This document shows, piece by piece, positions 1 through 64,000 of a stretch of DNA of 64,000 nt (positions within the stretch are counted from its first letter, which is position 1; each line of letters starts with the position of its first letter). Below the pieces are notes generated by a model, which saw only the letters and a list, made by a program, of their open reading frames with translations, was not told the origin of the DNA and searched no databases. Both the position numbers and the translations under genes were made by a program. The stretch is from Candidatus Bathyarchaeota archaeon (GTDB lineage Archaea; Thermoproteota; Bathyarchaeia; Bathyarchaeales; Bathycorpusculaceae): assembly GCA_963770935.1 (NCBI GenBank), contig CAVYRJ010000017.1, positions 16,033 to 80,032 on the forward strand. Reading direction: 5' to 3'.

Positions 1-584
1 TGCTTTTTGGTAAAGGCACTCTCATAACGTAGAGCATCTTTTGGCTGGAATTTACGAAGACACCCCTTCCTAAACAACAAAATAAACTCGCAATCAAGGG
101 TGACATAGGCATTTGGAGGAAGAAAACCTGATCCCAAAAAGGCACCTTTTCCCTTGTACATTGGTTTGGTTGTAGGTTTTTTCCACAAAATGTATGGGAG
201 CGTCGTGAAGCCGATTTTTTCACAGATCTCGGTGATTCGGCTGTGGTTTGGGAATAGTTGGAATTTGCCATTGATTCTTCGGGTTGCGTCACCGATGTTT
301 ATACATGCTATGCCACCGCCAACGAGGACACGGTAGGTTTCAGCCCAAACTTGTGCCAAGTTTTTATGCATGGTATCGTAAATTTGCCGAACGGTTTCGT
401 CACCACCGCTTGTGTATAACTTTTGGAACAATTCTGCAATCGTATTATCAGCCTTGGCAAAAAGATCATCCCACATTTGTATCATGGGGTAAGGCGGCGA
501 AGTCACCATTAACTGAACACTTTCGTCGGCGAGTTCGGACATTTGTTGGCTGTTGCCTAGAATGATTCTGTGTTGAGATTTCAT
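1..584 (-). CDS. Site-specific DNA methyltransferase, N4-cytosine type (runs off the window edge)
   Basis: Manual translation MKSQHRIILGNSQQMSELADESVQLMVTSPPYP...YRVLVGGGIACINIGD...YILWKKP. TSPPY is the amino-MTase catalytic motif. Not in the ORF track because no stop lies inside the window. Confidence 0.9.
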   Translation of the reverse strand, partial: MKSQHRIILGNSQQMSELADESVQLMVTSPPYPMIQMWDDLFAKADNTIAELFQKLYTSGGDETVRQIYDTMHKNLAQVWAETYRVLVGGGIACINIGDATRRINGKFQLFPNHSRITEICEKIGFTTLPYILWKKPTTKPMYKGKGAFLGSGFLPPNAYVTLDCEFILLFRKGCLRKFQPKDALRYESAFTKK

Positions 585-688
585 TGCCTGTATGTAGCAT
601 AGTTGGTCGTTTTTACTTTGCGGTAGATGGTAGACGGGAAATGATTAATAAGTCCGAACCCAGACCAATTTTGTATTGCAACGTGCAT

Positions 689-811
689 GCTACGGTAACC
701 AAGCTAGGTCAAAGGTGAAGGACTCAAGATCTCGACGCTTTGACTTAAGCGCCCAAATGGGAAATCCTTTCCCTCAGGGGTTCGCAGGTTCAAATCCTGC
801 CCGTAGCACCA
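689..811 (+). tRNA. tRNA-Leu(CAA) with a 35-nt intron at 37/38 (729-763) and encoded CCA
   Basis: Acceptor stem GCTACGG/CCGTAGC; anticodon arm AAGGA-CT-CAA-G[intron]A-TCCTT; long variable arm; T-arm GCAGG-TTCAAAT-CCTGC; BHB-like pairing of CTCA with TGGG followed by an AAA bulge. Confidence 0.93.
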
Positions 812-1145
812 TTCCAGATAAGCATCTTTACGTCTCCGCGGCTTTGCGAAGTATATCCTTAAGTTGCACCGTGAGAACCGATAACTGATGATTCTCAATA
901 TCTCCAACTGCTGATATATTGCCCATACAAAGAGCTTCTCTGGAAAGCAGCTGCTCAGGGTTTTCCCCGCAGGATATATTAACAGTCTTTGAAACCTCAG
1001 CTCCTGCAATCCTTTATGTTCCTATGATGAGCAAAAGAGACCAATGGTAAGTGTCTTGGCTAAATATAAGATCGAAAATTTGTTGTTGTGGAAAAGCAAT
1101 CACATATTCTTAAGAAAGAGATTCAACTAACATTTTTGATTTAAC

Positions 1146-1376
1146 ATGACAGAATCAGACCTACCCTACATTAAACAGCCAACGGAAATTCCTCCAGAAA
1201 CAAACGAGCTTACTCCACCTTCTCCAGATGTAAAAAACCCGTTGCCTAATCATGAACCCATTGAAAAGGAGGATACCGAGGCTTTCATTTGTCCTGTTTG
1301 TGGAAAATCTTTCAACACAAAAGCTGACCTTGATTCACATATGGTAAAGAACCATAGGCAAAAAAAGAAAGCCTAA
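1146..1376 (+). CDS. Small C2H2 zinc-finger protein
   Basis: FICPVCGKSFNTKADLDSHMVKNH motif. Confidence 0.8.
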   Translation: MTESDLPYIKQPTEIPPETNELTPPSPDVKNPLPNHEPIEKEDTEAFICPVCGKSFNTKADLDSHMVKNHRQKKKA

Positions 1377-1938
1377 GAACCAACGTAATTTGCTCCAAGA
1401 TAACGCGAGATCGTATAAAGGTATAAAGATCATTGGGTTCCTCTTTAGTTGCATGGGAAAAAGTTGAAGGTCAGCAAAGATGCAAAAACTGTGGACATTT
1501 ACTATTCTTAGAAGAGGAAAAATTAAAGCATAAGCAATCTAACCATAGCATGTATTGCCCATGCAGAAAACCACAAAGTCCTTGAGTCTTTGCAGGATAT
1601 AACCCGACTTAAATGAAACGCTCTATCTCTATCAGTAAGGGATTCACTTTCAGCCCTGCAAACATTTCTTATTCACTTCCCTACTTTGCTTTGCAGTTAG
1701 ACATGTTTTCTTTGGAAAAAAAATCGTTCAATCTTTTTAATTCCTTCTGAAGTGAAAGTTTGTATTTTTTTTTTCAACAACAGAAAAAAACCATCCAAAT
1801 ATAAGGCTGCTTACTCAACGTAAAATATAGCATTTTTTATGATTAAAAAACTCAACTGGGTTCCAAGCCCTAAACTGTTTGGACACACTAAAGAGCTATT
1901 AGAATTGTTGGGTTTTCAGAAATTTAGGAAGAGGAAAA

Positions 1939-2157
1939 ATGAAGAGGGAAAATGCCGTTGCTCTTGTTAAAGAGTTGGTTTATAATAATTTGATTCAGAC
2001 AAACTGGCTATCAATTGATAGAAGGAAAGTTGACGGTTATGAGTTAAGATTTAAAGGAAATTGCGAACTACCTGACCTATATATATTTCTTCAAAAACGA
2101 TATTTAGCGATGGAAAAGAACAAAGAAAAGGGTTTTGTCATTATTTTTAAACCTTGA
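1939..2157 (+). CDS. Hypothetical protein
   Basis: 72-aa ORF with a purine-rich leader. Confidence 0.55.
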   Translation: MKRENAVALVKELVYNNLIQTNWLSIDRRKVDGYELRFKGNCELPDLYIFLQKRYLAMEKNKEKGFVIIFKP

Positions 2158-2284
2158 CTTCTTTTTGTAACCGCACAGGGGGCATTTCAAAAACCATCTC
2201 ATTTTGATAAGACATTAATTTTTGGGGACAGCAAATTTCTTATATTAATTACCCTTATTCCAAGCAATTCAAGGTGTCTAGTAT

Positions 2285-2479
2285 TTGGTCGCCTGCCCAA
2301 AATGTGGAAATGTTGTTGCTAAACCAGAAAGAGAGCTAGAGAACTCCCTGTTTTATCTAGCTTGTTATATATGTGATAAATGCGGCAAACATTTCCTCGT
2401 TGATCACAAGCAATCCAGCGAGTTACATTGGGGTACAAACAAAGCAAAATTACGATTAGTCGCTAGAAAACTGAAATAA
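2285..2479 (+). CDS. Small zinc-ribbon protein
   Basis: CPKC...CDKC. Confidence 0.6.
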   Translation: MVACPKCGNVVAKPERELENSLFYLACYICDKCGKHFLVDHKQSSELHWGTNKAKLRLVARKLK

Positions 2480-2530
2480 AGTAAGAATTAATGAGAAAAA
2501 TAGGACCTACAAAGCTGTAGTTTTTCATCT

Positions 2531-2702
2531 CTACTCAAATTTTCCGCCGCACATTGGGCACTCTATCTTTATTGTGTTTGATGGTGTTGGAAGTTGGAGT
2601 GAGCAGTAGAAGCAGAAGTAGATTTTGCATTTTGGGGCAGCAGTGGAATCCGCCGCCTATGTATTTTCCGCAGGCATCACAGGGTCTAGACAAATCAACC
2701 AT
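2531..2702 (-). CDS. Small Cys-rich zinc-binding protein, one apparent frameshift
   Basis: MVDLSRPCDACGKYIGGGFHCCPK / CKIYFCFYC...IECPMCGGKFE after removing one A. Confidence 0.55.
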
Positions 2703-2856
2703 AAGAACACTGGTTAATTCTTAAAAGACTATAAAAAGCAAGACGCTGAAACGACTTGCACTCGTAATGGAGGGATAGTTAAAAGTGGAGACATTTAACT
2801 TTTTGATGGGAACAAGAGTTTTTAATAAAAAAAAGAGAAATGAGTTTATTTGGCTT

Positions 2857-5367
2857 TTATGGTCGTTTCCTAAGTAATAGAACTATTAACACAGCGCCTA
2901 TTATGGCAACAAAGATGAACAAGCCAGCGATAGCAGGAATAAAGTATAGGTCAGCTGCAGATTGTTGCAGAGCGTTGGTTGGTTGAGTAGTTGTTGCAGG
3001 TTGTTCAAATGACATGATGGTTTGTGCTGATGAGCTATAATATGAGTCGGTTCCATCGAATGTGGCAATTACCTTGTATGTTCCAGGGACATCGGGAGCG
3101 AAGGTGTATGAGTATTGTCCAGTCATGTCGCTTGTGGTTGTGCCTATAGTATATATGTTGTTGTTAGGGTCAATATACGATAATGTTACTGGAACGCCAG
3201 TTGCATTATCAGGTTTTGGCTGCTGCATATACAAGTATTCCATCCAAGCACTCATGCTTGTGTCAGAAATTGCTGGTGTGCCTGCGGCAGGTATCCCTAG
3301 GCATGTTTGGCCTGGAGATTGATCAGTGACTGTTCCTTTTATCAATATTTGAGCAGCGTCATTTATGAATGGTTCAGTTGTCACAGTGGTTGCGGTTTGC
3401 CCTTTGTTAAAGCAGTAAAGCTGATTGTCATACGCATTGAACGCTAATAAGTAGCCATCGTCAACCGGCATAGTGCCTTGATAGTATCCGTTTATACTCC
3501 AGACTTTCTCTCCTGTGTATGCGTCAAGAACGTACAAACTTGTCCCTCTGTAAAGTGGAGCACCATGCGAATTACCCGTACCTGCAATGACTTTTCCGTC
3601 GGCAACGGTATATAGATTGTTAGTTTCGAAAGGATAAGTGGTTAAGCCTGGGAAATTGGCTCCGCTTGATTCAGGATAGAAATCCCACATATTCTTTCCA
3701 TTTGTCATATTGTGTGCATGAATCCCGGCGATGGTCTGGTGGTAAAGAATGCCGTAAGCACTTTGCGCAAACACGTCGTCATTTGCGAGGGAGTCAAAAG
3801 GATTTGAATAGGCTGTTGACGGACCCCAAACTTTTTCACCTGTATAAACACTGTAGCCGCTCCAAGTCATTGTTCCTGAGTCAAATTCCGTGTAGACTTC
3901 ATTGGCGATGGCCCCCATCAAGCCCCAATTGTTATTGAAAGGAACTGTGCGATTTTGAACCCAGAGTTGAGCCCCTGTTTCCGTGCTGAAACCTTGCTCC
4001 ATTTGCCATGGGGAGATAGAGGAAGGACGTGCAACCGCTATCAATACGCCATTTTCTAAGTCTATCATGCCATTGCCACGTACATTTATTGTTTCGCCAG
4101 GATAGGCTTTTATTGTTACATTCCACTGTACGCCCTTGTTCCAGTCATACGGATTTACACTGAAGGATTGACCAGTGGTAGTGCCAGAATAAGGCCTCCA
4201 CTGCCATAAATTAGTAGATCTGCTCAGCAAACACTTTGATGAGTTCCACATAGCAAGCCAGCCATTTGCGCTGATAACATACATAAGCAGCTCACCACTT
4301 GGGCCTTCAACGAAGTTAGAACCGCCGGTCGCATTTGCAATCATAGCTACCATGTTTCCCGTGTTAGCATCATACATGTACCATGTACTGCCACTCACGT
4401 ACCATAAGTAGGGAATGGCCCCTTCTTGATTAGGGGAGTAGTAGTTGTATATTTGTCCAAGGGTGATGCCAAATGTATTGTTCTGATACCACAATGTTTT
4501 ACCTGTAGGCAAATCGACAGCGTAAAAGCCCATTCGCGGTGTCACTGGACTTTTATAGTAAAGCACTCCATTGATGATTACCACACCGTCAAAACATGGT
4601 TCATATGACTTCCCATTGTAATAGTTGTTTGTAGCACCATCACTGCCAAATCCGCCTCCAATCAAGCCTCCAGCTTCCAGCGGTTTTGTCCACACAATGT
4701 GAGCACTAGTAGGAACTGTAGTGTAAGGGTTGAAATTTCCATTCATCGTTCTAAGTCTGGTCAAACCTCCTGAGGCTAAACTGAGCCAGCCTCCGGAGAG
4801 AGTGTACCAATATTGGTTTTGAGCGTTTATTGGGTGTTGCCAGTAACTGGTTGGAAGCGGAACTTGTGGAGTTGCCCCTACTGGTTCATCCTGCACCGTA
4901 AACGTTGTCGTATAACTGCTTGGTCCATAATAACTGTCAACAGGTGCTCCAGTGCTGGTGGTTCCTATTACGTGGTTTCCAGGAAAAGTGAACTTCGCAG
5001 TGTAGTTGCCAACTTTATCGGGGGCGTATATGGTATTTGCGAATGAGTTATCAAAAGCCGTGAATGGCCCTAGAGTTTGCGTGGTTCCGTCGGGCTTGGT
5101 GATTAGCACAGTAAAGTTCTCAAAAGTTTTACCCAGGTAAGTGTTTGCTCTTGGGTCAAACTCAACTAGCCACATTTGAATTGTTACATGTTGACCAACC
5201 CCCACAGGATCTGGTGAAACGCTAATGTAGGCATGCGTAGGAATAGGCGAAGCGGCAGTTTGCGCATTTGCAAATGGAATAGTAACAAGTATTCCAGTAA
5301 TAGATAGCATCAGAGATAAAGCCAAAGCAATCATAATAGTCATAGTTTTATTTTTAGAATATTTCAT
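2857..5367 (-). CDS. Secreted, C-terminally anchored PQQ-like beta-propeller repeat protein
   Basis: Signal peptide, repeated (D/T)GK.LW blades, conserved AWMEYLYMQQ.KP.NATGVPV block, C-terminal TM helix followed by RKRP. Confidence 0.85.
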   Translation of the reverse strand: MKYSKNKTMTIMIALALSLMLSITGILVTIPFANAQTAASPIPTHAYISVSPDPVGVGQHVTIQMWLVEFDPRANTYLGKTFENFTVLITKPDGTTQTLGPFTAFDNSFANTIYAPDKVGNYTAKFTFPGNHVIGTTSTGAPVDSYYGPSSYTTTFTVQDEPVGATPQVPLPTSYWQHPINAQNQYWYTLSGGWLSLASGGLTRLRTMNGNFNPYTTVPTSAHIVWTKPLEAGGLIGGGFGSDGATNNYYNGKSYEPCFDGVVIINGVLYYKSPVTPRMGFYAVDLPTGKTLWYQNNTFGITLGQIYNYYSPNQEGAIPYLWYVSGSTWYMYDANTGNMVAMIANATGGSNFVEGPSGELLMYVISANGWLAMWNSSKCLLSRSTNLWQWRPYSGTTTGQSFSVNPYDWNKGVQWNVTIKAYPGETINVRGNGMIDLENGVLIAVARPSSISPWQMEQGFSTETGAQLWVQNRTVPFNNNWGLMGAIANEVYTEFDSGTMTWSGYSVYTGEKVWGPSTAYSNPFDSLANDDVFAQSAYGILYHQTIAGIHAHNMTNGKNMWDFYPESSGANFPGLTTYPFETNNLYTVADGKVIAGTGNSHGAPLYRGTSLYVLDAYTGEKVWSINGYYQGTMPVDDGYLLAFNAYDNQLYCFNKGQTATTVTTEPFINDAAQILIKGTVTDQSPGQTCLGIPAAGTPAISDTSMSAWMEYLYMQQPKPDNATGVPVTLSYIDPNNNIYTIGTTTSDMTGQYSYTFAPDVPGTYKVIATFDGTDSYYSSSAQTIMSFEQPATTTQPTNALQQSAADLYFIPAIAGLFIFVAIIGAVLIVLLLRKRP

Positions 5368-6099
5368 TTTTTTTCTTTTCCTATAATTGTGTTTTGCAAG
5401 GTAATCTTTTTAGAGGTTGCCCTGCCAACAAAAATCAGTATCTTTGCTAGAGGTATATTAGATTAATTGTTTTTGACAAGACGCCACGCTATAAGAAATA
5501 TGATTTTGATACCTCTACATCGTACCTTTCGGCGGTTTCCAGTGGGCAGAACTTGATCAAACAGCTAAAGATGGCAGAGGACAAGAACTAAGTGGCAGAC
5601 GAATTGATAAGAAGGAAATCTTATCTTTAACCCAAAATGCAAGTCATGACCAAAACAACCAGTCGGTTGTTACTAAGGAGATTATTAAAGAAAAAGAGGT
5701 AGTTACAAAAATTCGTTGCCGTTATTGTCACGGCTCTTACAATGAGATTTTAGATATATGTCCTCATTGCAGCGCGAAAAATTAAGAGCCAATTTCTACT
5801 TATTTAAGTGGAATATTGGTTGTTTTCTCTTTTATGTGTCGAATGTGAATGCGATGACAATACTGTTCTGAGAAAATCGGCTAAGTCCAAGGATTCGATT
5901 TCTGAACCCAATGTTGACAGGTTTTTAGTGATTTTAATGAAGTCTTAACTTGAAATCCAGCACCTACAGAAGAAGCGCCAAATGAGTTTCCATGTGAAGA
6001 AATTCTTGCGGAACGATTTTTCTCCTCACGATAAGTGAGTAAGTATTTTATGTGATTTCGAATGAAATTAGTGTAATACAAATAAAGGAGAAAAGAAAA

Positions 6100-8703
6100 A
6101 TGCAAATTTCTAAAAACAAAACTAAAGCTATTCTGATTGCTTTGTTTCTTATACTAACAATCACTGTTTTTACTACACCCAAAGCTGATGCTGCCCGAGA
6201 CTATTACACTACTTGGCTTTACGTTGCTACGAACCATCAAATTATAGGTGTCGGACAACAGATCCTTCTTGTCGCATGGACTGCGAGCATGCCGCCAGAC
6301 ATTGGGGAATCAAGTGGCCTGGTCGCTAGCCCCAATGGGAGAGCTGGATGGGATGGGATGACAGTCACAGTCACTAAACCGGATGGTACCAACGAAACCC
6401 TAGATTATCCACATTCCGATCCGGTTGGAGCGAATTGGGTTACTTATTCGCCTCTTGATGTTGGAAACTATTCCTTCCAAGCTTTCTTTCCTCCAACATG
6501 GAAGAACACCACTACAAATCAATACTATTATAGCTCAGCCGTCAGCAACATAGGTACATTTACCGCACAGCAGGAACCAATACAGCCATGGCAAGAGACG
6601 CCCCTTCCAACAGACTACTGGACTCGTCCACTATACTCTGCAAATCGAGGCTGGTATATCCTAGCAGGAGACTGGCTAGGCACCGCTAGTGGCGCACAGA
6701 ATGTCGGCCCGACTAGCCGTTTCGGCTACGGCAAAGGGCCAGAAAGCGCACACATAATGTGGACTAAACCCTATTACGCTGGAGGCATCATGGATGCACG
6801 ATTCGGCGATATTGGTTATCAAACAACACACTATCAAGGTCTTACTTTTGAACCAATAATCATCAACGGAAAAATCTACTACAACGCACGAGATACAGCA
6901 CACGGCTCACAAGGTTCTTATGCTGTTGACCTATACACAGGCGAAACACTATTTTATATCAACAAGACTCTGTCGTTTGGGCAGATTTACAACTATGACT
7001 CACCTAACCAGCATGGAGGATTCGCATACTTATGGCGAACTTCCGGAGCTACTATAAACAACCCTGGCGGTGTAAATGGCACGGTTTGGGAGATGCTAGA
7101 TGGAGTCACTGGCAACTCTATATGCAAGATAGCTAACGTCACTTCAGGTGGAACAGCTGTCTACGGCAAAGACGGAAGCATATTGCGCTACAACCTCGTC
7201 AACCTCGGAACCACCGCAGCGCCCAAGTATTACCTTCAGGTTTGGAATTCGTCAGCTACACCTTCTGAGCTTTTAGGTGATACGGGAACCAACTATTGGC
7301 AGTGGAGACCTGGAACTGGAGGAAGAGGTCAACTATTAGGCGGAGAATACGTTCATGACGGAAGCAAAGGTTTCTCGTTAAACGTGTCAATACCAAGTAT
7401 ATTGGCACCCACGAACACAAGGGCAAATCAAACGGGCACTATCCGAGCAGTACGTGAGGATGACTTGGTAATCATTGGAACTACGGGACTCAACGATGAA
7501 CGAGGGCTTGCTCCTGGTTGGCTCATGGCTGTCAGTCTGAAGCAAGGCCAAGAAGGGACAAAACTGTGGGACATAACCTACACGCCGCCCTCGTCAACAG
7601 GCAACAGAACTATAACCTTGGTCCACGTGGACCCAGACGATGGGGTCTTCCTCTTTTCGGACAGAATGGAAAGGCGATGGTATGGCTATAGCCTCGAAAC
7701 AGGGAAGTCAATATGGACAGGTGAACCAGAACCAGCATATCATTACTTTGGTATGAATAGCTTCATCTACCAAGGCATGCTCTTCTGCCAAGGCGACGGT
7801 ATGGCTGCCGGAGAATTAATTGCCTATAACGTCACAACAGGAACGGTCTTATGGAAATACACGCCTGCACAAGTCGGCTTTGAATCTCCTTACGGCAATT
7901 ATCCAATTAGCGTTACCTGCATTGCTGATGGAAAAATCTACTTGTCCTCAGGTGAGCACTCGCCGACTCAACCGCTGTGGCGAGGTTCATATCTACGATG
8001 TATCAACGTCTCAAATGGAGTGGAATTATGGAAAATATTACATTGGGCAGTTGTGCAGTCGGCTGGGCTAACACAGGGCATGGTAGTTCCCGGAGACGGC
8101 TACCTCGTAGGTCTCAATTTCTACGACAACCAAATATATTGCTACGGCAAGGGCCCAAGTGCCACCACGGTCGAAGCACCTATGACTGCTGCATCAGCCG
8201 GGTCTACTGTAATAATAGAAGGTACGGTGACTGATCAATCCTCAGGCGCTGTAAACTATGCGAGCAAATTCGGTCTTAAAAGCGGAGTTGCTGCTGTTTC
8301 CGATGCCAGCCAACAGGCATGGATGGAATACCTGTACATGCAACAAGCAAAGCCCACCAATGCAACCGGAGTTCCGGTAACGATAGACGCAATTGATCCA
8401 AACAGCAACTACATCCACATAGGCGACGCCACAACTGATGCAAGCGGCACCTTTGGCTACGCATGGATTACTCCAGACGTGCCTGGACAATACGTAATTA
8501 TCGCCACTTTCAAGGGATCCTCTTCCTACGGAAGTTCGTCTGCACAGACTTACGCGTACGTAGGAGAAGCCGAAGCTATAGCATCACCTTATCCAGAGGT
8601 TGTTTTGCCACCGACTGAAATGTACATTGTAGGCTCGACCATAGCCATAATCATAGCAATCGCTGTTGTTGGCGCTCTGCTAATGCTCAAAAGGCGACCA
8701 TAG
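6100..8703 (+). CDS. Secreted PQQ-like beta-propeller repeat protein, paralog of 2857-5367
   Basis: Same architecture and motifs; start MQISKNKT follows a GGAG leader; ends TM helix then KRRP. Confidence 0.85.
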   Translation: MQISKNKTKAILIALFLILTITVFTTPKADAARDYYTTWLYVATNHQIIGVGQQILLVAWTASMPPDIGESSGLVASPNGRAGWDGMTVTVTKPDGTNETLDYPHSDPVGANWVTYSPLDVGNYSFQAFFPPTWKNTTTNQYYYSSAVSNIGTFTAQQEPIQPWQETPLPTDYWTRPLYSANRGWYILAGDWLGTASGAQNVGPTSRFGYGKGPESAHIMWTKPYYAGGIMDARFGDIGYQTTHYQGLTFEPIIINGKIYYNARDTAHGSQGSYAVDLYTGETLFYINKTLSFGQIYNYDSPNQHGGFAYLWRTSGATINNPGGVNGTVWEMLDGVTGNSICKIANVTSGGTAVYGKDGSILRYNLVNLGTTAAPKYYLQVWNSSATPSELLGDTGTNYWQWRPGTGGRGQLLGGEYVHDGSKGFSLNVSIPSILAPTNTRANQTGTIRAVREDDLVIIGTTGLNDERGLAPGWLMAVSLKQGQEGTKLWDITYTPPSSTGNRTITLVHVDPDDGVFLFSDRMERRWYGYSLETGKSIWTGEPEPAYHYFGMNSFIYQGMLFCQGDGMAAGELIAYNVTTGTVLWKYTPAQVGFESPYGNYPISVTCIADGKIYLSSGEHSPTQPLWRGSYLRCINVSNGVELWKILHWAVVQSAGLTQGMVVPGDGYLVGLNFYDNQIYCYGKGPSATTVEAPMTAASAGSTVIIEGTVTDQSSGAVNYASKFGLKSGVAAVSDASQQAWMEYLYMQQAKPTNATGVPVTIDAIDPNSNYIHIGDATTDASGTFGYAWITPDVPGQYVIIATFKGSSSYGSSSAQTYAYVGEAEAIASPYPEVVLPPTEMYIVGSTIAIIIAIAVVGALLMLKRRP

Positions 8704-8718
8704 CTCAAAATCAGTTCC

Positions 8719-8735
8719 CCTTTTTTCTTTTTCTT
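8719..8735 (+). terminator. Oligo-T terminator
   Basis: T-rich tract about 16 nt after the stop at 8703. Confidence 0.5.
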
Positions 8736-8809
8736 AAGAAAGGTACTTTTTGAAGGCACAAATGCTAACTATATTCAAGCCCTAAATGGAACGTATTGCA
8801 GGGAAACCG

Positions 8810-9691
8810 TTATTCGGTTCGGCTGAGGCTACCTTGGATTTCGGAGTTTATTCTTGAATCGTTTCTACCTTTACTTGCATGTCCAAACCGGGCGACTTGC
8901 CAATTCTTCATGTTGCCTCTAATAATTTGAGGATTGCTCGTTAGTATATAGAATGGCATTTTTGTTTGTGAAGAGTAGAGTTCAGCGATGAAGTTTAGTA
9001 AACTTTTGCCTACGCCGATTCCTTGATAGTCTGGTAACACGACGAGGCGGCTGACTCTAGTATTTTGCTTTCATTCTTACGCAGGCAACAGCAATGAATG
9101 CAATGGGCTTGTCTTGATGGACTGGAGTATAACATCTTACTCCTGCACCTAAGGAGCCCGTTTAGATAGTGATATTGCCGAAACATCTTCCATAGGTTAT
9201 TGCCGCACCGATAGATTTTGAGTTCAACGGGCGGCCGACTTCTTTTTTTCGGCTAAACTCCATAGTGTCAGTGCAGAATACCCAGTCTGGTTCAAGCCAG
9301 TCGATAACGTCATAATGGCAAGTTACAGCTATGAATTTCTTGGAACTTCTGCGTACCGCTTTGCTGATGGCAAAGGCGCTAACTTTGGCGATCTCTCTAT
9401 CCACCCGAAAGTAAACTCGTCGAAAACCACTAATTGCTTATCCAAACAAAGTGCGCGGGCGATGTCTACACGCATCTTCTCTCCCTGACTTAAACAATCA
9501 TAGGCCTTCAACCAGTCTGGTGGAGAAGCAAAACCTAAGCCGCAAAGCATTTTTGTGATCACGCATGTTTCAAAGTGTTGGGGAAAGTCATCTAGAACGC
9601 ACTTGTTTTTGTATTTGAAGTCTCGTATGTAAGCGTCTGGAAAAAGCTGTTTGGCTATGCTGGTTTTGCCTGAGCCACTGCGTCCAACCAT
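8810..9691 (-). pseudogene. ABC-type ATPase / GNAT (Mom-like) acetyltransferase, disrupted
   Basis: GRSGSGKT (Walker A), LSQGEKMR (signature), VVFDEFT (Walker B), VTCHYD (H-loop), then WKMFRQYHYL...RVSRLVVLPDYQGIGVG (GNAT motif A). At least three frame breaks; the N-terminus appears truncated. Confidence 0.8.
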
Positions 9692-10015
9692 AGATCTTTC
9701 ATGAAGCTTTATGATGCTGACCGCTGCCATTTGACTCATTAACTGCTTTTTCTAAATCTGTTAAGTCTAAGAGGATACGGTTAGTAATAGAGTCAAACTT
9801 CTTTGGCTGTTGCCTTTTAAACTGAATAAACCGATAACGGTAACGCATGAGGCTGTTCCAGCTTTTCTTTTCTGTTGTGCTGCCATCCACAAGTAAGCTT
9901 GGGAGTTTGCGCTTAACTCTATCAGCATTTACCAAAAAAGAAAACCTCCTGAATAGTCATGGCAGATGGAAGAGAAAAAAGGGGAGAGTATAGTAAAAAT
10001 ACTCGTCTGGAGGGG

Positions 10016-10036
10016 CAAATCCTGCCCGTAGCACCA
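10016..10036 (+). repeat. attR-like copy of the tRNA-Leu 3' end
   Basis: 21/21 identity to 791-811. Confidence 0.85.
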
Positions 10037-10124
10037 ATTAAACCTCAAATTCCAAAGTCATTGGACAATCGAAGATCAATGTTTGCGAAAAACAAATAGA
10101 CTTGTTTAACAACTTATCTCTTAA

Positions 10125-10358
10125 ATGGCTCGTGGTATTATGACTTGTTGGAAATGGTTTGGAACCCTTTTGAAAGAGGCCGGAGTAGAACTGAACGAAA
10201 ACAACAAAGAAAAGATTGACGCAGTCATACACAAATACATAGATGAGCAGTCAAACTACGGACGATGCTCTCCTGGCTGGAAAAAAGCAAGAAAGGAAAT
10301 CGTAGCTGACGAAAAAATGAAAAGGGAACTAATAGTGCACCTCAAAACCATTAAGTAA
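10125..10358 (+). CDS. Hypothetical protein
   Basis: 77-aa ORF with protein-like composition. Confidence 0.6.
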   Translation: MARGIMTCWKWFGTLLKEAGVELNENNKEKIDAVIHKYIDEQSNYGRCSPGWKKARKEIVADEKMKRELIVHLKTIK

Positions 10359-10692
10359 TATTTTCCATTAATATGTTTCCTGAAAAAATTGACATATTTA
10401 GTGCAGCAATTTTGTCAGAAGTTTGTGGATGATTTCTTCATTTCATTTTATTTTGTTTAGCATGCACCAGATTTTTTCCTTCATTTGAGTGGTGACTAGA
10501 AACAATAGATAGTAAGTGCCATCGATTGTGCGTATTAAGAAAAGATAGTAAACTACTTCATAACTTCGACTTAACTGCGCGGCAAAGCTAACAATTTTGT
10601 CTTGATCAAGGCTCAATAAAGGGGTCAATGCAAGAGCTAACAATAATCAAAAATAACCCAACTACACATTAGCCAACTTGAGGCACATCGCT

Positions 10693-12475
10693 TTGAGCGC
10701 ACAGCAAATTACATGGGATTTAACAGAACTTTTTCAGAATATAAGTGACCCCAAAATCAACCAAGCCATCGCAGAAACTACAGACAGCGGCAAGTGCATT
10801 TGAAAAGACTTACCGAGGAAAAATAACTCAGCTAACTTCCGAAGACTTATTGCAGTGCTTCATCGATGTCGAGTCATTTGAGGCAAAATTTAGCGACCTA
10901 ACGCTGTACTCAAGCTTATTCTTTGCTGCTGACATGACCCAGCCCCAAGCACAATCGCTAAACGACAAAGTAGACAAACTCTCAGCCAACATCAGCAAGC
11001 AACTGGCGTTCTATTCGCTGGAGCTTGGCGTGTTGATCAAAAGCAACCCTCAAATAATCTACGAAAAAACCTTATCCAATTACAAGCATATGTTAGAGCG
11101 GGTCCTTCGCCGTGTGGAGCATCAGCTCTCCGAAGTGGAAGAACAACTCATAATCGAGAAGGACCAATTCGGCGTCAATGCATGGTCAGAGCTGCAAAGC
11201 AAATGGCTAAACACCCGCCTCTTCGATGTTATGGTTTTGGGAGAAAAAAAGATCCTTAGCTATGGCGAGGCCAACGGTTTGTTGCCTCACTCTGACCGCG
11301 CCACCAGGGAATCCGCTAACCGGGCAATCTATGGGCTTCTTGGCAAAGACGGCGAAGTCTTCTCTTCAGCACTCCGTAGCATCTGCAACGACTGGGTAGC
11401 TGTTTCTAAACGCAGAAAATACGCCTCGCCTATGGAATCTAGCTTGATCAGCAACGACACTGAGGAGGGCATTATTGCTAATCTGCTTAAAACCATCGAA
11501 GAAGGCGCTGGGACTTACAGGCAATATCTTAAGCTTAAAGCAAAACTGATGGATTTACCTGAGCTAGGAAACCATGATATTGTCGCACCGTTGCCCAATT
11601 CACCTGAACTCAAATTCACTTTCCAACAAGCGCAAGACCTGGTTGTCAAAGCCTACAGCCGATTCGACCCTCAATATTCTAACGCCGTCAAAGAAATGTT
11701 TCAAAAACGCCACATCGACGCAACACCACGCTTTGGCAAGCGCAACGGCGCGTTTTGCGCTGGCTACTACAAGGGCAAATCAGCCTACATACTTCAAAGC
11801 TTCACCGGCACACTAACTGACGTTTTCACACTTGCACATGAGCTTGGGCATGCGACCCATGATTGGTACGCCTCAAGAAACCAAACGCTGTTAAACATGA
11901 ATGTGCCTTCTACCGTGGCGGAGACAGCGTCGATTTTTGGTGAGTTATTAGTTACAGACCTACTTCTGGATGAAGCTAAATCTAATTCTGAACGAAGGGC
12001 GTTGTTATGTATGATTTTAGACGAGGCGGGAATGACAACCTTTCAGGTAACGGCGCGAGTGTGGTTTGAGCAGGCGCTCTATGCTTCCATAGAACATGAT
12101 GAGTTCTTAGATTACCAGACAATCTGCAGCCACTGGACCAAAGCGCGGAGCCGCATCTTTGGTGACGCCGTCACTTGGTTCCCCGAAATGGAAGCTGAAT
12201 GGACCATGAAACCTCACTATTACATGGCAAACTACCGCTTCTACAACTATCCCTACGTCTACGCCCAAATGTTCGTCTATTCGCTGTACGAGCGGTACTT
12301 GGAGGAAGGCAAAGTGTTTGTACCTAAACTGATCAAGATGCTTTCGGCGGGCGGTAGCGTGTCTCCGCAGGAAATTGGCGCAATCTCTGGGCTAAACGTG
12401 GCAGCGCCCGACTTCTGGAAAGGCGGCTTAGGGGTGTTCGAACGTTTCATCGGTGACTTGGAAAGAATCATTTAA
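10693..12475 (+). CDS. pepF: M3 family oligoendopeptidase F (apparent frameshift near 10785)
   Basis: TLAHELGH zinc motif, AETAS, FYNYPY; the N-terminal WDLTELF lies in another frame. Confidence 0.88.
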
Positions 12476-12477
12476 TG

Positions 12478-12666
12478 TTACGGTTTGGAAGCTTGTTTTC
12501 CAAACCACTTTGTGAACCACGCAAAAGTGGCGCATTCTTCTTTGGAAGTGCAAGATAGGCAGGGAAATTCTTGCGCTGCTAAATTAACCATTTCCACTAG
12601 TTTTTCACTTGAAGTTTTATCTGTTATTTTTCTTATCTGCTTTTCAAATTCGCCCGACAAAACCAT
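12478..12666 (-). CDS. Small hypothetical protein with Cys cluster
   Basis: FPCLSCTSKEEC; directly downstream of uppP. Confidence 0.6.
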   Translation of the reverse strand: MVLSGEFEKQIRKITDKTSSEKLVEMVNLAAQEFPCLSCTSKEECATFAWFTKWFGKQASKP

Positions 12667-12672
12667 CCCTTC

Positions 12673-13476
12673 TTAGTAACCTAAGAGAACCAGAATAATC
12701 AAGATTACGCCAAGGGCAAACGTGTAGGCGGCAAAGTAGTGGAAACTCTTGGTTAAAACCAGCTTCTTCACCAGCACAATAGCTACGTAGCCTGCTAAAA
12801 CTGCGCAAACTAAACCAGTTAAAAGATTCAACGGAGAAACGCCTATGCCTGCGGAAACCAAGCTTCCCTCCTGAAGGTAAAGTTCAACTCCAAAGTCGCC
12901 GACTATTGCGGGAATCGAGAGCAGGAAAGAAAACTTGAAAACCATCTCCCGCTTGACGCCCTGCAAGAGCCCGCTGGATATTGTTGAGCCACTTCTGGAG
13001 AGTCCTGGAAAAATCGCTGCTCCTTGAGCTGCACCCATAACAAGCGCTTTTTTGTAGGTTATTTTGCTTTGATCTTCTTTGCCGTATTTGGAGAAGAAAA
13101 CTATGGCGCCGCCAAAAAGGAAGGTTACTCCGATGATTAGCAAGGTTTGGTAGTTGTCGGCTAGGAACTTGTCGTATAGCAAGCCGATAATGCCTGTTGG
13201 GATGGTTGCGACTATGATTAGCGGGATGAATCTGCCGTATTCTGAGTGGAAATCCCGATGAATTAGGGCTGTTAGAATAAGTTTGATGTCATGCCTAAAA
13301 TAGAATACAACAACACCAAGAGTGCCTAAATGTAAGAACAAGTTGAATAGAGGCGTCGCTTGGAACCCGAGGAAATGCTCAGTTATCCTTAGGTGTGCGG
13401 TGCTGGAGATAGGCAGCCACTCTGAGAAGCCTTGAATTAAACCTAGCAATATTGTGGTGAAGAGTTGGTCAAGCAA
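12673..13476 (-). CDS. uppP: Undecaprenyl-diphosphate phosphatase (BacA family)
   Basis: QGFSEWLPISSTAH and PGLSRSGST motifs, multiple TM helices. Confidence 0.92.
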   Translation of the reverse strand: MLDQLFTTILLGLIQGFSEWLPISSTAHLRITEHFLGFQATPLFNLFLHLGTLGVVVFYFRHDIKLILTALIHRDFHSEYGRFIPLIIVATIPTGIIGLLYDKFLADNYQTLLIIGVTFLFGGAIVFFSKYGKEDQSKITYKKALVMGAAQGAAIFPGLSRSGSTISSGLLQGVKREMVFKFSFLLSIPAIVGDFGVELYLQEGSLVSAGIGVSPLNLLTGLVCAVLAGYVAIVLVKKLVLTKSFHYFAAYTFALGVILIILVLLGY

Positions 13477-13638
13477 ATCTTAGGCACCTGTGTGAGGGTC
13501 CGATATTTTCTAACTCTAAGATATCCTAACTTATAGCTTTTACAGAAAACAGATAATGGTGAGTTAAGTAACCTGCCAAAAAAGATCCGTTTAGATAATT
13601 TTAATAGTAAATAGCAAGAACAACTAAATGATTCCTAT

Positions 13639-14177
13639 TTGACCAAAAACGTAAGAAACAAAGAAATCAAAATATCCCAAGAAAAACTTAGAGAAGGAAT
13701 CACTCTTTCTCTTGAGAAATCATTGAAATACCTAAATGCAACAAGACTATTGCTTGAAAACGACTATGTTGATTACGCTGTCACACTAATTTTTTTGCAA
13801 TAGAAGAATTTGGCAGAGCCGTGTATCTTAGGAAAAGGCTTCAAGAAGGAAAAGTAACAATCGAACCAGAAATACAGATAGGTAATAAAGGACACATGCT
13901 AAAATACGATTACGCTTTTTCTGTATTACCAGATGGGTTAAAGAATATTTTTTTTGGTTTGAATCCGAGCGCGGAGATTAATCCATTTATTGACCCACCT
14001 TGGTCTTTAATGGGAATAAAGGTGCAACAACTTAATCCTAAAACTCGTCTTAAACCAATTTACTCAAACTTCAATGAGGAAACACAGGATTGGGAAGAGG
14101 GCATACCTATATCTAAAATAAGGATAGAGGAAATAGCCAGTGAAATTGAGAAAGCAATCGTAGATTTTACATCTTAA
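13639..14177 (+). CDS. AbiV-family (HEPN-like) abortive infection protein, frameshift in a T-run near 13790
   Basis: Joined reading LKYLNATRLLLEN...LIFFAIEEFGRAVYL...GHMLKY matches the A.EE.GK and H..K pattern. Confidence 0.6.
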
Positions 14178-14622
14178 TCAGCTAAATTAGTTATTTCTCA
14201 TTTATGATTGCATTCTCAAGCTATTCTAAGATTTATTCTTCATATTACTATTTGTTACTCAATCTTGACGCGTTCTTTGGCATGCTTTTCATACTCTTCT
14301 TCTGAGATAATACCTTTCTCAATCAGTAAATCAACTAAAGGCAGATTGCATTGTGTCTAAGAGATCTATTTCCTCTAAGGGGTCTCTTTCAACTTTAGCT
14401 TTTTTCATCCTTTCTGCCTTTCGCTAAGTAACCTTGTTCGCTTAGCCAATTCATAATGATTTGCCTTAGAGTATTGCTGTATCCTTCCCCTAGCTTATCG
14501 ACTTCTTCTTTGTCCAAGATTTCAACTACACCAAAAGAGACTGGTAGCATCCTGGCGGAATGCCAATTGTGGCTAAAAGATAATTTAAAAAATAGGTATC
14601 TGAAGCTGAAAGATTGCTCTTT

Positions 14623-15114
14623 TTACTCTTTTTGTTGAAAGAGTTTCTTGATTGCTCCGATTCTTGCTTTCTGCGCCAGCACATCGCTTGTAACTACTGT
14701 TATGGCTTCTTCTGGGCACCATTTGACGCATTGTGGTCCTTCAGGTTTGTCCTTGCATAGGTCACAGACATAGACGACTTTGGTTTCTGGATGAAGCATC
14801 ATGGCGCCATAGTCGCAGGCTTCAATACACCAGCCGCAGCCATTACATTTATCCTTGTCCAAAACGATTGCACCTGTCTCCTTTGATTGAGTAAGTGCAT
14901 CTCTTGGGCAAGCGGCAACGCATGCTGGCTCTTCGCAAAGTCTACATGTAACAGCCATGTTAGCTAACTGGTTAACACGCACAACTCTGATGCGTGACTT
15001 GAGAGGATTGAATGCTTTCTCTTTGGTAAAGGAGCAAGCGTACTCACATATTTGGCAGCCCACGCATTTTTCTGGATCAACAGAAACAAATTTTCTCTCG
15101 TGGAGTTTAACCAT
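14623..15114 (-). CDS. 4Fe-4S dicluster protein (DmsB/AorA-like partner of AOR)
   Basis: CVGCQICEYAC, CRLCEEPAC, CNGCGWCIEAC, CDLC...CVKWCP. Confidence 0.9.
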   Translation of the reverse strand: MVKLHERKFVSVDPEKCVGCQICEYACSFTKEKAFNPLKSRIRVVRVNQLANMAVTCRLCEEPACVAACPRDALTQSKETGAIVLDKDKCNGCGWCIEACDYGAMMLHPETKVVYVCDLCKDKPEGPQCVKWCPEEAITVVTSDVLAQKARIGAIKKLFQQKE

Positions 15115-15117
15115 ATT

Positions 15118-16991
15118 TTACGCCTCTTTTCCTTCGACTATAGTTTGGTAATCTTGCATGCCTAGTTCTTGGAGCTTAGCTTTGGTTGGTATGCCTTCGA
15201 CGTTCCAGCCGCGTGCTTGATAATAATCGTCTAGTAGGAGGTCAAGTTCTTCTTGGGTTACTACCGCTCCTTTTGCGGTTCCAGCATCTGTAATTGGTTG
15301 GTTCATGACTTTCCAGGGCAATGTGTCGTCTTTTCGACTAAAGCCTTCCCGGACATTGATTAGTTTAGCTAATGTGTTTATTCGTTCGCCCACAACGCCA
15401 AGTTCCTCAGCAGTCATTTCGATGCCCGTGACTAGGTTGTATAGTTTTGCCATGTCGGCGAGTTCTTTGTAGAGGGTACCTTTGGCGTTCTTGCAGATGA
15501 TGAATGAATCGATAAGTGCGTAGATATCTTCTGAGTCTTTGACAAGTTTGCCGCGTCCTTTTTCAGCTTTGAAACGGTCAATTTTGCCCTTCAAGTCGAT
15601 GAGGTAAGCGCCGCTTCGATTTTGGTCTGCTCCACGGAAAGAAACTGCTGAACCTAATGCCGCGGTTTTAAGACAACGTAAATCGAAACCAGTCACTTCT
15701 AAGCCTTTAATCTGTAGGGCTAGCTCAATTGAGTTTTTGCCGATTTTTTCGGCAGCTACCTTTACGCCGTCTGCAAGCATGTCGCCGATGCCTTCGCGTT
15801 TGCCGATTTTTTCGATAAGTTGCAGGAGTGCGTCTGCGTTTCCGAAGTGAGCATCTAATCCTTCGAGATCTTCATGGGTTAGTATGCCTTTTTCGTGGCA
15901 GTCCATGACGAAGCTAACGGTTACGCCTGCGCTTGTTGCATCAAGACCGTAGTGGTTGCAAAGTTCAGCGGCTTTAATTATTGCATCGAGTTTGTCTACT
16001 CCACAGTTTGGACCCAATGCCCAGATATTATCGTATTCCATGCGGGCTAAAGTGCCTTTGTAAGGTCCTTCTTTTATGACAGCTTCATGTTCACATCGCA
16101 TGGCACATGAGTTGCAAGCGATGATTTTTGCAATATAGCGCTCATTGAGTGTTTCAGCGCTGACTTTTTCAGCGTTCTCAAAATGCGCGTTATTGAAGTT
16201 GCGTGTTGGTAAACAGAAAAGTTCGTTCTGCACCAATTATATTTTCGGATGTACCAAGGGTGCGGTATTTCTGTGCAGCTGGTCCTTTCATGCGTTCATG
16301 GAATTCTTTTACCATTGTTATGAATTCGTCGGGTTTAGCGACAACTATGTCTCTGGTGCCTCTGACAGCGATGGCTTTGAGGTTTTTGCTTCCCATGATT
16401 GCACCAAGACCTGTCCTTCCGGCTGCCCGTGTTTTCTCGTTTATTATGCATGCGATTTTTGAGAGTTTCTCGCCTGCTAAACCAATAGATGCAACTCGAA
16501 CGTAGTAATCGCCCAGCTCATTTTTTATAGCATCTTCGGTTTCGCCAGGGGATTTACCCCAAAGTTGTGCCGCATCTAAGAAGCTGGACTGAGTCATCGT
16601 CAATCCAGAGATAAACTGGCTTGTCAGCCTTGCCCGTTAAAATTACAGCGTCGTACCCTGCACGTTTTAGTTCTGCGCCAAAGGTGCCGTGGCTTACAGC
16701 TTCTCCAACGCCATTTGTTTCGGGTGATTTAGATATGAATGCGTGACCGTTTCCGCCTGTCGGAAACATTGTTCCTGAAACTGGACCAAGTGCCAAAACA
16801 AGCGGGTTTTCCGCGCTTAGCGGGTTTACACCTGCTTTTGAGTTGGATAAGTAGAGTTTCATGCCAAGGCCGATGCCGCCAATGTATTTTTTGGCGGTCT
16901 CATCGGGTAATTTTTCAGTTCGGGTCTTGCCGGTGGTTAAATCAACGTATAAGATTGTTCCTGCGTAACCTAGCAACCTTGTTTCCTCCAA
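15118..16991 (-). CDS. Aldehyde:ferredoxin oxidoreductase family protein, variant active site (apparent frameshifts near 16580 and 16240)
   Basis: YIGGIGLG, SKSP, LKRAGYDA, AAGRTGLGAIMGSKNLKAI, CNSCAMRC, YYQARGW. Confidence 0.88.
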
Positions 16992-17206
16992 GATTATTGA
17001 AAGTATTTAGTGCTGTTGAACAATATATTAAGTTAATGGGTTCTTTGCTTGAAAATTCATGGCTTTAATTTCGCATTACAAAAGTCGTTTTGAATGATCG
17101 AGAATATCGCTTAATCGCTAAATTCTATGATAAAAACGAAAGATGCAATAGAAAAGAAATATCAGAACCCCAAACAAATACTAACCCAGAGCAGAAGGCA
17201 AAACAA

Positions 17207-17494
17207 ATGCAAGTTAAAGTTCACTACATCAGCCTAGTAAAATCCTACACAAACAAAAGCCAAGACGAATTCAACCTCCCAGATGGCACCCCACTGTCGG
17301 GTCTGCTCGACAAAATCGCCCAAGCCTATGGCAGCCAATTCTCAAAGGAAGTCTATGATCCAACCAAAAAAGAGATGAAGGCAACGTTCGTGGCGATGGT
17401 TAACGGTGTTTTGATGGACCAGCTAAAAGGCGTAGACACACATCTCAAAGACGGCGACAGCGTAATTTTGATGTCGTTAGTGACAGGCGGCTAA
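17207..17494 (+). CDS. MoaD/ThiS (SAMP-like) ubiquitin-fold protein
   Basis: MVNG...LKDGDSV...VTGG with C-terminal di-glycine; lies between the AOR operons. Confidence 0.88.
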   Translation: MQVKVHYISLVKSYTNKSQDEFNLPDGTPLSGLLDKIAQAYGSQFSKEVYDPTKKEMKATFVAMVNGVLMDQLKGVDTHLKDGDSVILMSLVTGG

Positions 17495-17618
17495 ATATAA
17501 GCGCAAGATAGCCCAGCTTAAAGCAATTAGCAATCATTATTTTTGTGAGAGAGAAAGTGACCTGAAAAAAAACTAAAATATTTTGCGCTAGAAATAGCGC
17601 ATTTTGATAATTACTGGT

Positions 17619-18131
17619 TTATTTTGATTTGTTGGCTTCTTCGACGGTTTGAAACAGGTTCTTGACAGCTTTCTGTCGGTATTTCTGCGCTAATGTTTCT
17701 GCTGTAACGTAGGTTAATGCTTCTTCTGGACACCATTTGACGCATTGTGGCTCTTTTGTTTCGTTGTCAGTGCAGCTGTTGCAGGTGAACACGACTTTCT
17801 TTTCTGGATGCATGTTCATAGCGCCGAATTGGCATGCGCTTATGCACCATCCGCAGCCGTTGCAAGCGTTTTCGTCAACGCGTATTATACCGCTGTCTTC
17901 TTCTTGTTTTAGAGCGTCTCTTGGGCAGGCTGCTACACATGCTGGGTCTTCACAGTGTCTGCAGGTGATTGCAAGGTTTACCAATGGTCCAATTCGCATG
18001 GCGCGTATACGTGATTTGTTTGGGTTGAAGGTTTTCTCGTTAATCATGCTACAAGCATATTCGCAGACGCAGCAACCAATGCATTTGTCTGGATCAGCAG
18101 TCACGAATTTTCGATCTTGTGGACGCACCAT
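17619..18131 (-). CDS. 4Fe-4S dicluster protein, paralog of 14623-15114
   Basis: Four Cys cluster motifs. Confidence 0.9.
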   Translation of the reverse strand: MVRPQDRKFVTADPDKCIGCCVCEYACSMINEKTFNPNKSRIRAMRIGPLVNLAITCRHCEDPACVAACPRDALKQEEDSGIIRVDENACNGCGWCISACQFGAMNMHPEKKVVFTCNSCTDNETKEPQCVKWCPEEALTYVTAETLAQKYRQKAVKNLFQTVEEANKSK

Positions 18132-18132
18132 T

Positions 18133-20047
18133 TTAGGTTCCTCCTACACTTGCAACTGCAGCTACAGGCTTGTTTTCTTTGGCTGCTTTCATTGCGTCTT
18201 CGGCAATGTAAGCTAAGTCTCCTAACCCTACCTGTTGCAAACGTTCAACCGTTGGGATACCATCAGCCGTCCATCCACGTGAAGCATAATAGTCATCTAA
18301 GCCAATTGCCATTTCCTCGTCGTTGACACAGACGCCCTTTGCTGGTCCCTCGTCAGGAACTGGGAAATGCTTTATCTTGTATGGAACATCGTCGTATTTG
18401 CGTGTGCCTTTGCCTTCACGTATGTTGAAGAGTCTTGCCAAGTTTTCGATTCTGTCGCCGTCTAGCATCATCTCTTCTACGGTGATTGGGATGCCTGTAG
18501 CTAAGGTGTAGTAGTTTGCGAGATCTTTCCAGCCGTCGTAGTATGTGCCTCTGCTAAATTTGCATACAATAAGTGAGTCAATGATGTTGTACATTTTGCT
18601 TTCATCAGTAATCGTTTTGCCGCGTCCAGCCTCAATCTTGAAGCGGTTAAACTTTCCCTTAACGTCAGGTGAGTAAGCTCCGTTTCTTAGGTGGCAAGCG
18701 CCTCTGAAAGATACTGAGAAGCCTAGTGCAGCAGTCTTTAGAGTTCTTAGGTCGTAGCCTGGAAGCTCTAAGCCTTTGATGTGGCAGGCATACTTGTATG
18801 CGTCTCCGCCGATTAATTCGGCAGCTTTTGCTACTCCTTCAGCCAAAATGTTTCCCAGCCAGCCTTCACGTTTACCAATCTTGTGAATAATAGCGATTAG
18901 TGCTTCAGCGTTGCCGAACTTTAAGGTCGATTCCGTCGGTTTGTTCCTTGGTGATTATGCCGTGCTCATAGAGATCCATCGCGAACGCGACAACAACGCC
19001 TATTGAGATGCCGTCCATGCCGTACTCGTTAACAATTCGCATTGCTTCGATAATTGCGTCTAAGCGGTCAACACCGCAAAGTGGTCCCATGCTCCAGAGG
19101 CATTCGAATTCCAATCGTGAAGTTGAACCTTTGTATGGTCCTTCGGGAACAACGCCGATGTGGTCACAACGCATACCGCAAGTTGCACAGCCGACAATTT
19201 TCTTAACATAATGCTCGTTGAAGTATTCGCCGCTTACTTTGTTGGCGCCTTCAAAAGTGGCGTTCGTCCAGTTCCTTGTTGCCAAGGCTGAAAGCGAGTT
19301 TAGAACCAAAACGTTTTCGGGTGTGCCTAAGGTTTTGTATTTCTTGGTTGATGGACCCTTCATACGTTCATGGATAAGTTTAACAAATTCCATGAATCCT
19401 TTAAGATCCGCTACGTTGACATCTTTTGTGCCTCGTACAGCGACTGCCTTGAGGTTTTTAGAACCCATAACTCCGCCCATACCGCTTCTTCCAATAGCAC
19501 GAAACTCATCGTTTATTATAGCTGCAAACCTGCAAAGTTTCTCGCCTGCTTCACCAATCGCTGAAACACGGATGTAAAAGTCGCCGAGTTCATCTCGGAT
19601 TTTGTCATCAGTTTCTCTAACGGTTGCATTTTTGAGGTATTCAGCATTTCGGATTTCAACTTTGTCATCGTCAATCCACAGGTAAGATAGTTTAGGTGCT
19701 TTACCTTTTATTATAACAGCATCGTAGCCCGCACGTTTTAGGTCAGGTCCGAAGAAGCCGTGGGCTTCGCCATTACCGATACCGCCGGTGGCAGGAGATT
19801 TGGACACGACGGCGTAGCTGTTGCCGCCTGTTGGACCCATGGTGCCGCTAAGTGGACCCGTTAAGTAAATAATCGGGTTATCTGGGTCATATGGATCAGT
19901 GCCTGGTTTTGAATTGTCAAACAGTAAGCGGATACCTAAACCTATTCCGCCGATGTAGTCTTTAGCCATCTGCTCTGATAATGGCTCGGTTTTTATTTCT
20001 CCTGTCGTGAGGTTAACATGTAAAATTTTTCCCGCATAAGCAAACAT
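18133..20047 (-). CDS. aor: Aldehyde:ferredoxin oxidoreductase, canonical active site (apparent frameshift near 18920)
   Basis: CATCGMRC, EFE, YGMD, GYDLR, RGACH, DSLIVC. Confidence 0.88.
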
Positions 20048-20242
20048 GCTTTCTTCCCCTCAATGTTGTTATGTAAAAGGCATTTGAAAACTATATTAAG
20101 TTAATGGCAGTTGCGTTTAAAAAAACACGGTTATTTTCGACCTGTTTTTTGTTACATAACGCAAAATAGAGCCCTCCCCAAGCACTCGTGGAAGCGAAAA
20201 CTTAAACCAACCCAACCTCTACCCCATAAGCAGGCGAAAAAC

Positions 20243-21286
20243 TTGAAGCGAACCGATGCTCTAAAACAATTAGCGGTCAACCAGAACAAACCATCAAACT
20301 TTTTAATCTTCAACCAAACCAACCTAACCTACTTAACAGGCTTCTCCGCAGCAACTGCCCTTCTAATACCAGAACAAGGCGAAAAAGTGCTTTACGTTTC
20401 AGGAGTCAACTATGAACAAGCTAAAGCTGAAGTCAAAGACGTTACCGTGGAACTTTTGAAAAGGTCCGAGAACCTGATTGAGAAAATTGCCAAACAAACC
20501 CCAGCCAAAAAGTTCGCTGTAGATGCACTATCAGTTGAAAGTTGGCGCGCTTTAGCTAAGGCAGTCGGCGGAGAGGAAAACTTGGAATTAGCCAACAACC
20601 TAATCCTTGAACTCCGAAAAACCAAAAGCCAAGAGGAAATCAAGCTCATAAATGAAGCCTGCAAACTAGCAGACATAGGCATGAAAGTAGCTTCCGAAAC
20701 TGTTCGAGCAGGCACAAAAGAAAAGGATGTAGCGGCAGAGGTCGAATATGCCATGCGCAAGGCAGGTTCAGACGGAACAGCCTTTGAAACCATAGTAGCT
20801 TCAGGTGCAACATCAGCGTTTCCCCATGGCAGCAACCTAGAAAAAACAATTCATGAAGGCGATTCTATCGTGGTTGATTTGGGTGCAACAAATAGGTTCT
20901 ACCGCTCAGACATCACTCGAACATTCTTCGCTGGGAAACCCACGGAGAAGCAAACCAGAATCTACGAAACCGTCGAATTGGCGCAACAGAAAGCCATCGA
21001 ATCAATCAAACCAGGAATCCTAGCAAAAGAGGTTGATATGGCAGCTAGGCAAATTATTGAAAAGGCGGTTTTTGGTGAGTTTTTTGTTCATAACCTTGGG
21101 CACGGCGTTGGTCTGGAGGTTCATGAAGCGCCCATCTTGAGTCCCGACAGCAAGGACATTTTGGAAACAGGAAATGTAGTGACGGTTGAGCCAGGGATTT
21201 ACGTGCCAGGTTTTGGCGGAGTCCGAATCGAAGACACAGTCCTTGTCACACCGGATGGGGCCGAAATACTTACATCTGCTCCTTAA
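20243..21286 (+). CDS. pepQ: Xaa-Pro peptidase (M24B)
   Basis: PHG, DLGA...SDITRT, HNLGHGVGLEVHE, TVEPGIY, RIED. Confidence 0.92.
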   Translation: MKRTDALKQLAVNQNKPSNFLIFNQTNLTYLTGFSAATALLIPEQGEKVLYVSGVNYEQAKAEVKDVTVELLKRSENLIEKIAKQTPAKKFAVDALSVESWRALAKAVGGEENLELANNLILELRKTKSQEEIKLINEACKLADIGMKVASETVRAGTKEKDVAAEVEYAMRKAGSDGTAFETIVASGATSAFPHGSNLEKTIHEGDSIVVDLGATNRFYRSDITRTFFAGKPTEKQTRIYETVELAQQKAIESIKPGILAKEVDMAARQIIEKAVFGEFFVHNLGHGVGLEVHEAPILSPDSKDILETGNVVTVEPGIYVPGFGGVRIEDTVLVTPDGAEILTSAP

Positions 21287-22427
21287 CGCCGCGGTGTTTC
21301 TTGAAGTAAACCAACAAACCAGCAATCGCCAAGGCTACTACCACAGAGACAGCGGCAACAGGCACTGTTGGGAAAGGCTCGGTTGAAGAAGCTTCTGGTT
21401 CAAGCTTTGTCAATGAAGAATTGCTGTTGTCCATGTAGTAGGTGGAATCAGGTGAAGGGGAAGGTTCAGTTGATGGCGAAGCCGGACTTCCCATAAAGCC
21501 GCCATAACCTAATGCAAGGCATTGGACCACTTCTCCCGAATCAGCCCAAATTATAACTTCAATATAGGAAACACCACCTGGATAAATGTCATTTAAGGGC
21601 AAATCAACAATCCAGCAAGCATACAAAACCATAGCGTTGCCACGATTAAGGAATGACATACGTGAACGTATCTGTTCCTTGACTACGTTGAAACCGGTTA
21701 CTTCCTTATTACTAGACTTATAAGAAAAGGGTTCCGCACGTATCAAAGCAATACTTTCGGCTTCTTCCTGAGAAATATTCACCTCAGAGCTTCCCAATCG
21801 ATAAAAGCTTCTATCGTCAGCGAAGTGTGATAGCTCTGCATCCTGAAAATCCAATATTAGTCGGCTATAGCCCGTTCCTTGTAGAGTATTGCTCCAAGTA
21901 AGATGAGTTCTGTCATTTTCGACGTATACCTCAAGTTTCAAATCATCAACCGTTCTTGTATTATTGGAAGAAATTTCCACCGTATCGAGCAGATTCCGCA
22001 TTTGGGTAAGTTGTGTGTCTCTAGTGTATATTTGGTATCTTTGCAGAAAACCTGAAGCTGTATCCTTTAGGTTAGCGGAAGGTTGCACGCTATAAAGTGT
22101 CAGTCCTTGCGAAACCTCATAGAAAGAGCACGACATCACTCCTTTTTCCCATACAGTAAATGAAACTGTTAGGATGCTTGCTATGTTTAAGCCGGATGCG
22201 TCAAGCCTATATTGTCCTGTTGTTTTTTGGGCATCCAAAGAACCCGCTGAGATCAGTTTCGCCTCATATTTTGACATGTCAAACTGAACCACATCCTTCA
22301 AGAATGCAAGCACCTCTCCAGTATCAACAGTCGTTCCAACAGCTGCATATGCAACATTAAATTGTGCAGGGCAGACTACTGCAAGTATTGTTACAAGTAC
22401 AAGGGAACATGTTTTTTTACTTAACAT
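21270..22427 (-). CDS. Secreted membrane-anchored protein of unknown function
   Basis: Signal peptide, Ser/Pro linker, EPFPT-TM-YFKKHR tail. Confidence 0.8.
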   Translation of the reverse strand: MLSKKTCSLVLVTILAVVCPAQFNVAYAAVGTTVDTGEVLAFLKDVVQFDMSKYEAKLISAGSLDAQKTTGQYRLDASGLNIASILTVSFTVWEKGVMSCSFYEVSQGLTLYSVQPSANLKDTASGFLQRYQIYTRDTQLTQMRNLLDTVEISSNNTRTVDDLKLEVYVENDRTHLTWSNTLQGTGYSRLILDFQDAELSHFADDRSFYRLGSSEVNISQEEAESIALIRAEPFSYKSSNKEVTGFNVVKEQIRSRMSFLNRGNAMVLYACWIVDLPLNDIYPGGVSYIEVIIWADSGEVVQCLALGYGGFMGSPASPSTEPSPSPDSTYYMDNSNSSLTKLEPEASSTEPFPTVPVAAVSVVVALAIAGLLVYFKKHRGVKEQM

Positions 22428-22494
22428 TTTATTGATTCATTTTCCTCTTCAAAGTAATGCTGCTCAAGTTTTCTCCGGTAAGCACTGAGAATTT

Positions 22495-22538
22495 AGTGCT
22501 TTAAGAGGTTTTTCGTCAAACTTTCTTGACTAACTTTT
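22495..22538 (-). promoter_or_regulatory. Conserved upstream motif, copy 1
   Basis: AAAAGTTAGTCAAGAAAGTTTGACGAAAAACCTCTTAAAGCACT, containing GTCAA-N6-TTGAC. Confidence 0.65.
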
Positions 22539-22844
22539 AGTTGGTACTCGCATGTTTGGGTTAACAAACTTTTGTGCTTTTGCTTAAGCGGCGTGTGTTT
22601 GAAGGTGGATATCGGTTTAAGTTTTTATCGCATGTGACACCTGATATTTTGTTTATGTTTGAGGCGCAGCTGGCGGGCTTTGTTGCTAAGGTGCATGGTA
22701 GTGTGTTGTGTGGGCATCTGCCTGAGTTTCCGTTACCATGAGTGGGTTGGCTGGCAAAATCTGTCTGCGGCGCCGTTCTTGCTGCGGAACAGAGTGTTCT
22801 CTTAGAAGAGTAAAATATGGGATTTAGCTTAGAAAGTAATAGGT

Positions 22845-23723
22845 GTGCTAGCAATGAAGGCTCTGAGCGTTTCGTGGAGAGTTTTAGCCTTAGGATTTAT
22901 CTTATTATCGATGGCACTGGCGCTGGGAACTGTTTTGACTGGGCATTGCGAGTTGCAAAGCATTGAAGACAAGGCTTTAACTTACATAAAAAATGTGCTC
23001 CCAATAGACTTTGCACATTACAATGTCACATTTGGAAGTTATGAGCTTCCCGGATCCCCTAACGCAACCTATCGGACCGATGCGGTGACTTTCATGTTGA
23101 ATTCCAGTGAAAGCATACTCGTTGTAAACTGCCAGTTTATTGAAGAAGTCCAGTACACTTGCGACATGAGAGTTCAACAGGGGTCGCCAATTTATAGCCG
23201 CGACTGCTCGGATTTGGTTGGTGTTGCAAAAAACATTTTTGAAAAACATGAAACCCAGACTGGCATGGATTCATCTGAAATCTTACGCACTCTTGACCTG
23301 GTTAGCTCAGCTGAAGGATCTGAAACAGTGACGTTAGGCAATGTCACGTTAACTATTTCACAAGGGCTCATTCCGACTGGCTTGAAGTCAGTTGACGGTT
23401 CGCTTCACGTTGACCCCTCGAGCACTCATAATGTTACCTCTTTTCGTTGGTCTTGGCGTGTGAATGGAGAAGAGCAGGTGATGGTGCTTTTGGACTTTGA
23501 GAATGGTAACTTGCATTCTATTCGCGACGACCGAATATTGTACGCAATAGAAAATAGAGAGGATAAAACAGGTCAGGTTGAACCGGAATTCGCTCCTTTC
23601 CTAGTCGCTATTGTTGCCGTTGTTTTAACTCTATCATTTGCCCTAGGCGTGGGTATCGTATTCTATTATAAGAGACGCAGCAGGTCAAGAGAAGCATCTG
23701 CCAACCAATTCCATGGAACTTAG
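22845..23723 (+). CDS. Secreted membrane-anchored protein, paralog of 21270-22427
   Basis: Shared blocks (AL.(F/Y)(L/I)K.V...D...Y; L.LDF....L....DDR); PEF-TM-YYKRR tail. Confidence 0.8.
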   Translation: MLAMKALSVSWRVLALGFILLSMALALGTVLTGHCELQSIEDKALTYIKNVLPIDFAHYNVTFGSYELPGSPNATYRTDAVTFMLNSSESILVVNCQFIEEVQYTCDMRVQQGSPIYSRDCSDLVGVAKNIFEKHETQTGMDSSEILRTLDLVSSAEGSETVTLGNVTLTISQGLIPTGLKSVDGSLHVDPSSTHNVTSFRWSWRVNGEEQVMVLLDFENGNLHSIRDDRILYAIENREDKTGQVEPEFAPFLVAIVAVVLTLSFALGVGIVFYYKRRSRSREASANQFHGT

Positions 23724-23772
23724 CCAATGGGTTTCATATTTGGCTGATGGTTTTGTAGCTAATTTTCTTGTG

Positions 23773-24441
23773 CTAGATTTTGGATGTTAGGCTTCTTTTT
23801 TTGCGGTAGATAAGTAAAGCGCCTGCTACTCCAACTGCGGCTAATGCTGCTGAAACAGTAGCAACATTTGCAGTTGAAAAAGACTCCGTTTCTAAAGGCA
23901 AAGCATAGGCAGATGGAGAAGGTTCCCCAGCCACAGTAAAGTAAACTATGTCAGAGACAACTTGAGGATATTCATAAACTGGTCCGCTGCTACTTGTGAT
24001 ATCCGAGATAAAATGGGAATTGTTGTAAGCCGGTCCTCGATAATAGGTGAAGGAGAGAACTGTCACATTTAACACATGCCGTCTTATAGTTGATTGGTTT
24101 AAGTCTAATCTGAAGAAATACTCTCTAGAGGATTTGTATCCATAATTAATACTATTTCCGTCTAAATACGCATTTACAGAAGCTACTCGCCCCAATGAAA
24201 TAGGGATCATATGCACAATTTTCCATGAGTCAGGGGTAGATACGGCAAAATTAAGATAAACATCACTGCCTTCGTATTCAGTATTGTTTTTTGGGCTCAG
24301 AATTGTCAGGGTAGGTTTATCCTGGTTAGGCGTAGATGGCCAAGGAACAGGATTAGCCATAGCCAACCCAGCCACTTGCATGCCTACAGTTAATGTTAGA
24401 ATTAATGTTATGGTTGTTTTTGCCAATGTTTTGTTTGGCAT
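23773..24441 (-). CDS. Secreted Ig-like membrane-anchored protein
   Basis: Signal peptide, LTILSPKN.TEY...YLDG, ESFST-TM-YRKKR tail. Confidence 0.75.
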   Translation of the reverse strand: MPNKTLAKTTITLILTLTVGMQVAGLAMANPVPWPSTPNQDKPTLTILSPKNNTEYEGSDVYLNFAVSTPDSWKIVHMIPISLGRVASVNAYLDGNSINYGYKSSREYFFRLDLNQSTIRRHVLNVTVLSFTYYRGPAYNNSHFISDITSSSGPVYEYPQVVSDIVYFTVAGEPSPSAYALPLETESFSTANVATVSAALAAVGVAGALLIYRKKRSLTSKI

Positions 24442-24472
24442 CTAAACACCTATAAACTATTAGAAGAGATTG

Positions 24473-24508
24473 CTTAAGTGTTTTTTTGACAAACTTCCTT
24501 AGTCAAAG
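24473..24508 (-). promoter_or_regulatory. Conserved upstream motif, copy 2 (diverged)
   Basis: CTTTGACTAAGGAAGTTTGTCAAAAAAACACTTAAG. Confidence 0.55.
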
Positions 24509-24515
24509 TTTATTG

Positions 24516-25607
24516 TCAAACTGTTTTAGTTTTGCGATGGATTTTCTTGTAGTAAAAAAGCAAACCAGCCCCTGCGAAGACTGCTGACAGTGTAATAATA
24601 GCTGCGATAGTTGGCAAAGTAAACTCATCCTCAAGACCTACGGGTGTTGGCATTGGAGCAGAAAAATCAACCTTTCTCATCAGTGGGTAGTAATCAGTGT
24701 TGTTTTCATTTATCACGTAGGCTGTGTTTCCTATTCCTGAAGCGTCAACTTCCTTTGCATTAGGATATTTTGATAGGTAATCGCTCCAAAAGTTTCTGTC
24801 GTAAGTGTTTTTGGAACCGGCATATCCAAATGTTAATGCGTACCATTCATCAGCGGAAAATTGCTCGGCATTATCAACAAAGTTGTTATAGGAAAAAATA
24901 TTGTTGTTAGCTTTATTGATGCCCGCTCCAATTCCACAGTTAGTTATGTTGTTTCCAAAAAGCGTGTTATTATCAGATTCTGATATCCTGATACCTATGT
25001 GTGTATTGGCGTCCACGTTGTTTTCGGAAATAGTATTGTTATGGCTACTTTGTGAAACATCAATGCCAGAACCGCTTGAGGTGAATTCGTTTTTTTGAAT
25101 GAAATTTGAAGTCGCAATAGCAAGCGTAATTCCAGAATATTTGATTGACTCAACCAAGTTCGCAGATACGTTATTGTGTGATCCGGATGAAAGTCTTATG
25201 CCATGGTCGGTGTTTATTATTCTGTTTCCAGATATTTTGCAGAAATTGCCATGCAATTGAACTCCAGCATAGCCCTCACGCAAGGTGAAACCTGTTGCAG
25301 TTACGTTATTTTGGCGTATGGTTAAGGGAACTTTGACGCCTCCTTTCAAAGTGCCAACAATTATGGTTGTATCCCTATCTTCTCCTACTAGCGATATTGA
25401 CTTTTCTATTTTTAGGGTTTCATGATAGGTGCCTTTTTTAACAAATACTGTGTCACCTTGAACAGCATTCGTAACAGCATCTTCTATAGTGGCGTAATCG
25501 TCTGGAACAACAATCGTTTTGGAAGTAGCCTTCGCTGGCAAGAAAGAAATCGTGTATGATACGGCTATGATTAAGAAAATAAATAGCAACGCGGCGTTTT
25601 TATTCAT
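24516..25607 (-). CDS. NosD/CASH parallel beta-helix surface protein
   Basis: VPDDYATIEDAV, GTYHE, repeated GI.L..S.NN.I..N, NFWSDY, DEF-TM-YYKK tail. Confidence 0.88.
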   Translation of the reverse strand: MNKNAALLFIFLIIAVSYTISFLPAKATSKTIVVPDDYATIEDAVTNAVQGDTVFVKKGTYHETLKIEKSISLVGEDRDTTIIVGTLKGGVKVPLTIRQNNVTATGFTLREGYAGVQLHGNFCKISGNRIINTDHGIRLSSGSHNNVSANLVESIKYSGITLAIATSNFIQKNEFTSSGSGIDVSQSSHNNTISENNVDANTHIGIRISESDNNTLFGNNITNCGIGAGINKANNNIFSYNNFVDNAEQFSADEWYALTFGYAGSKNTYDRNFWSDYLSKYPNAKEVDASGIGNTAYVINENNTDYYPLMRKVDFSAPMPTPVGLEDEFTLPTIAAIITLSAVFAGAGLLFYYKKIHRKTKTV

Positions 25608-25665
25608 ACTTATTGCTCCTTTTTTTGGCGCAAGAATGCCAGTATGGTTACTATATTGTGTTTGT

Positions 25666-25700
25666 TTAAGAGGTTTTTCGTCAAGCTTTCTTGGCTAACC
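25666..25700 (-). promoter_or_regulatory. Conserved upstream motif, copy 3
   Basis: GGTTAGCCAAGAAAGCTTGACGAAAAACCTCTTAA, nearly identical to copy 1. Confidence 0.65.
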
Positions 25701-25762
25701 AGCTTCGTAAAGTAAAACTAAATTAGCCGCTCCGTGTTTTTCCTAGTTGAGAGTGTTTACTT

Positions 25763-26330
25763 TTGATTAATAATCCAGCCATAATTTTGGTTGATGTGCA
25801 GAACGATTTTTTCATTGGACCCCTAAAAATCAAAAGAGCCATTAACATAACCGAGCCGCTGCAGAGGCTTGTTGTGGCAGCACGCAAAAACGCTGTGCCC
25901 GTAATCTACAGCATCGATGCCCACTACCCCCAAGATGTTGAGGTTGTTCGGAAATGGGGCAACCACGCCATAAAAGGCACCGAGGGCGCACAGGTTATTT
26001 CTGAGCTGAAACCAGACGAAGGCAAGGACTACATTGTTGAAAAACGGACGTACAGTGGCTTCTACGAAACAGGCTTAGACCCGCTCTTGCGGAGCCTATA
26101 CAAGGGCGACGGAGTAAAAACGGTGTGTTCTCGGAGGCTTACACACCAACATGTGCATACGCCACACATCCGCAGACGCGTTTTTCAGAGGCTACCAAAT
26201 CGTCATCGCCAAAGACGGCGTCGATGCGTTTACGGCTGAGGAGCATGAGCAGGGATTAAAATATTTAGAGTACGTGTACAACGCAAATAATGATGCAGAT
26301 GAAGATATTATCAGGGAAATCGTCGAGTAA
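25763..26330 (+). CDS. Isochorismatase/cysteine hydrolase (apparent frameshift near 26125)
   Basis: LVDVQNDF, EKRTYSGF, then GLHTNMCIRHT in another frame. Confidence 0.85.
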
Positions 26331-26496
26331 TGAGCCAGGTGCGCTCTGTTCTAAGAGTAAACTTGAGTTGATTCGCTGACTTGGCTTGCAACAATAATAA
26401 TTAATGCTAAGAGCAGCCAGAGTTTTTTCATAAATTCTATAAACGAAGCTGAGCATATAAGTCAAACTCACTGCAAAAGAGTATGGTTATTACTCG

Positions 26497-26712
26497 TTAG
26501 GCTCGCTTTTGGTTGGTTGAAGTAATGGCTGAGCCTATGAGCACTCCTATACCTAAAGCTACAGAAGCAAGGGCGAATGTTTCATGGTGCAGGTCACTTA
26601 ACTCGAACCAAACCCCATAAGCTAACTCTTGCTGATACAAAATCAGAAACGTCAAAACAAAAAACGCAACTGCAACAAGCACCGCAACCCAGCGATTACT
26701 CACAAAAATCAC
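26497..26712 (-). CDS. Small 2-TM membrane protein
   Basis: Two hydrophobic segments flanking LHHE. Confidence 0.6.
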   Translation of the reverse strand: MIFVSNRWVAVLVAVAFFVLTFLILYQQELAYGVWFELSDLHHETFALASVALGIGVLIGSAITSTNQKRA

Positions 26713-26804
26713 CTAATAATCAAAAGTAATTGAAGGCTTTTAAACATAATTGAAATGACAAAATTTTTACGTTTAAGTGCTTATTTATGAATGAGGGATA
26801 AAGT

Positions 26805-27459
26805 TTGGAAACTGATTTGTTGCAAAAACTCATCAACAGAAAAATCACAAAAGCACAACTTTTCCAGATGGTTGAAGAGGATTTCAGTTTGGTTCCCTTG
26901 TTGCTTGAGGGTACTTCATCGGCGAAGGCAACGGTTCGATATGGCTGCGGAAGCGTATTGATGAATTTGAGTGAGAAGCACCCTTACAAGCTCTACCCGT
27001 ACATGGACAAGTTCGTCGGGCTCCTCGACAGCGAATACCGCATTCTAACGTGGAATGCACTGGCAATAATTGCCAATCTCACGGCAGTTGACACGGACCA
27101 TAAGTTTGACGCAATATTCGACAAATATTACGGTTTTCTATTTAACGAATACATGGTTACAGTAGCTAACACAGTCGGCAATTCAGCGAAAATCGCCTCA
27201 AACAAACCATATCTCGCCGACAAAATCGCCGCGGACCTGCTCAAAGTCCAAAACCTTCAAACCACACCGCACTTGACCGAGGAATGTAAACTCGTCATAG
27301 CCGAGCAAGCCATCAAAACCTTCAACACCCTAATCAACTACACCCAAAACAAACAGGTCACTCATAGATTTCGCTAAAAAACACCAAGAGAGCCCAAGAA
27401 TCAGCTTGAAAAAAGAAGCAAACAATTTTCTGACAAACTGGAAAAAAGCAGCCTGTTAG
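26805..27459 (+). CDS. HEAT/ARM-repeat-like hypothetical protein (3' frameshift)
   Basis: Helical repeats such as LLDSEYRILTWNALAIIANL. Confidence 0.65.
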
Positions 27460-27501
27460 CCACTTTTGTCTAAACCCACTTTTGTCAATACTGAGATTAA
27501 G

Positions 27502-27642
27502 CTAACTTGATCCGCATACTAAACAAACCAATTTGGCGTTGACTCCAATTCCCACTTTCCGATGCTCAGTCATCTTGCCGCACTTGCTGCAATCCCAACC
27601 GTTTGTGAAAAAATGTTCTTTAGAAATAAATGGCAATGGCAT
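27502..27642 (-). CDS. 46-aa zinc-ribbon protein
   Basis: WDCSKCGKMTEH...LVCLVCG. Confidence 0.55.
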   Translation of the reverse strand: MPLPFISKEHFFTNGWDCSKCGKMTEHRKVGIGVNAKLVCLVCGSS

Positions 27643-27759
27643 GTTCTATCATTTCCCTTGATGACGTTAGATCGACCTCGGTATAAGCTTTCGCTTTATC
27701 ATGTTGTTCACAAGTAAGTACGAGCCACAGGAATTTGCTTTGCCAACCGAGTGGAATGT

Positions 27760-27837
27760 TGGTGGGCCCGGGGCGATTTGAACACCCGGTCAACAGATTA
27801 TGAGTCTGGCGCTCTAGCCGGACTGAGCTACGGGCCC
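27760..27837 (-). tRNA. tRNA with CAT anticodon, probably tRNA-Ile2 (agmatidine type)
   Basis: GGGCCCG acceptor, GCTC/GAGC D-stem, CT-CAT-AA loop, TTCAAAT T-loop, encoded CCA. The acceptor is unlike the archaeal initiator tRNA (AGC...). Confidence 0.88.
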
Positions 27838-27919
27838 AAATGCTGCACTCTTAATACTGCTGTTTCAAAACAGATTTAAACATTTTCCGTTTGTTGAGAA
27901 GCAACTTAACGGTCAATGG

Positions 27920-28174
27920 TTAGGGGTTCCCGAACCATTTCTCATACCAAGAGTTGAACATTGACAGGCAGTCTTTTTGCCATGCCTGTTCGCCCTCGTC
28001 TTTGCGGAGGCAGTTGACAAGCTCTAAGTTATGGGCAATTTCTGCTTTTGCCTCTTTCAACATGGAGTCAATATCATCAAGCATATCATTGCCACCTGCA
28101 GCGTAATCTTGGGTTGTTTGTCTTAGGAATGCTCGTTTGTGTTTGATTAATTCTTCAATTTTCCCCTCGCTCAT
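27920..28174 (-). CDS. Hypothetical protein
   Basis: ORF downstream of ogg, ending WYEKWFG. Confidence 0.6.
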   Translation of the reverse strand: MSEGKIEELIKHKRAFLRQTTQDYAAGGNDMLDDIDSMLKEAKAEIAHNLELVNCLRKDEGEQAWQKDCLSMFNSWYEKWFGNP

Positions 28175-28211
28175 ATATAGCACCAGTAGGGAAATGTTGG
28201 TTTTTGGCATT

Positions 28212-29072
28212 TTAACGTTGTGTTCGCTCGTAGTGGTAGAGGTATTCTTGAGCGTAGCCTGCGTAAGCGCCGAAGTAATTTCGGGCGAAATCGCCGATTT
28301 TTATGTATTCACCGTTGGTTAATGAGTTGTGGCTACGCATTTTCTGTACAAACGGTTCAGGCAACTTATCTGCGTAATGATTAAGTATCACCCGTTTAAC
28401 CCAAACATCCACGGGAAAAGCCTCCAGTTTTCTGAGCGAAAAAAGCAGCACGCAATCCGCCACCTTCAAGCCCACCCCAGAGAACTCCAAGAGTTTTTCT
28501 CTGGCTTCCAGATAAGGCAAATTCTTCAAGTCTTCAAGGTTTACTTTTTCGCCGTGGATTTTTTTGGCTGTTGCCTGTACGTATTTGGCTCTGTAGCCTA
28601 AACCGCATTCTTTCAAACCATTCTCGCTTGCATACGCCAGCTTTTCAACAGTTGGGAAAGTGTAGAAGTCCATGCCGTCGAAAACCTGTTTTTCCCCGTA
28701 TTTCACTGAGATTTTTTTAAGCATCAGTTCGATGGCGGCTATGCTCTTGTATGTGGCACAGATGAAGCTGATTAGGCATTCCCAAGGCACCTGCCGAACA
28801 ATCCTCAACCCCTCAAACCGCTGCAGAGCCTTCTGGACATATTCGTCTTTAGCGATGCATTGGCTGATTTCCGCTAAGTCATCGTTTAAACCAAAATAAG
28901 TCTTAACAAAGTCTTTGCTGACATTCTCAAACTTTAACTCAGAGCCACATTGACAAATCTTAACAACATTTTCCCCGACAACACCATACCACCATCCATC
29001 AATCTTCCGCCACCTAAACACCTGTCCACAGCAAAGCGAAAAATCCAAATCAAACGGAACAGCAAGACGCAT
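28212..29072 (-). CDS. ogg: 8-oxoguanine DNA glycosylase (OGG1-like, HhH-GPD)
   Basis: CGQVFRW N-domain, GLGYRAKY, GVGLKVADC, FPVDVWV, YAGYAQEYLY. Confidence 0.9.
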   Translation of the reverse strand: MRLAVPFDLDFSLCCGQVFRWRKIDGWWYGVVGENVVKICQCGSELKFENVSKDFVKTYFGLNDDLAEISQCIAKDEYVQKALQRFEGLRIVRQVPWECLISFICATYKSIAAIELMLKKISVKYGEKQVFDGMDFYTFPTVEKLAYASENGLKECGLGYRAKYVQATAKKIHGEKVNLEDLKNLPYLEAREKLLEFSGVGLKVADCVLLFSLRKLEAFPVDVWVKRVILNHYADKLPEPFVQKMRSHNSLTNGEYIKIGDFARNYFGAYAGYAQEYLYHYERTQR

Positions 29073-31199
29073 CAGTGTTGCTCCATGAACTTTTCAGGCT
29101 TAGGAACCTCTGACGCTAACCCTTTTCGCTGACGCAAATCAGCAATAACTTCAGAAGAGAGTTTTTGGGGCATTTTTTCCCAGTGGTCAAAGAATGTTTG
29201 CCAAAAGGCTCTGCCTGAGGTTGCTGAGCGGAGTTCTTTTGAGAAGCCAAAAGTTTCGGAGACGGGTATGTACCCACTGATGATGGTGAGCAGTCCTTTT
29301 TGCTCAAACAAGGTTACTTTTCCGCGTCGGGTGGAGAGGATTCTTGAGGATTCTCCTGAGAGTTCGGTGGCGACGGATATGATTATTTTGTATATTGGCT
29401 CAAGCAGGGCTGGGTCAGCGGTTAGGAAGCTACCGAAGACTGCTTTGCCTACGCCATGCATGACTTCTAAACCGCCTTCACCGCTTTGATTTAATTGTAA
29501 ATCCACCAAGTTCACCTGCAAATGTCGCACTGGTTCACCGCAGAGTGGACCAGCCCTGCACGCATACTCGAACCCCGCGATAATGGCTTCCAACTTCTCC
29601 TCGGAGATTTGCTCGGTTTTTCCGCTGCAGTCCAAAAGCACATTCCGATGCTCATCAACTGAAAGGATGCTGCCCGAATCCGCTTCGGCTGATGTGGTAG
29701 CTTCTTCGGCTTCAGGCATAACTTGCACCCAAAAACTATCCAGCTTGTTTGGGCTTTTCGCCAAAGCAACCACACCTTTTTTCAGGGCACTCTCCATGTA
29801 AACAACTCTTGGCGAAGAAACCGAAACATTGATGCCGTTGCTTTTTAGTTGGTGGATGGCTATTTCCAAGTGCAATTCGCCCATGCCGCTTAGCAGGTAC
29901 TCGCCAGTTTGCTTATCCGCGGTGACCTTTAAGTTTGGGTCTTCGCTTGCAAGCTTCTCGAGGGCATCGAGCAATAAGGGAATTTCCGCAGGATTTTTTG
30001 GTTCAACCGCCAAAGTCACCACAGGCTCTGAAACATAGCATATACCCTCGAAGGGCACCATGCAGTCTTTATGTGCCAAGTCAACCAGCGTTTCGCCAGC
30101 CCCAACGCGCCCCGTCAATGTAAAAGAAGCTAAACTGCCAGCTGAAACTTCACTGACTTCTTCTCGAAGCGAACCCATATCGATGGAGACTTCTTTAACC
30201 TCAGTCTCAGATAGGGCATCCACAAGATGCAACCTATCACCCTTCTTGGCTTTGCCAGAGAAAACTCGTCCAGTGGCCACAGTATCTCCGTTTGGGTCAG
30301 AATGCACGTTGGTTACAAACATGATAGTTGGCGCATCATCACGGCATTCAATAAGTGCCTTGCCAATCTTCGAGCTGATTTGTCCATCCCAAACCTTCTC
30401 AATTCGATATGCTTGAGCTTCCCGTGGATTTGGAACCACGTTTATTGCCATTTCGAAAACTGCCTCGTAAACTGGCAAGGTCGTTTGCAGTTTCGCCTGC
30501 TCACCACTAGCGTACGCTTTTGTTATGTCTGAAAACTTTATCCCGTGCTGCTTTGCCATGTTCATGGTGAAGCCCCAGCCAGTGTAATGCGGAGCCAAAA
30601 GCCACATTGCCCTGTGAGGCACTGATTTTCCATTGGTTCTTGAATGGGGGTTCTGCGTATAGTTCGATAAGGTCGTTGAATCGACTGATTATGTTGTCGA
30701 GTTTCTTTTGGATTTGTTCCTCATTTAGCTGCAGCTCAATGATTAGTTTGTCAACTTTGTTGATGAACAATACTGGGCGCACGCGTTCTTCAAGGGCTTG
30801 CCTAGTGACGATTTCGGTTTGAGCCATGATTTCCTCAACGGCATCCACTACCACGACTGCCCCGTCGATGACACGTAGTGCTCTGGTGACTTTGCCAGTG
30901 AAATCTACGTGCCCCGGTGTGTCAACAAGATTTATGATGTATGGGATACCTGCGGCTTTGTAGAGGAGGCTGATGTTGGCTGTTTTTATGGTGATTTTGC
31001 GCTTCTGCTCTTCCTCTAGGTAATCGAGCACTCTTGCCATGCCAGCCATCCGTGGCGACAATAAACCTGCCCCGGCCAGCAAGGAATCAGCGAGGGTAGT
31101 TTTGCCGTGATCGATGTGTGCAATGATACCTATGTTTCTGATAAGCTCTTTTCTGCCCATCAATTGCTGCATTTCAAGGATTTGCTTAAACCGCGGCAT
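29072..31199 (-). CDS. Elongation factor 2 paralog (aEF-2p-like), apparent +1 insertion near 30582
   Basis: AHIDHGKTT, DTPGHVDF, NKVD, GMGELHLE, LLEP, LRSATSGRA; no HRG diphthamide loop. Confidence 0.85.
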
Positions 31200-31261
31200 A
31201 CCTAAACCACGTAAGATAAGTTTAAGTTGGAACTAAAGGTTCCTATTAAATTTAAAAGTTA

Positions 31262-32056
31262 ATGTGGCTTGCACATAAAAAAGGACCAGAAGAATTGAAA
31301 CAACCCATAAAAGTACCCCTTGAAGCCTTAATTGAGGAACCCTACGCATCAATCGTGTGTTATCCCAGAACAAACCCCACAGAAATACGGAAGCGAATTG
31401 AAGAACTAAAACAACATGGCGTTGAAGCGATTGAATTTGTTGGGAAAACGTCGGCTTCCAATATTCCTGTTTTGGGCAAAGGCTATGTGGGCGTTGTGGC
31501 GATGGCGTATGCGAAGGGGCAAAGGGTGGCCTTGAAAATGCGCCGAATAGATGCTGACCGCATAGACTTTACGCATGAAGCCGAAATGCTCCAGAAAGCC
31601 AATGCAATAGATGTCGGTCCCAAGTTTATTGCTGTAAGCGCAAATTTTCTTTTATCCCAACTTATTGACGGCGATTTGCTTGAGGATTGGCTTGAAACCC
31701 ACAAAGACAAACATGTTATCCGAAAGGTTTTGGTTGACATTTTGGAGCAATGTTGGCGATTGGATGAAGCGGGCCTAGATCATGGGGAAATAAGCAAGGC
31801 ACCTAAACACTTACTCGTGGACAAGGATAACAAACCTTTCATAGTTGACTTTGAAACCGCAAGCGTGATGCGAAAAGTGATTAATGTTACATCGGTTTGC
31901 CAGTTTCTTTTTATGGGAAACAGCAGAGCAGCAAAAATCTTGGGCGAAATATTTGGCAAAAAGGATAAGGTGGAGTTAATTGCTGCTTTAAAAAATTTTA
32001 AAAAGAACCAAAATAGAGGAAACTTCGAAGGCTTACTTGAACTGTGCCTTTCATAA
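31262..32056 (+). CDS. Ser/Thr protein kinase (RIO/Bud32-related atypical family)
   Basis: LGKGYVGVV, ALKMRR, LDHGEIS, IVDFETAS. Confidence 0.85.
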   Translation: MWLAHKKGPEELKQPIKVPLEALIEEPYASIVCYPRTNPTEIRKRIEELKQHGVEAIEFVGKTSASNIPVLGKGYVGVVAMAYAKGQRVALKMRRIDADRIDFTHEAEMLQKANAIDVGPKFIAVSANFLLSQLIDGDLLEDWLETHKDKHVIRKVLVDILEQCWRLDEAGLDHGEISKAPKHLLVDKDNKPFIVDFETASVMRKVINVTSVCQFLFMGNSRAAKILGEIFGKKDKVELIAALKNFKKNQNRGNFEGLLELCLS

Positions 32057-32064
32057 TTATTATT

Positions 32065-33150
32065 TTATGCAACGATGTCTTGCAGTCTTTTTTGCTTAAT
32101 TGCTTCTTTGAACTCTACCGCAATGCGTCTGCCCATGTACATGTTCTCACCGTACTTGAGGTAAGCGTATGGTGATGTTCCGATTCCAACGTTGGTTCCT
32201 GCGACGATACGCGCTGAGATTTCGAAGGTGTAGATTTTTGCTTCGTCGGTAATTACCGTTTCAAGGCAGAAGGGTCCGATTATTCCTGGCGGAGCGAGTT
32301 CTCTGGCTTTTTTGTGGACGTTATCGCCCATCCGCATGATTTCTGGAAGCAGAGATTCTCGGAGTACAATGGGGAAGTTGCCGATTACGGTATAGGTTGG
32401 GTTGATATCGATTTCCAGCTGCTGACTTGCAGGGATTTTCCCGATTGAATCCACGGCGGATTCGTACCTTCTATCCATAGCGAGCAACTCAACATCGTCG
32501 TTTAGGATGCTGCTAAAATAGCTAGGGTAAACATTGACTCCAAGTGCGTATTCTTGCAGGTGGATGCTTGGCAAATCGTCTTCAGTGAGCATGCCGCGTT
32601 TGACCATTTCGTTGAATTGTTTATAGAAGTTTTTTGGCGAATTGGCAAGGAAGTAGCCTCTGCCACCTTTTGCTCCTTGCAGTTTGGCGATGATTAAGCG
32701 GTCGATGTCTTCGGGCGACTTGAAGGTTGCTGGCAATCTGAGTCCTGCTTGGCGTAGCCATTCTTCTTGGCTTTTGCGGTTGGCTTCCCAATGGAGCAGT
32801 TGACGGTTGCCGAACATGGGAACAAAAAGGCTGTCTGTTAACTCCTCAGTGCTTAGGTACGCGGTGAATGAGCCATGTGGAATTAAAACTACGTTGAGCT
32901 TGCGCAATCTTTCTTGCAGATTCTCGCTGAGCAATTCCGTGAAGTCTTTAACGATGATTAATTCGTCAACCAGCGGATACTTCTGGTACATGATGGCATC
33001 TTTTTCTTTGCAGATGCAAACCGTTTTGAAGCCTTCTTCTTTTGCTCCCTTGAAAATGTTAAGCGAACTATGCGACCCCAAGGTGCCGATGGCGAGTTTT
33101 TTCTGGTCGTACTTCTCTATGATTTTGCCGACGTCTGTACCGGTTATCAT
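32065..33150 (-). CDS. purP: Formate--AICAR ligase PurP
   Basis: GSHSSL, IPHGSF, GAKGGRGYF, DRRYES, FEISARIVAGTN. Confidence 0.92.
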   Translation of the reverse strand: MITGTDVGKIIEKYDQKKLAIGTLGSHSSLNIFKGAKEEGFKTVCICKEKDAIMYQKYPLVDELIIVKDFTELLSENLQERLRKLNVVLIPHGSFTAYLSTEELTDSLFVPMFGNRQLLHWEANRKSQEEWLRQAGLRLPATFKSPEDIDRLIIAKLQGAKGGRGYFLANSPKNFYKQFNEMVKRGMLTEDDLPSIHLQEYALGVNVYPSYFSSILNDDVELLAMDRRYESAVDSIGKIPASQQLEIDINPTYTVIGNFPIVLRESLLPEIMRMGDNVHKKARELAPPGIIGPFCLETVITDEAKIYTFEISARIVAGTNVGIGTSPYAYLKYGENMYMGRRIAVEFKEAIKQKRLQDIVA

Positions 33151-34244
33151 GTTACCACTTCAGCGAGCCGGCGTTTTCTGACTGCACGTTTAATTTCCAT
33201 AGCTACGCGTTTGCCCGGACCTACCTCAACGCCGTACTTGTACTTCATGTAAGGTGAAGTTGGCTCCACACAGGGGCATCCTGGAACGCGGGGGCTGACA
33301 TCGAAGACTCGGAATTCCAAATCTTTGGTAATTGCACCCTGAAGTGCAAAGAGCCCAATCATGCCTGGCGGGAACTCTTTTTTGCAGATTGCCACGAAGC
33401 GTTCGGCTGCTTCAAATATTTTTTCCAATTGACTTTCTCTCATGGTTGCGCCCATGTGTCCTATTTCGATGTTCTGGGTAGCTATGTTGAGTTCTAATTG
33501 TTCTTTTGCAGGTAAGTCGAGTACGCCATCGAGGTCTGTTTGAATACGCCTATCGAAACCAAGCAGGTCGATGTCCTCGGTTAAGGGTGACCAGAAATAG
33601 TTTGCGTTGAATTTGGCGCCAATCACATATTCTTCAATGACGGATTGGTTTAGGGCTTCACGGGTTATGATGCCTGCTTTGATGCGTTTTTGGGCTTCCC
33701 GCTCATACTCTTCAGGGTTTGAAGCGTAAAAGAATGCCCGTTCAATCGCTCGACCCTTCTCAGCAACTTTCACGATAGCTGGGCAGTCGATTTCGGCGGG
33801 CGATTTGAATGCTCTAGGAAGTTTTATTCCTGCTTCTTTTAGGAGCCAAAGCTGGTTTTTTGGAGCGGTGCGTTCTTCAGTTTTAAGCAGGTACCTGTTG
33901 CCCATAAGGGGCACTGTGAACTTCTGTTCTATGGCTTCGTAACCTGCATACACACTAAAGGAGCGGTTGGGAACAAAAACCGTGTTCAAATCTGTTAGTT
34001 GCTTTACGACCTCAGGAGTTGTTATATCTGAGAATTTGTCTAAGAAGATAAATTTGTCAAATATGTTTCGGTAGTAACGCGCGTAGGTTTTTTCTCTCCC
34101 ATTCTGGCATACCACTACGGTTTTGAAGCCTTCTTGTTTGGCTCCTGACGCAATTTCAAGTGCCGAATGCGAGCCTAAAACACCAATGTATATTTTCTTT
34201 TGGTCATAATCAGCAATGGTTTGTTTAATTTTATCTTGCATCAT
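33147..34244 (-). CDS. PurP-like ATP-grasp paralog
   Basis: GSHSAL, VPNRSF, ERAFFYA, DRRIQT, FDVSPRVPG. Confidence 0.88.
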   Translation of the reverse strand: MMQDKIKQTIADYDQKKIYIGVLGSHSALEIASGAKQEGFKTVVVCQNGREKTYARYYRNIFDKFIFLDKFSDITTPEVVKQLTDLNTVFVPNRSFSVYAGYEAIEQKFTVPLMGNRYLLKTEERTAPKNQLWLLKEAGIKLPRAFKSPAEIDCPAIVKVAEKGRAIERAFFYASNPEEYEREAQKRIKAGIITREALNQSVIEEYVIGAKFNANYFWSPLTEDIDLLGFDRRIQTDLDGVLDLPAKEQLELNIATQNIEIGHMGATMRESQLEKIFEAAERFVAICKKEFPPGMIGLFALQGAITKDLEFRVFDVSPRVPGCPCVEPTSPYMKYKYGVEVGPGKRVAMEIKRAVRKRRLAEVVT

Positions 34245-35299
34245 ACTTTCTCACCCATATACTCCTTGTAATTCTCAATAACTTTTGCGAGCTTTGGCGT
34301 ATTGAACAGTTCTTTGCCGGACATTTCGTTTGCCACAGCCATGTACATTTGGCTGATGACTGTTTTAAGTTTGAGGTCAAGTTTTGGAGGCTGCGACTTG
34401 CAGAGGGATTTCCAATCCTGAACACCCTTTGCTTCCGCGTCCTTTTTCGCCTTCTCCAAATCAGTGTACCAATCTGTTTTTTTATAGAATTGGCGTGCAA
34501 CTTCTTTGCTTACGTGAACGCCCTCGAAAGAAAAGCGACATTCGTCGAGGGTTCCTAAAACATCGACAAGGATAAGTTGTCTTTTGTCATCGAAAGCTAA
34601 CTCGATTTTCCCATCTTCATTCTTCAAACCAGCGTTTGCAGCAGCTATAGTGATGGTTTCATCTGCTTTCAGAAGAATGGCTTTGACGTCAGCAAGTTCT
34701 GGGTCAGTTAAGCCTGCGATTTTCTGCGCCTCGGTCCATGTAACGTAACGGTCGGTTTCCTCCAGTTTTGTGCTGACATCGAATATTGGTTTAGAGAGGG
34801 TTTCACCTGGTTGTGGCTGGTGGTCTAATCCAAGGTCTTTTAGGGTCACTTTTCCTTGCGCCAACCGTTTGAAGACAGAGGAACCTTCGGGCAAGCCGTT
34901 GCGGTAGATGATTTCGAGCGGGATAAGGCAGTTTTTCAGCTCAGAAGTGTAAATGCTGTAATCATGAATTATTTTGCCTTGGGCAACTGTTGTTTTTGGT
35001 CTGTAGACGTTAACCAAAGACACTTCCATGATGCTTGAGGGTGACTCGAGTTCACTGACCTTTACAGCTTTGCCCTGTTTATTGACCAAGCCTTTGTAGT
35101 GGGTCTTAACGCCTTTCTTCTCTAACTGCTCAAAACAGTAAGCACCCATAAGGCACAACGCCGCGCCTTTGCCTTCAATATGATCAGGCATTTCTCCCCA
35201 GTCAAAAACGCTGTAGCGGTCAGAAAAGAGAAATCTGCCTGTACCCATTGCGGTTTGGGTTGGTTTCTGGATTACTTGTAGGTCTTTTACGCTGCCCAT
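34241..35299 (-). CDS. purC: SAICAR synthetase
   Basis: MGSVKD, FSDRYSVFDWG, IPLEIIYRN, STKLE, DGKIE, DECRF. Confidence 0.93.
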   Translation of the reverse strand: MGSVKDLQVIQKPTQTAMGTGRFLFSDRYSVFDWGEMPDHIEGKGAALCLMGAYCFEQLEKKGVKTHYKGLVNKQGKAVKVSELESPSSIMEVSLVNVYRPKTTVAQGKIIHDYSIYTSELKNCLIPLEIIYRNGLPEGSSVFKRLAQGKVTLKDLGLDHQPQPGETLSKPIFDVSTKLEETDRYVTWTEAQKIAGLTDPELADVKAILLKADETITIAAANAGLKNEDGKIELAFDDKRQLILVDVLGTLDECRFSFEGVHVSKEVARQFYKKTDWYTDLEKAKKDAEAKGVQDWKSLCKSQPPKLDLKLKTVISQMYMAVANEMSGKELFNTPKLAKVIENYKEYMGEKV

Positions 35300-35436
35300 C
35301 TTGTTGCCTCAAATTGTTTGTTAATTAGTTGTTTTTGTCCTTATATCGCTTTATCTATCGTTTACGTCAAAAACAAGGATTGTTAGGATGAACCTTAATC
35401 AAACAGCTAACTAAAACCAACCCAAATCAACCCAAT

Positions 35437-35487
35437 GAAGAGAAAATGTTGTTGCAGGCCGCTCCCTGCAAAGAGTTGCAACAATCA
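35437..35487. repeat. Intergenic palindromic element, copy A
   Basis: GAAGAGAA..TGTTGTTGCA-N20 (containing TCCCTGCA)-TGCAACAATCA; second copy at 52974-53033. Confidence 0.6.
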
Positions 35488-35737
35488 CACACAACTCATC
35501 CAAAGTCAAAAAAAGGAAAACCAATAACAATTCTAATCCTCCGAAAAAAAATGTACCATTGATATAATGGGAGCTATAGAAAAAGGGTAAACTAAGACCT
35601 AATAGGTACCCAATTGTTTTCAACAAAAACAAGGGAGATTAAACGAAGGTTTGGCTGAAACTTTATGTACTGGAAATGGGCTTTTCTTGGTCTAAGCACG
35701 TATTGTGCTAACTAAATTAACTGTCAAGGTTAAGCTT

Positions 35738-36301
35738 ATGACTGAGGCAGCGCCAAATCCAACCCAAAGTAAAGATCAACCCATAAGAGCTTCCGAACTG
35801 GATCCTAAATTTAAGTATGAACTTCAAAAAATTCATGGAAGCGAAAAAATTCTGAAATGTTTCCAGTGTGGAACCTGCACCTCTGACTGTCCAGTTGCAC
35901 GCTTCAGCGACAGTTACAGACCGCGAACGCTTATTCATATGGCACAGCTGGGCTTAAAAGACCGCGTTCTAAACAGTGACACTTTGTGGCTTTGTGCAGC
36001 CTGCTTCACATGCACAGACCGCTGCCCCCAAGACGTTGAAGTCGCAGCTGTCATCCGCGTCTTCCGCAATTTAGCCGCAGAAAAAGGCTGTGTCCCACAG
36101 GTTTTCAAAGACCAAGCTGCAAGCCTTCTCGAATCAGGGTACGCCTACAAAATTCCCGAATTAAGAGTTAAAAAGCGCGAATCTCAAGGCCTTCCACCTC
36201 TGCCAAAAGGAAACCCAGAAAACGTAAAAAAAACCCTCAAAGGCGTAAAATTCATCGAAAAAATCCAAAAACCCGCAGGAGAAAAACCAAGTGGGCAATA
36301 A
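35738..36301 (+). CDS. hdrC: Heterodisulfide reductase subunit C
   Basis: CFQCGTCTSDCP and LWLCAACFTCTDRCP. Confidence 0.92.
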   Translation: MTEAAPNPTQSKDQPIRASELDPKFKYELQKIHGSEKILKCFQCGTCTSDCPVARFSDSYRPRTLIHMAQLGLKDRVLNSDTLWLCAACFTCTDRCPQDVEVAAVIRVFRNLAAEKGCVPQVFKDQAASLLESGYAYKIPELRVKKRESQGLPPLPKGNPENVKKTLKGVKFIEKIQKPAGEKPSGQ

Positions 36302-37184
36302 ATACCTCATATTCCTTGGATGCGCTATTCCCTATCGAGTTTCATCTTTTGAAATTTCTTCACGCAAAGTCCTGTCTAAACTCGGTGTTGAACTCGTTGA
36401 AATGCCAGAGTTCAACTGTTGCGGCTTACCTTTAGACCCTGTAAGCCACGAAACCATGCTTATTTTGGCTGCGAAGAACTTAGCATTAGCAGAACAGCAG
36501 AGCTTAAACATTCTCACATTATGTCCAGGTTGCGCTGGAACACTTAAGAAAGTTAACAAAATACTAAAAGCAGACAAAGCACAAAGAGAGGAAATCAACG
36601 CTCATCTCAAAGAAGCAGGTTTAGAATTCAAAGGAACAATTGAAACCAAACATCTTTTGCAGCTGCTTAAAGAAGATGTAGGGTTAGAAAAAATCAAAGC
36701 CTCAGTCGTTAAGCCACTAACAAACCTCAAAGTTGCTGAACACAACGGCTGCCACATCCTAAGACCCAAAGAATACATTGACTTTGATGACCCAGAAGAC
36801 CCACAAACACTGAAAATGCTTATAGAAGCCACTGGAGCTACATGTCTAGACTACATTGACGAGACCGAATGTTGTGGAGCGCCCAGCGTTGGTGTAAGCG
36901 ACAAAGTAGCGTTGGCATTGGCAAAAGACAAACTAAGCCACATAAAACAAGTCGATGCACAAGCTTTAATCACTATTTGCCCATTTTGCCACATAATGTA
37001 CGATACAAACGAGTTACGTATAGAGAAACTGTTTAATGAAACCTATGGAATCCCAATTCTTCATTACCCACAATTACTCGGGTTAGCCATGGGTATGACA
37101 CCTGAAGAGTTAGCCTTCAACGAACTTCGAGTAAACGCATCAAACCTGCTAAAACATGTAAATCAAGGAGCAAACAAACCATGA
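36291..37184 (+). CDS. hdrB: Heterodisulfide reductase subunit B
   Basis: Two CCG domains (FLGC..NCCG..CPGC; HNGCH..ECCG..CPFC). Confidence 0.92.
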   Translation: MGNKYLIFLGCAIPYRVSSFEISSRKVLSKLGVELVEMPEFNCCGLPLDPVSHETMLILAAKNLALAEQQSLNILTLCPGCAGTLKKVNKILKADKAQREEINAHLKEAGLEFKGTIETKHLLQLLKEDVGLEKIKASVVKPLTNLKVAEHNGCHILRPKEYIDFDDPEDPQTLKMLIEATGATCLDYIDETECCGAPSVGVSDKVALALAKDKLSHIKQVDAQALITICPFCHIMYDTNELRIEKLFNETYGIPILHYPQLLGLAMGMTPEELAFNELRVNASNLLKHVNQGANKP

Positions 37185-38170
37185 GTCAAAACAAACTAAA
37201 AATCGCCTTCTATTGGGCTGCAAGTTGTGGCGGCTGCGAAATAGCTGTCTTAGACTTAAACGAGAAAATCCTCGATGTAGTAAAAATAGCCGATATAGTT
37301 TTCTGGCCAGTAGCTATCGACATTAAATACAAAGATGTTGAAGCGCTTCCAGACAAACACATAGACATAACCTTCTTCAACGGCTCCATCCGCAATTCAG
37401 AACAAGAACACATGGCAAAAGTACTAAGAGCAAAATCCAAGACTCTTGTTGCTTTCGGCTCATGCGCCCATGAAGGCTGCGTTCCAGGCTTAGCAAACCT
37501 AAGCGACAAACAAGAGATTTTTGAGCAAGTTTACATAAAAGACAAATCAAACGTTAATCCCCAGGCAACAATTCCCAAGACTCAAACCCAAGTCAAAGAA
37601 GGCACCCTAAAAATCCCAGAATTCTACGATACCGTAAAAACCCTAGCACAAACAGTTGATGTTGACTATTACCTCCCAGGTTGCCCACCCCCAGTTAAGC
37701 TAATCGCGGCAGCAGTTGACGCCATCGCAAGCAACAAACTTCCACCCAAAGGCTCAGTTTTAGCTCCACTCAAAGCAGTATGTGATGAATGCCCAAGAAA
37801 ACGCGAAAACAAAAAAATCGACAAAATCTACCGAGTCTACGAGAAAACGCCTGAACCAGAAAAATGCCTGATGGAACAGGGTATAGTTTGCATGGGAATG
37901 GCAACCAGAAGCGGCTGTGGTGCTCAATGCTTAAAAGTTGATATGCCATGCACAGGTTGCGGTGGACTAGCCCCTAATGTTCCAGAGCAAGGAGCAGCCA
38001 TGATAACTGCCTTAGCATCAATTCTCGGCTACGACGGCGTAGAAGGAAAAACCAAGTACACTGAAGAAGAAATTGAAGACTTAATGAACCAAATTAAAGA
38101 CCCAGTTGGCACAGTGTACATGTACAGTCTACCAAATTCCATCTTAAAAAGAAAGGTGATTAAAAAATGA
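37181..38170 (+). CDS. mvhG: Group 3c [NiFe]-hydrogenase small subunit
   Basis: ASCGGC, GSCA..GC, PGCPP, CDECPR, CLMEQG.VCMG, CTGCGG. Confidence 0.9.
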   Translation: MSQNKLKIAFYWAASCGGCEIAVLDLNEKILDVVKIADIVFWPVAIDIKYKDVEALPDKHIDITFFNGSIRNSEQEHMAKVLRAKSKTLVAFGSCAHEGCVPGLANLSDKQEIFEQVYIKDKSNVNPQATIPKTQTQVKEGTLKIPEFYDTVKTLAQTVDVDYYLPGCPPPVKLIAAAVDAIASNKLPPKGSVLAPLKAVCDECPRKRENKKIDKIYRVYEKTPEPEKCLMEQGIVCMGMATRSGCGAQCLKVDMPCTGCGGLAPNVPEQGAAMITALASILGYDGVEGKTKYTEEEIEDLMNQIKDPVGTVYMYSLPNSILKRKVIKK

Positions 38171-39624
38171 AAGAAATAGTAATAGACCCAATCACACGCC
38201 TTGAAGGACACGGAAACGTATCCATATTTTTAAACGACCAGGGCGAAGTAGAAAACGCTTACCTCAAAATACCCGAACTACGCGGCTTTGAGAAATTCTG
38301 CATTGGCAGAAGAGCAGAACTCATGCCCCAGTTAACCACAAGAATCTGCGGTGTCTGTCCCGTTGCCCACCACTTCGCCGCAACCAAAGCGTTAGATGCC
38401 GCATTCAACGTTGAACCAACCTCTGCAGCAAAGAAACTACGAGAACTCATGTACGCAGCTTACTACATTTACGACCACACTTTGCACTTCTACTATCTAG
38501 GTGGACCAGACTTCATCGTTGGACCAGATGCACCAGCAGAAAAACGCAACATATTAGGCGTCATCGAAAAAGTAGGCATGCCCATTGCGGCAGAAGTTAT
38601 AAAACATCGTGCTTACGGGCAGAAAATAACTGAAATCATCGGCGGAAAAGCAACCCATCCAACCTGCGGATTGCCAGGCGGAATCTCCAAACCGCTAAGC
38701 GAGGAGAACAGGCAAGAAATCGAAAAGATGGCAGCCTCCTGCGTGGGTTTTGCACAGTTCTCATTGAAAATCTTCCATGATATCGTTTTGGGCAACAGCA
38801 AATATGTGGACATGATTTTGAGCCAAGCTTACACTATGCCAACCTACTACATGGGTATGGTTGACCAAAACAACAAAGTCAATTTTTACGACGGCAAAAT
38901 CCGCGTGGTTGACCCGGCTGGCAAAGAATTCCTCAAGTTCGAATCCAAAGACTACCTCAAACACATCGGCGAACACGTCGAAGAATGGACCTACAGCAAA
39001 TTCCCATACCTTAAAGCAATAGGCTGGAAAGGACAAGTTGCAGGTGCAGACAGCGGCGTTTACCGGGTTGGTCCACTTGGACGCTTAAACGCTTCAGATG
39101 GCATGGCGACACCACTTGCACAGGCAGAATACCAAGAAATGTATAAAACATTAGGCGGCAAACCAGTCCACAGTACACTTGCTTTCCATTGGGCGCGGTT
39201 GATTGAATTGCTCTACGCAACAGAAAGAACCATGGAGCTCGTAAAGGACCCCGAAATCACAAGCACAAACGTACGCAACAAACCAGGCGAACCAGGACAA
39301 GGCGTTGGAATCGTTGAAGCTGCACGCGGCACACTCATCCACGATTACACCCTTGACAAGGATGCACTAGTCAAAGACGTTAACCTAATCGTTGCAACCA
39401 CCAACAATTATCCTGCAATCTGCATGAGCGTACGTGACGCAGCAAAAGGCCTAATCCATGGCGGCAAAGTCGACCAAGGCATCTTAAACAAGGTTGAAAT
39501 GGCGTTCCGCGCATACGACCCATGCTTTGGCTGCGCAACACATGCCGCAGTCGGACAAATGCCATTGACTGTAGAAGTTTTCAACGCTCAAAAACAGTTA
39601 GTTAACTCGGTTAGTCGCCAGTAG
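38167..39624 (+). CDS. mvhA: Group 3c [NiFe]-hydrogenase large subunit
   Basis: TRLEGH, RGFE, RICGVC, RAYDPCFGCATH plus a cleavable C-terminal tail. Confidence 0.93.
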   Translation: MKEIVIDPITRLEGHGNVSIFLNDQGEVENAYLKIPELRGFEKFCIGRRAELMPQLTTRICGVCPVAHHFAATKALDAAFNVEPTSAAKKLRELMYAAYYIYDHTLHFYYLGGPDFIVGPDAPAEKRNILGVIEKVGMPIAAEVIKHRAYGQKITEIIGGKATHPTCGLPGGISKPLSEENRQEIEKMAASCVGFAQFSLKIFHDIVLGNSKYVDMILSQAYTMPTYYMGMVDQNNKVNFYDGKIRVVDPAGKEFLKFESKDYLKHIGEHVEEWTYSKFPYLKAIGWKGQVAGADSGVYRVGPLGRLNASDGMATPLAQAEYQEMYKTLGGKPVHSTLAFHWARLIELLYATERTMELVKDPEITSTNVRNKPGEPGQGVGIVEAARGTLIHDYTLDKDALVKDVNLIVATTNNYPAICMSVRDAAKGLIHGGKVDQGILNKVEMAFRAYDPCFGCATHAAVGQMPLTVEVFNAQKQLVNSVSRQ

Positions 39625-39675
39625 CCCTTTTTTGTGGGCAACCTGTTTTATCATTTTTAAATTTATTCTCTTATC

Positions 39676-40173
39676 ATGGGTGCTTCCATGGCGGATACAA
39701 TCGAAAAAGACTTAAAAAACTGGTTTGCCAACGCAAACAAAATTGTCTTAGCGGGAATAGGTAATCCAATACGCAAAGACGATGATGTTGGATTAAAAAT
39801 AGTTCAAAGCCTGCAAGGAAAGGTTCCAGAAAATGTTTGCCTACTAGAATGCGAGACCGTTCCAGAAAGCTACATCTTAGATATAGAGCAGTTTAAGCCA
39901 ACTCATGTCTTGTTGATTGATGCCGCTTTTTTGGGTTTAAAACCCGGGGAAGCAAGACTTCTTGACACCGAAGAAATTAAGGATTTTCCCGCTATAACGA
40001 CGCATATGTTGCCTTTGAAGATTTTCTGCGAGTACGTTAAGCAGGCAACTGGAGCAAAAATTGCCTTGTTGCTTATAGAACCAACAAGTATTGAATTTGG
40101 TGAAGGCTTGAGCAATGAAGTTGAGGCAGCATCAGAGAGACTATCAAAGTTACTTCTTGAGATGCTGGGTTAG
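39676..40173 (+). CDS. hycI: Hydrogenase maturation protease
   Basis: GIGNPIRKDDDVG, ETVPE, LIDAA, TTH. Confidence 0.9.
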   Translation: MGASMADTIEKDLKNWFANANKIVLAGIGNPIRKDDDVGLKIVQSLQGKVPENVCLLECETVPESYILDIEQFKPTHVLLIDAAFLGLKPGEARLLDTEEIKDFPAITTHMLPLKIFCEYVKQATGAKIALLLIEPTSIEFGEGLSNEVEAASERLSKLLLEMLG

Positions 40174-40634
40174 GGTTCTTTTCTTTTGAAAACATAGTTG
40201 GCACTAAGCTTTATTTTGCCCTTGGAATAATCAGTTTCTTTCACTTCAATCTGATCTTTACTTACCCAGTTTATCGTTATTTTTTCTTCCAAATCCTCTT
40301 TTTTATAGCAGCCCTTCCAGCTGAATTCAAGAGTTTTGTCATCTATCCAATCGCCCACATGATCATGAGCATCGCCATGCGAGGTTACGCTAAAAAGGTG
40401 CATTTTACCGGCGGCTTGGTCAAAACTCCAAATATCACTTTCAAAGTAATCATCTTCTCCATCGATATGAATGTCCATTTCGGAGCTAATGCCTAATGGG
40501 GATCGCATTTCTTTAGCTGTCATCGTTCCGCAACCAGAAATAAGTTTGCCGTTGGATGTTTTCATCGCTATTCCCACAACCCATTCTCCGATTAACTGCT
40601 CAAGCAACTTTAACGCTCTGATTTGTTGTACCAT
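40170..40634 (-). CDS. DUF1579-like beta-barrel hypothetical protein
   Basis: LEQLIGEW N-terminus and beta-rich sequence. Confidence 0.55.
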   Translation of the reverse strand: MVQQIRALKLLEQLIGEWVVGIAMKTSNGKLISGCGTMTAKEMRSPLGISSEMDIHIDGEDDYFESDIWSFDQAAGKMHLFSVTSHGDAHDHVGDWIDDKTLEFSWKGCYKKEDLEEKITINWVSKDQIEVKETDYSKGKIKLSANYVFKRKEP

Positions 40635-40715
40635 AAAAATCAACCCTAAAAAATCAGCATCCAACAAACGAAATAAGGCTAATAAAGGCTTGTGGTTGGT
40701 GGCTTACAACAACGG

Positions 40716-40758
40716 AAAAGTTGTCAAGAAAAATTTGTTAAAAACGGATTTAAGCGCT
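40716..40758 (+). promoter_or_regulatory. Conserved upstream motif, copy 4, upstream of the wHTH regulator
   Basis: AAAAGTTGTCAAGAAAAATTTGTTAAAAACGGATTTAAGCGCT aligns with copy 1. Confidence 0.55.
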
Positions 40759-40769
40759 TATGAAACACT

Positions 40770-41354
40770 ATGGTTCTGAGGCAAAAGCAAATGATGAATC
40801 AAAATGAGCAAATAGAAAACGTCACTTTCCAATCATTAGCACACCCAACCCGAAGAACAATAATTAGAACCGTTCAATCCAGAAACCAAGGCATCTCATA
40901 CACTGAACTGATTACAGAACTTGGAATGTCAACTGGAAAACTAAACTACCATTTGGAACAATTGAAAGGTCTAATAGAAAAAAATAGCAATCAACATTAC
41001 GTTCTCACTCCCTTTGGCAAAAAAGCCATCGAGCACCTTAATCTCATAGAGCAGAAAATTAGTCCTGAAGATGAAAAATACGTTAAAATTGCCGTTCTAT
41101 CCCAAAAAACAAGCCTTCAACCTATAGTAAAAGCATTCCTAACAATCAGCATTCTGCTGTCAGCTGTTCTAACTGCCATATGGGTTTTCCTAGTTTATGT
41201 ATTCATAACAGAGGGCGCACCACTAATAATTTACATTCTTATGCCAGTTTTGATAGCGGTTGGCTTTGGCTTGATTGGCACACTGACATATTCTTTGGTT
41301 AAAGCACCATCATGGATTAAACGGTTTGAGCAAAGATTCTTCGGAGAACCTTAA
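40770..41354 (+). CDS. ArsR-type winged-HTH regulator with two C-terminal TM helices
   Basis: FQSLAHPTRRTII, ISYTEL, STGKLNYHLEQL, YVLTPFG, then two hydrophobic helices. Confidence 0.88.
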   Translation: MVLRQKQMMNQNEQIENVTFQSLAHPTRRTIIRTVQSRNQGISYTELITELGMSTGKLNYHLEQLKGLIEKNSNQHYVLTPFGKKAIEHLNLIEQKISPEDEKYVKIAVLSQKTSLQPIVKAFLTISILLSAVLTAIWVFLVYVFITEGAPLIIYILMPVLIAVGFGLIGTLTYSLVKAPSWIKRFEQRFFGEP

Positions 41355-41419
41355 CAGCCCTTTTTTCTAATTAAAATTTAATTAGCTAGTTCCCCTTAGC
41401 ATTGTACAGTGAAGTAGTT

Positions 41420-41899
41420 ATGGCTGGAATAGCAGTAATCATTATGGGTTCAGAGCGGGATTTGGATTTTTCCCGTGAAATCGCCAAGTACCTAAGACTT
41501 TTAGGCGTAAACTACGAGTTCCGTGTTGCTTCTGCCCATAAAACTCCCGAGAAAGTGCTTGAAATAATCAAAGAATTCGAGACGGAAAAAGTGGTTTTTG
41601 TCACTGTTGCTGGGCGCTCAAACGCACTTAGCGCTTTTATCGATGGGAACACATCTAAACCCGTTATTGCGTGTCCACCATACAGCGAGAAATTCGGCGG
41701 AGCCGATATCTTCTCTTCGCTTAGAGTGCCCAGCGGCATCGGTAGCGTCGTGACTATTGAGCCTGAAGGAGCAGCAATCGCAGCAACAAAAATCCTCTCG
41801 CTCCAAGACGTGAACCTTGAAGCCAACGTGAAGACCTATCAAGAGAGCAAAAAGAAAGAACTTGACAAAGCCAACGAATCAGTAAAAAAACTAAAGTAA
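41420..41899 (+). CDS. purE: AIR carboxylase / N5-CAIR mutase
   Basis: IMGSERD, VASAHKTP, AGRSNAL, SSLRVPSG. Confidence 0.92.
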   Translation: MAGIAVIIMGSERDLDFSREIAKYLRLLGVNYEFRVASAHKTPEKVLEIIKEFETEKVVFVTVAGRSNALSAFIDGNTSKPVIACPPYSEKFGGADIFSSLRVPSGIGSVVTIEPEGAAIAATKILSLQDVNLEANVKTYQESKKKELDKANESVKKLK

Positions 41900-42199
41900 C
41901 CTCTAAGGCTTTTTTCTACAGCCCCTTATTTATTTGCAGATCGAAAAATTTGAACCCATCGATAGCATTTAAATCTCATCTAAATAATTCCAAACATTCT
42001 GCTTAACCAAGCCGCTACTGTTAATCATAGTTTTAATTTCGGCAGTCTACTTTGTGTTATTCTCGCCTTTTAAAGGCGTATTGCCACTTCTATTTATCAT
42101 TGCAGTCACCATAATTGCTTCAGTGGCGCTGTTCGGCATTATACTTTCGCTAAGCTTTGAGAAAAGAAATAGAAATTTAAGGCACTAAAAAAGAAGTTG

Positions 42200-42481
42200 T
42201 TATTCTCTACATTGTCTGAGGTTACGTAGTTCCTCGATGGTTTTATTCAAAATTGCCTTATCAGATATAGATTCAACATTAGAGACAGGCAAGCAAACTA
42301 CGACTTTTCCCAGGTAAGGATGCTTGAACCCCATTTTATTTGATGCTTCCTCAGATAATGCCACATACAGATTGATTATTTTCCAATTGCTCATGTCTAA
42401 TTCTGCGCTATGCACTTCGCCAAGCAAAAAACCGTCTGAAGTGAAAGCGGGTTTCCAAAATAACTTTGTGATTTCAACCAT
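42200..42481 (-). CDS. PRC-barrel domain protein
   Basis: LFWKPAFTSDGFLLGEV...LD..NWKI. Confidence 0.7.
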   Translation of the reverse strand: MVEITKLFWKPAFTSDGFLLGEVHSAELDMSNWKIINLYVALSEEASNKMGFKHPYLGKVVVCLPVSNVESISDKAILNKTIEELRNLRQCRE

Positions 42482-42581
42482 TAAAAAACCTTCAACTAAA
42501 TAAATATCAAGCGCTTCTTTATATCTGTTTTTTAGACGCACTGATGCAGAAGCGTTTTTTACTTTCCAAGAGAATAGTTAT

Positions 42582-42984
42582 GTGGTGTTTTTATTGTCGA
42601 CTTCTGAAAAACAATCCAACCTCAAACCACTTACCCCTGAAGAAGAACAGGTTATAGTTTACAAAGGCACCGAAATGCCCTTCACAGGCAAATACTACGC
42701 GTTTTGGGAAAAAGGCACCTACGTATGCAAACGTTGTGGCGCAAAACTGTACCGTTCTGAGAACAAGTTTGAAGCAAACTGCGGGTGGCCAAGCTTTGAC
42801 GACGAAATTCCCAGGCGCTGTTAAAAGGCTACCTGACCCCGATGGAAGGCGAACAGAAATCCAATGTGTCAACTGCGGCGCTCACCTCGGGCACGTTTTC
42901 ACCGGTGAACATTTCACCGAAAAAAACACGAGGCACTGTGTTAATTCAATGTCGATGGATTTCATTCCAGACAAAACTTCGTAG
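42582..42984 (+). CDS. msrB: Methionine-R-sulfoxide reductase (apparent +1 insertion near 42811)
   Basis: [38 protein letters not shown]. Confidence 0.92.
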
Positions 42985-43047
42985 TTTAGACACGAAAGAG
43001 TTATAGAATACTTAGCGCAAGTTGGCATTAAAAGAGCGGTTAGCGCT

Positions 43048-43824
43048 TTGGTGGACATCTTAGGAGCTCAAATTTCGCTTTCGACAATATTTGAAATATT
43101 AATAATTGCCATAGTAGCAATTACGTTTGAGAGATTAATCAGCCGTTATCTAACAGGCTTTGCCAAACGTATCAAACTTGAACCTAGCGCAAGCAACAAC
43201 CTTGTTTTAACCTTCCGAATACTTATTCTAATATTTGCGGTCTTAGCGATAAGCAGTGTTGGCGGAGTACAAGCAGAATGGTTGCTGGCTGTGTCAGCTA
43301 TAGGTGGCGCCGCGCTGGGTTTCGCGTCACAAAAAACTATCGGCAACTTTCTGGCTGGACTCTTCCTTTTGGCAGCAAAACCTTTCAAAGTGGGTGATTA
43401 TGTAAAAATCGGCACTGTTGAAGGAATAGTTCAAGAAATCACTATCAACTATGCCAAAGTGTTGACTGCATCTAACAACACCATTTCAGTAAGTAACCTA
43501 CAAATTTTGGATCGAGACATAACCAATTACCTCTACGAATCATCTAAGACGCACAACCTTTACTGTTACACCTTTGAAATCGGATTTGACCATAGTATCC
43601 CATCAGAAAAGTTAAACCAAATATTCAACCAAATCTTCGATAGTTACTCAATAGTGTTGCCGAGGAAACCAACCTGTATGCTTATTCGCTCAACCAGCTT
43701 AGATAGAGTATACTTAATCTACCTCTACGTGGATAAACCCCAAGACATCTTCACGTTAAGACCAAGAATCGCCGATGAAGTTTTTCAACGTTGGGATGTA
43801 GAGAGAGCAAAACTAAAGAAATAA
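43048..43824 (+). CDS. MscS-family mechanosensitive channel
   Basis: LGFASQKTIGNFLAG, PFKVGDYV..GTVEGIV. Confidence 0.88.
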   Translation: MVDILGAQISLSTIFEILIIAIVAITFERLISRYLTGFAKRIKLEPSASNNLVLTFRILILIFAVLAISSVGGVQAEWLLAVSAIGGAALGFASQKTIGNFLAGLFLLAAKPFKVGDYVKIGTVEGIVQEITINYAKVLTASNNTISVSNLQILDRDITNYLYESSKTHNLYCYTFEIGFDHSIPSEKLNQIFNQIFDSYSIVLPRKPTCMLIRSTSLDRVYLIYLYVDKPQDIFTLRPRIADEVFQRWDVERAKLKK

Positions 43825-43857
43825 CTTCCACAGACCACTTCATATAAGAGGATAATT

Positions 43858-44202
43858 ATGCCAAACAAAGAAAAAGAAAAACCCAAACAATTAACAGCGA
43901 AAGCATCTAACCTTTCAGGCTTAATCGAATATCAGGAAGGCTCAGTTGTTAGCCGCACCATAATCGATAAGAAAACTGGAACGGTGACGCTGTTTGCGTT
44001 TGACGAGAATCAAGGCTTAAGCGAGCACACGGCCCCCTACGATGCGATGGTTTACGTGATTGAAGGTGAAGTCAATGTTACCATTGCAGGCAAACCCATA
44101 AGTCTAAAGCAGGGCGAAGTAACCATCATGCCGGCAAACCAACCGCACGCCCTAACTGCAAAGTCAAAGTTCAAGATGCTTCTAACAATGATAAAATCCT
44201 AA
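43858..44202 (+). CDS. Cupin domain protein
   Basis: LSEHTAPYDA...MPANQPH. Confidence 0.88.
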   Translation: MPNKEKEKPKQLTAKASNLSGLIEYQEGSVVSRTIIDKKTGTVTLFAFDENQGLSEHTAPYDAMVYVIEGEVNVTIAGKPISLKQGEVTIMPANQPHALTAKSKFKMLLTMIKS

Positions 44203-44810
44203 AGCTTCAATCCCCACTTATCCCTAAAACAATATTCTCCAATGGGTTTTTTCGGTGGCAATGTAGGGGTTTCTGCAGGGTATCCTATAATTACGAAAGC
44301 TTCAGGTTCCACTGCCGCTGGAATCCCCAAAACTTTTCTCACCGTTTCTTTGCAGAATCCAGGTGCACAGAACCAACAAGCCCCAAAACCTAAGGCATGT
44401 GCAGTCAGAAGCATGTTCTGCATTGCAGCACCTAAACTCTGTTGAGACAAGTCACGTTCAAACATTTGTCTTTGCTGATCAGAAAACTTTCTTAATCCAT
44501 CCATTACCGTGCATGCTAAAATAAGAGCGGGTGCATTCGCGAATCGATCCACTCGTTCCTGTTTCATTTTAGCATCAATTTTTCCTCCATCTTTTTCCAC
44601 ATCTGCAACCCAAGCATCTGCCGTAGCCTCCGCCAGCTCTCGTTTTACTGAGGGATTCTCTAAAATGATAAAGCGCCATGGTTGAGAATTATGTGCTGAA
44701 GGCGCCCAGCCAGCAGCCACCAAAACCTCAAGGACAACATCTCTCGGAACCATTTGAGGCAGGTATTTTCTTACGCTTCGGCGTTTTTTGATGACATCGT
44801 TTAGCGACAT
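44199..44810 (-). CDS. Nitroreductase family protein (FbiB C-domain-like)
   Basis: RRSVRKY, APSAHNSQPWRF, GAAMQNMLLTAHALG. Confidence 0.9.
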   Translation of the reverse strand: MSLNDVIKKRRSVRKYLPQMVPRDVVLEVLVAAGWAPSAHNSQPWRFIILENPSVKRELAEATADAWVADVEKDGGKIDAKMKQERVDRFANAPALILACTVMDGLRKFSDQQRQMFERDLSQQSLGAAMQNMLLTAHALGFGACWFCAPGFCKETVRKVLGIPAAVEPEAFVIIGYPAETPTLPPKKPIGEYCFRDKWGLKL

Positions 44811-44840
44811 AGCCTCTCATATGTAGATTTAGGTTCTTAA

Positions 44841-44933
44841 CTATTTTATTCTAACTAGGCAATTGACTAAAGGACAACTTGGAAGATGATGATGCTGATG
44901 ATGAGACTGAACTCTGCAATTTGATAGCATCAT
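44841..44933 (-). CDS. Possible 30-aa His/Cys-rich peptide
   Basis: MMLSNCRVQSHHQHHHLPSCPLVNCLVRIK, with a TATA-like tract about 30 nt upstream. Confidence 0.3.
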   Translation of the reverse strand: MMLSNCRVQSHHQHHHLPSCPLVNCLVRIK

Positions 44934-44975
44934 CTTTCAGAAGAAACTCGGTCTTTTAAAATATATAGAAGCTAA

Positions 44976-46016
44976 TTAGGGTCTGTTTGGCTCTAGAATA
45001 ACTTTGAGCGATGCACCTGCTTCAGCCATTAGTCGGAAACCTTCCTGTGCTTCACGCAGACTTAGCTTATGCGTAATCATGCCTTTAACATTGAGTTGTC
45101 CAGTCTTCAAGTACCGTAGTGAATCTTCAAGGTCGTTTGGTGCTGCACCGTAGCTTGTGCGCATTATGATTTCGTTTCGCCAAAACTTGTTAATCGGCAC
45201 TGGAAGCTGTACTGTTGGGTCAGGTACGGCAAAGAACAGGATGGTTCCTCCGTTGTCTACGCAATCCAACGCCGCCATCGCTGCTGAGGTTGCGCCCGTA
45301 CAAATAATAACTTGGTCAGCTAAGCGCCCACTGTTTATTTCTTTGAGTTTCTGTGGCAGATTGTCTTTGGCGTTTAAAGCATAGTCTGCACCGAATTTCT
45401 TGGCAAGCTCCAGCCGATACGGATTAATGTCGGCTACAACGATGTTTTCTACGCCTTTAAACTTAGCAAGTTGAGCGTGCAGTATTCCTGAAATTCCGCT
45501 GCCGATAATTAATAGACTATCTTCTTTTTGGAGGCTTGCCAGCCTTTGACCTCGCGACACGCATGCTAAAGGTTCGATGAAGGTGCCTTCCTCAAAACTC
45601 ATTTGGGCAGGTAGTTTATAGATGCCAAATTCTACGTTGATTTTGGGAACCTGAATATATTGTGCAAAGCCGCCTGGGTAATAGTTTGTTGTGTGCAATG
45701 TGTGACAGGCTGTGTGGCTGCCGCGTTGGCAGTATCGGCACTGGTAGCAGGGAACGTGATGGGAAACAAATACGCGATCGCCGACTTTGACGTTCTTGAC
45801 TTCAGAGCCAACCTTGTCAATGACGCCTGTGGCTTCATGCCCAAGCACACGTGGCGCCTTGGGAACTCTGTACCATTCGATAACGTCGCTACCGCATATA
45901 CCGCTTGCCAGAACTTTAAGCAGCACCTCTTCTCCACTGATCTTTGGGATGGGGATTTCTTCTACGCGGACGTCGTGGTTGTTGTAGTAGAAGGCGGCTA
46001 GCAAACGTTTCACCAA
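44976..46016 (-). CDS. Zn-dependent (sugar) alcohol dehydrogenase
   Basis: GICGSD, GHE, CYQCRYC...C, EPLAC, GSGISG. Confidence 0.9.
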   Translation of the reverse strand: MVKRLLAAFYYNNHDVRVEEIPIPKISGEEVLLKVLASGICGSDVIEWYRVPKAPRVLGHEATGVIDKVGSEVKNVKVGDRVFVSHHVPCYQCRYCQRGSHTACHTLHTTNYYPGGFAQYIQVPKINVEFGIYKLPAQMSFEEGTFIEPLACVSRGQRLASLQKEDSLLIIGSGISGILHAQLAKFKGVENIVVADINPYRLELAKKFGADYALNAKDNLPQKLKEINSGRLADQVIICTGATSAAMAALDCVDNGGTILFFAVPDPTVQLPVPINKFWRNEIIMRTSYGAAPNDLEDSLRYLKTGQLNVKGMITHKLSLREAQEGFRLMAEAGASLKVILEPNRP

Positions 46017-46027
46017 AAAAGGAAAGG

Positions 46028-46825
46028 TTAGGCTTTGCCTGCTATAATTTGGTTGTAGAGGTCTTCAGCTTCTTGAGCAGTGTAACCTTCATGTATTATG
46101 GCGCGGATAGCTTTGATCGATGCCACGGGATGCTGAGTTTGCCAGATGTTTCTGCCCAAGTTGACACCTACAGCGCCTTTCTGAATGCCGTCATAGACGA
46201 AATCGAAGACTTCCCGCTGTGTTTCAGTTTTGGGTCCACCCGCAATCACTATCGGAACTGGACAGCCATCCACAACTTTCTCAAAATGCTCTTTACAATA
46301 ATAGGTCTTAACAACCCGAGCGCCAATTTCAGCGGTGATTCGGGCTGCTAAAGCTAAATAGCGGGCTTCTCGTTTTTCAAGTTCCTTGCCGACTGCGCAA
46401 ACAGCCATGACGGGTACTCCGTATTCTTCACATTCATCGACAAGTTTAGAAAGGTTAGTTAGACTTTTGTTTTCGTATTTTGTTCCAACAAAAACTGACA
46501 TTGAAACTGCAGAAGCATTTAACCTCAGGATTTCCTGGATGGATGTAACTACGCTTTCGTTAGCTAAGTCCTCCCCGACTACGGACACAGCGCCTGAAAC
46601 CCGCATGATTATTGGTTTTTCGATTGCTGGATCAATACAGTTACGCAGTACCCCGCGGGTCAACATTAATCCATCAGCGTACTGAATGATTGGTTTTATT
46701 GTTTCGTCTGGATGTTCTAGACCATGTGTTGGTCCTTGGAAATAGCCATGGTCAATTGGCAAAAATAGTGCTTTGCCGTCTTTTTGGATAAGTCTACTTA
46801 AGCGATTTTTCATTCCCCAATCCAT
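46028..46825 (-). CDS. lsrF: LsrF-family aldolase/thiolase (DhnA class I)
   Basis: MDWGMKNRL, DHGYFQGP, GARVVKTYY, IAGGPK, GRNIWQ. Confidence 0.88.
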   Translation of the reverse strand: MDWGMKNRLSRLIQKDGKALFLPIDHGYFQGPTHGLEHPDETIKPIIQYADGLMLTRGVLRNCIDPAIEKPIIMRVSGAVSVVGEDLANESVVTSIQEILRLNASAVSMSVFVGTKYENKSLTNLSKLVDECEEYGVPVMAVCAVGKELEKREARYLALAARITAEIGARVVKTYYCKEHFEKVVDGCPVPIVIAGGPKTETQREVFDFVYDGIQKGAVGVNLGRNIWQTQHPVASIKAIRAIIHEGYTAQEAEDLYNQIIAGKA

Positions 46826-47266
46826 AATCATTTCTCCGTTGAAGCTTTTGGTTTTAGAATTAAATAACTTTTCGTTCTTTTTAGATTACCCTTTTCCAAA
46901 CAGGTTCTTTTTATTATTGTAGAAAAAGAATAGTTTTACGTTTAGTTTTGCAAATGATAGGTTTTCAGTATTTGGTTGTCGACGTGAAAGTCTTTTCATT
47001 GCCAAGTGTCTGAGAACCGAAAAGAAAGATTGATTTCCAAAAGCTTCGCTTCTACAAAATAATTCACATACCAAACATGTTATAAAAGAAAGAAAACTTG
47101 GTGCATAGTGAATTTTATGAAACGTACTTTCACAATGTTTAAGATAAATTGCATTCTATAAGCAAATGGAAGTGGGAGAAGCCGCTGGCCAGTCGGCCCG
47201 GCATCACTTCACGAGTCGCATGCAACAATCTCGCGATACTTTTCCTTTCTGAAGACTGCAATAGGG

Positions 47267-48034
47267 TTAACTAACTACTTTTCTAAAAAGGTATAATGTG
47301 GCTCCAAGGGTTATTGCAGATATTAGACCAATTACGGCGTAGGCTGAAAGTATGGTGCTCCATATGTAGCCATCTATCATTAGGGCTCTGACTGCGTCTA
47401 CGGTATAGCTAATTGGGTTAAACATTGAGACGGTTTTTATCCACTCCGGCATGAAATCAAGAGGTGTTAGAGCGGTGCTCATGAAGAGCAGTGGGAAAGT
47501 TAGAAAGCCGCCTACTGCGAATACAGTCTCTGAGCTTTTGGTTTTTAGTCCTATAGCAAGTGAGATTCCTGACCAAGCTAAACCAAAGAATGCTATGGTT
47601 GTGAGCATGATTAGAATTCCGCCAATTCCTGTAACTGGGAAAGCTCCTAGCCCGTAGGCTAAGGCGAGTATTATTAGGGATTGTATAACTACTCTAAAAG
47701 CATCACTTGCCAATCTTCCCAGCAGGATTGCGTATCTGCTTACTTGTGTTACGAGCATCTTTTGTAGGAAGCCTGTTTCTATGTCGAGTACTATTGAGGT
47801 TCCGGATTGTAGGGCGCTGCCAAATGCGTTCTGGAGCAGGATGCCCGGGGTAGCAAATATGAGGTAGCTATCGGCTGGGAACCCGGGTATATCCCCAAAT
47901 CTGGAAAAAAGCTGGGTGAATAGGAGCAGGAATATGATCGGTTGAAACAGCGAAAAGAAGAGCAAAATCGGGGTTCGGACTAGTTTTTTGAGGTATCTTA
48001 TGAAGAGGTATCTTGTATCGGATAGTAGGGTCAT
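47267..48034 (-). CDS. ABC-2 exporter permease
   Basis: LFQPIIFLLLF, about six TM helices, NPISYTVDAVR. Confidence 0.9.
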   Translation of the reverse strand: MTLLSDTRYLFIRYLKKLVRTPILLFFSLFQPIIFLLLFTQLFSRFGDIPGFPADSYLIFATPGILLQNAFGSALQSGTSIVLDIETGFLQKMLVTQVSRYAILLGRLASDAFRVVIQSLIILALAYGLGAFPVTGIGGILIMLTTIAFFGLAWSGISLAIGLKTKSSETVFAVGGFLTFPLLFMSTALTPLDFMPEWIKTVSMFNPISYTVDAVRALMIDGYIWSTILSAYAVIGLISAITLGATLYLFRKVVS

Positions 48035-48037
48035 TTT

Positions 48038-49042
48038 TTATCGCCTGATGCCTCCAAAGCGTGTGTTCGGCGCTTTCACTAGTTCTTCGGTTCGTATTCT
48101 TCTTCCAGTTTGCTGCAGAAAAATGTCGTCAAGAGTAGGTGAGGAGAAGCTTATTGATGAGATTCTAATGTCGCTGCTATCGAAAGCTCGAACTATATCT
48201 GCTACGAGTAATCCGGCGTTCTTGGCGAACACCGTTAGGCACTCTTCTTGCTGCGAGTCAATGACTTTTTGCACGTCGACTAAGCTTGCGAGTATTTGCT
48301 TCGCCTTTTCCCTGTCTTTAGCGCAGTTGTCAAGTTGTATTCTAATTGAGTCGGCTCCGACTTGACGTTTTAGTTGTTTGGGAGTTCCTTCTGCTACAAT
48401 TTTGCCTTGATCAACGATCGCGAGGTTTCGGCAGAGTCTGTCAGCTTCTTCCATATACTGGGTGGTTAGAAATATGGTTGTGCCTTCTTCCTTGTTTAGT
48501 TTTTCTAGATACAGCCAAATGGCTGAGCGTGATTGGGGGTCTAAGCCGGTGGTGGGTTCGTCTAGGAAGAGCAGTTTTGGATTATGTACTAGCGCGGAGG
48601 CTAGGTCCAGGCGTTTTCTCATTCCACCGGAATAGTTTCTTGCTCGTTTATCCGCCACACTTTCTAGTTCCATAAGCTTGAGTAACTCATTAACTCTTGT
48701 TTTGAGTTTGTCAGTGGGCATTTGCTGGAAATGTCCTTGAAGAGTGAGGTTTTCTTTGCCTGTCAGGTCTCCATCAACTGATGTTTCTTGGCTTTGCACG
48801 CCGATGATTTTCCGGATTTCTTTTTGATTCTTGTTTACGTTGTATCCTGCAACTTTTGCGGAGCCGGATGTTTTTCTTAGAAGAGTGGTTAAGATTCTAA
48901 TGGCTGTACTTTTTCCGGCTCCGTTTGGACCAAGAAAACCAAAGAAGTCACCTTGTTTTACGTTAAATGAGATTTTATCTATGGCTTTTGTGCCATCAGA
49001 ATAGACCAGAACGAGGTTTTCAACCTCAATTATGTTTGACAT
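48038..49042 (-). CDS. ABC exporter ATP-binding subunit (DrrA-like)
   Basis: GPNGAGKS, YSGGMRKR, LFLDEPTTGLD. Confidence 0.93.
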   Translation of the reverse strand: MSNIIEVENLVLVYSDGTKAIDKISFNVKQGDFFGFLGPNGAGKSTAIRILTTLLRKTSGSAKVAGYNVNKNQKEIRKIIGVQSQETSVDGDLTGKENLTLQGHFQQMPTDKLKTRVNELLKLMELESVADKRARNYSGGMRKRLDLASALVHNPKLLFLDEPTTGLDPQSRSAIWLYLEKLNKEEGTTIFLTTQYMEEADRLCRNLAIVDQGKIVAEGTPKQLKRQVGADSIRIQLDNCAKDREKAKQILASLVDVQKVIDSQQEECLTVFAKNAGLLVADIVRAFDSSDIRISSISFSSPTLDDIFLQQTGRRIRTEELVKAPNTRFGGIRR

Positions 49043-49156
49043 AGATCCCTTTTATTGCCCTAAGAAGAGCCATAAAAACGTTTTGCGCGAAATATCCAAT
49101 AAATTTGTTAGAACAGCACGCGCGGTTGCGTGAGAGGCATATTTTACGAGTAGTCC

Positions 49157-49385
49157 GTGTGGCAGGCATCTTTTGAACTTCGCGGGAACGTCACACAAAT
49201 GGACAACGCTGTAGCACTAATGAACGACCCAGCTCTGATAACCTGCAGCTCCTACCCGTGGATTGACTACAACCTTTTCATAACCCGGTCCCTATACATA
49301 GAAAACGGCCTATACACCTTCAGCGAAACAAGAGTACAACTAAACTACTTACAACTTTTAACAAATAGCAAGAATCGACTTAAGC
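49157..49385 (+). pseudogene. 3' remnant of a secreted beta-propeller domain gene
   Basis: FELRGNVT...ITRSLYIENGLYTFSETRVQLN resembles that family's C-terminus; no N-terminal part present. Confidence 0.5.
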
Positions 49386-49515
49386 TAAGATATCTTCTCC
49401 TTTTTTTTGACTATCCTAATTAGCTCAACTTTTCTTCTTCAACTCCTATTAATGATAGGTTTTATATGCAAAGTCAATTCTTATTCTTTTCCAGTTATTT
49501 CTATGAGGAACATGG

Positions 49516-51084
49516 ATGGAAAGAGAAGTTGAGATTCTAGACACAACTCTCAGGGATGGAAGGCAGAGCATAAGAGCAACCATCTCGGAGTTGGACATGA
49601 TGGAAATAGTAAAGCTGTTGGATGATCTTGGCGTCCACATAATAGAACTGGGCTTTCCATCGAGGTTTTCAAAAGACATGCAAGCGTTTAAGAACGTACG
49701 AAATCTACAACTGAAAAACTCCAAAATCTCAGCATTCGGTATGACCAGAAGAAAGGGAATTGACCCAGAAAAAGATACTAATTTGCAATGTCTCTTTGAA
49801 ACTCAAGCAGAAATCATCACACTTTTCGGTAAAGCCGACCCATTACATGTTACAGTTGAACTAGACGCGAAACCTGAAGAAAACTTGGAAATGATTTATG
49901 ACTCAATTAAATACCTCAAAAGAACAGCCCATGCAAAACAAGTAATTTTCGATGCTGAGCACTTCTTCAAAGGGTTTAGGCGCAACAGTGAATATGCAAT
50001 GGAATGCCTCAGGACAGCAGAATCTGCAGGAGCCTACCCTTTGGTGCTTTGCGACACAGACGGCGGAACGATGACAACTCCCCTTAAAGAAACTGTCGCA
50101 CACGTTGTGAGAGAATTCAAAAAATCAGGAGTACCAATAGGAATACATACCCATAACGACTGCGGACTTGCTGTTGCAAACACCCTTGCCGCTGTCGAGG
50201 CAGGAGTAACCCATGTTCAGGGAACGATTAACGGAGTAGGCGAGAGAACCGGCAACGCAGACCTGATGGAGATCATACCGAATCTGGAGATTAAAATGGG
50301 TTATAAGACTGTGAAGTCTGGCAATCTAACAAAGCTGAAAAACATATCTGACACAGCAAATTCACTGCTTCATCTGCCTGTCCGCAAAGATCGACCTTAT
50401 GTCGGAGATGACTCAACTGCAACCAAGGCAGGCACACATTCTAAGCGTCCTGAAATGTATCTCCACTTCAAACCCGAGGACACAGGCAATGTTATGAAGA
50501 TCTATGGATCTGAGATGTCTGGAAAACACAATTTCATAGCGAAAGCAAAGCAGTTTGGCATTGATCTGAACATAGAGGAAGCGGGATTGGTCATGGCTAA
50601 TGTCAAGAGGAAATCCAGGATGGGCTACCAGTTTGAGAAGGCAGACGCGAACCTCTTTATCATTATGCTCGAATCCAAAGACGACTGGGTGGATCCCTTT
50701 AATGTTACTTCATGCGAGATGGCTTCAGCTTGGCAAGGAAAGGAACGTCCTGTTTCATACGGACTTGTAGCGATGGATCTTGGTTTAAAGACTGAGGCAT
50801 TTATTGAATTTGGGATAGGCCCAGTCAATTCTTTCGACAAAGCGCTGAGGAGGTGCCTTAGGAAGACTCATCCCGAGATTAGTGATTTGGAACTCACTGA
50901 CTTCTATGTAGATGTAGTCGATATATGCAAGGGCACCAAATCAAGGGTCAGAGCAAACGTCAGAATTTCGGTCAATGGTAGCCCATGGTCTTCACAGGGG
51001 CTGTCATACAACATTCTTAAGGCAAGTGGCGAAGCGCTTGTGACGGGTTACAAAGCCTGTTTAGAATATATGAGACGCTCCTAA
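49516..51084 (+). CDS. cimA: Citramalate synthase (LeuA/CimA family, bacterial-type)
   Basis: DTTLRDG, FDAEHFF, LCDTDGG, HTHND, GERTGNA, GPVN regulatory domain. Confidence 0.8.
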   Translation: MEREVEILDTTLRDGRQSIRATISELDMMEIVKLLDDLGVHIIELGFPSRFSKDMQAFKNVRNLQLKNSKISAFGMTRRKGIDPEKDTNLQCLFETQAEIITLFGKADPLHVTVELDAKPEENLEMIYDSIKYLKRTAHAKQVIFDAEHFFKGFRRNSEYAMECLRTAESAGAYPLVLCDTDGGTMTTPLKETVAHVVREFKKSGVPIGIHTHNDCGLAVANTLAAVEAGVTHVQGTINGVGERTGNADLMEIIPNLEIKMGYKTVKSGNLTKLKNISDTANSLLHLPVRKDRPYVGDDSTATKAGTHSKRPEMYLHFKPEDTGNVMKIYGSEMSGKHNFIAKAKQFGIDLNIEEAGLVMANVKRKSRMGYQFEKADANLFIIMLESKDDWVDPFNVTSCEMASAWQGKERPVSYGLVAMDLGLKTEAFIEFGIGPVNSFDKALRRCLRKTHPEISDLELTDFYVDVVDICKGTKSRVRANVRISVNGSPWSSQGLSYNILKASGEALVTGYKACLEYMRRS

Positions 51085-51208
51085 AGCAAAAACCAAAAGT
51101 GGTACACCTCACAAACTAAAATTGCCTTCTAAATTCTAAATAGCAATCATTAAATCATACATGGAAACATGGAGAACAGGAAAGTAACTCGTTTTTGGAC
51201 ATGCCAGC

Positions 51209-51353
51209 TGAGAGGTTTAAAGTAAGTTGCGTTTTACGCTTTGTGCAGCATTCTTTGTTTAGTTCTCAAAAGAGAGTCAACTCAAAACATCGGCAAACAT
51301 GAAAAAGCAGTGTCTCCAACGTACTTCAATACTTAATTTAGGGACAAAGCGGC
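51209..51353 (+). mobile_element. IS remnant: 3' end of a DDE transposase plus terminus
   Basis: RGLK*VAFYALCSILCLVLKRE..QNIG..EKAVSPTYFNT*. Confidence 0.7.
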
Positions 51354-51355
51354 GC

Positions 51356-51638
51356 GCTACCTTGTACTGAAATTAAGTGTTGAAGTAAGTCGGAGAAACT
51401 GCATAATCCGTTCTCCTAATTTTCTGAGCTGCTCCCCGGTTAAGAACCAAGCAAAGTACGCTAAACAACGCGTAAACTGCAACCTTCTTCAAACCTCTCA
51501 CCTTGTTAACAATCTTGCCGCACCGAGTCTTCAAGAAACTATTCACCGCTTCAATAGCCGGTCTCTTATGATACTCAGTCTTCTGGTCGACAGGCCATAC
51601 GTCCTAAACTTCTTATCAACCCGCAAAACGTCTCGAAC
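51356..51638 (-). mobile_element. IS remnant: 3' part of a related DDE transposase, inverted
   Basis: YHKRPAIEAVNSFLK (Y..R...E......K signature of IS4/IS5-like transposases), KVRGLKKVAVYALFSVLCLVL...AVSPTYFNT*. Confidence 0.75.
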
Positions 51639-51653
51639 AAAGAAAAGCTGATT

Positions 51654-52569
51654 GAGCAGAAAATTATTCCAGCCAATTCCGAGACTTAAAAACTGTTTTT
51701 CCCGCTAAATGCACTTTCAAACATTCTGGTTCAGGACACATCTCCACGCAACGCAAACAAACCATGCACTTGGAGGTTTTAACATCGCCACCCTTCTTTT
51801 CGTACACTTCAGTTACTTGCATAGGGCAGACTCTTTTGCAGATGCCGCATTTGGTGCATTTCTTTTCCTCCTTGTTTAGATGCAGGAAGGGCACAAATTT
51901 CCATTTTTCAAACCGATTAAAAACAGCAAACGAGATTCCTGTAGGGCAGAACCTGCACCAGAAACGCCTCACCTTAAACGAAGCAGCCAAAACAAGGGCA
52001 ACAAAGGTAACAGCAATTGGTAACGCTAAGCCCTTTCCACCAGTATAAGCCATTATTTCTCCAACATAAGGAAAACTGATACTTTTTCCTCCGACTTCCA
52101 GAAGCGCTCCAAAAGGCGGCACCCAAGGAATAATTAATGTTTCCAGCGGAGCCAACATAATCGTTAAGGGTCGAAATGGTCCTCTAAGCCATTCAAAATC
52201 CCAAAGGTTGCTTAATGAGGCTGTTCCCATCAGAAAAGGCAGTAAAGCTAACGAGATAATCACCAGGGCAATTACGTACCTGAGTTTATGAAGGATTGTG
52301 GTTAGTTTTTCGGGAAGGTTCCAGTGGCGAATTTTAAGCAGTCGTCGAAGATAACTGGTTAGGTCCATGTAAAAACCGAATGGGCAGATCCAACCGCAGA
52401 AAAACCTGCCTAAAACAAACGTGGCTCCGATAATTAAGACAAAAAGAAGCCCCTTCCAAACCGCAATTATTGACAGGTAATAGATTGTGAGCAGGAAGAG
52501 CAGTTGAACTAAGACGCGGATGTAGGTGACCCGATTGGTCTTATATTTTGACCAGTTGAAGATTAACAT
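51654..52569 (-). CDS. NapH/MauN-like membrane 4Fe-4S protein
   Basis: GRFFCGWICP, RFWCRFCP, CTKCGICKRVCP, CMVCLRCVEMCP; stop TAA read at about 51664. Confidence 0.85.
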
Positions 52570-52688
52570 TCACCCTGCCTAAAACTTAATGCATAGACTT
52601 CGTCTTGCTTGCTGTGTACGTCAGATAACAAAGTTCCTTCTCTGTTAATCTAACCAGAAACAGCCTTTTTTAAGTTTAAGGTATTTCA

Positions 52689-52907
52689 TTATTTTTTGGG
52701 TTTAGGAGCAATAATGATGTAACCTTTTTCAATGAGCCAATGGTGAAACTGCCATGTCGTATATAAGCAGTCAGCGCTGCATTTTTGCCGGGTCTTCTCA
52801 TACCCAGGCGAACCTTCTATTTGCTGGTTTAACTCTTGTTGCACAGGACATCCGACGTCTTTACAGAACTCTCTGCGTTTGTACTCAACAAAGCCTTCAG
52901 GAACCAT
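52689..52907 (-). CDS. Small Cys-containing hypothetical protein
   Basis: FCKDVGCP...C..DC..TTWQFHHWL. Confidence 0.7.
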   Translation of the reverse strand: MVPEGFVEYKRREFCKDVGCPVQQELNQQIEGSPGYEKTRQKCSADCLYTTWQFHHWLIEKGYIIIAPKPKK

Positions 52908-52973
52908 ATATCATCAGCGCCTACCTCATCTTCTAAAGCTATTAAGCCTTCGCAGATAACCTTCCACAACCTA

Positions 52974-53033
52974 GAAGAGAAGTTGTTGCTGCTGTTGTTG
53001 CAAAGGTTCCCTGCACACTACCTGCAACAATCA
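52974..53033. repeat. Intergenic palindromic element, copy B
   Basis: Same arms, N20 spacing and TCCCTGCA core as 35437-35487. Confidence 0.6.
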
Positions 53034-53126
53034 ACCCATTAGGCTCTTGATTTCTCTTGGAGAAACCTCTTTTTTAACACGCAACTTTAAGTTAGCTTTT
53101 TTAATCCAAAAAGCCTCAAGCCTGTT

Positions 53127-53759
53127 ATGCCCAAGTATTATCTTTTAGGCGGAGAAAACACCCATAAAAGAGACGCACAAGAAGTAAACCAGAGAGCATT
53201 CAACGATGCAGGAAAAGCACCGAGAGTTCTTGTGTTTTCTTGGGCAAGAGCATCATTTGATAAAACCTACCCAAAAAGTAAACTTCTATTCGATTACTTC
53301 AGAAGCTTGGGCGCTAGCACAGTTAGCACAGTAGATTATTCTTGCTCAATTGGGGAAATTAAGGAAAAAATTTCTGAATCAGACATTGTATATTTAACGG
53401 GAGGTGTGCCTAGCGTTTTGGTAGAGCGCTTAATAAAATCAGGAATTCGCGGTTTACTTGAGGGTTTTGAAGGGGTTATTGTTGGGAGAAGTGCAGGGGC
53501 ATTAGCGCTTTGCCGAAAATGCGTAATAACTTGTAGAAGTAGCTCAGAAGTCAAAGTCATCGATGGTTTGGGGCTGGTTGATATAACGCTTAAGGCTCAT
53601 TACAAGTTAGGCAGAGATAAAGAATTGAAAGAGTTGTCGAAGAAAGAGGATATTTTTGCTGTTCCCAAAGGTTCAGCGCTTGTTTGCGATAATAAGACGC
53701 TATCAGCCATCAATGATGTTTATTTATTTTGTAGTGGTGAAAGGCAAACCTTCAGTTAA
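53127..53759 (+). CDS. Peptidase S51 (peptidase E-like, GATase1 fold)
   Basis: IVYLTGG, GRSAGA nucleophile elbow, GLGLV...HY. Confidence 0.85.
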   Translation: MPKYYLLGGENTHKRDAQEVNQRAFNDAGKAPRVLVFSWARASFDKTYPKSKLLFDYFRSLGASTVSTVDYSCSIGEIKEKISESDIVYLTGGVPSVLVERLIKSGIRGLLEGFEGVIVGRSAGALALCRKCVITCRSSSEVKVIDGLGLVDITLKAHYKLGRDKELKELSKKEDIFAVPKGSALVCDNKTLSAINDVYLFCSGERQTFS

Positions 53760-53785
53760 GAGAAGAACCTTCGAAAACTGAAGCA

Positions 53786-53977
53786 CTATTCGCCTCTTGT
53801 GTCGTTTCTGTTACATTCCGCTTTAGGTCGATACTCTACTTTTTTGTGGCGTTCTTTATGATGCCTTTCACATTCTTTTATTCTTACAAGCATCCACTCG
53901 TTTTCCTCGTAAACACATCCGCAAAGCAGAGTCTTAGTCGTCAAAATTGCCACACTCCAGGAGGTCAACCAACCCAT
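53786..53977 (-). CDS. Small hypothetical protein
   Basis: LLCGC.Y...ECERH. Confidence 0.45.
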   Translation of the reverse strand: MGWLTSWSVAILTTKTLLCGCVYEENEWMLVRIKECERHHKERHKKVEYRPKAECNRNDTRGE

Positions 53978-54118
53978 AATGTATCTTTATCTCATAACGA
54001 TTTCGATCGCAGTTGATTCAAAAGATTTTTTTACAATTGAAGGGGTCTTTTCAAAAAAGGTAACATTTTAGAGAGGGATTAGTTACTTGTTTGCTTGTAG
54101 TGTCGAAATATGAGCGTT

Positions 54119-54235
54119 ATGAGTAGAAAAAACAAAAATACACAGCTTGAACATAAAAAGAAAGAACAACGAGAAAAAGAAGCAAAAAAGAAAGCTATGT
54201 TAAATCAACTTCCTCCAAAAGGAAAAAAGAAATAA
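54119..54235 (+). CDS. 38-aa highly basic peptide
   Basis: MSRKNKNTQLEHKKKEQREKEAKKKAMLNQLPPKGKKK. Confidence 0.45.
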   Translation: MSRKNKNTQLEHKKKEQREKEAKKKAMLNQLPPKGKKK

Positions 54236-54277
54236 GCTGGGCATAAACGGTAAGAGCTTTAAATGTAAAAATTTCGT

Positions 54278-54808
54278 TTACCCACGTAAGTTTAACGGTT
54301 TTTTAAATATTTCTTCCCGCCACTTATGCTCCCAGCTTGCCCAACCAGTTTTAACAAGACCCTCTCTTAAGATGGGTTTTTCAGCAACCCATTCCAGAAA
54401 CGTCCAGAAGCGCCTCTTGTCTTTGAGAATTTCCTCAGGTACCCCTTTTTCGATGCACCATCTAATGTAGGCTTTTTCAACCAACGACTTAAGTTCTCCT
54501 GTGGATTCGACTCTTTGAACGTTAAACCCTTGGGTCTGTAAGTACGAAGCTAAGCTGGATAAAGCGTATTCTGAGCAAACCTTAATACAAGTTTCAGCAT
54601 CGGGCTGCATGACCGAAATTATTTCGTTGGCGATTTTTACAGCGTCTTCTAAGTATTTTTTGTTTTTAAAGTTTGGTGGCTGAAAAGATGAAGTGGGGAT
54701 TCTGCGTTCCATCAACATTGGATGTGGCGGTTTGAGCGCACCAATGACAACGCCCAGTAATAGATCGCTCCATCCGGAAGCATCGATTAGAATGGTTTTG
54801 TCAGGCAT
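54278..54808 (-). CDS. Hypothetical protein, possible RNase H-like fold
   Basis: The N-terminal ILIDASGWSDLLLGVVIGA resembles the RNase HII first strand with altered acidic residues. Confidence 0.55.
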   Translation of the reverse strand: MPDKTILIDASGWSDLLLGVVIGALKPPHPMLMERRIPTSSFQPPNFKNKKYLEDAVKIANEIISVMQPDAETCIKVCSEYALSSLASYLQTQGFNVQRVESTGELKSLVEKAYIRWCIEKGVPEEILKDKRRFWTFLEWVAEKPILREGLVKTGWASWEHKWREEIFKKPLNLRG

Positions 54809-55599
54809 AAAACAGTCCAACGCCAATCTTAACACCCAAGGTTAAGAAATATGTGAGCGTTTGTTTTTCTATCTTTTGCTTTTGACACTATTTGTGGTCT
54901 AAATAATATAATTATTTTCTCCGAAGAATTATTAACGATAAGTTACAGAAAACCTTTGACCCTACAGATTTAAGAAAAAAAATTGTTAGTGACTATACCA
55001 GTTTCTTATGGGATTTTTTCTATTTTACATGGAAATATATGTATTTTACTATAACATTATAGTAAAAATACTATAACACATGATTAAAATAGTGTCTCTT
55101 GGTAAAGAGCTTTAGATGGCTTCACCTTTTTCTTGATTCCCCTCATTATTTTTGTTATGACTGAAATTTTTCTTGATCAAACTTTAATATACATAATGTA
55201 CTGGGAATGCAGTGCGTTGTGCATACGGGGAAGGTACAGGTTGTAAACTTTTGTTTGCAGAAACAATCTAATTCTAATTTCTAAATCAAGAACTATCAAA
55301 GCAAGGCAGGTAATGCAGATAATGCAGGCAATTCTAACTGCCAAAAAAATCTATAAGCTCCCCCAACGAAAAATTTTCGATAGAAAAAACCTGCTTTATC
55401 TGCATTGGTTGAGTGAATCAACCTTATTTCATATTCTAGTTATAAGTAAATGGTAGAATGCGTCTAATCTGTGAATGATTTTTAGTGTAGCCGTATCCAG
55501 CAAAGAGGAGTAGAACACATCAATAATAATTGTACTTACATTGCTGTTTGGATCAAGATTTTCTCTAACCTCACAAAGCTAAAATACTTACAAGCGGCC

Positions 55600-55920
55600 T
55601 TGACATCTATGGGCTATTATTGTAGCATCTGCAAAGAACCAATAAATAAAGAAATCCATCAATACTCAACGAGCCACTTTGGCAAAGCACTATGTATTGA
55701 ACACCAAAAAACCACCACACCCAAAAAAACCTACATCTGCAGTGAATGCAAACAAACAATAACCCATGGAGAGCTCAAGTTTTCACTTAAGAACTTCGAT
55801 AAACCTCTATGCAGAGATTGCCAACCTGAAATTGAAGAAAAACTCAGTGCTCCACCTCAAAACTTTAGGTTAAATCAGACTTCAAAAATCGAGTTCGGAA
55901 AAAGTACTCATCTACCCTAA
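55600..55920 (+). CDS. Tandem zinc-finger protein
   Basis: Two repeats Y.CS.CK..I...E...S...F.K.LC..(H/C)Q. Confidence 0.75.
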   Translation: MTSMGYYCSICKEPINKEIHQYSTSHFGKALCIEHQKTTTPKKTYICSECKQTITHGELKFSLKNFDKPLCRDCQPEIEEKLSAPPQNFRLNQTSKIEFGKSTHLP

Positions 55921-55922
55921 GA

Positions 55923-56312
55923 TTATTCTATCATCACAGCGTCCTTTATGTTCTTGAAGTGTAAATCTCCTGTTAAAACTTTAGCGTTTAATCTCCTAGC
56001 AGTAGCTAAGACATAAGCATCTGCTAGGCCAAAATCTTTCAGGGTCTTTCTTGTTTCACAATGCAAAAGCCCCGCCTGCACTGAAAGTTCCTTGTCTACA
56101 TTCACAATTTGTGAGTTGCTGCACACAACGCTGCTTGCCGCTTCGATATCTCTTTTTTCTCGGGCGACTTTGCTAATGATTTCTGCAAGCGTTATGGCAC
56201 ATGTGTAAACTTCGTTGTTATTTTCATCTAAGATTTTGTTAAGCTTAGCACCGTGTTCACTGCCAACTAGATACTCGACCCATGCCCAAGCATCAATTAC
56301 GTAGTTACTCAA
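55923..56312 (-). CDS. vapC: VapC PIN-domain toxin
   Basis: YVIDAWAW, TLAEI, LADAYVLATA, LTGDLHF. Confidence 0.9.
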   Translation of the reverse strand: MSNYVIDAWAWVEYLVGSEHGAKLNKILDENNNEVYTCAITLAEIISKVAREKRDIEAASSVVCSNSQIVNVDKELSVQAGLLHCETRKTLKDFGLADAYVLATARRLNAKVLTGDLHFKNIKDAVMIE

Positions 56313-56517
56313 GCGAAGATTTCAACTCGTCTTCAACTGTGAAGGAAGCCATGCCTTTTAAGATGCCGAAGCCGTCTTTTCGGCATTTTTTTATTGTGAT
56401 TTCGACATACTCGTTTTCCTTTATTTGTTGGAGGTCGACTACTTCTTTTGGAAGAGTAACAACGATGGAGCCACCGACTTTTCTGGTTTTGGTTAAACAT
56501 TGATGCAAATTAATCAC
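56305..56517 (-). CDS. AbrB/MazE-type antitoxin
   Basis: KTRKVGGSIVVTLPKEV; overlaps the vapC start. Confidence 0.88.
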   Translation of the reverse strand: MINLHQCLTKTRKVGGSIVVTLPKEVVDLQQIKENEYVEITIKKCRKDGFGILKGMASFTVEDELKSSLE

Positions 56518-57031
56518 TGTTATATTTAATTATACTTCTGTTATACTTAAGGATTTTTCTGCGATCACGCCCCAGATTTTTATGAATAGAACAACCATTG
56601 CCAAGTCTCCCAACTCAACCTCCAACTACGTTGAAGTTTCAAGGTTACCTGACACACTCGAAGTAAGAGTAGATGGCAAAATCATGGCCACAATTGAGTT
56701 AAGCTGACTCACCGTTGTCTTGGCGGACAAAGATGGGAGTAAGATTCTTGTTCTTTATGTGGGTGTGGCGCTAATTAATTGCACACTATCCTCGGGGTTT
56801 GGGTTTGTTTGCTTTTTTGGTTTGGGTTGTTTTTCTTTTGTGTTTTGAGTGTGAGAAAGGTGTTTGGTCCACACAGTCAACATGGATGCTATGTTGGGCA
56901 GTATGGGTGTGAGTGCGGTTGCTTTCTGTACAAATTTAATATACTAATTCTGGATGCGCAAGGTTCAAGAAAAAATAATTTCTTTGTTTGATTTGTGACA
57001 GAAACACGTAGAGAATTTCGATGTGATTCGT

Positions 57032-57316
57032 TTAGGATATACTATTTTTCAATTCAAGTAGTATTTTTAGCACTAATTTAAGTGCAGAGTCGTAGCCATC
57101 GCAGTATTCTTTGCTTGGGTCTTTGTCCGCATAGGTTCGCTCCATAATTTCTTTTGTAATGCCTTCATTAGTTAGCTGGATTGAGCCTTCTTTAAGCCAT
57201 ATCAGAGCGTCTACATAACCATGTTCTGAGTCTGAAAGCTCATCTGTAGATGATTCTGCCTTATGCCTGATTATTTGCTCAATTCTTTCTTTTAACTCGT
57301 TCTCAATCTTGCTCAT
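57032..57316 (-). CDS. Hypothetical protein
   Basis: 94-aa ORF with an internal GY.DAL/GYDSAL repeat. Confidence 0.6.
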   Translation of the reverse strand: MSKIENELKERIEQIIRHKAESSTDELSDSEHGYVDALIWLKEGSIQLTNEGITKEIMERTYADKDPSKEYCDGYDSALKLVLKILLELKNSIS

Positions 57317-57546
57317 TTTTTTTCACCAATTTGAATATTTGCTTGTTATAGCGTCTGTCAGTAACTGCTTATAATAAATGCTGAGAAAAACAGAACTGGG
57401 TTTAATAAAGTTATTTTGGAAGCCTAAAAACCAACATTACGCCCTTTGGTCTTTTTGCTAAAATTATGATGTCGCCGTCATACAATTGTTCCCCCGGGCT
57501 TCCCACGGTTCCAACATCTTTTTCAACAGCTTTCTCCCGCAAAAGA

Positions 57547-58389
57547 CTATAAAAGACCGTATAGCCAGAAAATGTCAATGCCTTCATGCTTAGTAGTGGG
57601 CGTTCCGATTGCAAGTTGCTCATCAACCCAGTTCATAGCTTCTGCAAGAGTGCCGTAAACTGAGTCAGTATGCAAAGCAAGACCGACTGGAGAAGCTGAG
57701 TATCTTAAAAAATAATCAATATGCTGTTTGAAAATTGACTCTGCATGTTCTGAAGAGTAGCCATATAACATGGGTTGGAGTCTGTCAACTTTTATAGTTG
57801 CAAAAAGCGGTGTTTGCATGTCAACACCCCAATGAGTAATTAATGCTGTAAAATATTCTTTCCCGATTCTATTTAGCGAAGTTGTAGCAGAGTTGAAGTA
57901 AGTAACTAAGTCTGTGAGGCTCCAAGAGGTCATATTTTCGATATCGTCAGCGACACCATCAAAACCATAAGTGTTTACAAGATTGGTTAGACTGTTAATT
58001 GCTGTTGATCGTTTTCCTGAAGTGCTAATATCGATTATGCTTGATTCACCAGAGTTTATCCAAGAGTAAATTTTCAACCCAACTGCGTGAGCGTTTTCAA
58101 CAGCGGTTTTAATTTGATTGCTGGTTGGGATCAGATCGATTGATCCATCTTGGTTCCATAATCCCGTTTGAAGATATACTAGACTAAAATTCATTGATTT
58201 AATTAACGTATACTTCTCTGAGGTTGCGTATATACCGGCTTGGGTCCAGATGCCGTTGGATTTCTCATCGGTTGCTAATAATAGTGTGGATTGTGGTTTC
58301 TGTGAGTTGACGATGAAAATGAAAGTGAATAGCAAAATAGAGCATAATAATAAAGTTAGCAGCTTCAATCTATTGTCTTGCTTTGTCAC
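57547..58389 (-). CDS. Membrane-anchored GH18-like TIM-barrel glycoside hydrolase
   Basis: N-terminal TM helix, AHAVGLKI, YGFDGVADDIE, PMLY. Confidence 0.7.
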   Translation of the reverse strand: MTKQDNRLKLLTLLLCSILLFTFIFIVNSQKPQSTLLLATDEKSNGIWTQAGIYATSEKYTLIKSMNFSLVYLQTGLWNQDGSIDLIPTSNQIKTAVENAHAVGLKIYSWINSGESSIIDISTSGKRSTAINSLTNLVNTYGFDGVADDIENMTSWSLTDLVTYFNSATTSLNRIGKEYFTALITHWGVDMQTPLFATIKVDRLQPMLYGYSSEHAESIFKQHIDYFLRYSASPVGLALHTDSVYGTLAEAMNWVDEQLAIGTPTTKHEGIDIFWLYGLL

Positions 58390-58721
58390 TATCTACTTCA
58401 TCCTTTCCAAGCATATTGTGGCTTGCATAACTAAAAAACCTACCCAAAAGCCAAAAATAAACCCCTAAAAAAGGGTTAAATTAGAGTGCAGTTAGAAAAC
58501 CAGCTAACTAGCAACTAAGCGCATTAACTATAGGCTTTTTCTCTTGTCCCTAAATAATGGATCAATATTGTCTTTTGCTACAGGAATTGAGTCATAAAAC
58601 TTTCCTTGATTTTCTGTGGTAAACCAACAATCCAGCAGTCATTGCCATTATACTAAACAGTATGGAGTTGCCAGGATGTAAACTCATCGACTAAGTCGCG
58701 TTTGCTTATTGGTTTGGGTGA

Positions 58722-59051
58722 TCATGTTTTGAGTCCACAAAGTTTCTCGGTTAATTTCTCAAATATGAGCGCTTTTTTTTCGTTGCTTAGATGAAAGATA
58801 ACTTTAGAAACCATTTCTTGGGAGATGGTGAAGATGTAGTTTAGTTTTATGACGCTTTCTTTGATGGCGCCTTCACTTTTAGTTAGCGGAATTCCTTTCA
58901 TCTTCAAATTACTGGTTACGCCAACTATCACAACGTTTCCTAATTCTTCAAACAGAACAACCGCTGGCCTTGTCTTCACTTCAGCAGTATCAGTGAACTG
59001 TACACTGGCAATAATGATATCTCCTGCTCTAAGCATCTTGCCAAGACTCAT
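58722..59051 (-). CDS. PemK/MazF-family toxin
   Basis: GDIIIASVQFTD..EVKTRPAVV...GVTS. Confidence 0.88.
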   Translation of the reverse strand: MSLGKMLRAGDIIIASVQFTDTAEVKTRPAVVLFEELGNVVIVGVTSNLKMKGIPLTKSEGAIKESVIKLNYIFTISQEMVSKVIFHLSNEKKALIFEKLTEKLCGLKT

Positions 59052-59256
59052 CTTCTGGGTTGTCCCATAGTTCTTTCATTTTAGCCTGTTGAATTCTATG
59101 TAAGAACTCGTCGTATTGTGTTCTTTTTTTGGATTCTTTTGAGAGCTTTATTAAGCCTGAAATGGTTTCGTTGTAGGTTTCCCTTGGATATTTTTTTATG
59201 TTTTTTAGCTCTTTGACGACTGATTTCTTAAGTTGTATCGTGGTAGCTTCTTTCAT
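59029..59256 (-). CDS. RHH-like antitoxin partner of the MazF toxin
   Basis: TTIQL...L...K.YPRETYNETI..LI, tail ELWDNPEDESW. Confidence 0.8.
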   Translation of the reverse strand: MKEATTIQLKKSVVKELKNIKKYPRETYNETISGLIKLSKESKKRTQYDEFLHRIQQAKMKELWDNPEDESWQDA

Positions 59257-59552
59257 TATATATCGCCTATAACTCATGATAATAAATTATATATAAATTT
59301 CTAGCTTGCCAGAAAAACCGCCATTTAGCAGAAATCAAAATCTTACCCAAATGAAATATATGGGGAAGGATAATTTTCATTTTTAGTAGGCAGAAAAAAA
59401 GAACTGAGCAACTGGAGAGTTTCTTGGGCTGATTTTTTGTATAAGTCCCAATTATTTATCTCTGAAGAATTACAATTGACCGTTATCTTGGATCTAAAAA
59501 AGCCAGTTTTTCAGATTGCGAGTATTCTCTTTGGTTAATGTTTATTTTCCTC

Positions 59553-59636
59553 CTATTCGTCGCATAGGCAGGTGTAGTCGCAGTAGTTGCATTCCCAGCT
59601 TCCTTTTTTGGGTTCAAACGATGTTGCTTTGATTTT
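59553..59636 (-). repeat. Duplicated 3' end of the nuclease gene at 63454
   Basis: 59559-59636 matches 63460-63537 at 69/78 nt (manual count); encodes KIKATSFEPKKGSWECNYCDYTCLCDE*. Confidence 0.88.
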
Positions 59637-59655
59637 GGAAACATTTAAGTTCGTT

Positions 59656-59673
59656 GTAAACAGTACTGTTTAC
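59656..59673. promoter_or_regulatory. Perfect 18-bp palindromic operator
   Basis: GTAAACAGTACTGTTTAC lies between TTTAAG and the RHH start codon. Confidence 0.75.
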
Positions 59674-59674
59674 G

Positions 59675-59905
59675 GTGTCTAATTTGGCTCAAGTACAACT
59701 GCGTCTTCCACAAAAAACTCTCGAGGAAATAGACAATTGGGTAGCCCAAGGACGCTTCAAAAACCGCAGTGACGCAATAAAATCAATCATCAACTACTAC
59801 CAAGAACGCGAAAAAACATGTGATTTTTTTAACCTACTTCTCAAACGAAGCGAAGAAGCAAAACAACACCCAGAATCTCTTATCCCAATAGAGGAAATAG
59901 AGTGA
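59675..59905 (+). CDS. CopG/RHH antitoxin
   Basis: VQLRLP...EEID..V..GRFKNRSDAI. Confidence 0.88.
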   Translation: MSNLAQVQLRLPQKTLEEIDNWVAQGRFKNRSDAIKSIINYYQEREKTCDFFNLLLKRSEEAKQHPESLIPIEEIE

Positions 59906-60171
59906 CTTTCAAAGTACTCCTGCATCCTAAAGCAGCAAAAGAAATCCAAAAAATAGAAAAACAAATCCGCACAAGAATAATCGAATGCGCAAAACAACTA
60001 TGCGAAAACCCCGACAAACTTGGAAAACCTCTAAAACAATCAGATTACTGGAGACTAAGAGTAGGCGACTATCGAGTAATCTACGAAATAAATCAAAACA
60101 AAAAGCAAGTAATCATTCTTTTTATTTGTCACATAAGCAAAGTGTACGATGATTTTTCAAAAATGCTTTAA
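59902..60171 (+). CDS. relE: RelE/ParE-family toxin
   Basis: FKVLLHPKAAKE, YWRLRVGDYRVIYEI. Confidence 0.92.
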   Translation: MTFKVLLHPKAAKEIQKIEKQIRTRIIECAKQLCENPDKLGKPLKQSDYWRLRVGDYRVIYEINQNKKQVIILFICHISKVYDDFSKML

Positions 60172-60198
60172 TTAATTTAGCAACGGCGAAATCAATTG

Positions 60199-60557
60199 TT
60201 AAGTGATCATCCGAATCTTCTTTTTTGTAATTATGACGAGTTTGTTTTTTATTTCTTTTAGATTTATTCTGTTCTGAGCTGAATTTAGAACTTCAATAAT
60301 GTTAGTTGGTGTTGTTGGATTTTCTTTCACTATTATTACTGTGAGTGGGGTGTCTTTTTGAAAAGTGCGGTAGAGTTGAGCAAAACCTTTGTCTAATGTG
60401 ATAATTGTCATTTTGTTTTTTACGGCGTACTCCGCTAAGACATTGTCTTTGGTGCCCCTAAGCTGCAACTTCGAGACGTTTACTATTTCAAAACCTTTTT
60501 AGATAACCATTCCGCGACATCCCTTGGGATGTTCTCATCAACTATCATTATAGCCAA
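60199..60557 (-). CDS. DUF5615 PIN-like toxin (frameshift near 60497)
   Basis: IVDENIP... joined to GTKD..LAEYA...IITLDKGF. Confidence 0.8.
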
Positions 60558-60573
60558 GGACGCGCCACTCTTC

Positions 60574-60810
60574 TCAGATCACTATTGTTTCCTCATTCTC
60601 TAAGCATTTTGAAGCATAAACGAGTGCAGCTTTGATATCTGCCTTCATTAAAGTTGGATATTGCTGCAATATTTCTTCTTCCGTCATGCCATTGGCTAAG
60701 AGTTCGATGACAAGATAAACGGGAATACGAGTTCCTTTAATAACTGGTTTCCCAGATAGAATTTCTGGGTCAATCGTTATTCTATCCATAGGTTCTTCCA
60801 TTTGAAACAC
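60574..60810 (-). CDS. DUF433 antitoxin
   Basis: IDPEILSGKPVIKGTRIPV...GMTEEEILQQYPTL. Confidence 0.92.
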   Translation of the reverse strand: MFQMEEPMDRITIDPEILSGKPVIKGTRIPVYLVIELLANGMTEEEILQQYPTLMKADIKAALVYASKCLENEETIVI

Positions 60811-60860
60811 TTACTAATTCAACATAAATTATTAATTAAATACATGTCCTTTTCTTGCCT

Positions 60861-61010
60861 CTACATTAATTCATCAAACATGCCTTCGGATTCTTCTGTT
60901 AATTGGTCATCCCAGCATTCCCAACACATATCCTCAAAGTCTTCGCTCTCTTCGCTGCTGATTGCTTTTCCACAAACCTTGCATTTTCTCACATTTCTTT
61001 CTTGGGTCAC
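60861..61010 (-). CDS. 49-aa acidic zinc-finger peptide
   Basis: RKCKVCGKAISSEESEDFEDMCWECWDDQLTEE. Confidence 0.6.
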   Translation of the reverse strand: MTQERNVRKCKVCGKAISSEESEDFEDMCWECWDDQLTEESEGMFDELM

Positions 61011-61044
61011 TTCAAGTTGCCTACTTTTTTAATCCAAAGCCAAT

Positions 61045-61424
61045 TTACTTCATTTCTTTTATTGTAATTGCAGTCTTGCATTTATTTAGCAAATCCATGT
61101 CCTGGGTAACTAATCTAAGGTTTTCTTTCTCTGCCAAGTAAGCATATGACGCGTCATAGAAAGTGAGATTTCTCTCTATTGCTACGGCTAAAACATTAGC
61201 TAGCGAATCTATCACTATTTTTCTTAGAGGACCAAGTGCTTGAGAAAAAATCGCAGCAATTCTTGTGGGATCCTTCAGTTTTTTTTGTTTATTCTCCTTC
61301 CACAGAACGTTACCAACCTCATACTCAGTTAAGGAACTCACTGCGCATTCCTCAACGTTGAAGACTACCCCGGAAATAAGCAGTGGGTAGAGTGCGGATG
61401 TGTCAATGAGGTACTTACATTTCG
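61045..61424 (-). CDS. vapC: VapC PIN-domain toxin
   Basis: YLIDTSA, YEVGN, LTFYDASY, LVTQD; exact start uncertain. Confidence 0.88.
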
Positions 61425-61645
61425 TGCCTTGTGGCTTTAACGTCATTTACCCACTCCTCAGCTTTAACATCCATAAGGCTGCTGAGTTCTTTGGCGACAC
61501 TTTGTGCTTTGGCTTTTTTCTCAGATACAAGGTCTTCAAGAAGCTGCTCCACGGCCATTCTTAAGTCAATTCCAAGCTTCTCAGCTTCGTCTTTCAGGTT
61601 TTTTTTAACCCTTACAGATAAAACCTCAGTCACTGTATACACCAA
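61415..61645 (-). CDS. VapB-type (CcdA-like RHH) antitoxin
   Basis: VLSVRV...LKDEAEKLGID. Confidence 0.85.
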   Translation of the reverse strand: MVYTVTEVLSVRVKKNLKDEAEKLGIDLRMAVEQLLEDLVSEKKAKAQSVAKELSSLMDVKAEEWVNDVKATRHEM

Positions 61646-61661
61646 CGAATTATTGTATACA
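61634..61661. promoter_or_regulatory. Paired TGTATACA palindromic operators
   Basis: TGTATACA at 61634-61641 and 61654-61661, 20 bp apart, over the vapB start region. Confidence 0.65.
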
Positions 61662-61758
61662 GCTACCTATAAAACTTTATCCCAGGTCACTAATAATACA
61701 ATTTCCAAAATTCATCTAAAGTAAGAGGCAATTGTAAAATTAGACTTCAGCTATATCT

Positions 61759-62265
61759 TTAGCCTTCATATGCTTTTTCTAGGTCTTCGATGACAATCTT
61801 TTTCATCTTAAGCATTGCATCCATGACTCTTTTTGCTTTCACTTTATCTTTGTCAGATAACAGTTCGCCCAACCGTTTAGGATTAATCTGCCATGAGAGA
61901 CCATACTTATCTTTCAGCCAACCACATACCTCAGACTCTGGAACCGCCGATAGCTTTTCCCAAAAATAATCAACCTCTTCTTGATCCGCGCACTCCACAT
62001 AGAAAGATATTGCTTCAGTGAACTTGAATATTGGACCTCCATCAAGTGCCATAAAACGTTGTCCATTAAGCTCAAAAATAGCTGTTAAGATCTTCCCTTC
62101 CATCCCCTTTACTGGAATGTTATTTGGCTCTTCTGGGTAACGTAGTGTGCTTACTATCATTGAGTTTTTAGGGCTATTAGGCGCGGAATTAAAAATCTCT
62201 ATATAGAATTTTATTGCTTCTTCAGCTTCTTTATCAAACCATAAACATGGAACAATTTTTTGCAT
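61759..62265 (-). CDS. VOC family (PhnB/3-dmu-9 3-MT-like) protein
   Basis: KIVPCLWFD..AEEA, DGGP.FKFTEAISF, CGWLKDKYGLSWQ. Confidence 0.92.
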   Translation of the reverse strand: MQKIVPCLWFDKEAEEAIKFYIEIFNSAPNSPKNSMIVSTLRYPEEPNNIPVKGMEGKILTAIFELNGQRFMALDGGPIFKFTEAISFYVECADQEEVDYFWEKLSAVPESEVCGWLKDKYGLSWQINPKRLGELLSDKDKVKAKRVMDAMLKMKKIVIEDLEKAYEG

Positions 62266-62553
62266 TAGTTCATCAACCTCTATTTTCGAGAAAAAATCAA
62301 TAATATTCTTTGTTAACGCTTGTTATTTTAGTCTTTGTAGTTGTATGTTTGCAGCCACAGTTTAAGTTTCTATTTATCGCCTTGGTAGGCAGAGGAAGCA
62401 ATGAGTTGGATAGACCAGGAAGTCAAATTGTATGCAAGGAGACTCAATAGGGAATCTTCTATCCTTTTGATTTGAATTTGATGAGAAATTGGACAGAAGA
62501 AGTTGTGAAAATAATTGGCATAAAATTTTTGTCGCTTTAACTCTTGAAGTATG

Positions 62554-62889
62554 TTAAATTCCCATCAAAGATCCATGGTGTATCAGCACTGTAATGGATA
62601 GTGTGTAAGTTGCAATGATCAAAATCATTGATATTGCCAATTTGATGGCTGTAATCGCATTGTTGCTAGTTTTTTCTTTAGGAATCTGATGTAGAAGGTA
62701 TGCAAGCTCTGCAAAGATAATGCCAAATGGAATGGGAACAAAAATAAAGAGAACAGGAGAGAACAGGAACAGAAGTCCCGGGGTCCATATTAAAAAATAA
62801 ATTAAAAAACCACTCGAGATAAAACCTATTAGGCAGACCAAGCCTAAAATAAAAAAGGAATTTCTAATCAAACTTTGAGGTTTACTCAA
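62554..62889 (-). CDS. 3-TM membrane protein
   Basis: Three hydrophobic segments. Confidence 0.6.
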   Translation of the reverse strand: MSKPQSLIRNSFFILGLVCLIGFISSGFLIYFLIWTPGLLFLFSPVLFIFVPIPFGIIFAELAYLLHQIPKEKTSNNAITAIKLAISMILIIATYTLSITVLIHHGSLMGI

Positions 62890-63345
62890 GGTAATGCTCT
62901 CCGGGGTATGGCATCAGACTCTGTTTACGGTTATAGAAGGTCTAAAAAGATATTCTATTGTGAAAATTGAAGGTCTAATAATTAAAACTACATAATCAGA
63001 ATTAACTTGAGTAACGGTAAATATACAGCCTTATCTCACCATGTAAACCGCCTCGCCCAACATAGCTATATCCTACGGTTGCTGGGAAAACCACTCCTGA
63101 CTGCATCATATCAGTCAGTGACTTTTGCTTTTTCTCTCAGGGATGATATACTGGGAAATGGGTTGAGATGTGTTTAACTCCAATCGCAACGTCTGCTGAT
63201 TTTTGTGGTGTAGAGTTTTTAGTTTTTCTATGGTTTGGAGAGTTGTTGCGAAATCAATGGCCCCCCCTATTAATATAAAAAATGTAATAGCATATATTCC
63301 AGTTTATCATTCCAAGAGCTAAGGATCGCTGGTTTTTTTTTTTTT

Positions 63346-63424
63346 TCATTTTTGCACATGCCCCCTCATAGTCTTCGTTGTTTTGCTCACTGATTTCTTT
63401 TCCATACACATTACATTTTACCAT
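63346..63424 (-). pseudogene. Degenerate paralog of the 60861-61010 peptide
   Basis: MVKCNVYGKEISEQNNEDYEG(MC) versus VRKCKVCGKAISSEESEDFEDMC. Confidence 0.55.
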
Positions 63425-63453
63425 ATTTTTTTTTCTTCGCTACTTATGTTTTT

Positions 63454-64000
63454 TCAAGTGTCGCAAAGACAACCGTAGTCGCAGTAGTTGCATTCCCAAC
63501 TTCCTTTTTTGGGTTCAAATGCTGCTGCTTTGATTTTTGCTGCCATCTCGGTGATTTCGGTTTGTATTGCGTCTAATGGCTTGGTTTTCGGGTTCAAAGA
63601 ACACTTTTCGTTAGTTCTCAAGAACCAGTCACCTACCTTCAAAGGACGACTGCCATACATCTGTTTAACTGCAAGCGCGTAAACCAGCAGTTGCATGTCC
63701 TTTTTTAGCTCATTTAGAGACGATGCCTTTTTGCTGGTTTTGTAGTCCACGACTGTGTAGCCTGATTTGTCTTTGTCGATGCGGTCAATTCGGCCTCGTA
63801 GTTTGATGTCGCCAATTGAGGTTTCAAACCACCGCTCAATATCAACAATTTCGGATTTGCTCTTTGCTTGTTCGTCGAGGAAAACTTTCAAAATCGTTTT
63901 GGCTTCGGCGTAATCGCGTTGTTCATCTATTTTTGTTTTGTAGCCTTTTGGATCCCAATATTTAGCCAGAAGCTCGCCTGCAACTTTTTCGTTTATGGGT
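63454..64000 (-). CDS. PD-(D/E)XK nuclease domain (RecB/AddB/Cas4-like), 5' end outside the window
   Basis: IERWF, LRGRIDRID, VVDYKTS, QLLVYA, C-terminal CNYC.Y..LC. Confidence 0.9.
   Translation of the reverse strand, partial: PINEKVAGELLAKYWDPKGYKTKIDEQRDYAEAKTILKVFLDEQAKSKSEIVDIERWFETSIGDIKLRGRIDRIDKDKSGYTVVDYKTSKKASSLNELKKDMQLLVYALAVKQMYGSRPLKVGDWFLRTNEKCSLNPKTKPLDAIQTEITEMAAKIKAAAFEPKKGSWECNYCDYGCLCDT

Follow-up and report, generated by a model that had tools for sequence, protein, structure and literature searches.

The window analysed here is a 64,000-nucleotide stretch of a Candidatus Bathyarchaeota archaeon assembly (GCA_963770935.1, contig CAVYRJ010000017.1), and it carries two related modules of tungstopterin oxidoreductase genes. 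Gene A lies upstream of gene B, each large-subunit gene is followed by a polyferredoxin gene, and a ThiS/MoaD-like gene sits between the modules on the other strand. The features of the locus are:

14623..15114, reverse strand: WorS-B, a polyferredoxin whose 16 Cys are invariant and whose C-terminal extension is conserved
15118..16976, reverse strand: WorL-B ("B"), tungstopterin oxidoreductase large-subunit paralogue (Pfam AFOR_N and AFOR_C; tblastn with the homologue P0001)
15487..15495, reverse strand: fourth Fe-S Cys of B, then Lys, then Asn in place of the substrate-stacking Phe (AorAa Phe511) (alignment)
15622..15627, reverse strand: Asp-Gln codons at the PfAOR Cys447-His448 position of B (HMMER alignment)
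15685..15687, reverse strand: Phe codon at the PfAOR Tyr427 position of B (HMMER alignment)
16030..16032, reverse strand: Asp codon at the PfAOR Glu313 position of B (HMMER alignment)
16093..16116, reverse strand: CxxCxxxC of B, three [4Fe-4S] ligands (translation)
16235, reverse strand: frameshift 2 in B, a single-base insertion, position approximate (blastn against relatives' loci)
16577, reverse strand: frameshift 1 in B, a single-base insertion, position approximate (blastn against relatives' loci L001, L014, L017, L031 and L073)
17025..17038, reverse strand: promoter-like element about 60 nt upstream of B, the same element as upstream of A
17207..17494, forward strand: WorX, ThiS/MoaD-like sulfur carrier, divergent from B (Pfam; TIGR01687)
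17619..18131, reverse strand: WorS-A, polyferredoxin of the canonical module
18133..20047, reverse strand: WorL-A ("A"), sister paralogue with Thr/Glu/Tyr/His intact (Pfam AFOR_N and AFOR_C)
20093..20106, reverse strand: promoter-like element about 60 nt upstream of A, the same element as upstream of B

The WorX reading frame opens at 17090, with homology beginning near 17207, and scores 47.1 bits against TIGR01687 (cut-off 49.5). The start of B, initially placed at 16991, is the TTG at 16976, as judged from alignment to homologues and an upstream GGAGG; throughout the upstream sequences compared, B starts with TTG and A with ATG. B is 618 aa long when intact and lies in three pieces in the GCA_963770935.1 window. 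An intact 618-aa homologue (P0001) is 98% identical to B over the C-terminal 372 aa and carries the same Asp, Phe and Gln (D/F/Q) at the positions of PfAOR Glu313, Tyr427 and His448. Because this near-identical protein keeps the triad, D/F/Q is genuine and not sequencing noise, and the two frameshifts in B are probably assembly errors, as judged from assembled sequences. Gene A carries one single-base insertion near 18920 (blastn against relatives). Elsewhere in the window, an EF-2-like gene (29072-31199) is broken near 30575; its C-terminal piece shows no HRG diphthamide-type motif, and it may be the divergent archaeal EF-2 paralogue. Fragmented ORFs at 8810-9935, in several frames and resembling by eye an ABC-ATPase/acetyltransferase gene, are consistent with further indel errors or a pseudogene.

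The initial annotation compared the two neighbours and reported that EFE becomes EYD, GYDLR becomes GFDLR and RGACH becomes RGADQ in B, while the Fe-S and pterin motifs are retained. The translations agree: B reads MEYDNIW, VTGFDLR and FRGADQNR where A reads LEFECLW, LPGYDLR and FRGACHLR, and CxxCxxxC, the fourth Cys, GLD and GR.G.GA.MGSKNLK are all present in B. In an HMMER alignment with residues counted, D315, F430 and Q451 (P0001 numbering) align with Glu313, Tyr427 and His448 of 1aor, which upholds the assignment of the swapped positions to the substrate site; these are three of the four second-shell residues named in passages of PMC13328260 and PMC12096430. The equivalents of Thr243 and Glu311 are kept in B. 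The description of B as paired with a canonical AOR holds for the Thr/Glu/Tyr/His set of A, but A is itself frameshifted and is not fully canonical either, with its Arg76 and Thr344 equivalents replaced, as they are in B. In both proteins Asn stands at the Arg76 position, and a conserved Gly near the Mg site is replaced by His. An invariant Cys directly follows the catalytic Glu of A (EFEC, window 19095-19110; 29/29), at a position occupied by Thr in most of the family.

An AlphaFold model of P0001 (pLDDT 97.2, 147 diverse alignment rows) superposes on 1aor with a TM score of 0.95 and an rmsd of 1.4 Å (Foldseek), the residue equivalences being those of the sequence alignment. CxxCxxxC is invariant in 84 of 84 B rows (83 from the best 77 of 307 GTDB loci, plus P0001), as are R187, K197, N198, D345, R433, R447, R453, D489 and the four Fe-S Cys. 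From family conservation and the PfAOR structure, we take these invariant residues to bind the cofactors. Two further pocket changes are fixed in B, Cys447 to Asp and the Phe after the fourth Cys to Asn, among 38 fixed A/B differences; D450 and N496 are the B-specific invariant residues near the site. Asp at the Cys447 position occurs in all of the best 120 of 7999 candidates and in 43 of 146 family representatives (best 150 of 14,153 less four). Asn follows the fourth Cys in 84/84 B rows, and Phe stands there in 29/29 A proteins from the best 77 loci and in 100/144 outgroup proteins; in AorAa this residue, Phe511, stacks on benzoate (bioRxiv 2023.01.23.525143). A GOR-like glycolytic role was considered because invariant basic residues beyond the fourth Cys are common to A and B; for termite-gut Bathy-6, the part of PMC7886697 available reports the EMP pathway for gluconeogenesis only.

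To what extent the triad marks B as a whole can be read from its homologues. A search scored 7999 candidates, and the best 120 carry Asp at position 313 in 118, Tyr, Phe and His at 427 in 117, 2 and 1, and His, Gln and Asn at 448 in 103, 16 and 1; D/Y/H is found in 102 and D/F/Q in 2. A GTDB scan with two B-type peptide patterns returned 307 relatives, and the best 77 loci, nearly all titled Bathyarchaeia, gave 115 full-length large subunits (83 B, 29 canonical A and 3 degenerate A); frameshifted or partial copies stand outside the 115, and the B copies among them with a visible site carry His. The 83 B proteins from these best 77 of 307 loci have Asp (74) or Glu (9) at 313, Tyr (81) or Phe (2) at 427, His (67), Gln (14), Asn (1) or Leu (1) at 448, and Thr (56) or Ser (27) at the Thr/Ser site, and D/F/Q occurs in none of them. 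A sample of the wider family at 50% identity comprised 146 representatives (the best 150 of 14,153 matches, with four partial or over-long rows set aside): 117 keep Glu313 and 29 lack it, 67 keep Tyr427 and 79 lack it, and 138 keep His448, with Gln in its place in 0. From these residue counts, Asp or Phe taken singly is unremarkable and His to Gln is a rare change.

The triad is therefore not a family signature of B, whose typical form is D/Y/H, and the view of D/F/Q as its defining feature is not supported. D/F/Q is a shallow lineage trait, but it points to two paralogues, paired across the lineage, in which catalytic residues erode reciprocally. Nine B genes with Glu again at 313 (L047, L059, L061, L063, L065, L067, L070, L074 and L077) form one clade, apparently a reversion from Asp; the L070 protein within it has Leu for His448. 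His recurs inside the Gln-bearing B clade (L001, L003 and L031).

In a FastTree phylogeny, A (including its degenerate members) and B separate as sister clades, each with full support; the deep outgroup branches of this tree are long and unsure, and a quick IQ-TREE phylogeny was used for B alone. Judged from these sequences, B is an ancient paralogue of A, present across Bathyarchaeia (307 GTDB matches). In 28 genomes with both genes, the median dN/dS (Nei-Gojobori) is 0.040 for A and 0.065 for B, based on 152 of 378 usable pairs, the remainder being near saturation. Gln-bearing and His-bearing B have near-equal values of 0.074 and 0.072, which argues that loss of His did not relax gene B. The dN/dS comparison proposed in the initial annotation (0.065-0.074 for B) speaks against a decaying duplicate.

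The second shell of B has changed more than its other polar sites. Five second-shell or relay sites and 40 other polar sites are conserved to at least 80% in the family beyond A and B; on the B tree, changes occur at 4 of the 5 and at 8 of the 40 (Fisher p 0.014; permutation on summed changes p 0.003). A review supplied the list of sites, the site set and the 80% threshold were picked after the data were seen, and Tyr427 lies outside the set. On a shared tree of the 28 genomes, six second-shell or relay sites changed 10 times in B and never in A (p 0.02), with A accounting for 553 of all 1724 changes. A separate search found 96 of 97 canonical A proteins identical at all second-shell sites, the remaining one differing by Phe to Tyr at 312. 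The second shell is relaxed in B and not in A. Changes in B number 10 at the Thr/Ser site, 5 at His, 4 at Tyr312 and 3 at Tyr427, with a protein-wide median of 3.

The arrangement around B is conserved. In the best 77 of 307 loci, WorS follows the end of B in 75, the other two stopping at a contig edge, in agreement with the earlier description of B as having its own polyferredoxin. Canonical A adjoins B in 31 of the 77 loci (two partly visible, and two loci from one genome), and the tandem arrangement recurs. Directly after the prolidase gene, which flanks A in the window, comes B in 9 loci and a degenerate A in 4. The other loci have this block of genes truncated or rearranged, and A may be located at another place; absence of A here means absence from the syntenic site in these 77 loci. 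A ThiS-like gene is present in 31/31 loci with canonical A and 0/13 loci with A missing or degenerate. B is tandemly doubled in 13 of the 77 loci (L035, L043, L045, L046, L049, L050, L058, L068, L069, L071, L072, L075 and L076), and the tree suggests that the B module was duplicated independently more than once. Because B is found, also in duplicate, at loci whose syntenic site lacks A, an obligate hetero-oligomer of B with A is disfavoured. The other recurring neighbours of B are peptidases, UppP and housekeeping genes without a substrate clue, and at the loci examined neither a conserved flavoprotein neighbour nor a new metal ligand or gene of a dedicated pathway recurrently accompanies B.

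All 16 non-His B proteins in the best 77 of 307 loci adjoin canonical A (16/30), and non-His B is found in 0/21 cases where A is missing or degenerate, all of which keep His, and in 0/32 where the state of A is undefined. The link between His loss and A adjacency is not significant when descent is allowed for (3-5 independent pairs, median p 1).

A 14-base element with a TATA-like core lies about 60 nt upstream of both A and B, and with up to 1 mismatch allowed the window holds no further copy. It precedes 73/83 B, 24/29 A and 3/3 degenerate A genes, and 100 of its 124 matches in 1.5 Mb lie before these large-subunit genes. A sigma-70 promoter scan stayed at chance level. The promoter-like element suggests that the modules are two separately transcribed, co-regulated units, although it may simply descend from the duplication. 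Each copy also lies upstream of a divergent gene (ThiS-like and prolidase, respectively). Both WorS proteins have 16 Cys and a common C-terminal extension where AorA and AmWorS have a filament helix; in WOR5-S a longer C-terminal helix folds back and no wire forms, according to a passage of PMC12318220. A complex prediction of WorS-A with WorS-B returned a score of 0.00 and "no answer", which is evidence neither way.

A second kind of erosion is seen on the A side. A search with the degenerate A of L072 recovered 23 proteins of one type among the best 120 (P0271-P0288 and five more). All 23 have lost the Thr243 context and the Arg of the RG.CH motif, most have Asp at both Glu311 and Glu313, several are without His, and 7 have lost one or two Fe-S cysteines. 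Their ORFs are full length except for one partial, and dN/dS is about 0.10-0.13 (3 pairs). In four loci the degenerate A precedes two His-bearing B copies:

L072, 4385-6259: degenerate A
L075, 6915-8789: degenerate A
L076, 6574-8430: degenerate A
L068, 6929-8786: degenerate A

These proteins are arguably stronger pseudoenzyme candidates than D/F/Q B.

By architecture, B is a class II WOR (WorLS). It has the AFOR_N and AFOR_C domains, the AOR fold, four Cys for a [4Fe-4S] cluster and the conserved pterin/phosphate motifs of the AOR/WOR family, together with an adjacent WorS that has four [4Fe-4S] clusters, without WorN or WorABC at the locus. It departs from AOR sensu stricto in the second shell (T/D/F/Q in the window for Thr243/Glu313/Tyr427/His448) and in the aromatic pocket (Asn for AorAa Phe511 in all B rows), from GAPOR (40 bits against NCBIfam NF040818, where 1300 are required) and from YdhV/BamB (214.5 bits against NF007354, cut-off 868). 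The four second-shell residues of GOR (C. bescii clade 20) are complete in A and not in B.

The nearest described systems are the class II WORs, P. furiosus WOR5/ASOR and C. bescii GOR, which like B combine a tungstopterin large subunit with an adjacent four-cluster polyferredoxin (PMC13328260, in part); as in those systems, a ThiS-like WorX lies near and flavin or bifurcating subunits are not conserved at the locus. B is 29% identical to WOR5 and differs in its second shell (D/F/Q or D/Y/H) and in belonging to two sister modules with a common promoter, whereas C. bescii GOR keeps all four second-shell residues and ASOR changes Tyr to His (PMC12096430, in part). The best matches, 1aor (P. furiosus AOR) and 9mqx (A. 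mobile WOR1 large subunit), share 38-39% identity (TM 0.93-0.95), the Fe-S ligands and most pterin ligands with B. Unlike them, B has other residues at the equivalents of Glu313, Tyr427, His448, Cys447, Arg76 and Thr344, and its residue in place of the Phe that stacks on aromatics is Asn; it is not a stand-alone class I enzyme, and its locus encodes no WorABC. The AorAB nanowire of Aromatoleum aromaticum (8c0z) resembles the present system in that WorS is homologous to AorA, with an extension at the filament-helix place; it differs in that the locus encodes no AorC and a filament would be putative. A wire here could be decorated by two distinct large subunits, an arrangement not described for AorAB in the sources seen in part. 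P. furiosus WOR4 contains W, has a changed second-shell Tyr and showed no detected aldehyde activity (PMC12096430, in part), but its change is Tyr to Trp with loss of one Fe-S Cys, and B keeps four. The BamB/YdhV clade is similar in missing the usual second-shell residues and having different chemistry, although B, 26% identical to BamB, is closer to the AORs.

An ESM Atlas search gave generic AFOR clusters only, and a known role is given for only five of 92 WOR clades in the available part of PMC13328260. The supplement of the review lists Bathyarchaeota accessions, without sequences; Bathyarchaeia are not mentioned in the available content of three supplementary files of PMC13328260, nor is an A/B pair reported in the available parts of PMC7886697, PMC10116835 and PMC9246946. 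A literature search of mostly openly accessible papers, partly by whole-word matching, returned no A/B pair, D/F/Q WorL or non-catalytic WorL subunit. The A/B pair is a real, undescribed-looking variant of the known AOR/WOR family.

Structural papers propose that Glu313 acts as base, His448 as hydrogen-bond partner or proton relay, and Tyr427 in substrate positioning (PMC12096430, PMC12727526 and PMC12318220, each in part); our literature search found no mutagenesis of these residues, and the roles are proposals from structures and modelling. We suggest that an old duplication in Bathyarchaeia gave rise to B as the large subunit of a further class II WorLS module, and that B is transcribed from a separate copy of the promoter that A uses. 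It would bind bis-pyranopterin, probably with W, and one [4Fe-4S] cluster, and pass electrons to its own polyferredoxin, as its invariant ligands and fold imply. B in its typical form (Asp/Tyr/His, Cys447 replaced by Asp and the stacking Phe by Asn) is most likely still an oxidoreductase with a more polar, remodelled pocket, since it is maintained and doubled where canonical A is missing from the site, and retains His in every such case; its substrate is probably not an aromatic aldehyde.

D/F/Q B would be a late, lineage-specific erosion of this enzyme. Gln cannot shuttle protons and Phe has no hydroxyl, and the Glu-His relay and the Tyr contact are therefore probably lost. We tentatively favour a reading of the sequences in which D/F/Q B lost most canonical chemistry while remaining necessary, alongside catalytic A, as a redox subunit loaded with cofactor. 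Consistent with it are the invariant ligands, the second shell changing in B and fixed in A, the similar dN/dS of Gln- and His-bearing B, the location of all 16 non-His B beside canonical A while 21/21 B without canonical A keep His, and a precedent within the subfamily in the 23 intact degenerate A orthologues. Against it, the association of His loss with A does not hold up after descent is considered, the swaps are all conservative, and the return of His in the Gln clade fits tolerance equally well. The residue roles are also proposals, and changes of Tyr to His and of Thr to Ser are tolerated in characterised AORs (PMC12096430, in part).

Several other explanations have to be weighed. A doubtful one is that all B, D/F/Q included, are active on another substrate or by other chemistry, with His448 and Tyr427 dispensable and the fixed Asp450, Asn496 and Glu311 lining a new pocket. 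The B-specific invariant D450 and N496, the 38 fixed differences from A, the full retention of a costly cofactor site and the equal dN/dS of Gln and His lineages would fit, and BamB and GAPOR function without some of these residues (PMC12096430, in part). However, the frequency of Asp at 447 in the family (43/146) argues against a special new catalytic residue, and the neighbours of B include no recurrent new metal ligand or pathway gene. The initial annotation had itself proposed different chemistry or a non-catalytic role for B; the invariant ligands and relaxed second shell are in keeping with this, but the triad on which it was built does not define the clade.

It is unlikely that the whole B clade is non-catalytic, a tungstopterin/Fe-S decoration of the WorS wire acting as electron store or scaffold, with the second shell held by packing. 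Such a role would accord with second-shell change counts near the protein-wide median of 3, which indicate no special constraint, with the Asp-to-Glu reversion in nine proteins, the conserved TTG start and the C-terminal extension of both WorS at the filament-helix place. Yet B is kept and duplicated with A absent or degenerate in 13/77 loci (best 77 of 307), which would leave no catalytic subunit at the locus, and 67/83 B retain His and 81/83 Tyr.

We consider it very unlikely that B is an ordinary AOR isoenzyme whose three conservative swaps tune rate or specificity: its fold is nearly that of PfAOR and second-shell variation is widespread in the family, but His448 is kept in 138/146 representatives and never replaced by Gln, three changes occur at once, and Glu and His aid proton exchange in all the mechanisms proposed in the available part of PMC12727526. 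That B is a decaying duplicate or assembly artefact, as its two frameshifts might imply, is scarcely credible and already largely refuted by the intact P0001 with the same triad, the splits in canonical A and the EF-2-like gene, and 83 full-length B (best 77 of 307 loci) under purifying selection. The initial annotation would have seen such decay in orthologues retaining E/Y/H together with real frameshifts; most orthologues do keep Tyr and His, but the frameshifts are probably assembly errors.

Seen together with the degenerate A lineage, our favoured reading of D/F/Q B as a cofactor-loaded redox subunit admits a broader and doubtful extension, in which sister WorLS modules form a mixed WOR assembly where one large subunit turns pseudoenzyme while the other stays catalytic, the roles swapping between lineages. 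The lineage in the window would have eroded B (D/F/Q) beside an intact A, and another would have eroded A beside two His-bearing B. If so, the tungsten-oxidoreductase family would contain naturally retained non-catalytic subunits along with a mutant series for the Glu/Tyr/His mechanism, and if eroded copies do stay as cofactor-loaded subunits, a pseudoenzyme role would be added to the family. What is proposed for Glu313, Tyr427 and His448 in catalysis comes from structures and models, and the natural variants (E/Y/H in A; D/Y/H, E/Y/H, D/Y/Q and D/F/Q in B; degenerate A) make the mechanism directly testable. Bathyarchaeia abound in sediments and soils, their AOR genes are labelled wholesale as aldehyde oxidoreductases, and counting "aor" genes may overstate aldehyde-oxidising capacity.

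The window also contains, at 35705-40173, HdrC/HdrB-like genes and a cluster of NiFe hydrogenase small-subunit, large-subunit and maturation-protease genes. A similar Hdr/NiFe hydrogenase cluster lies directly upstream of A in L059, L063, L065 and L070, and is a possible electron partner.
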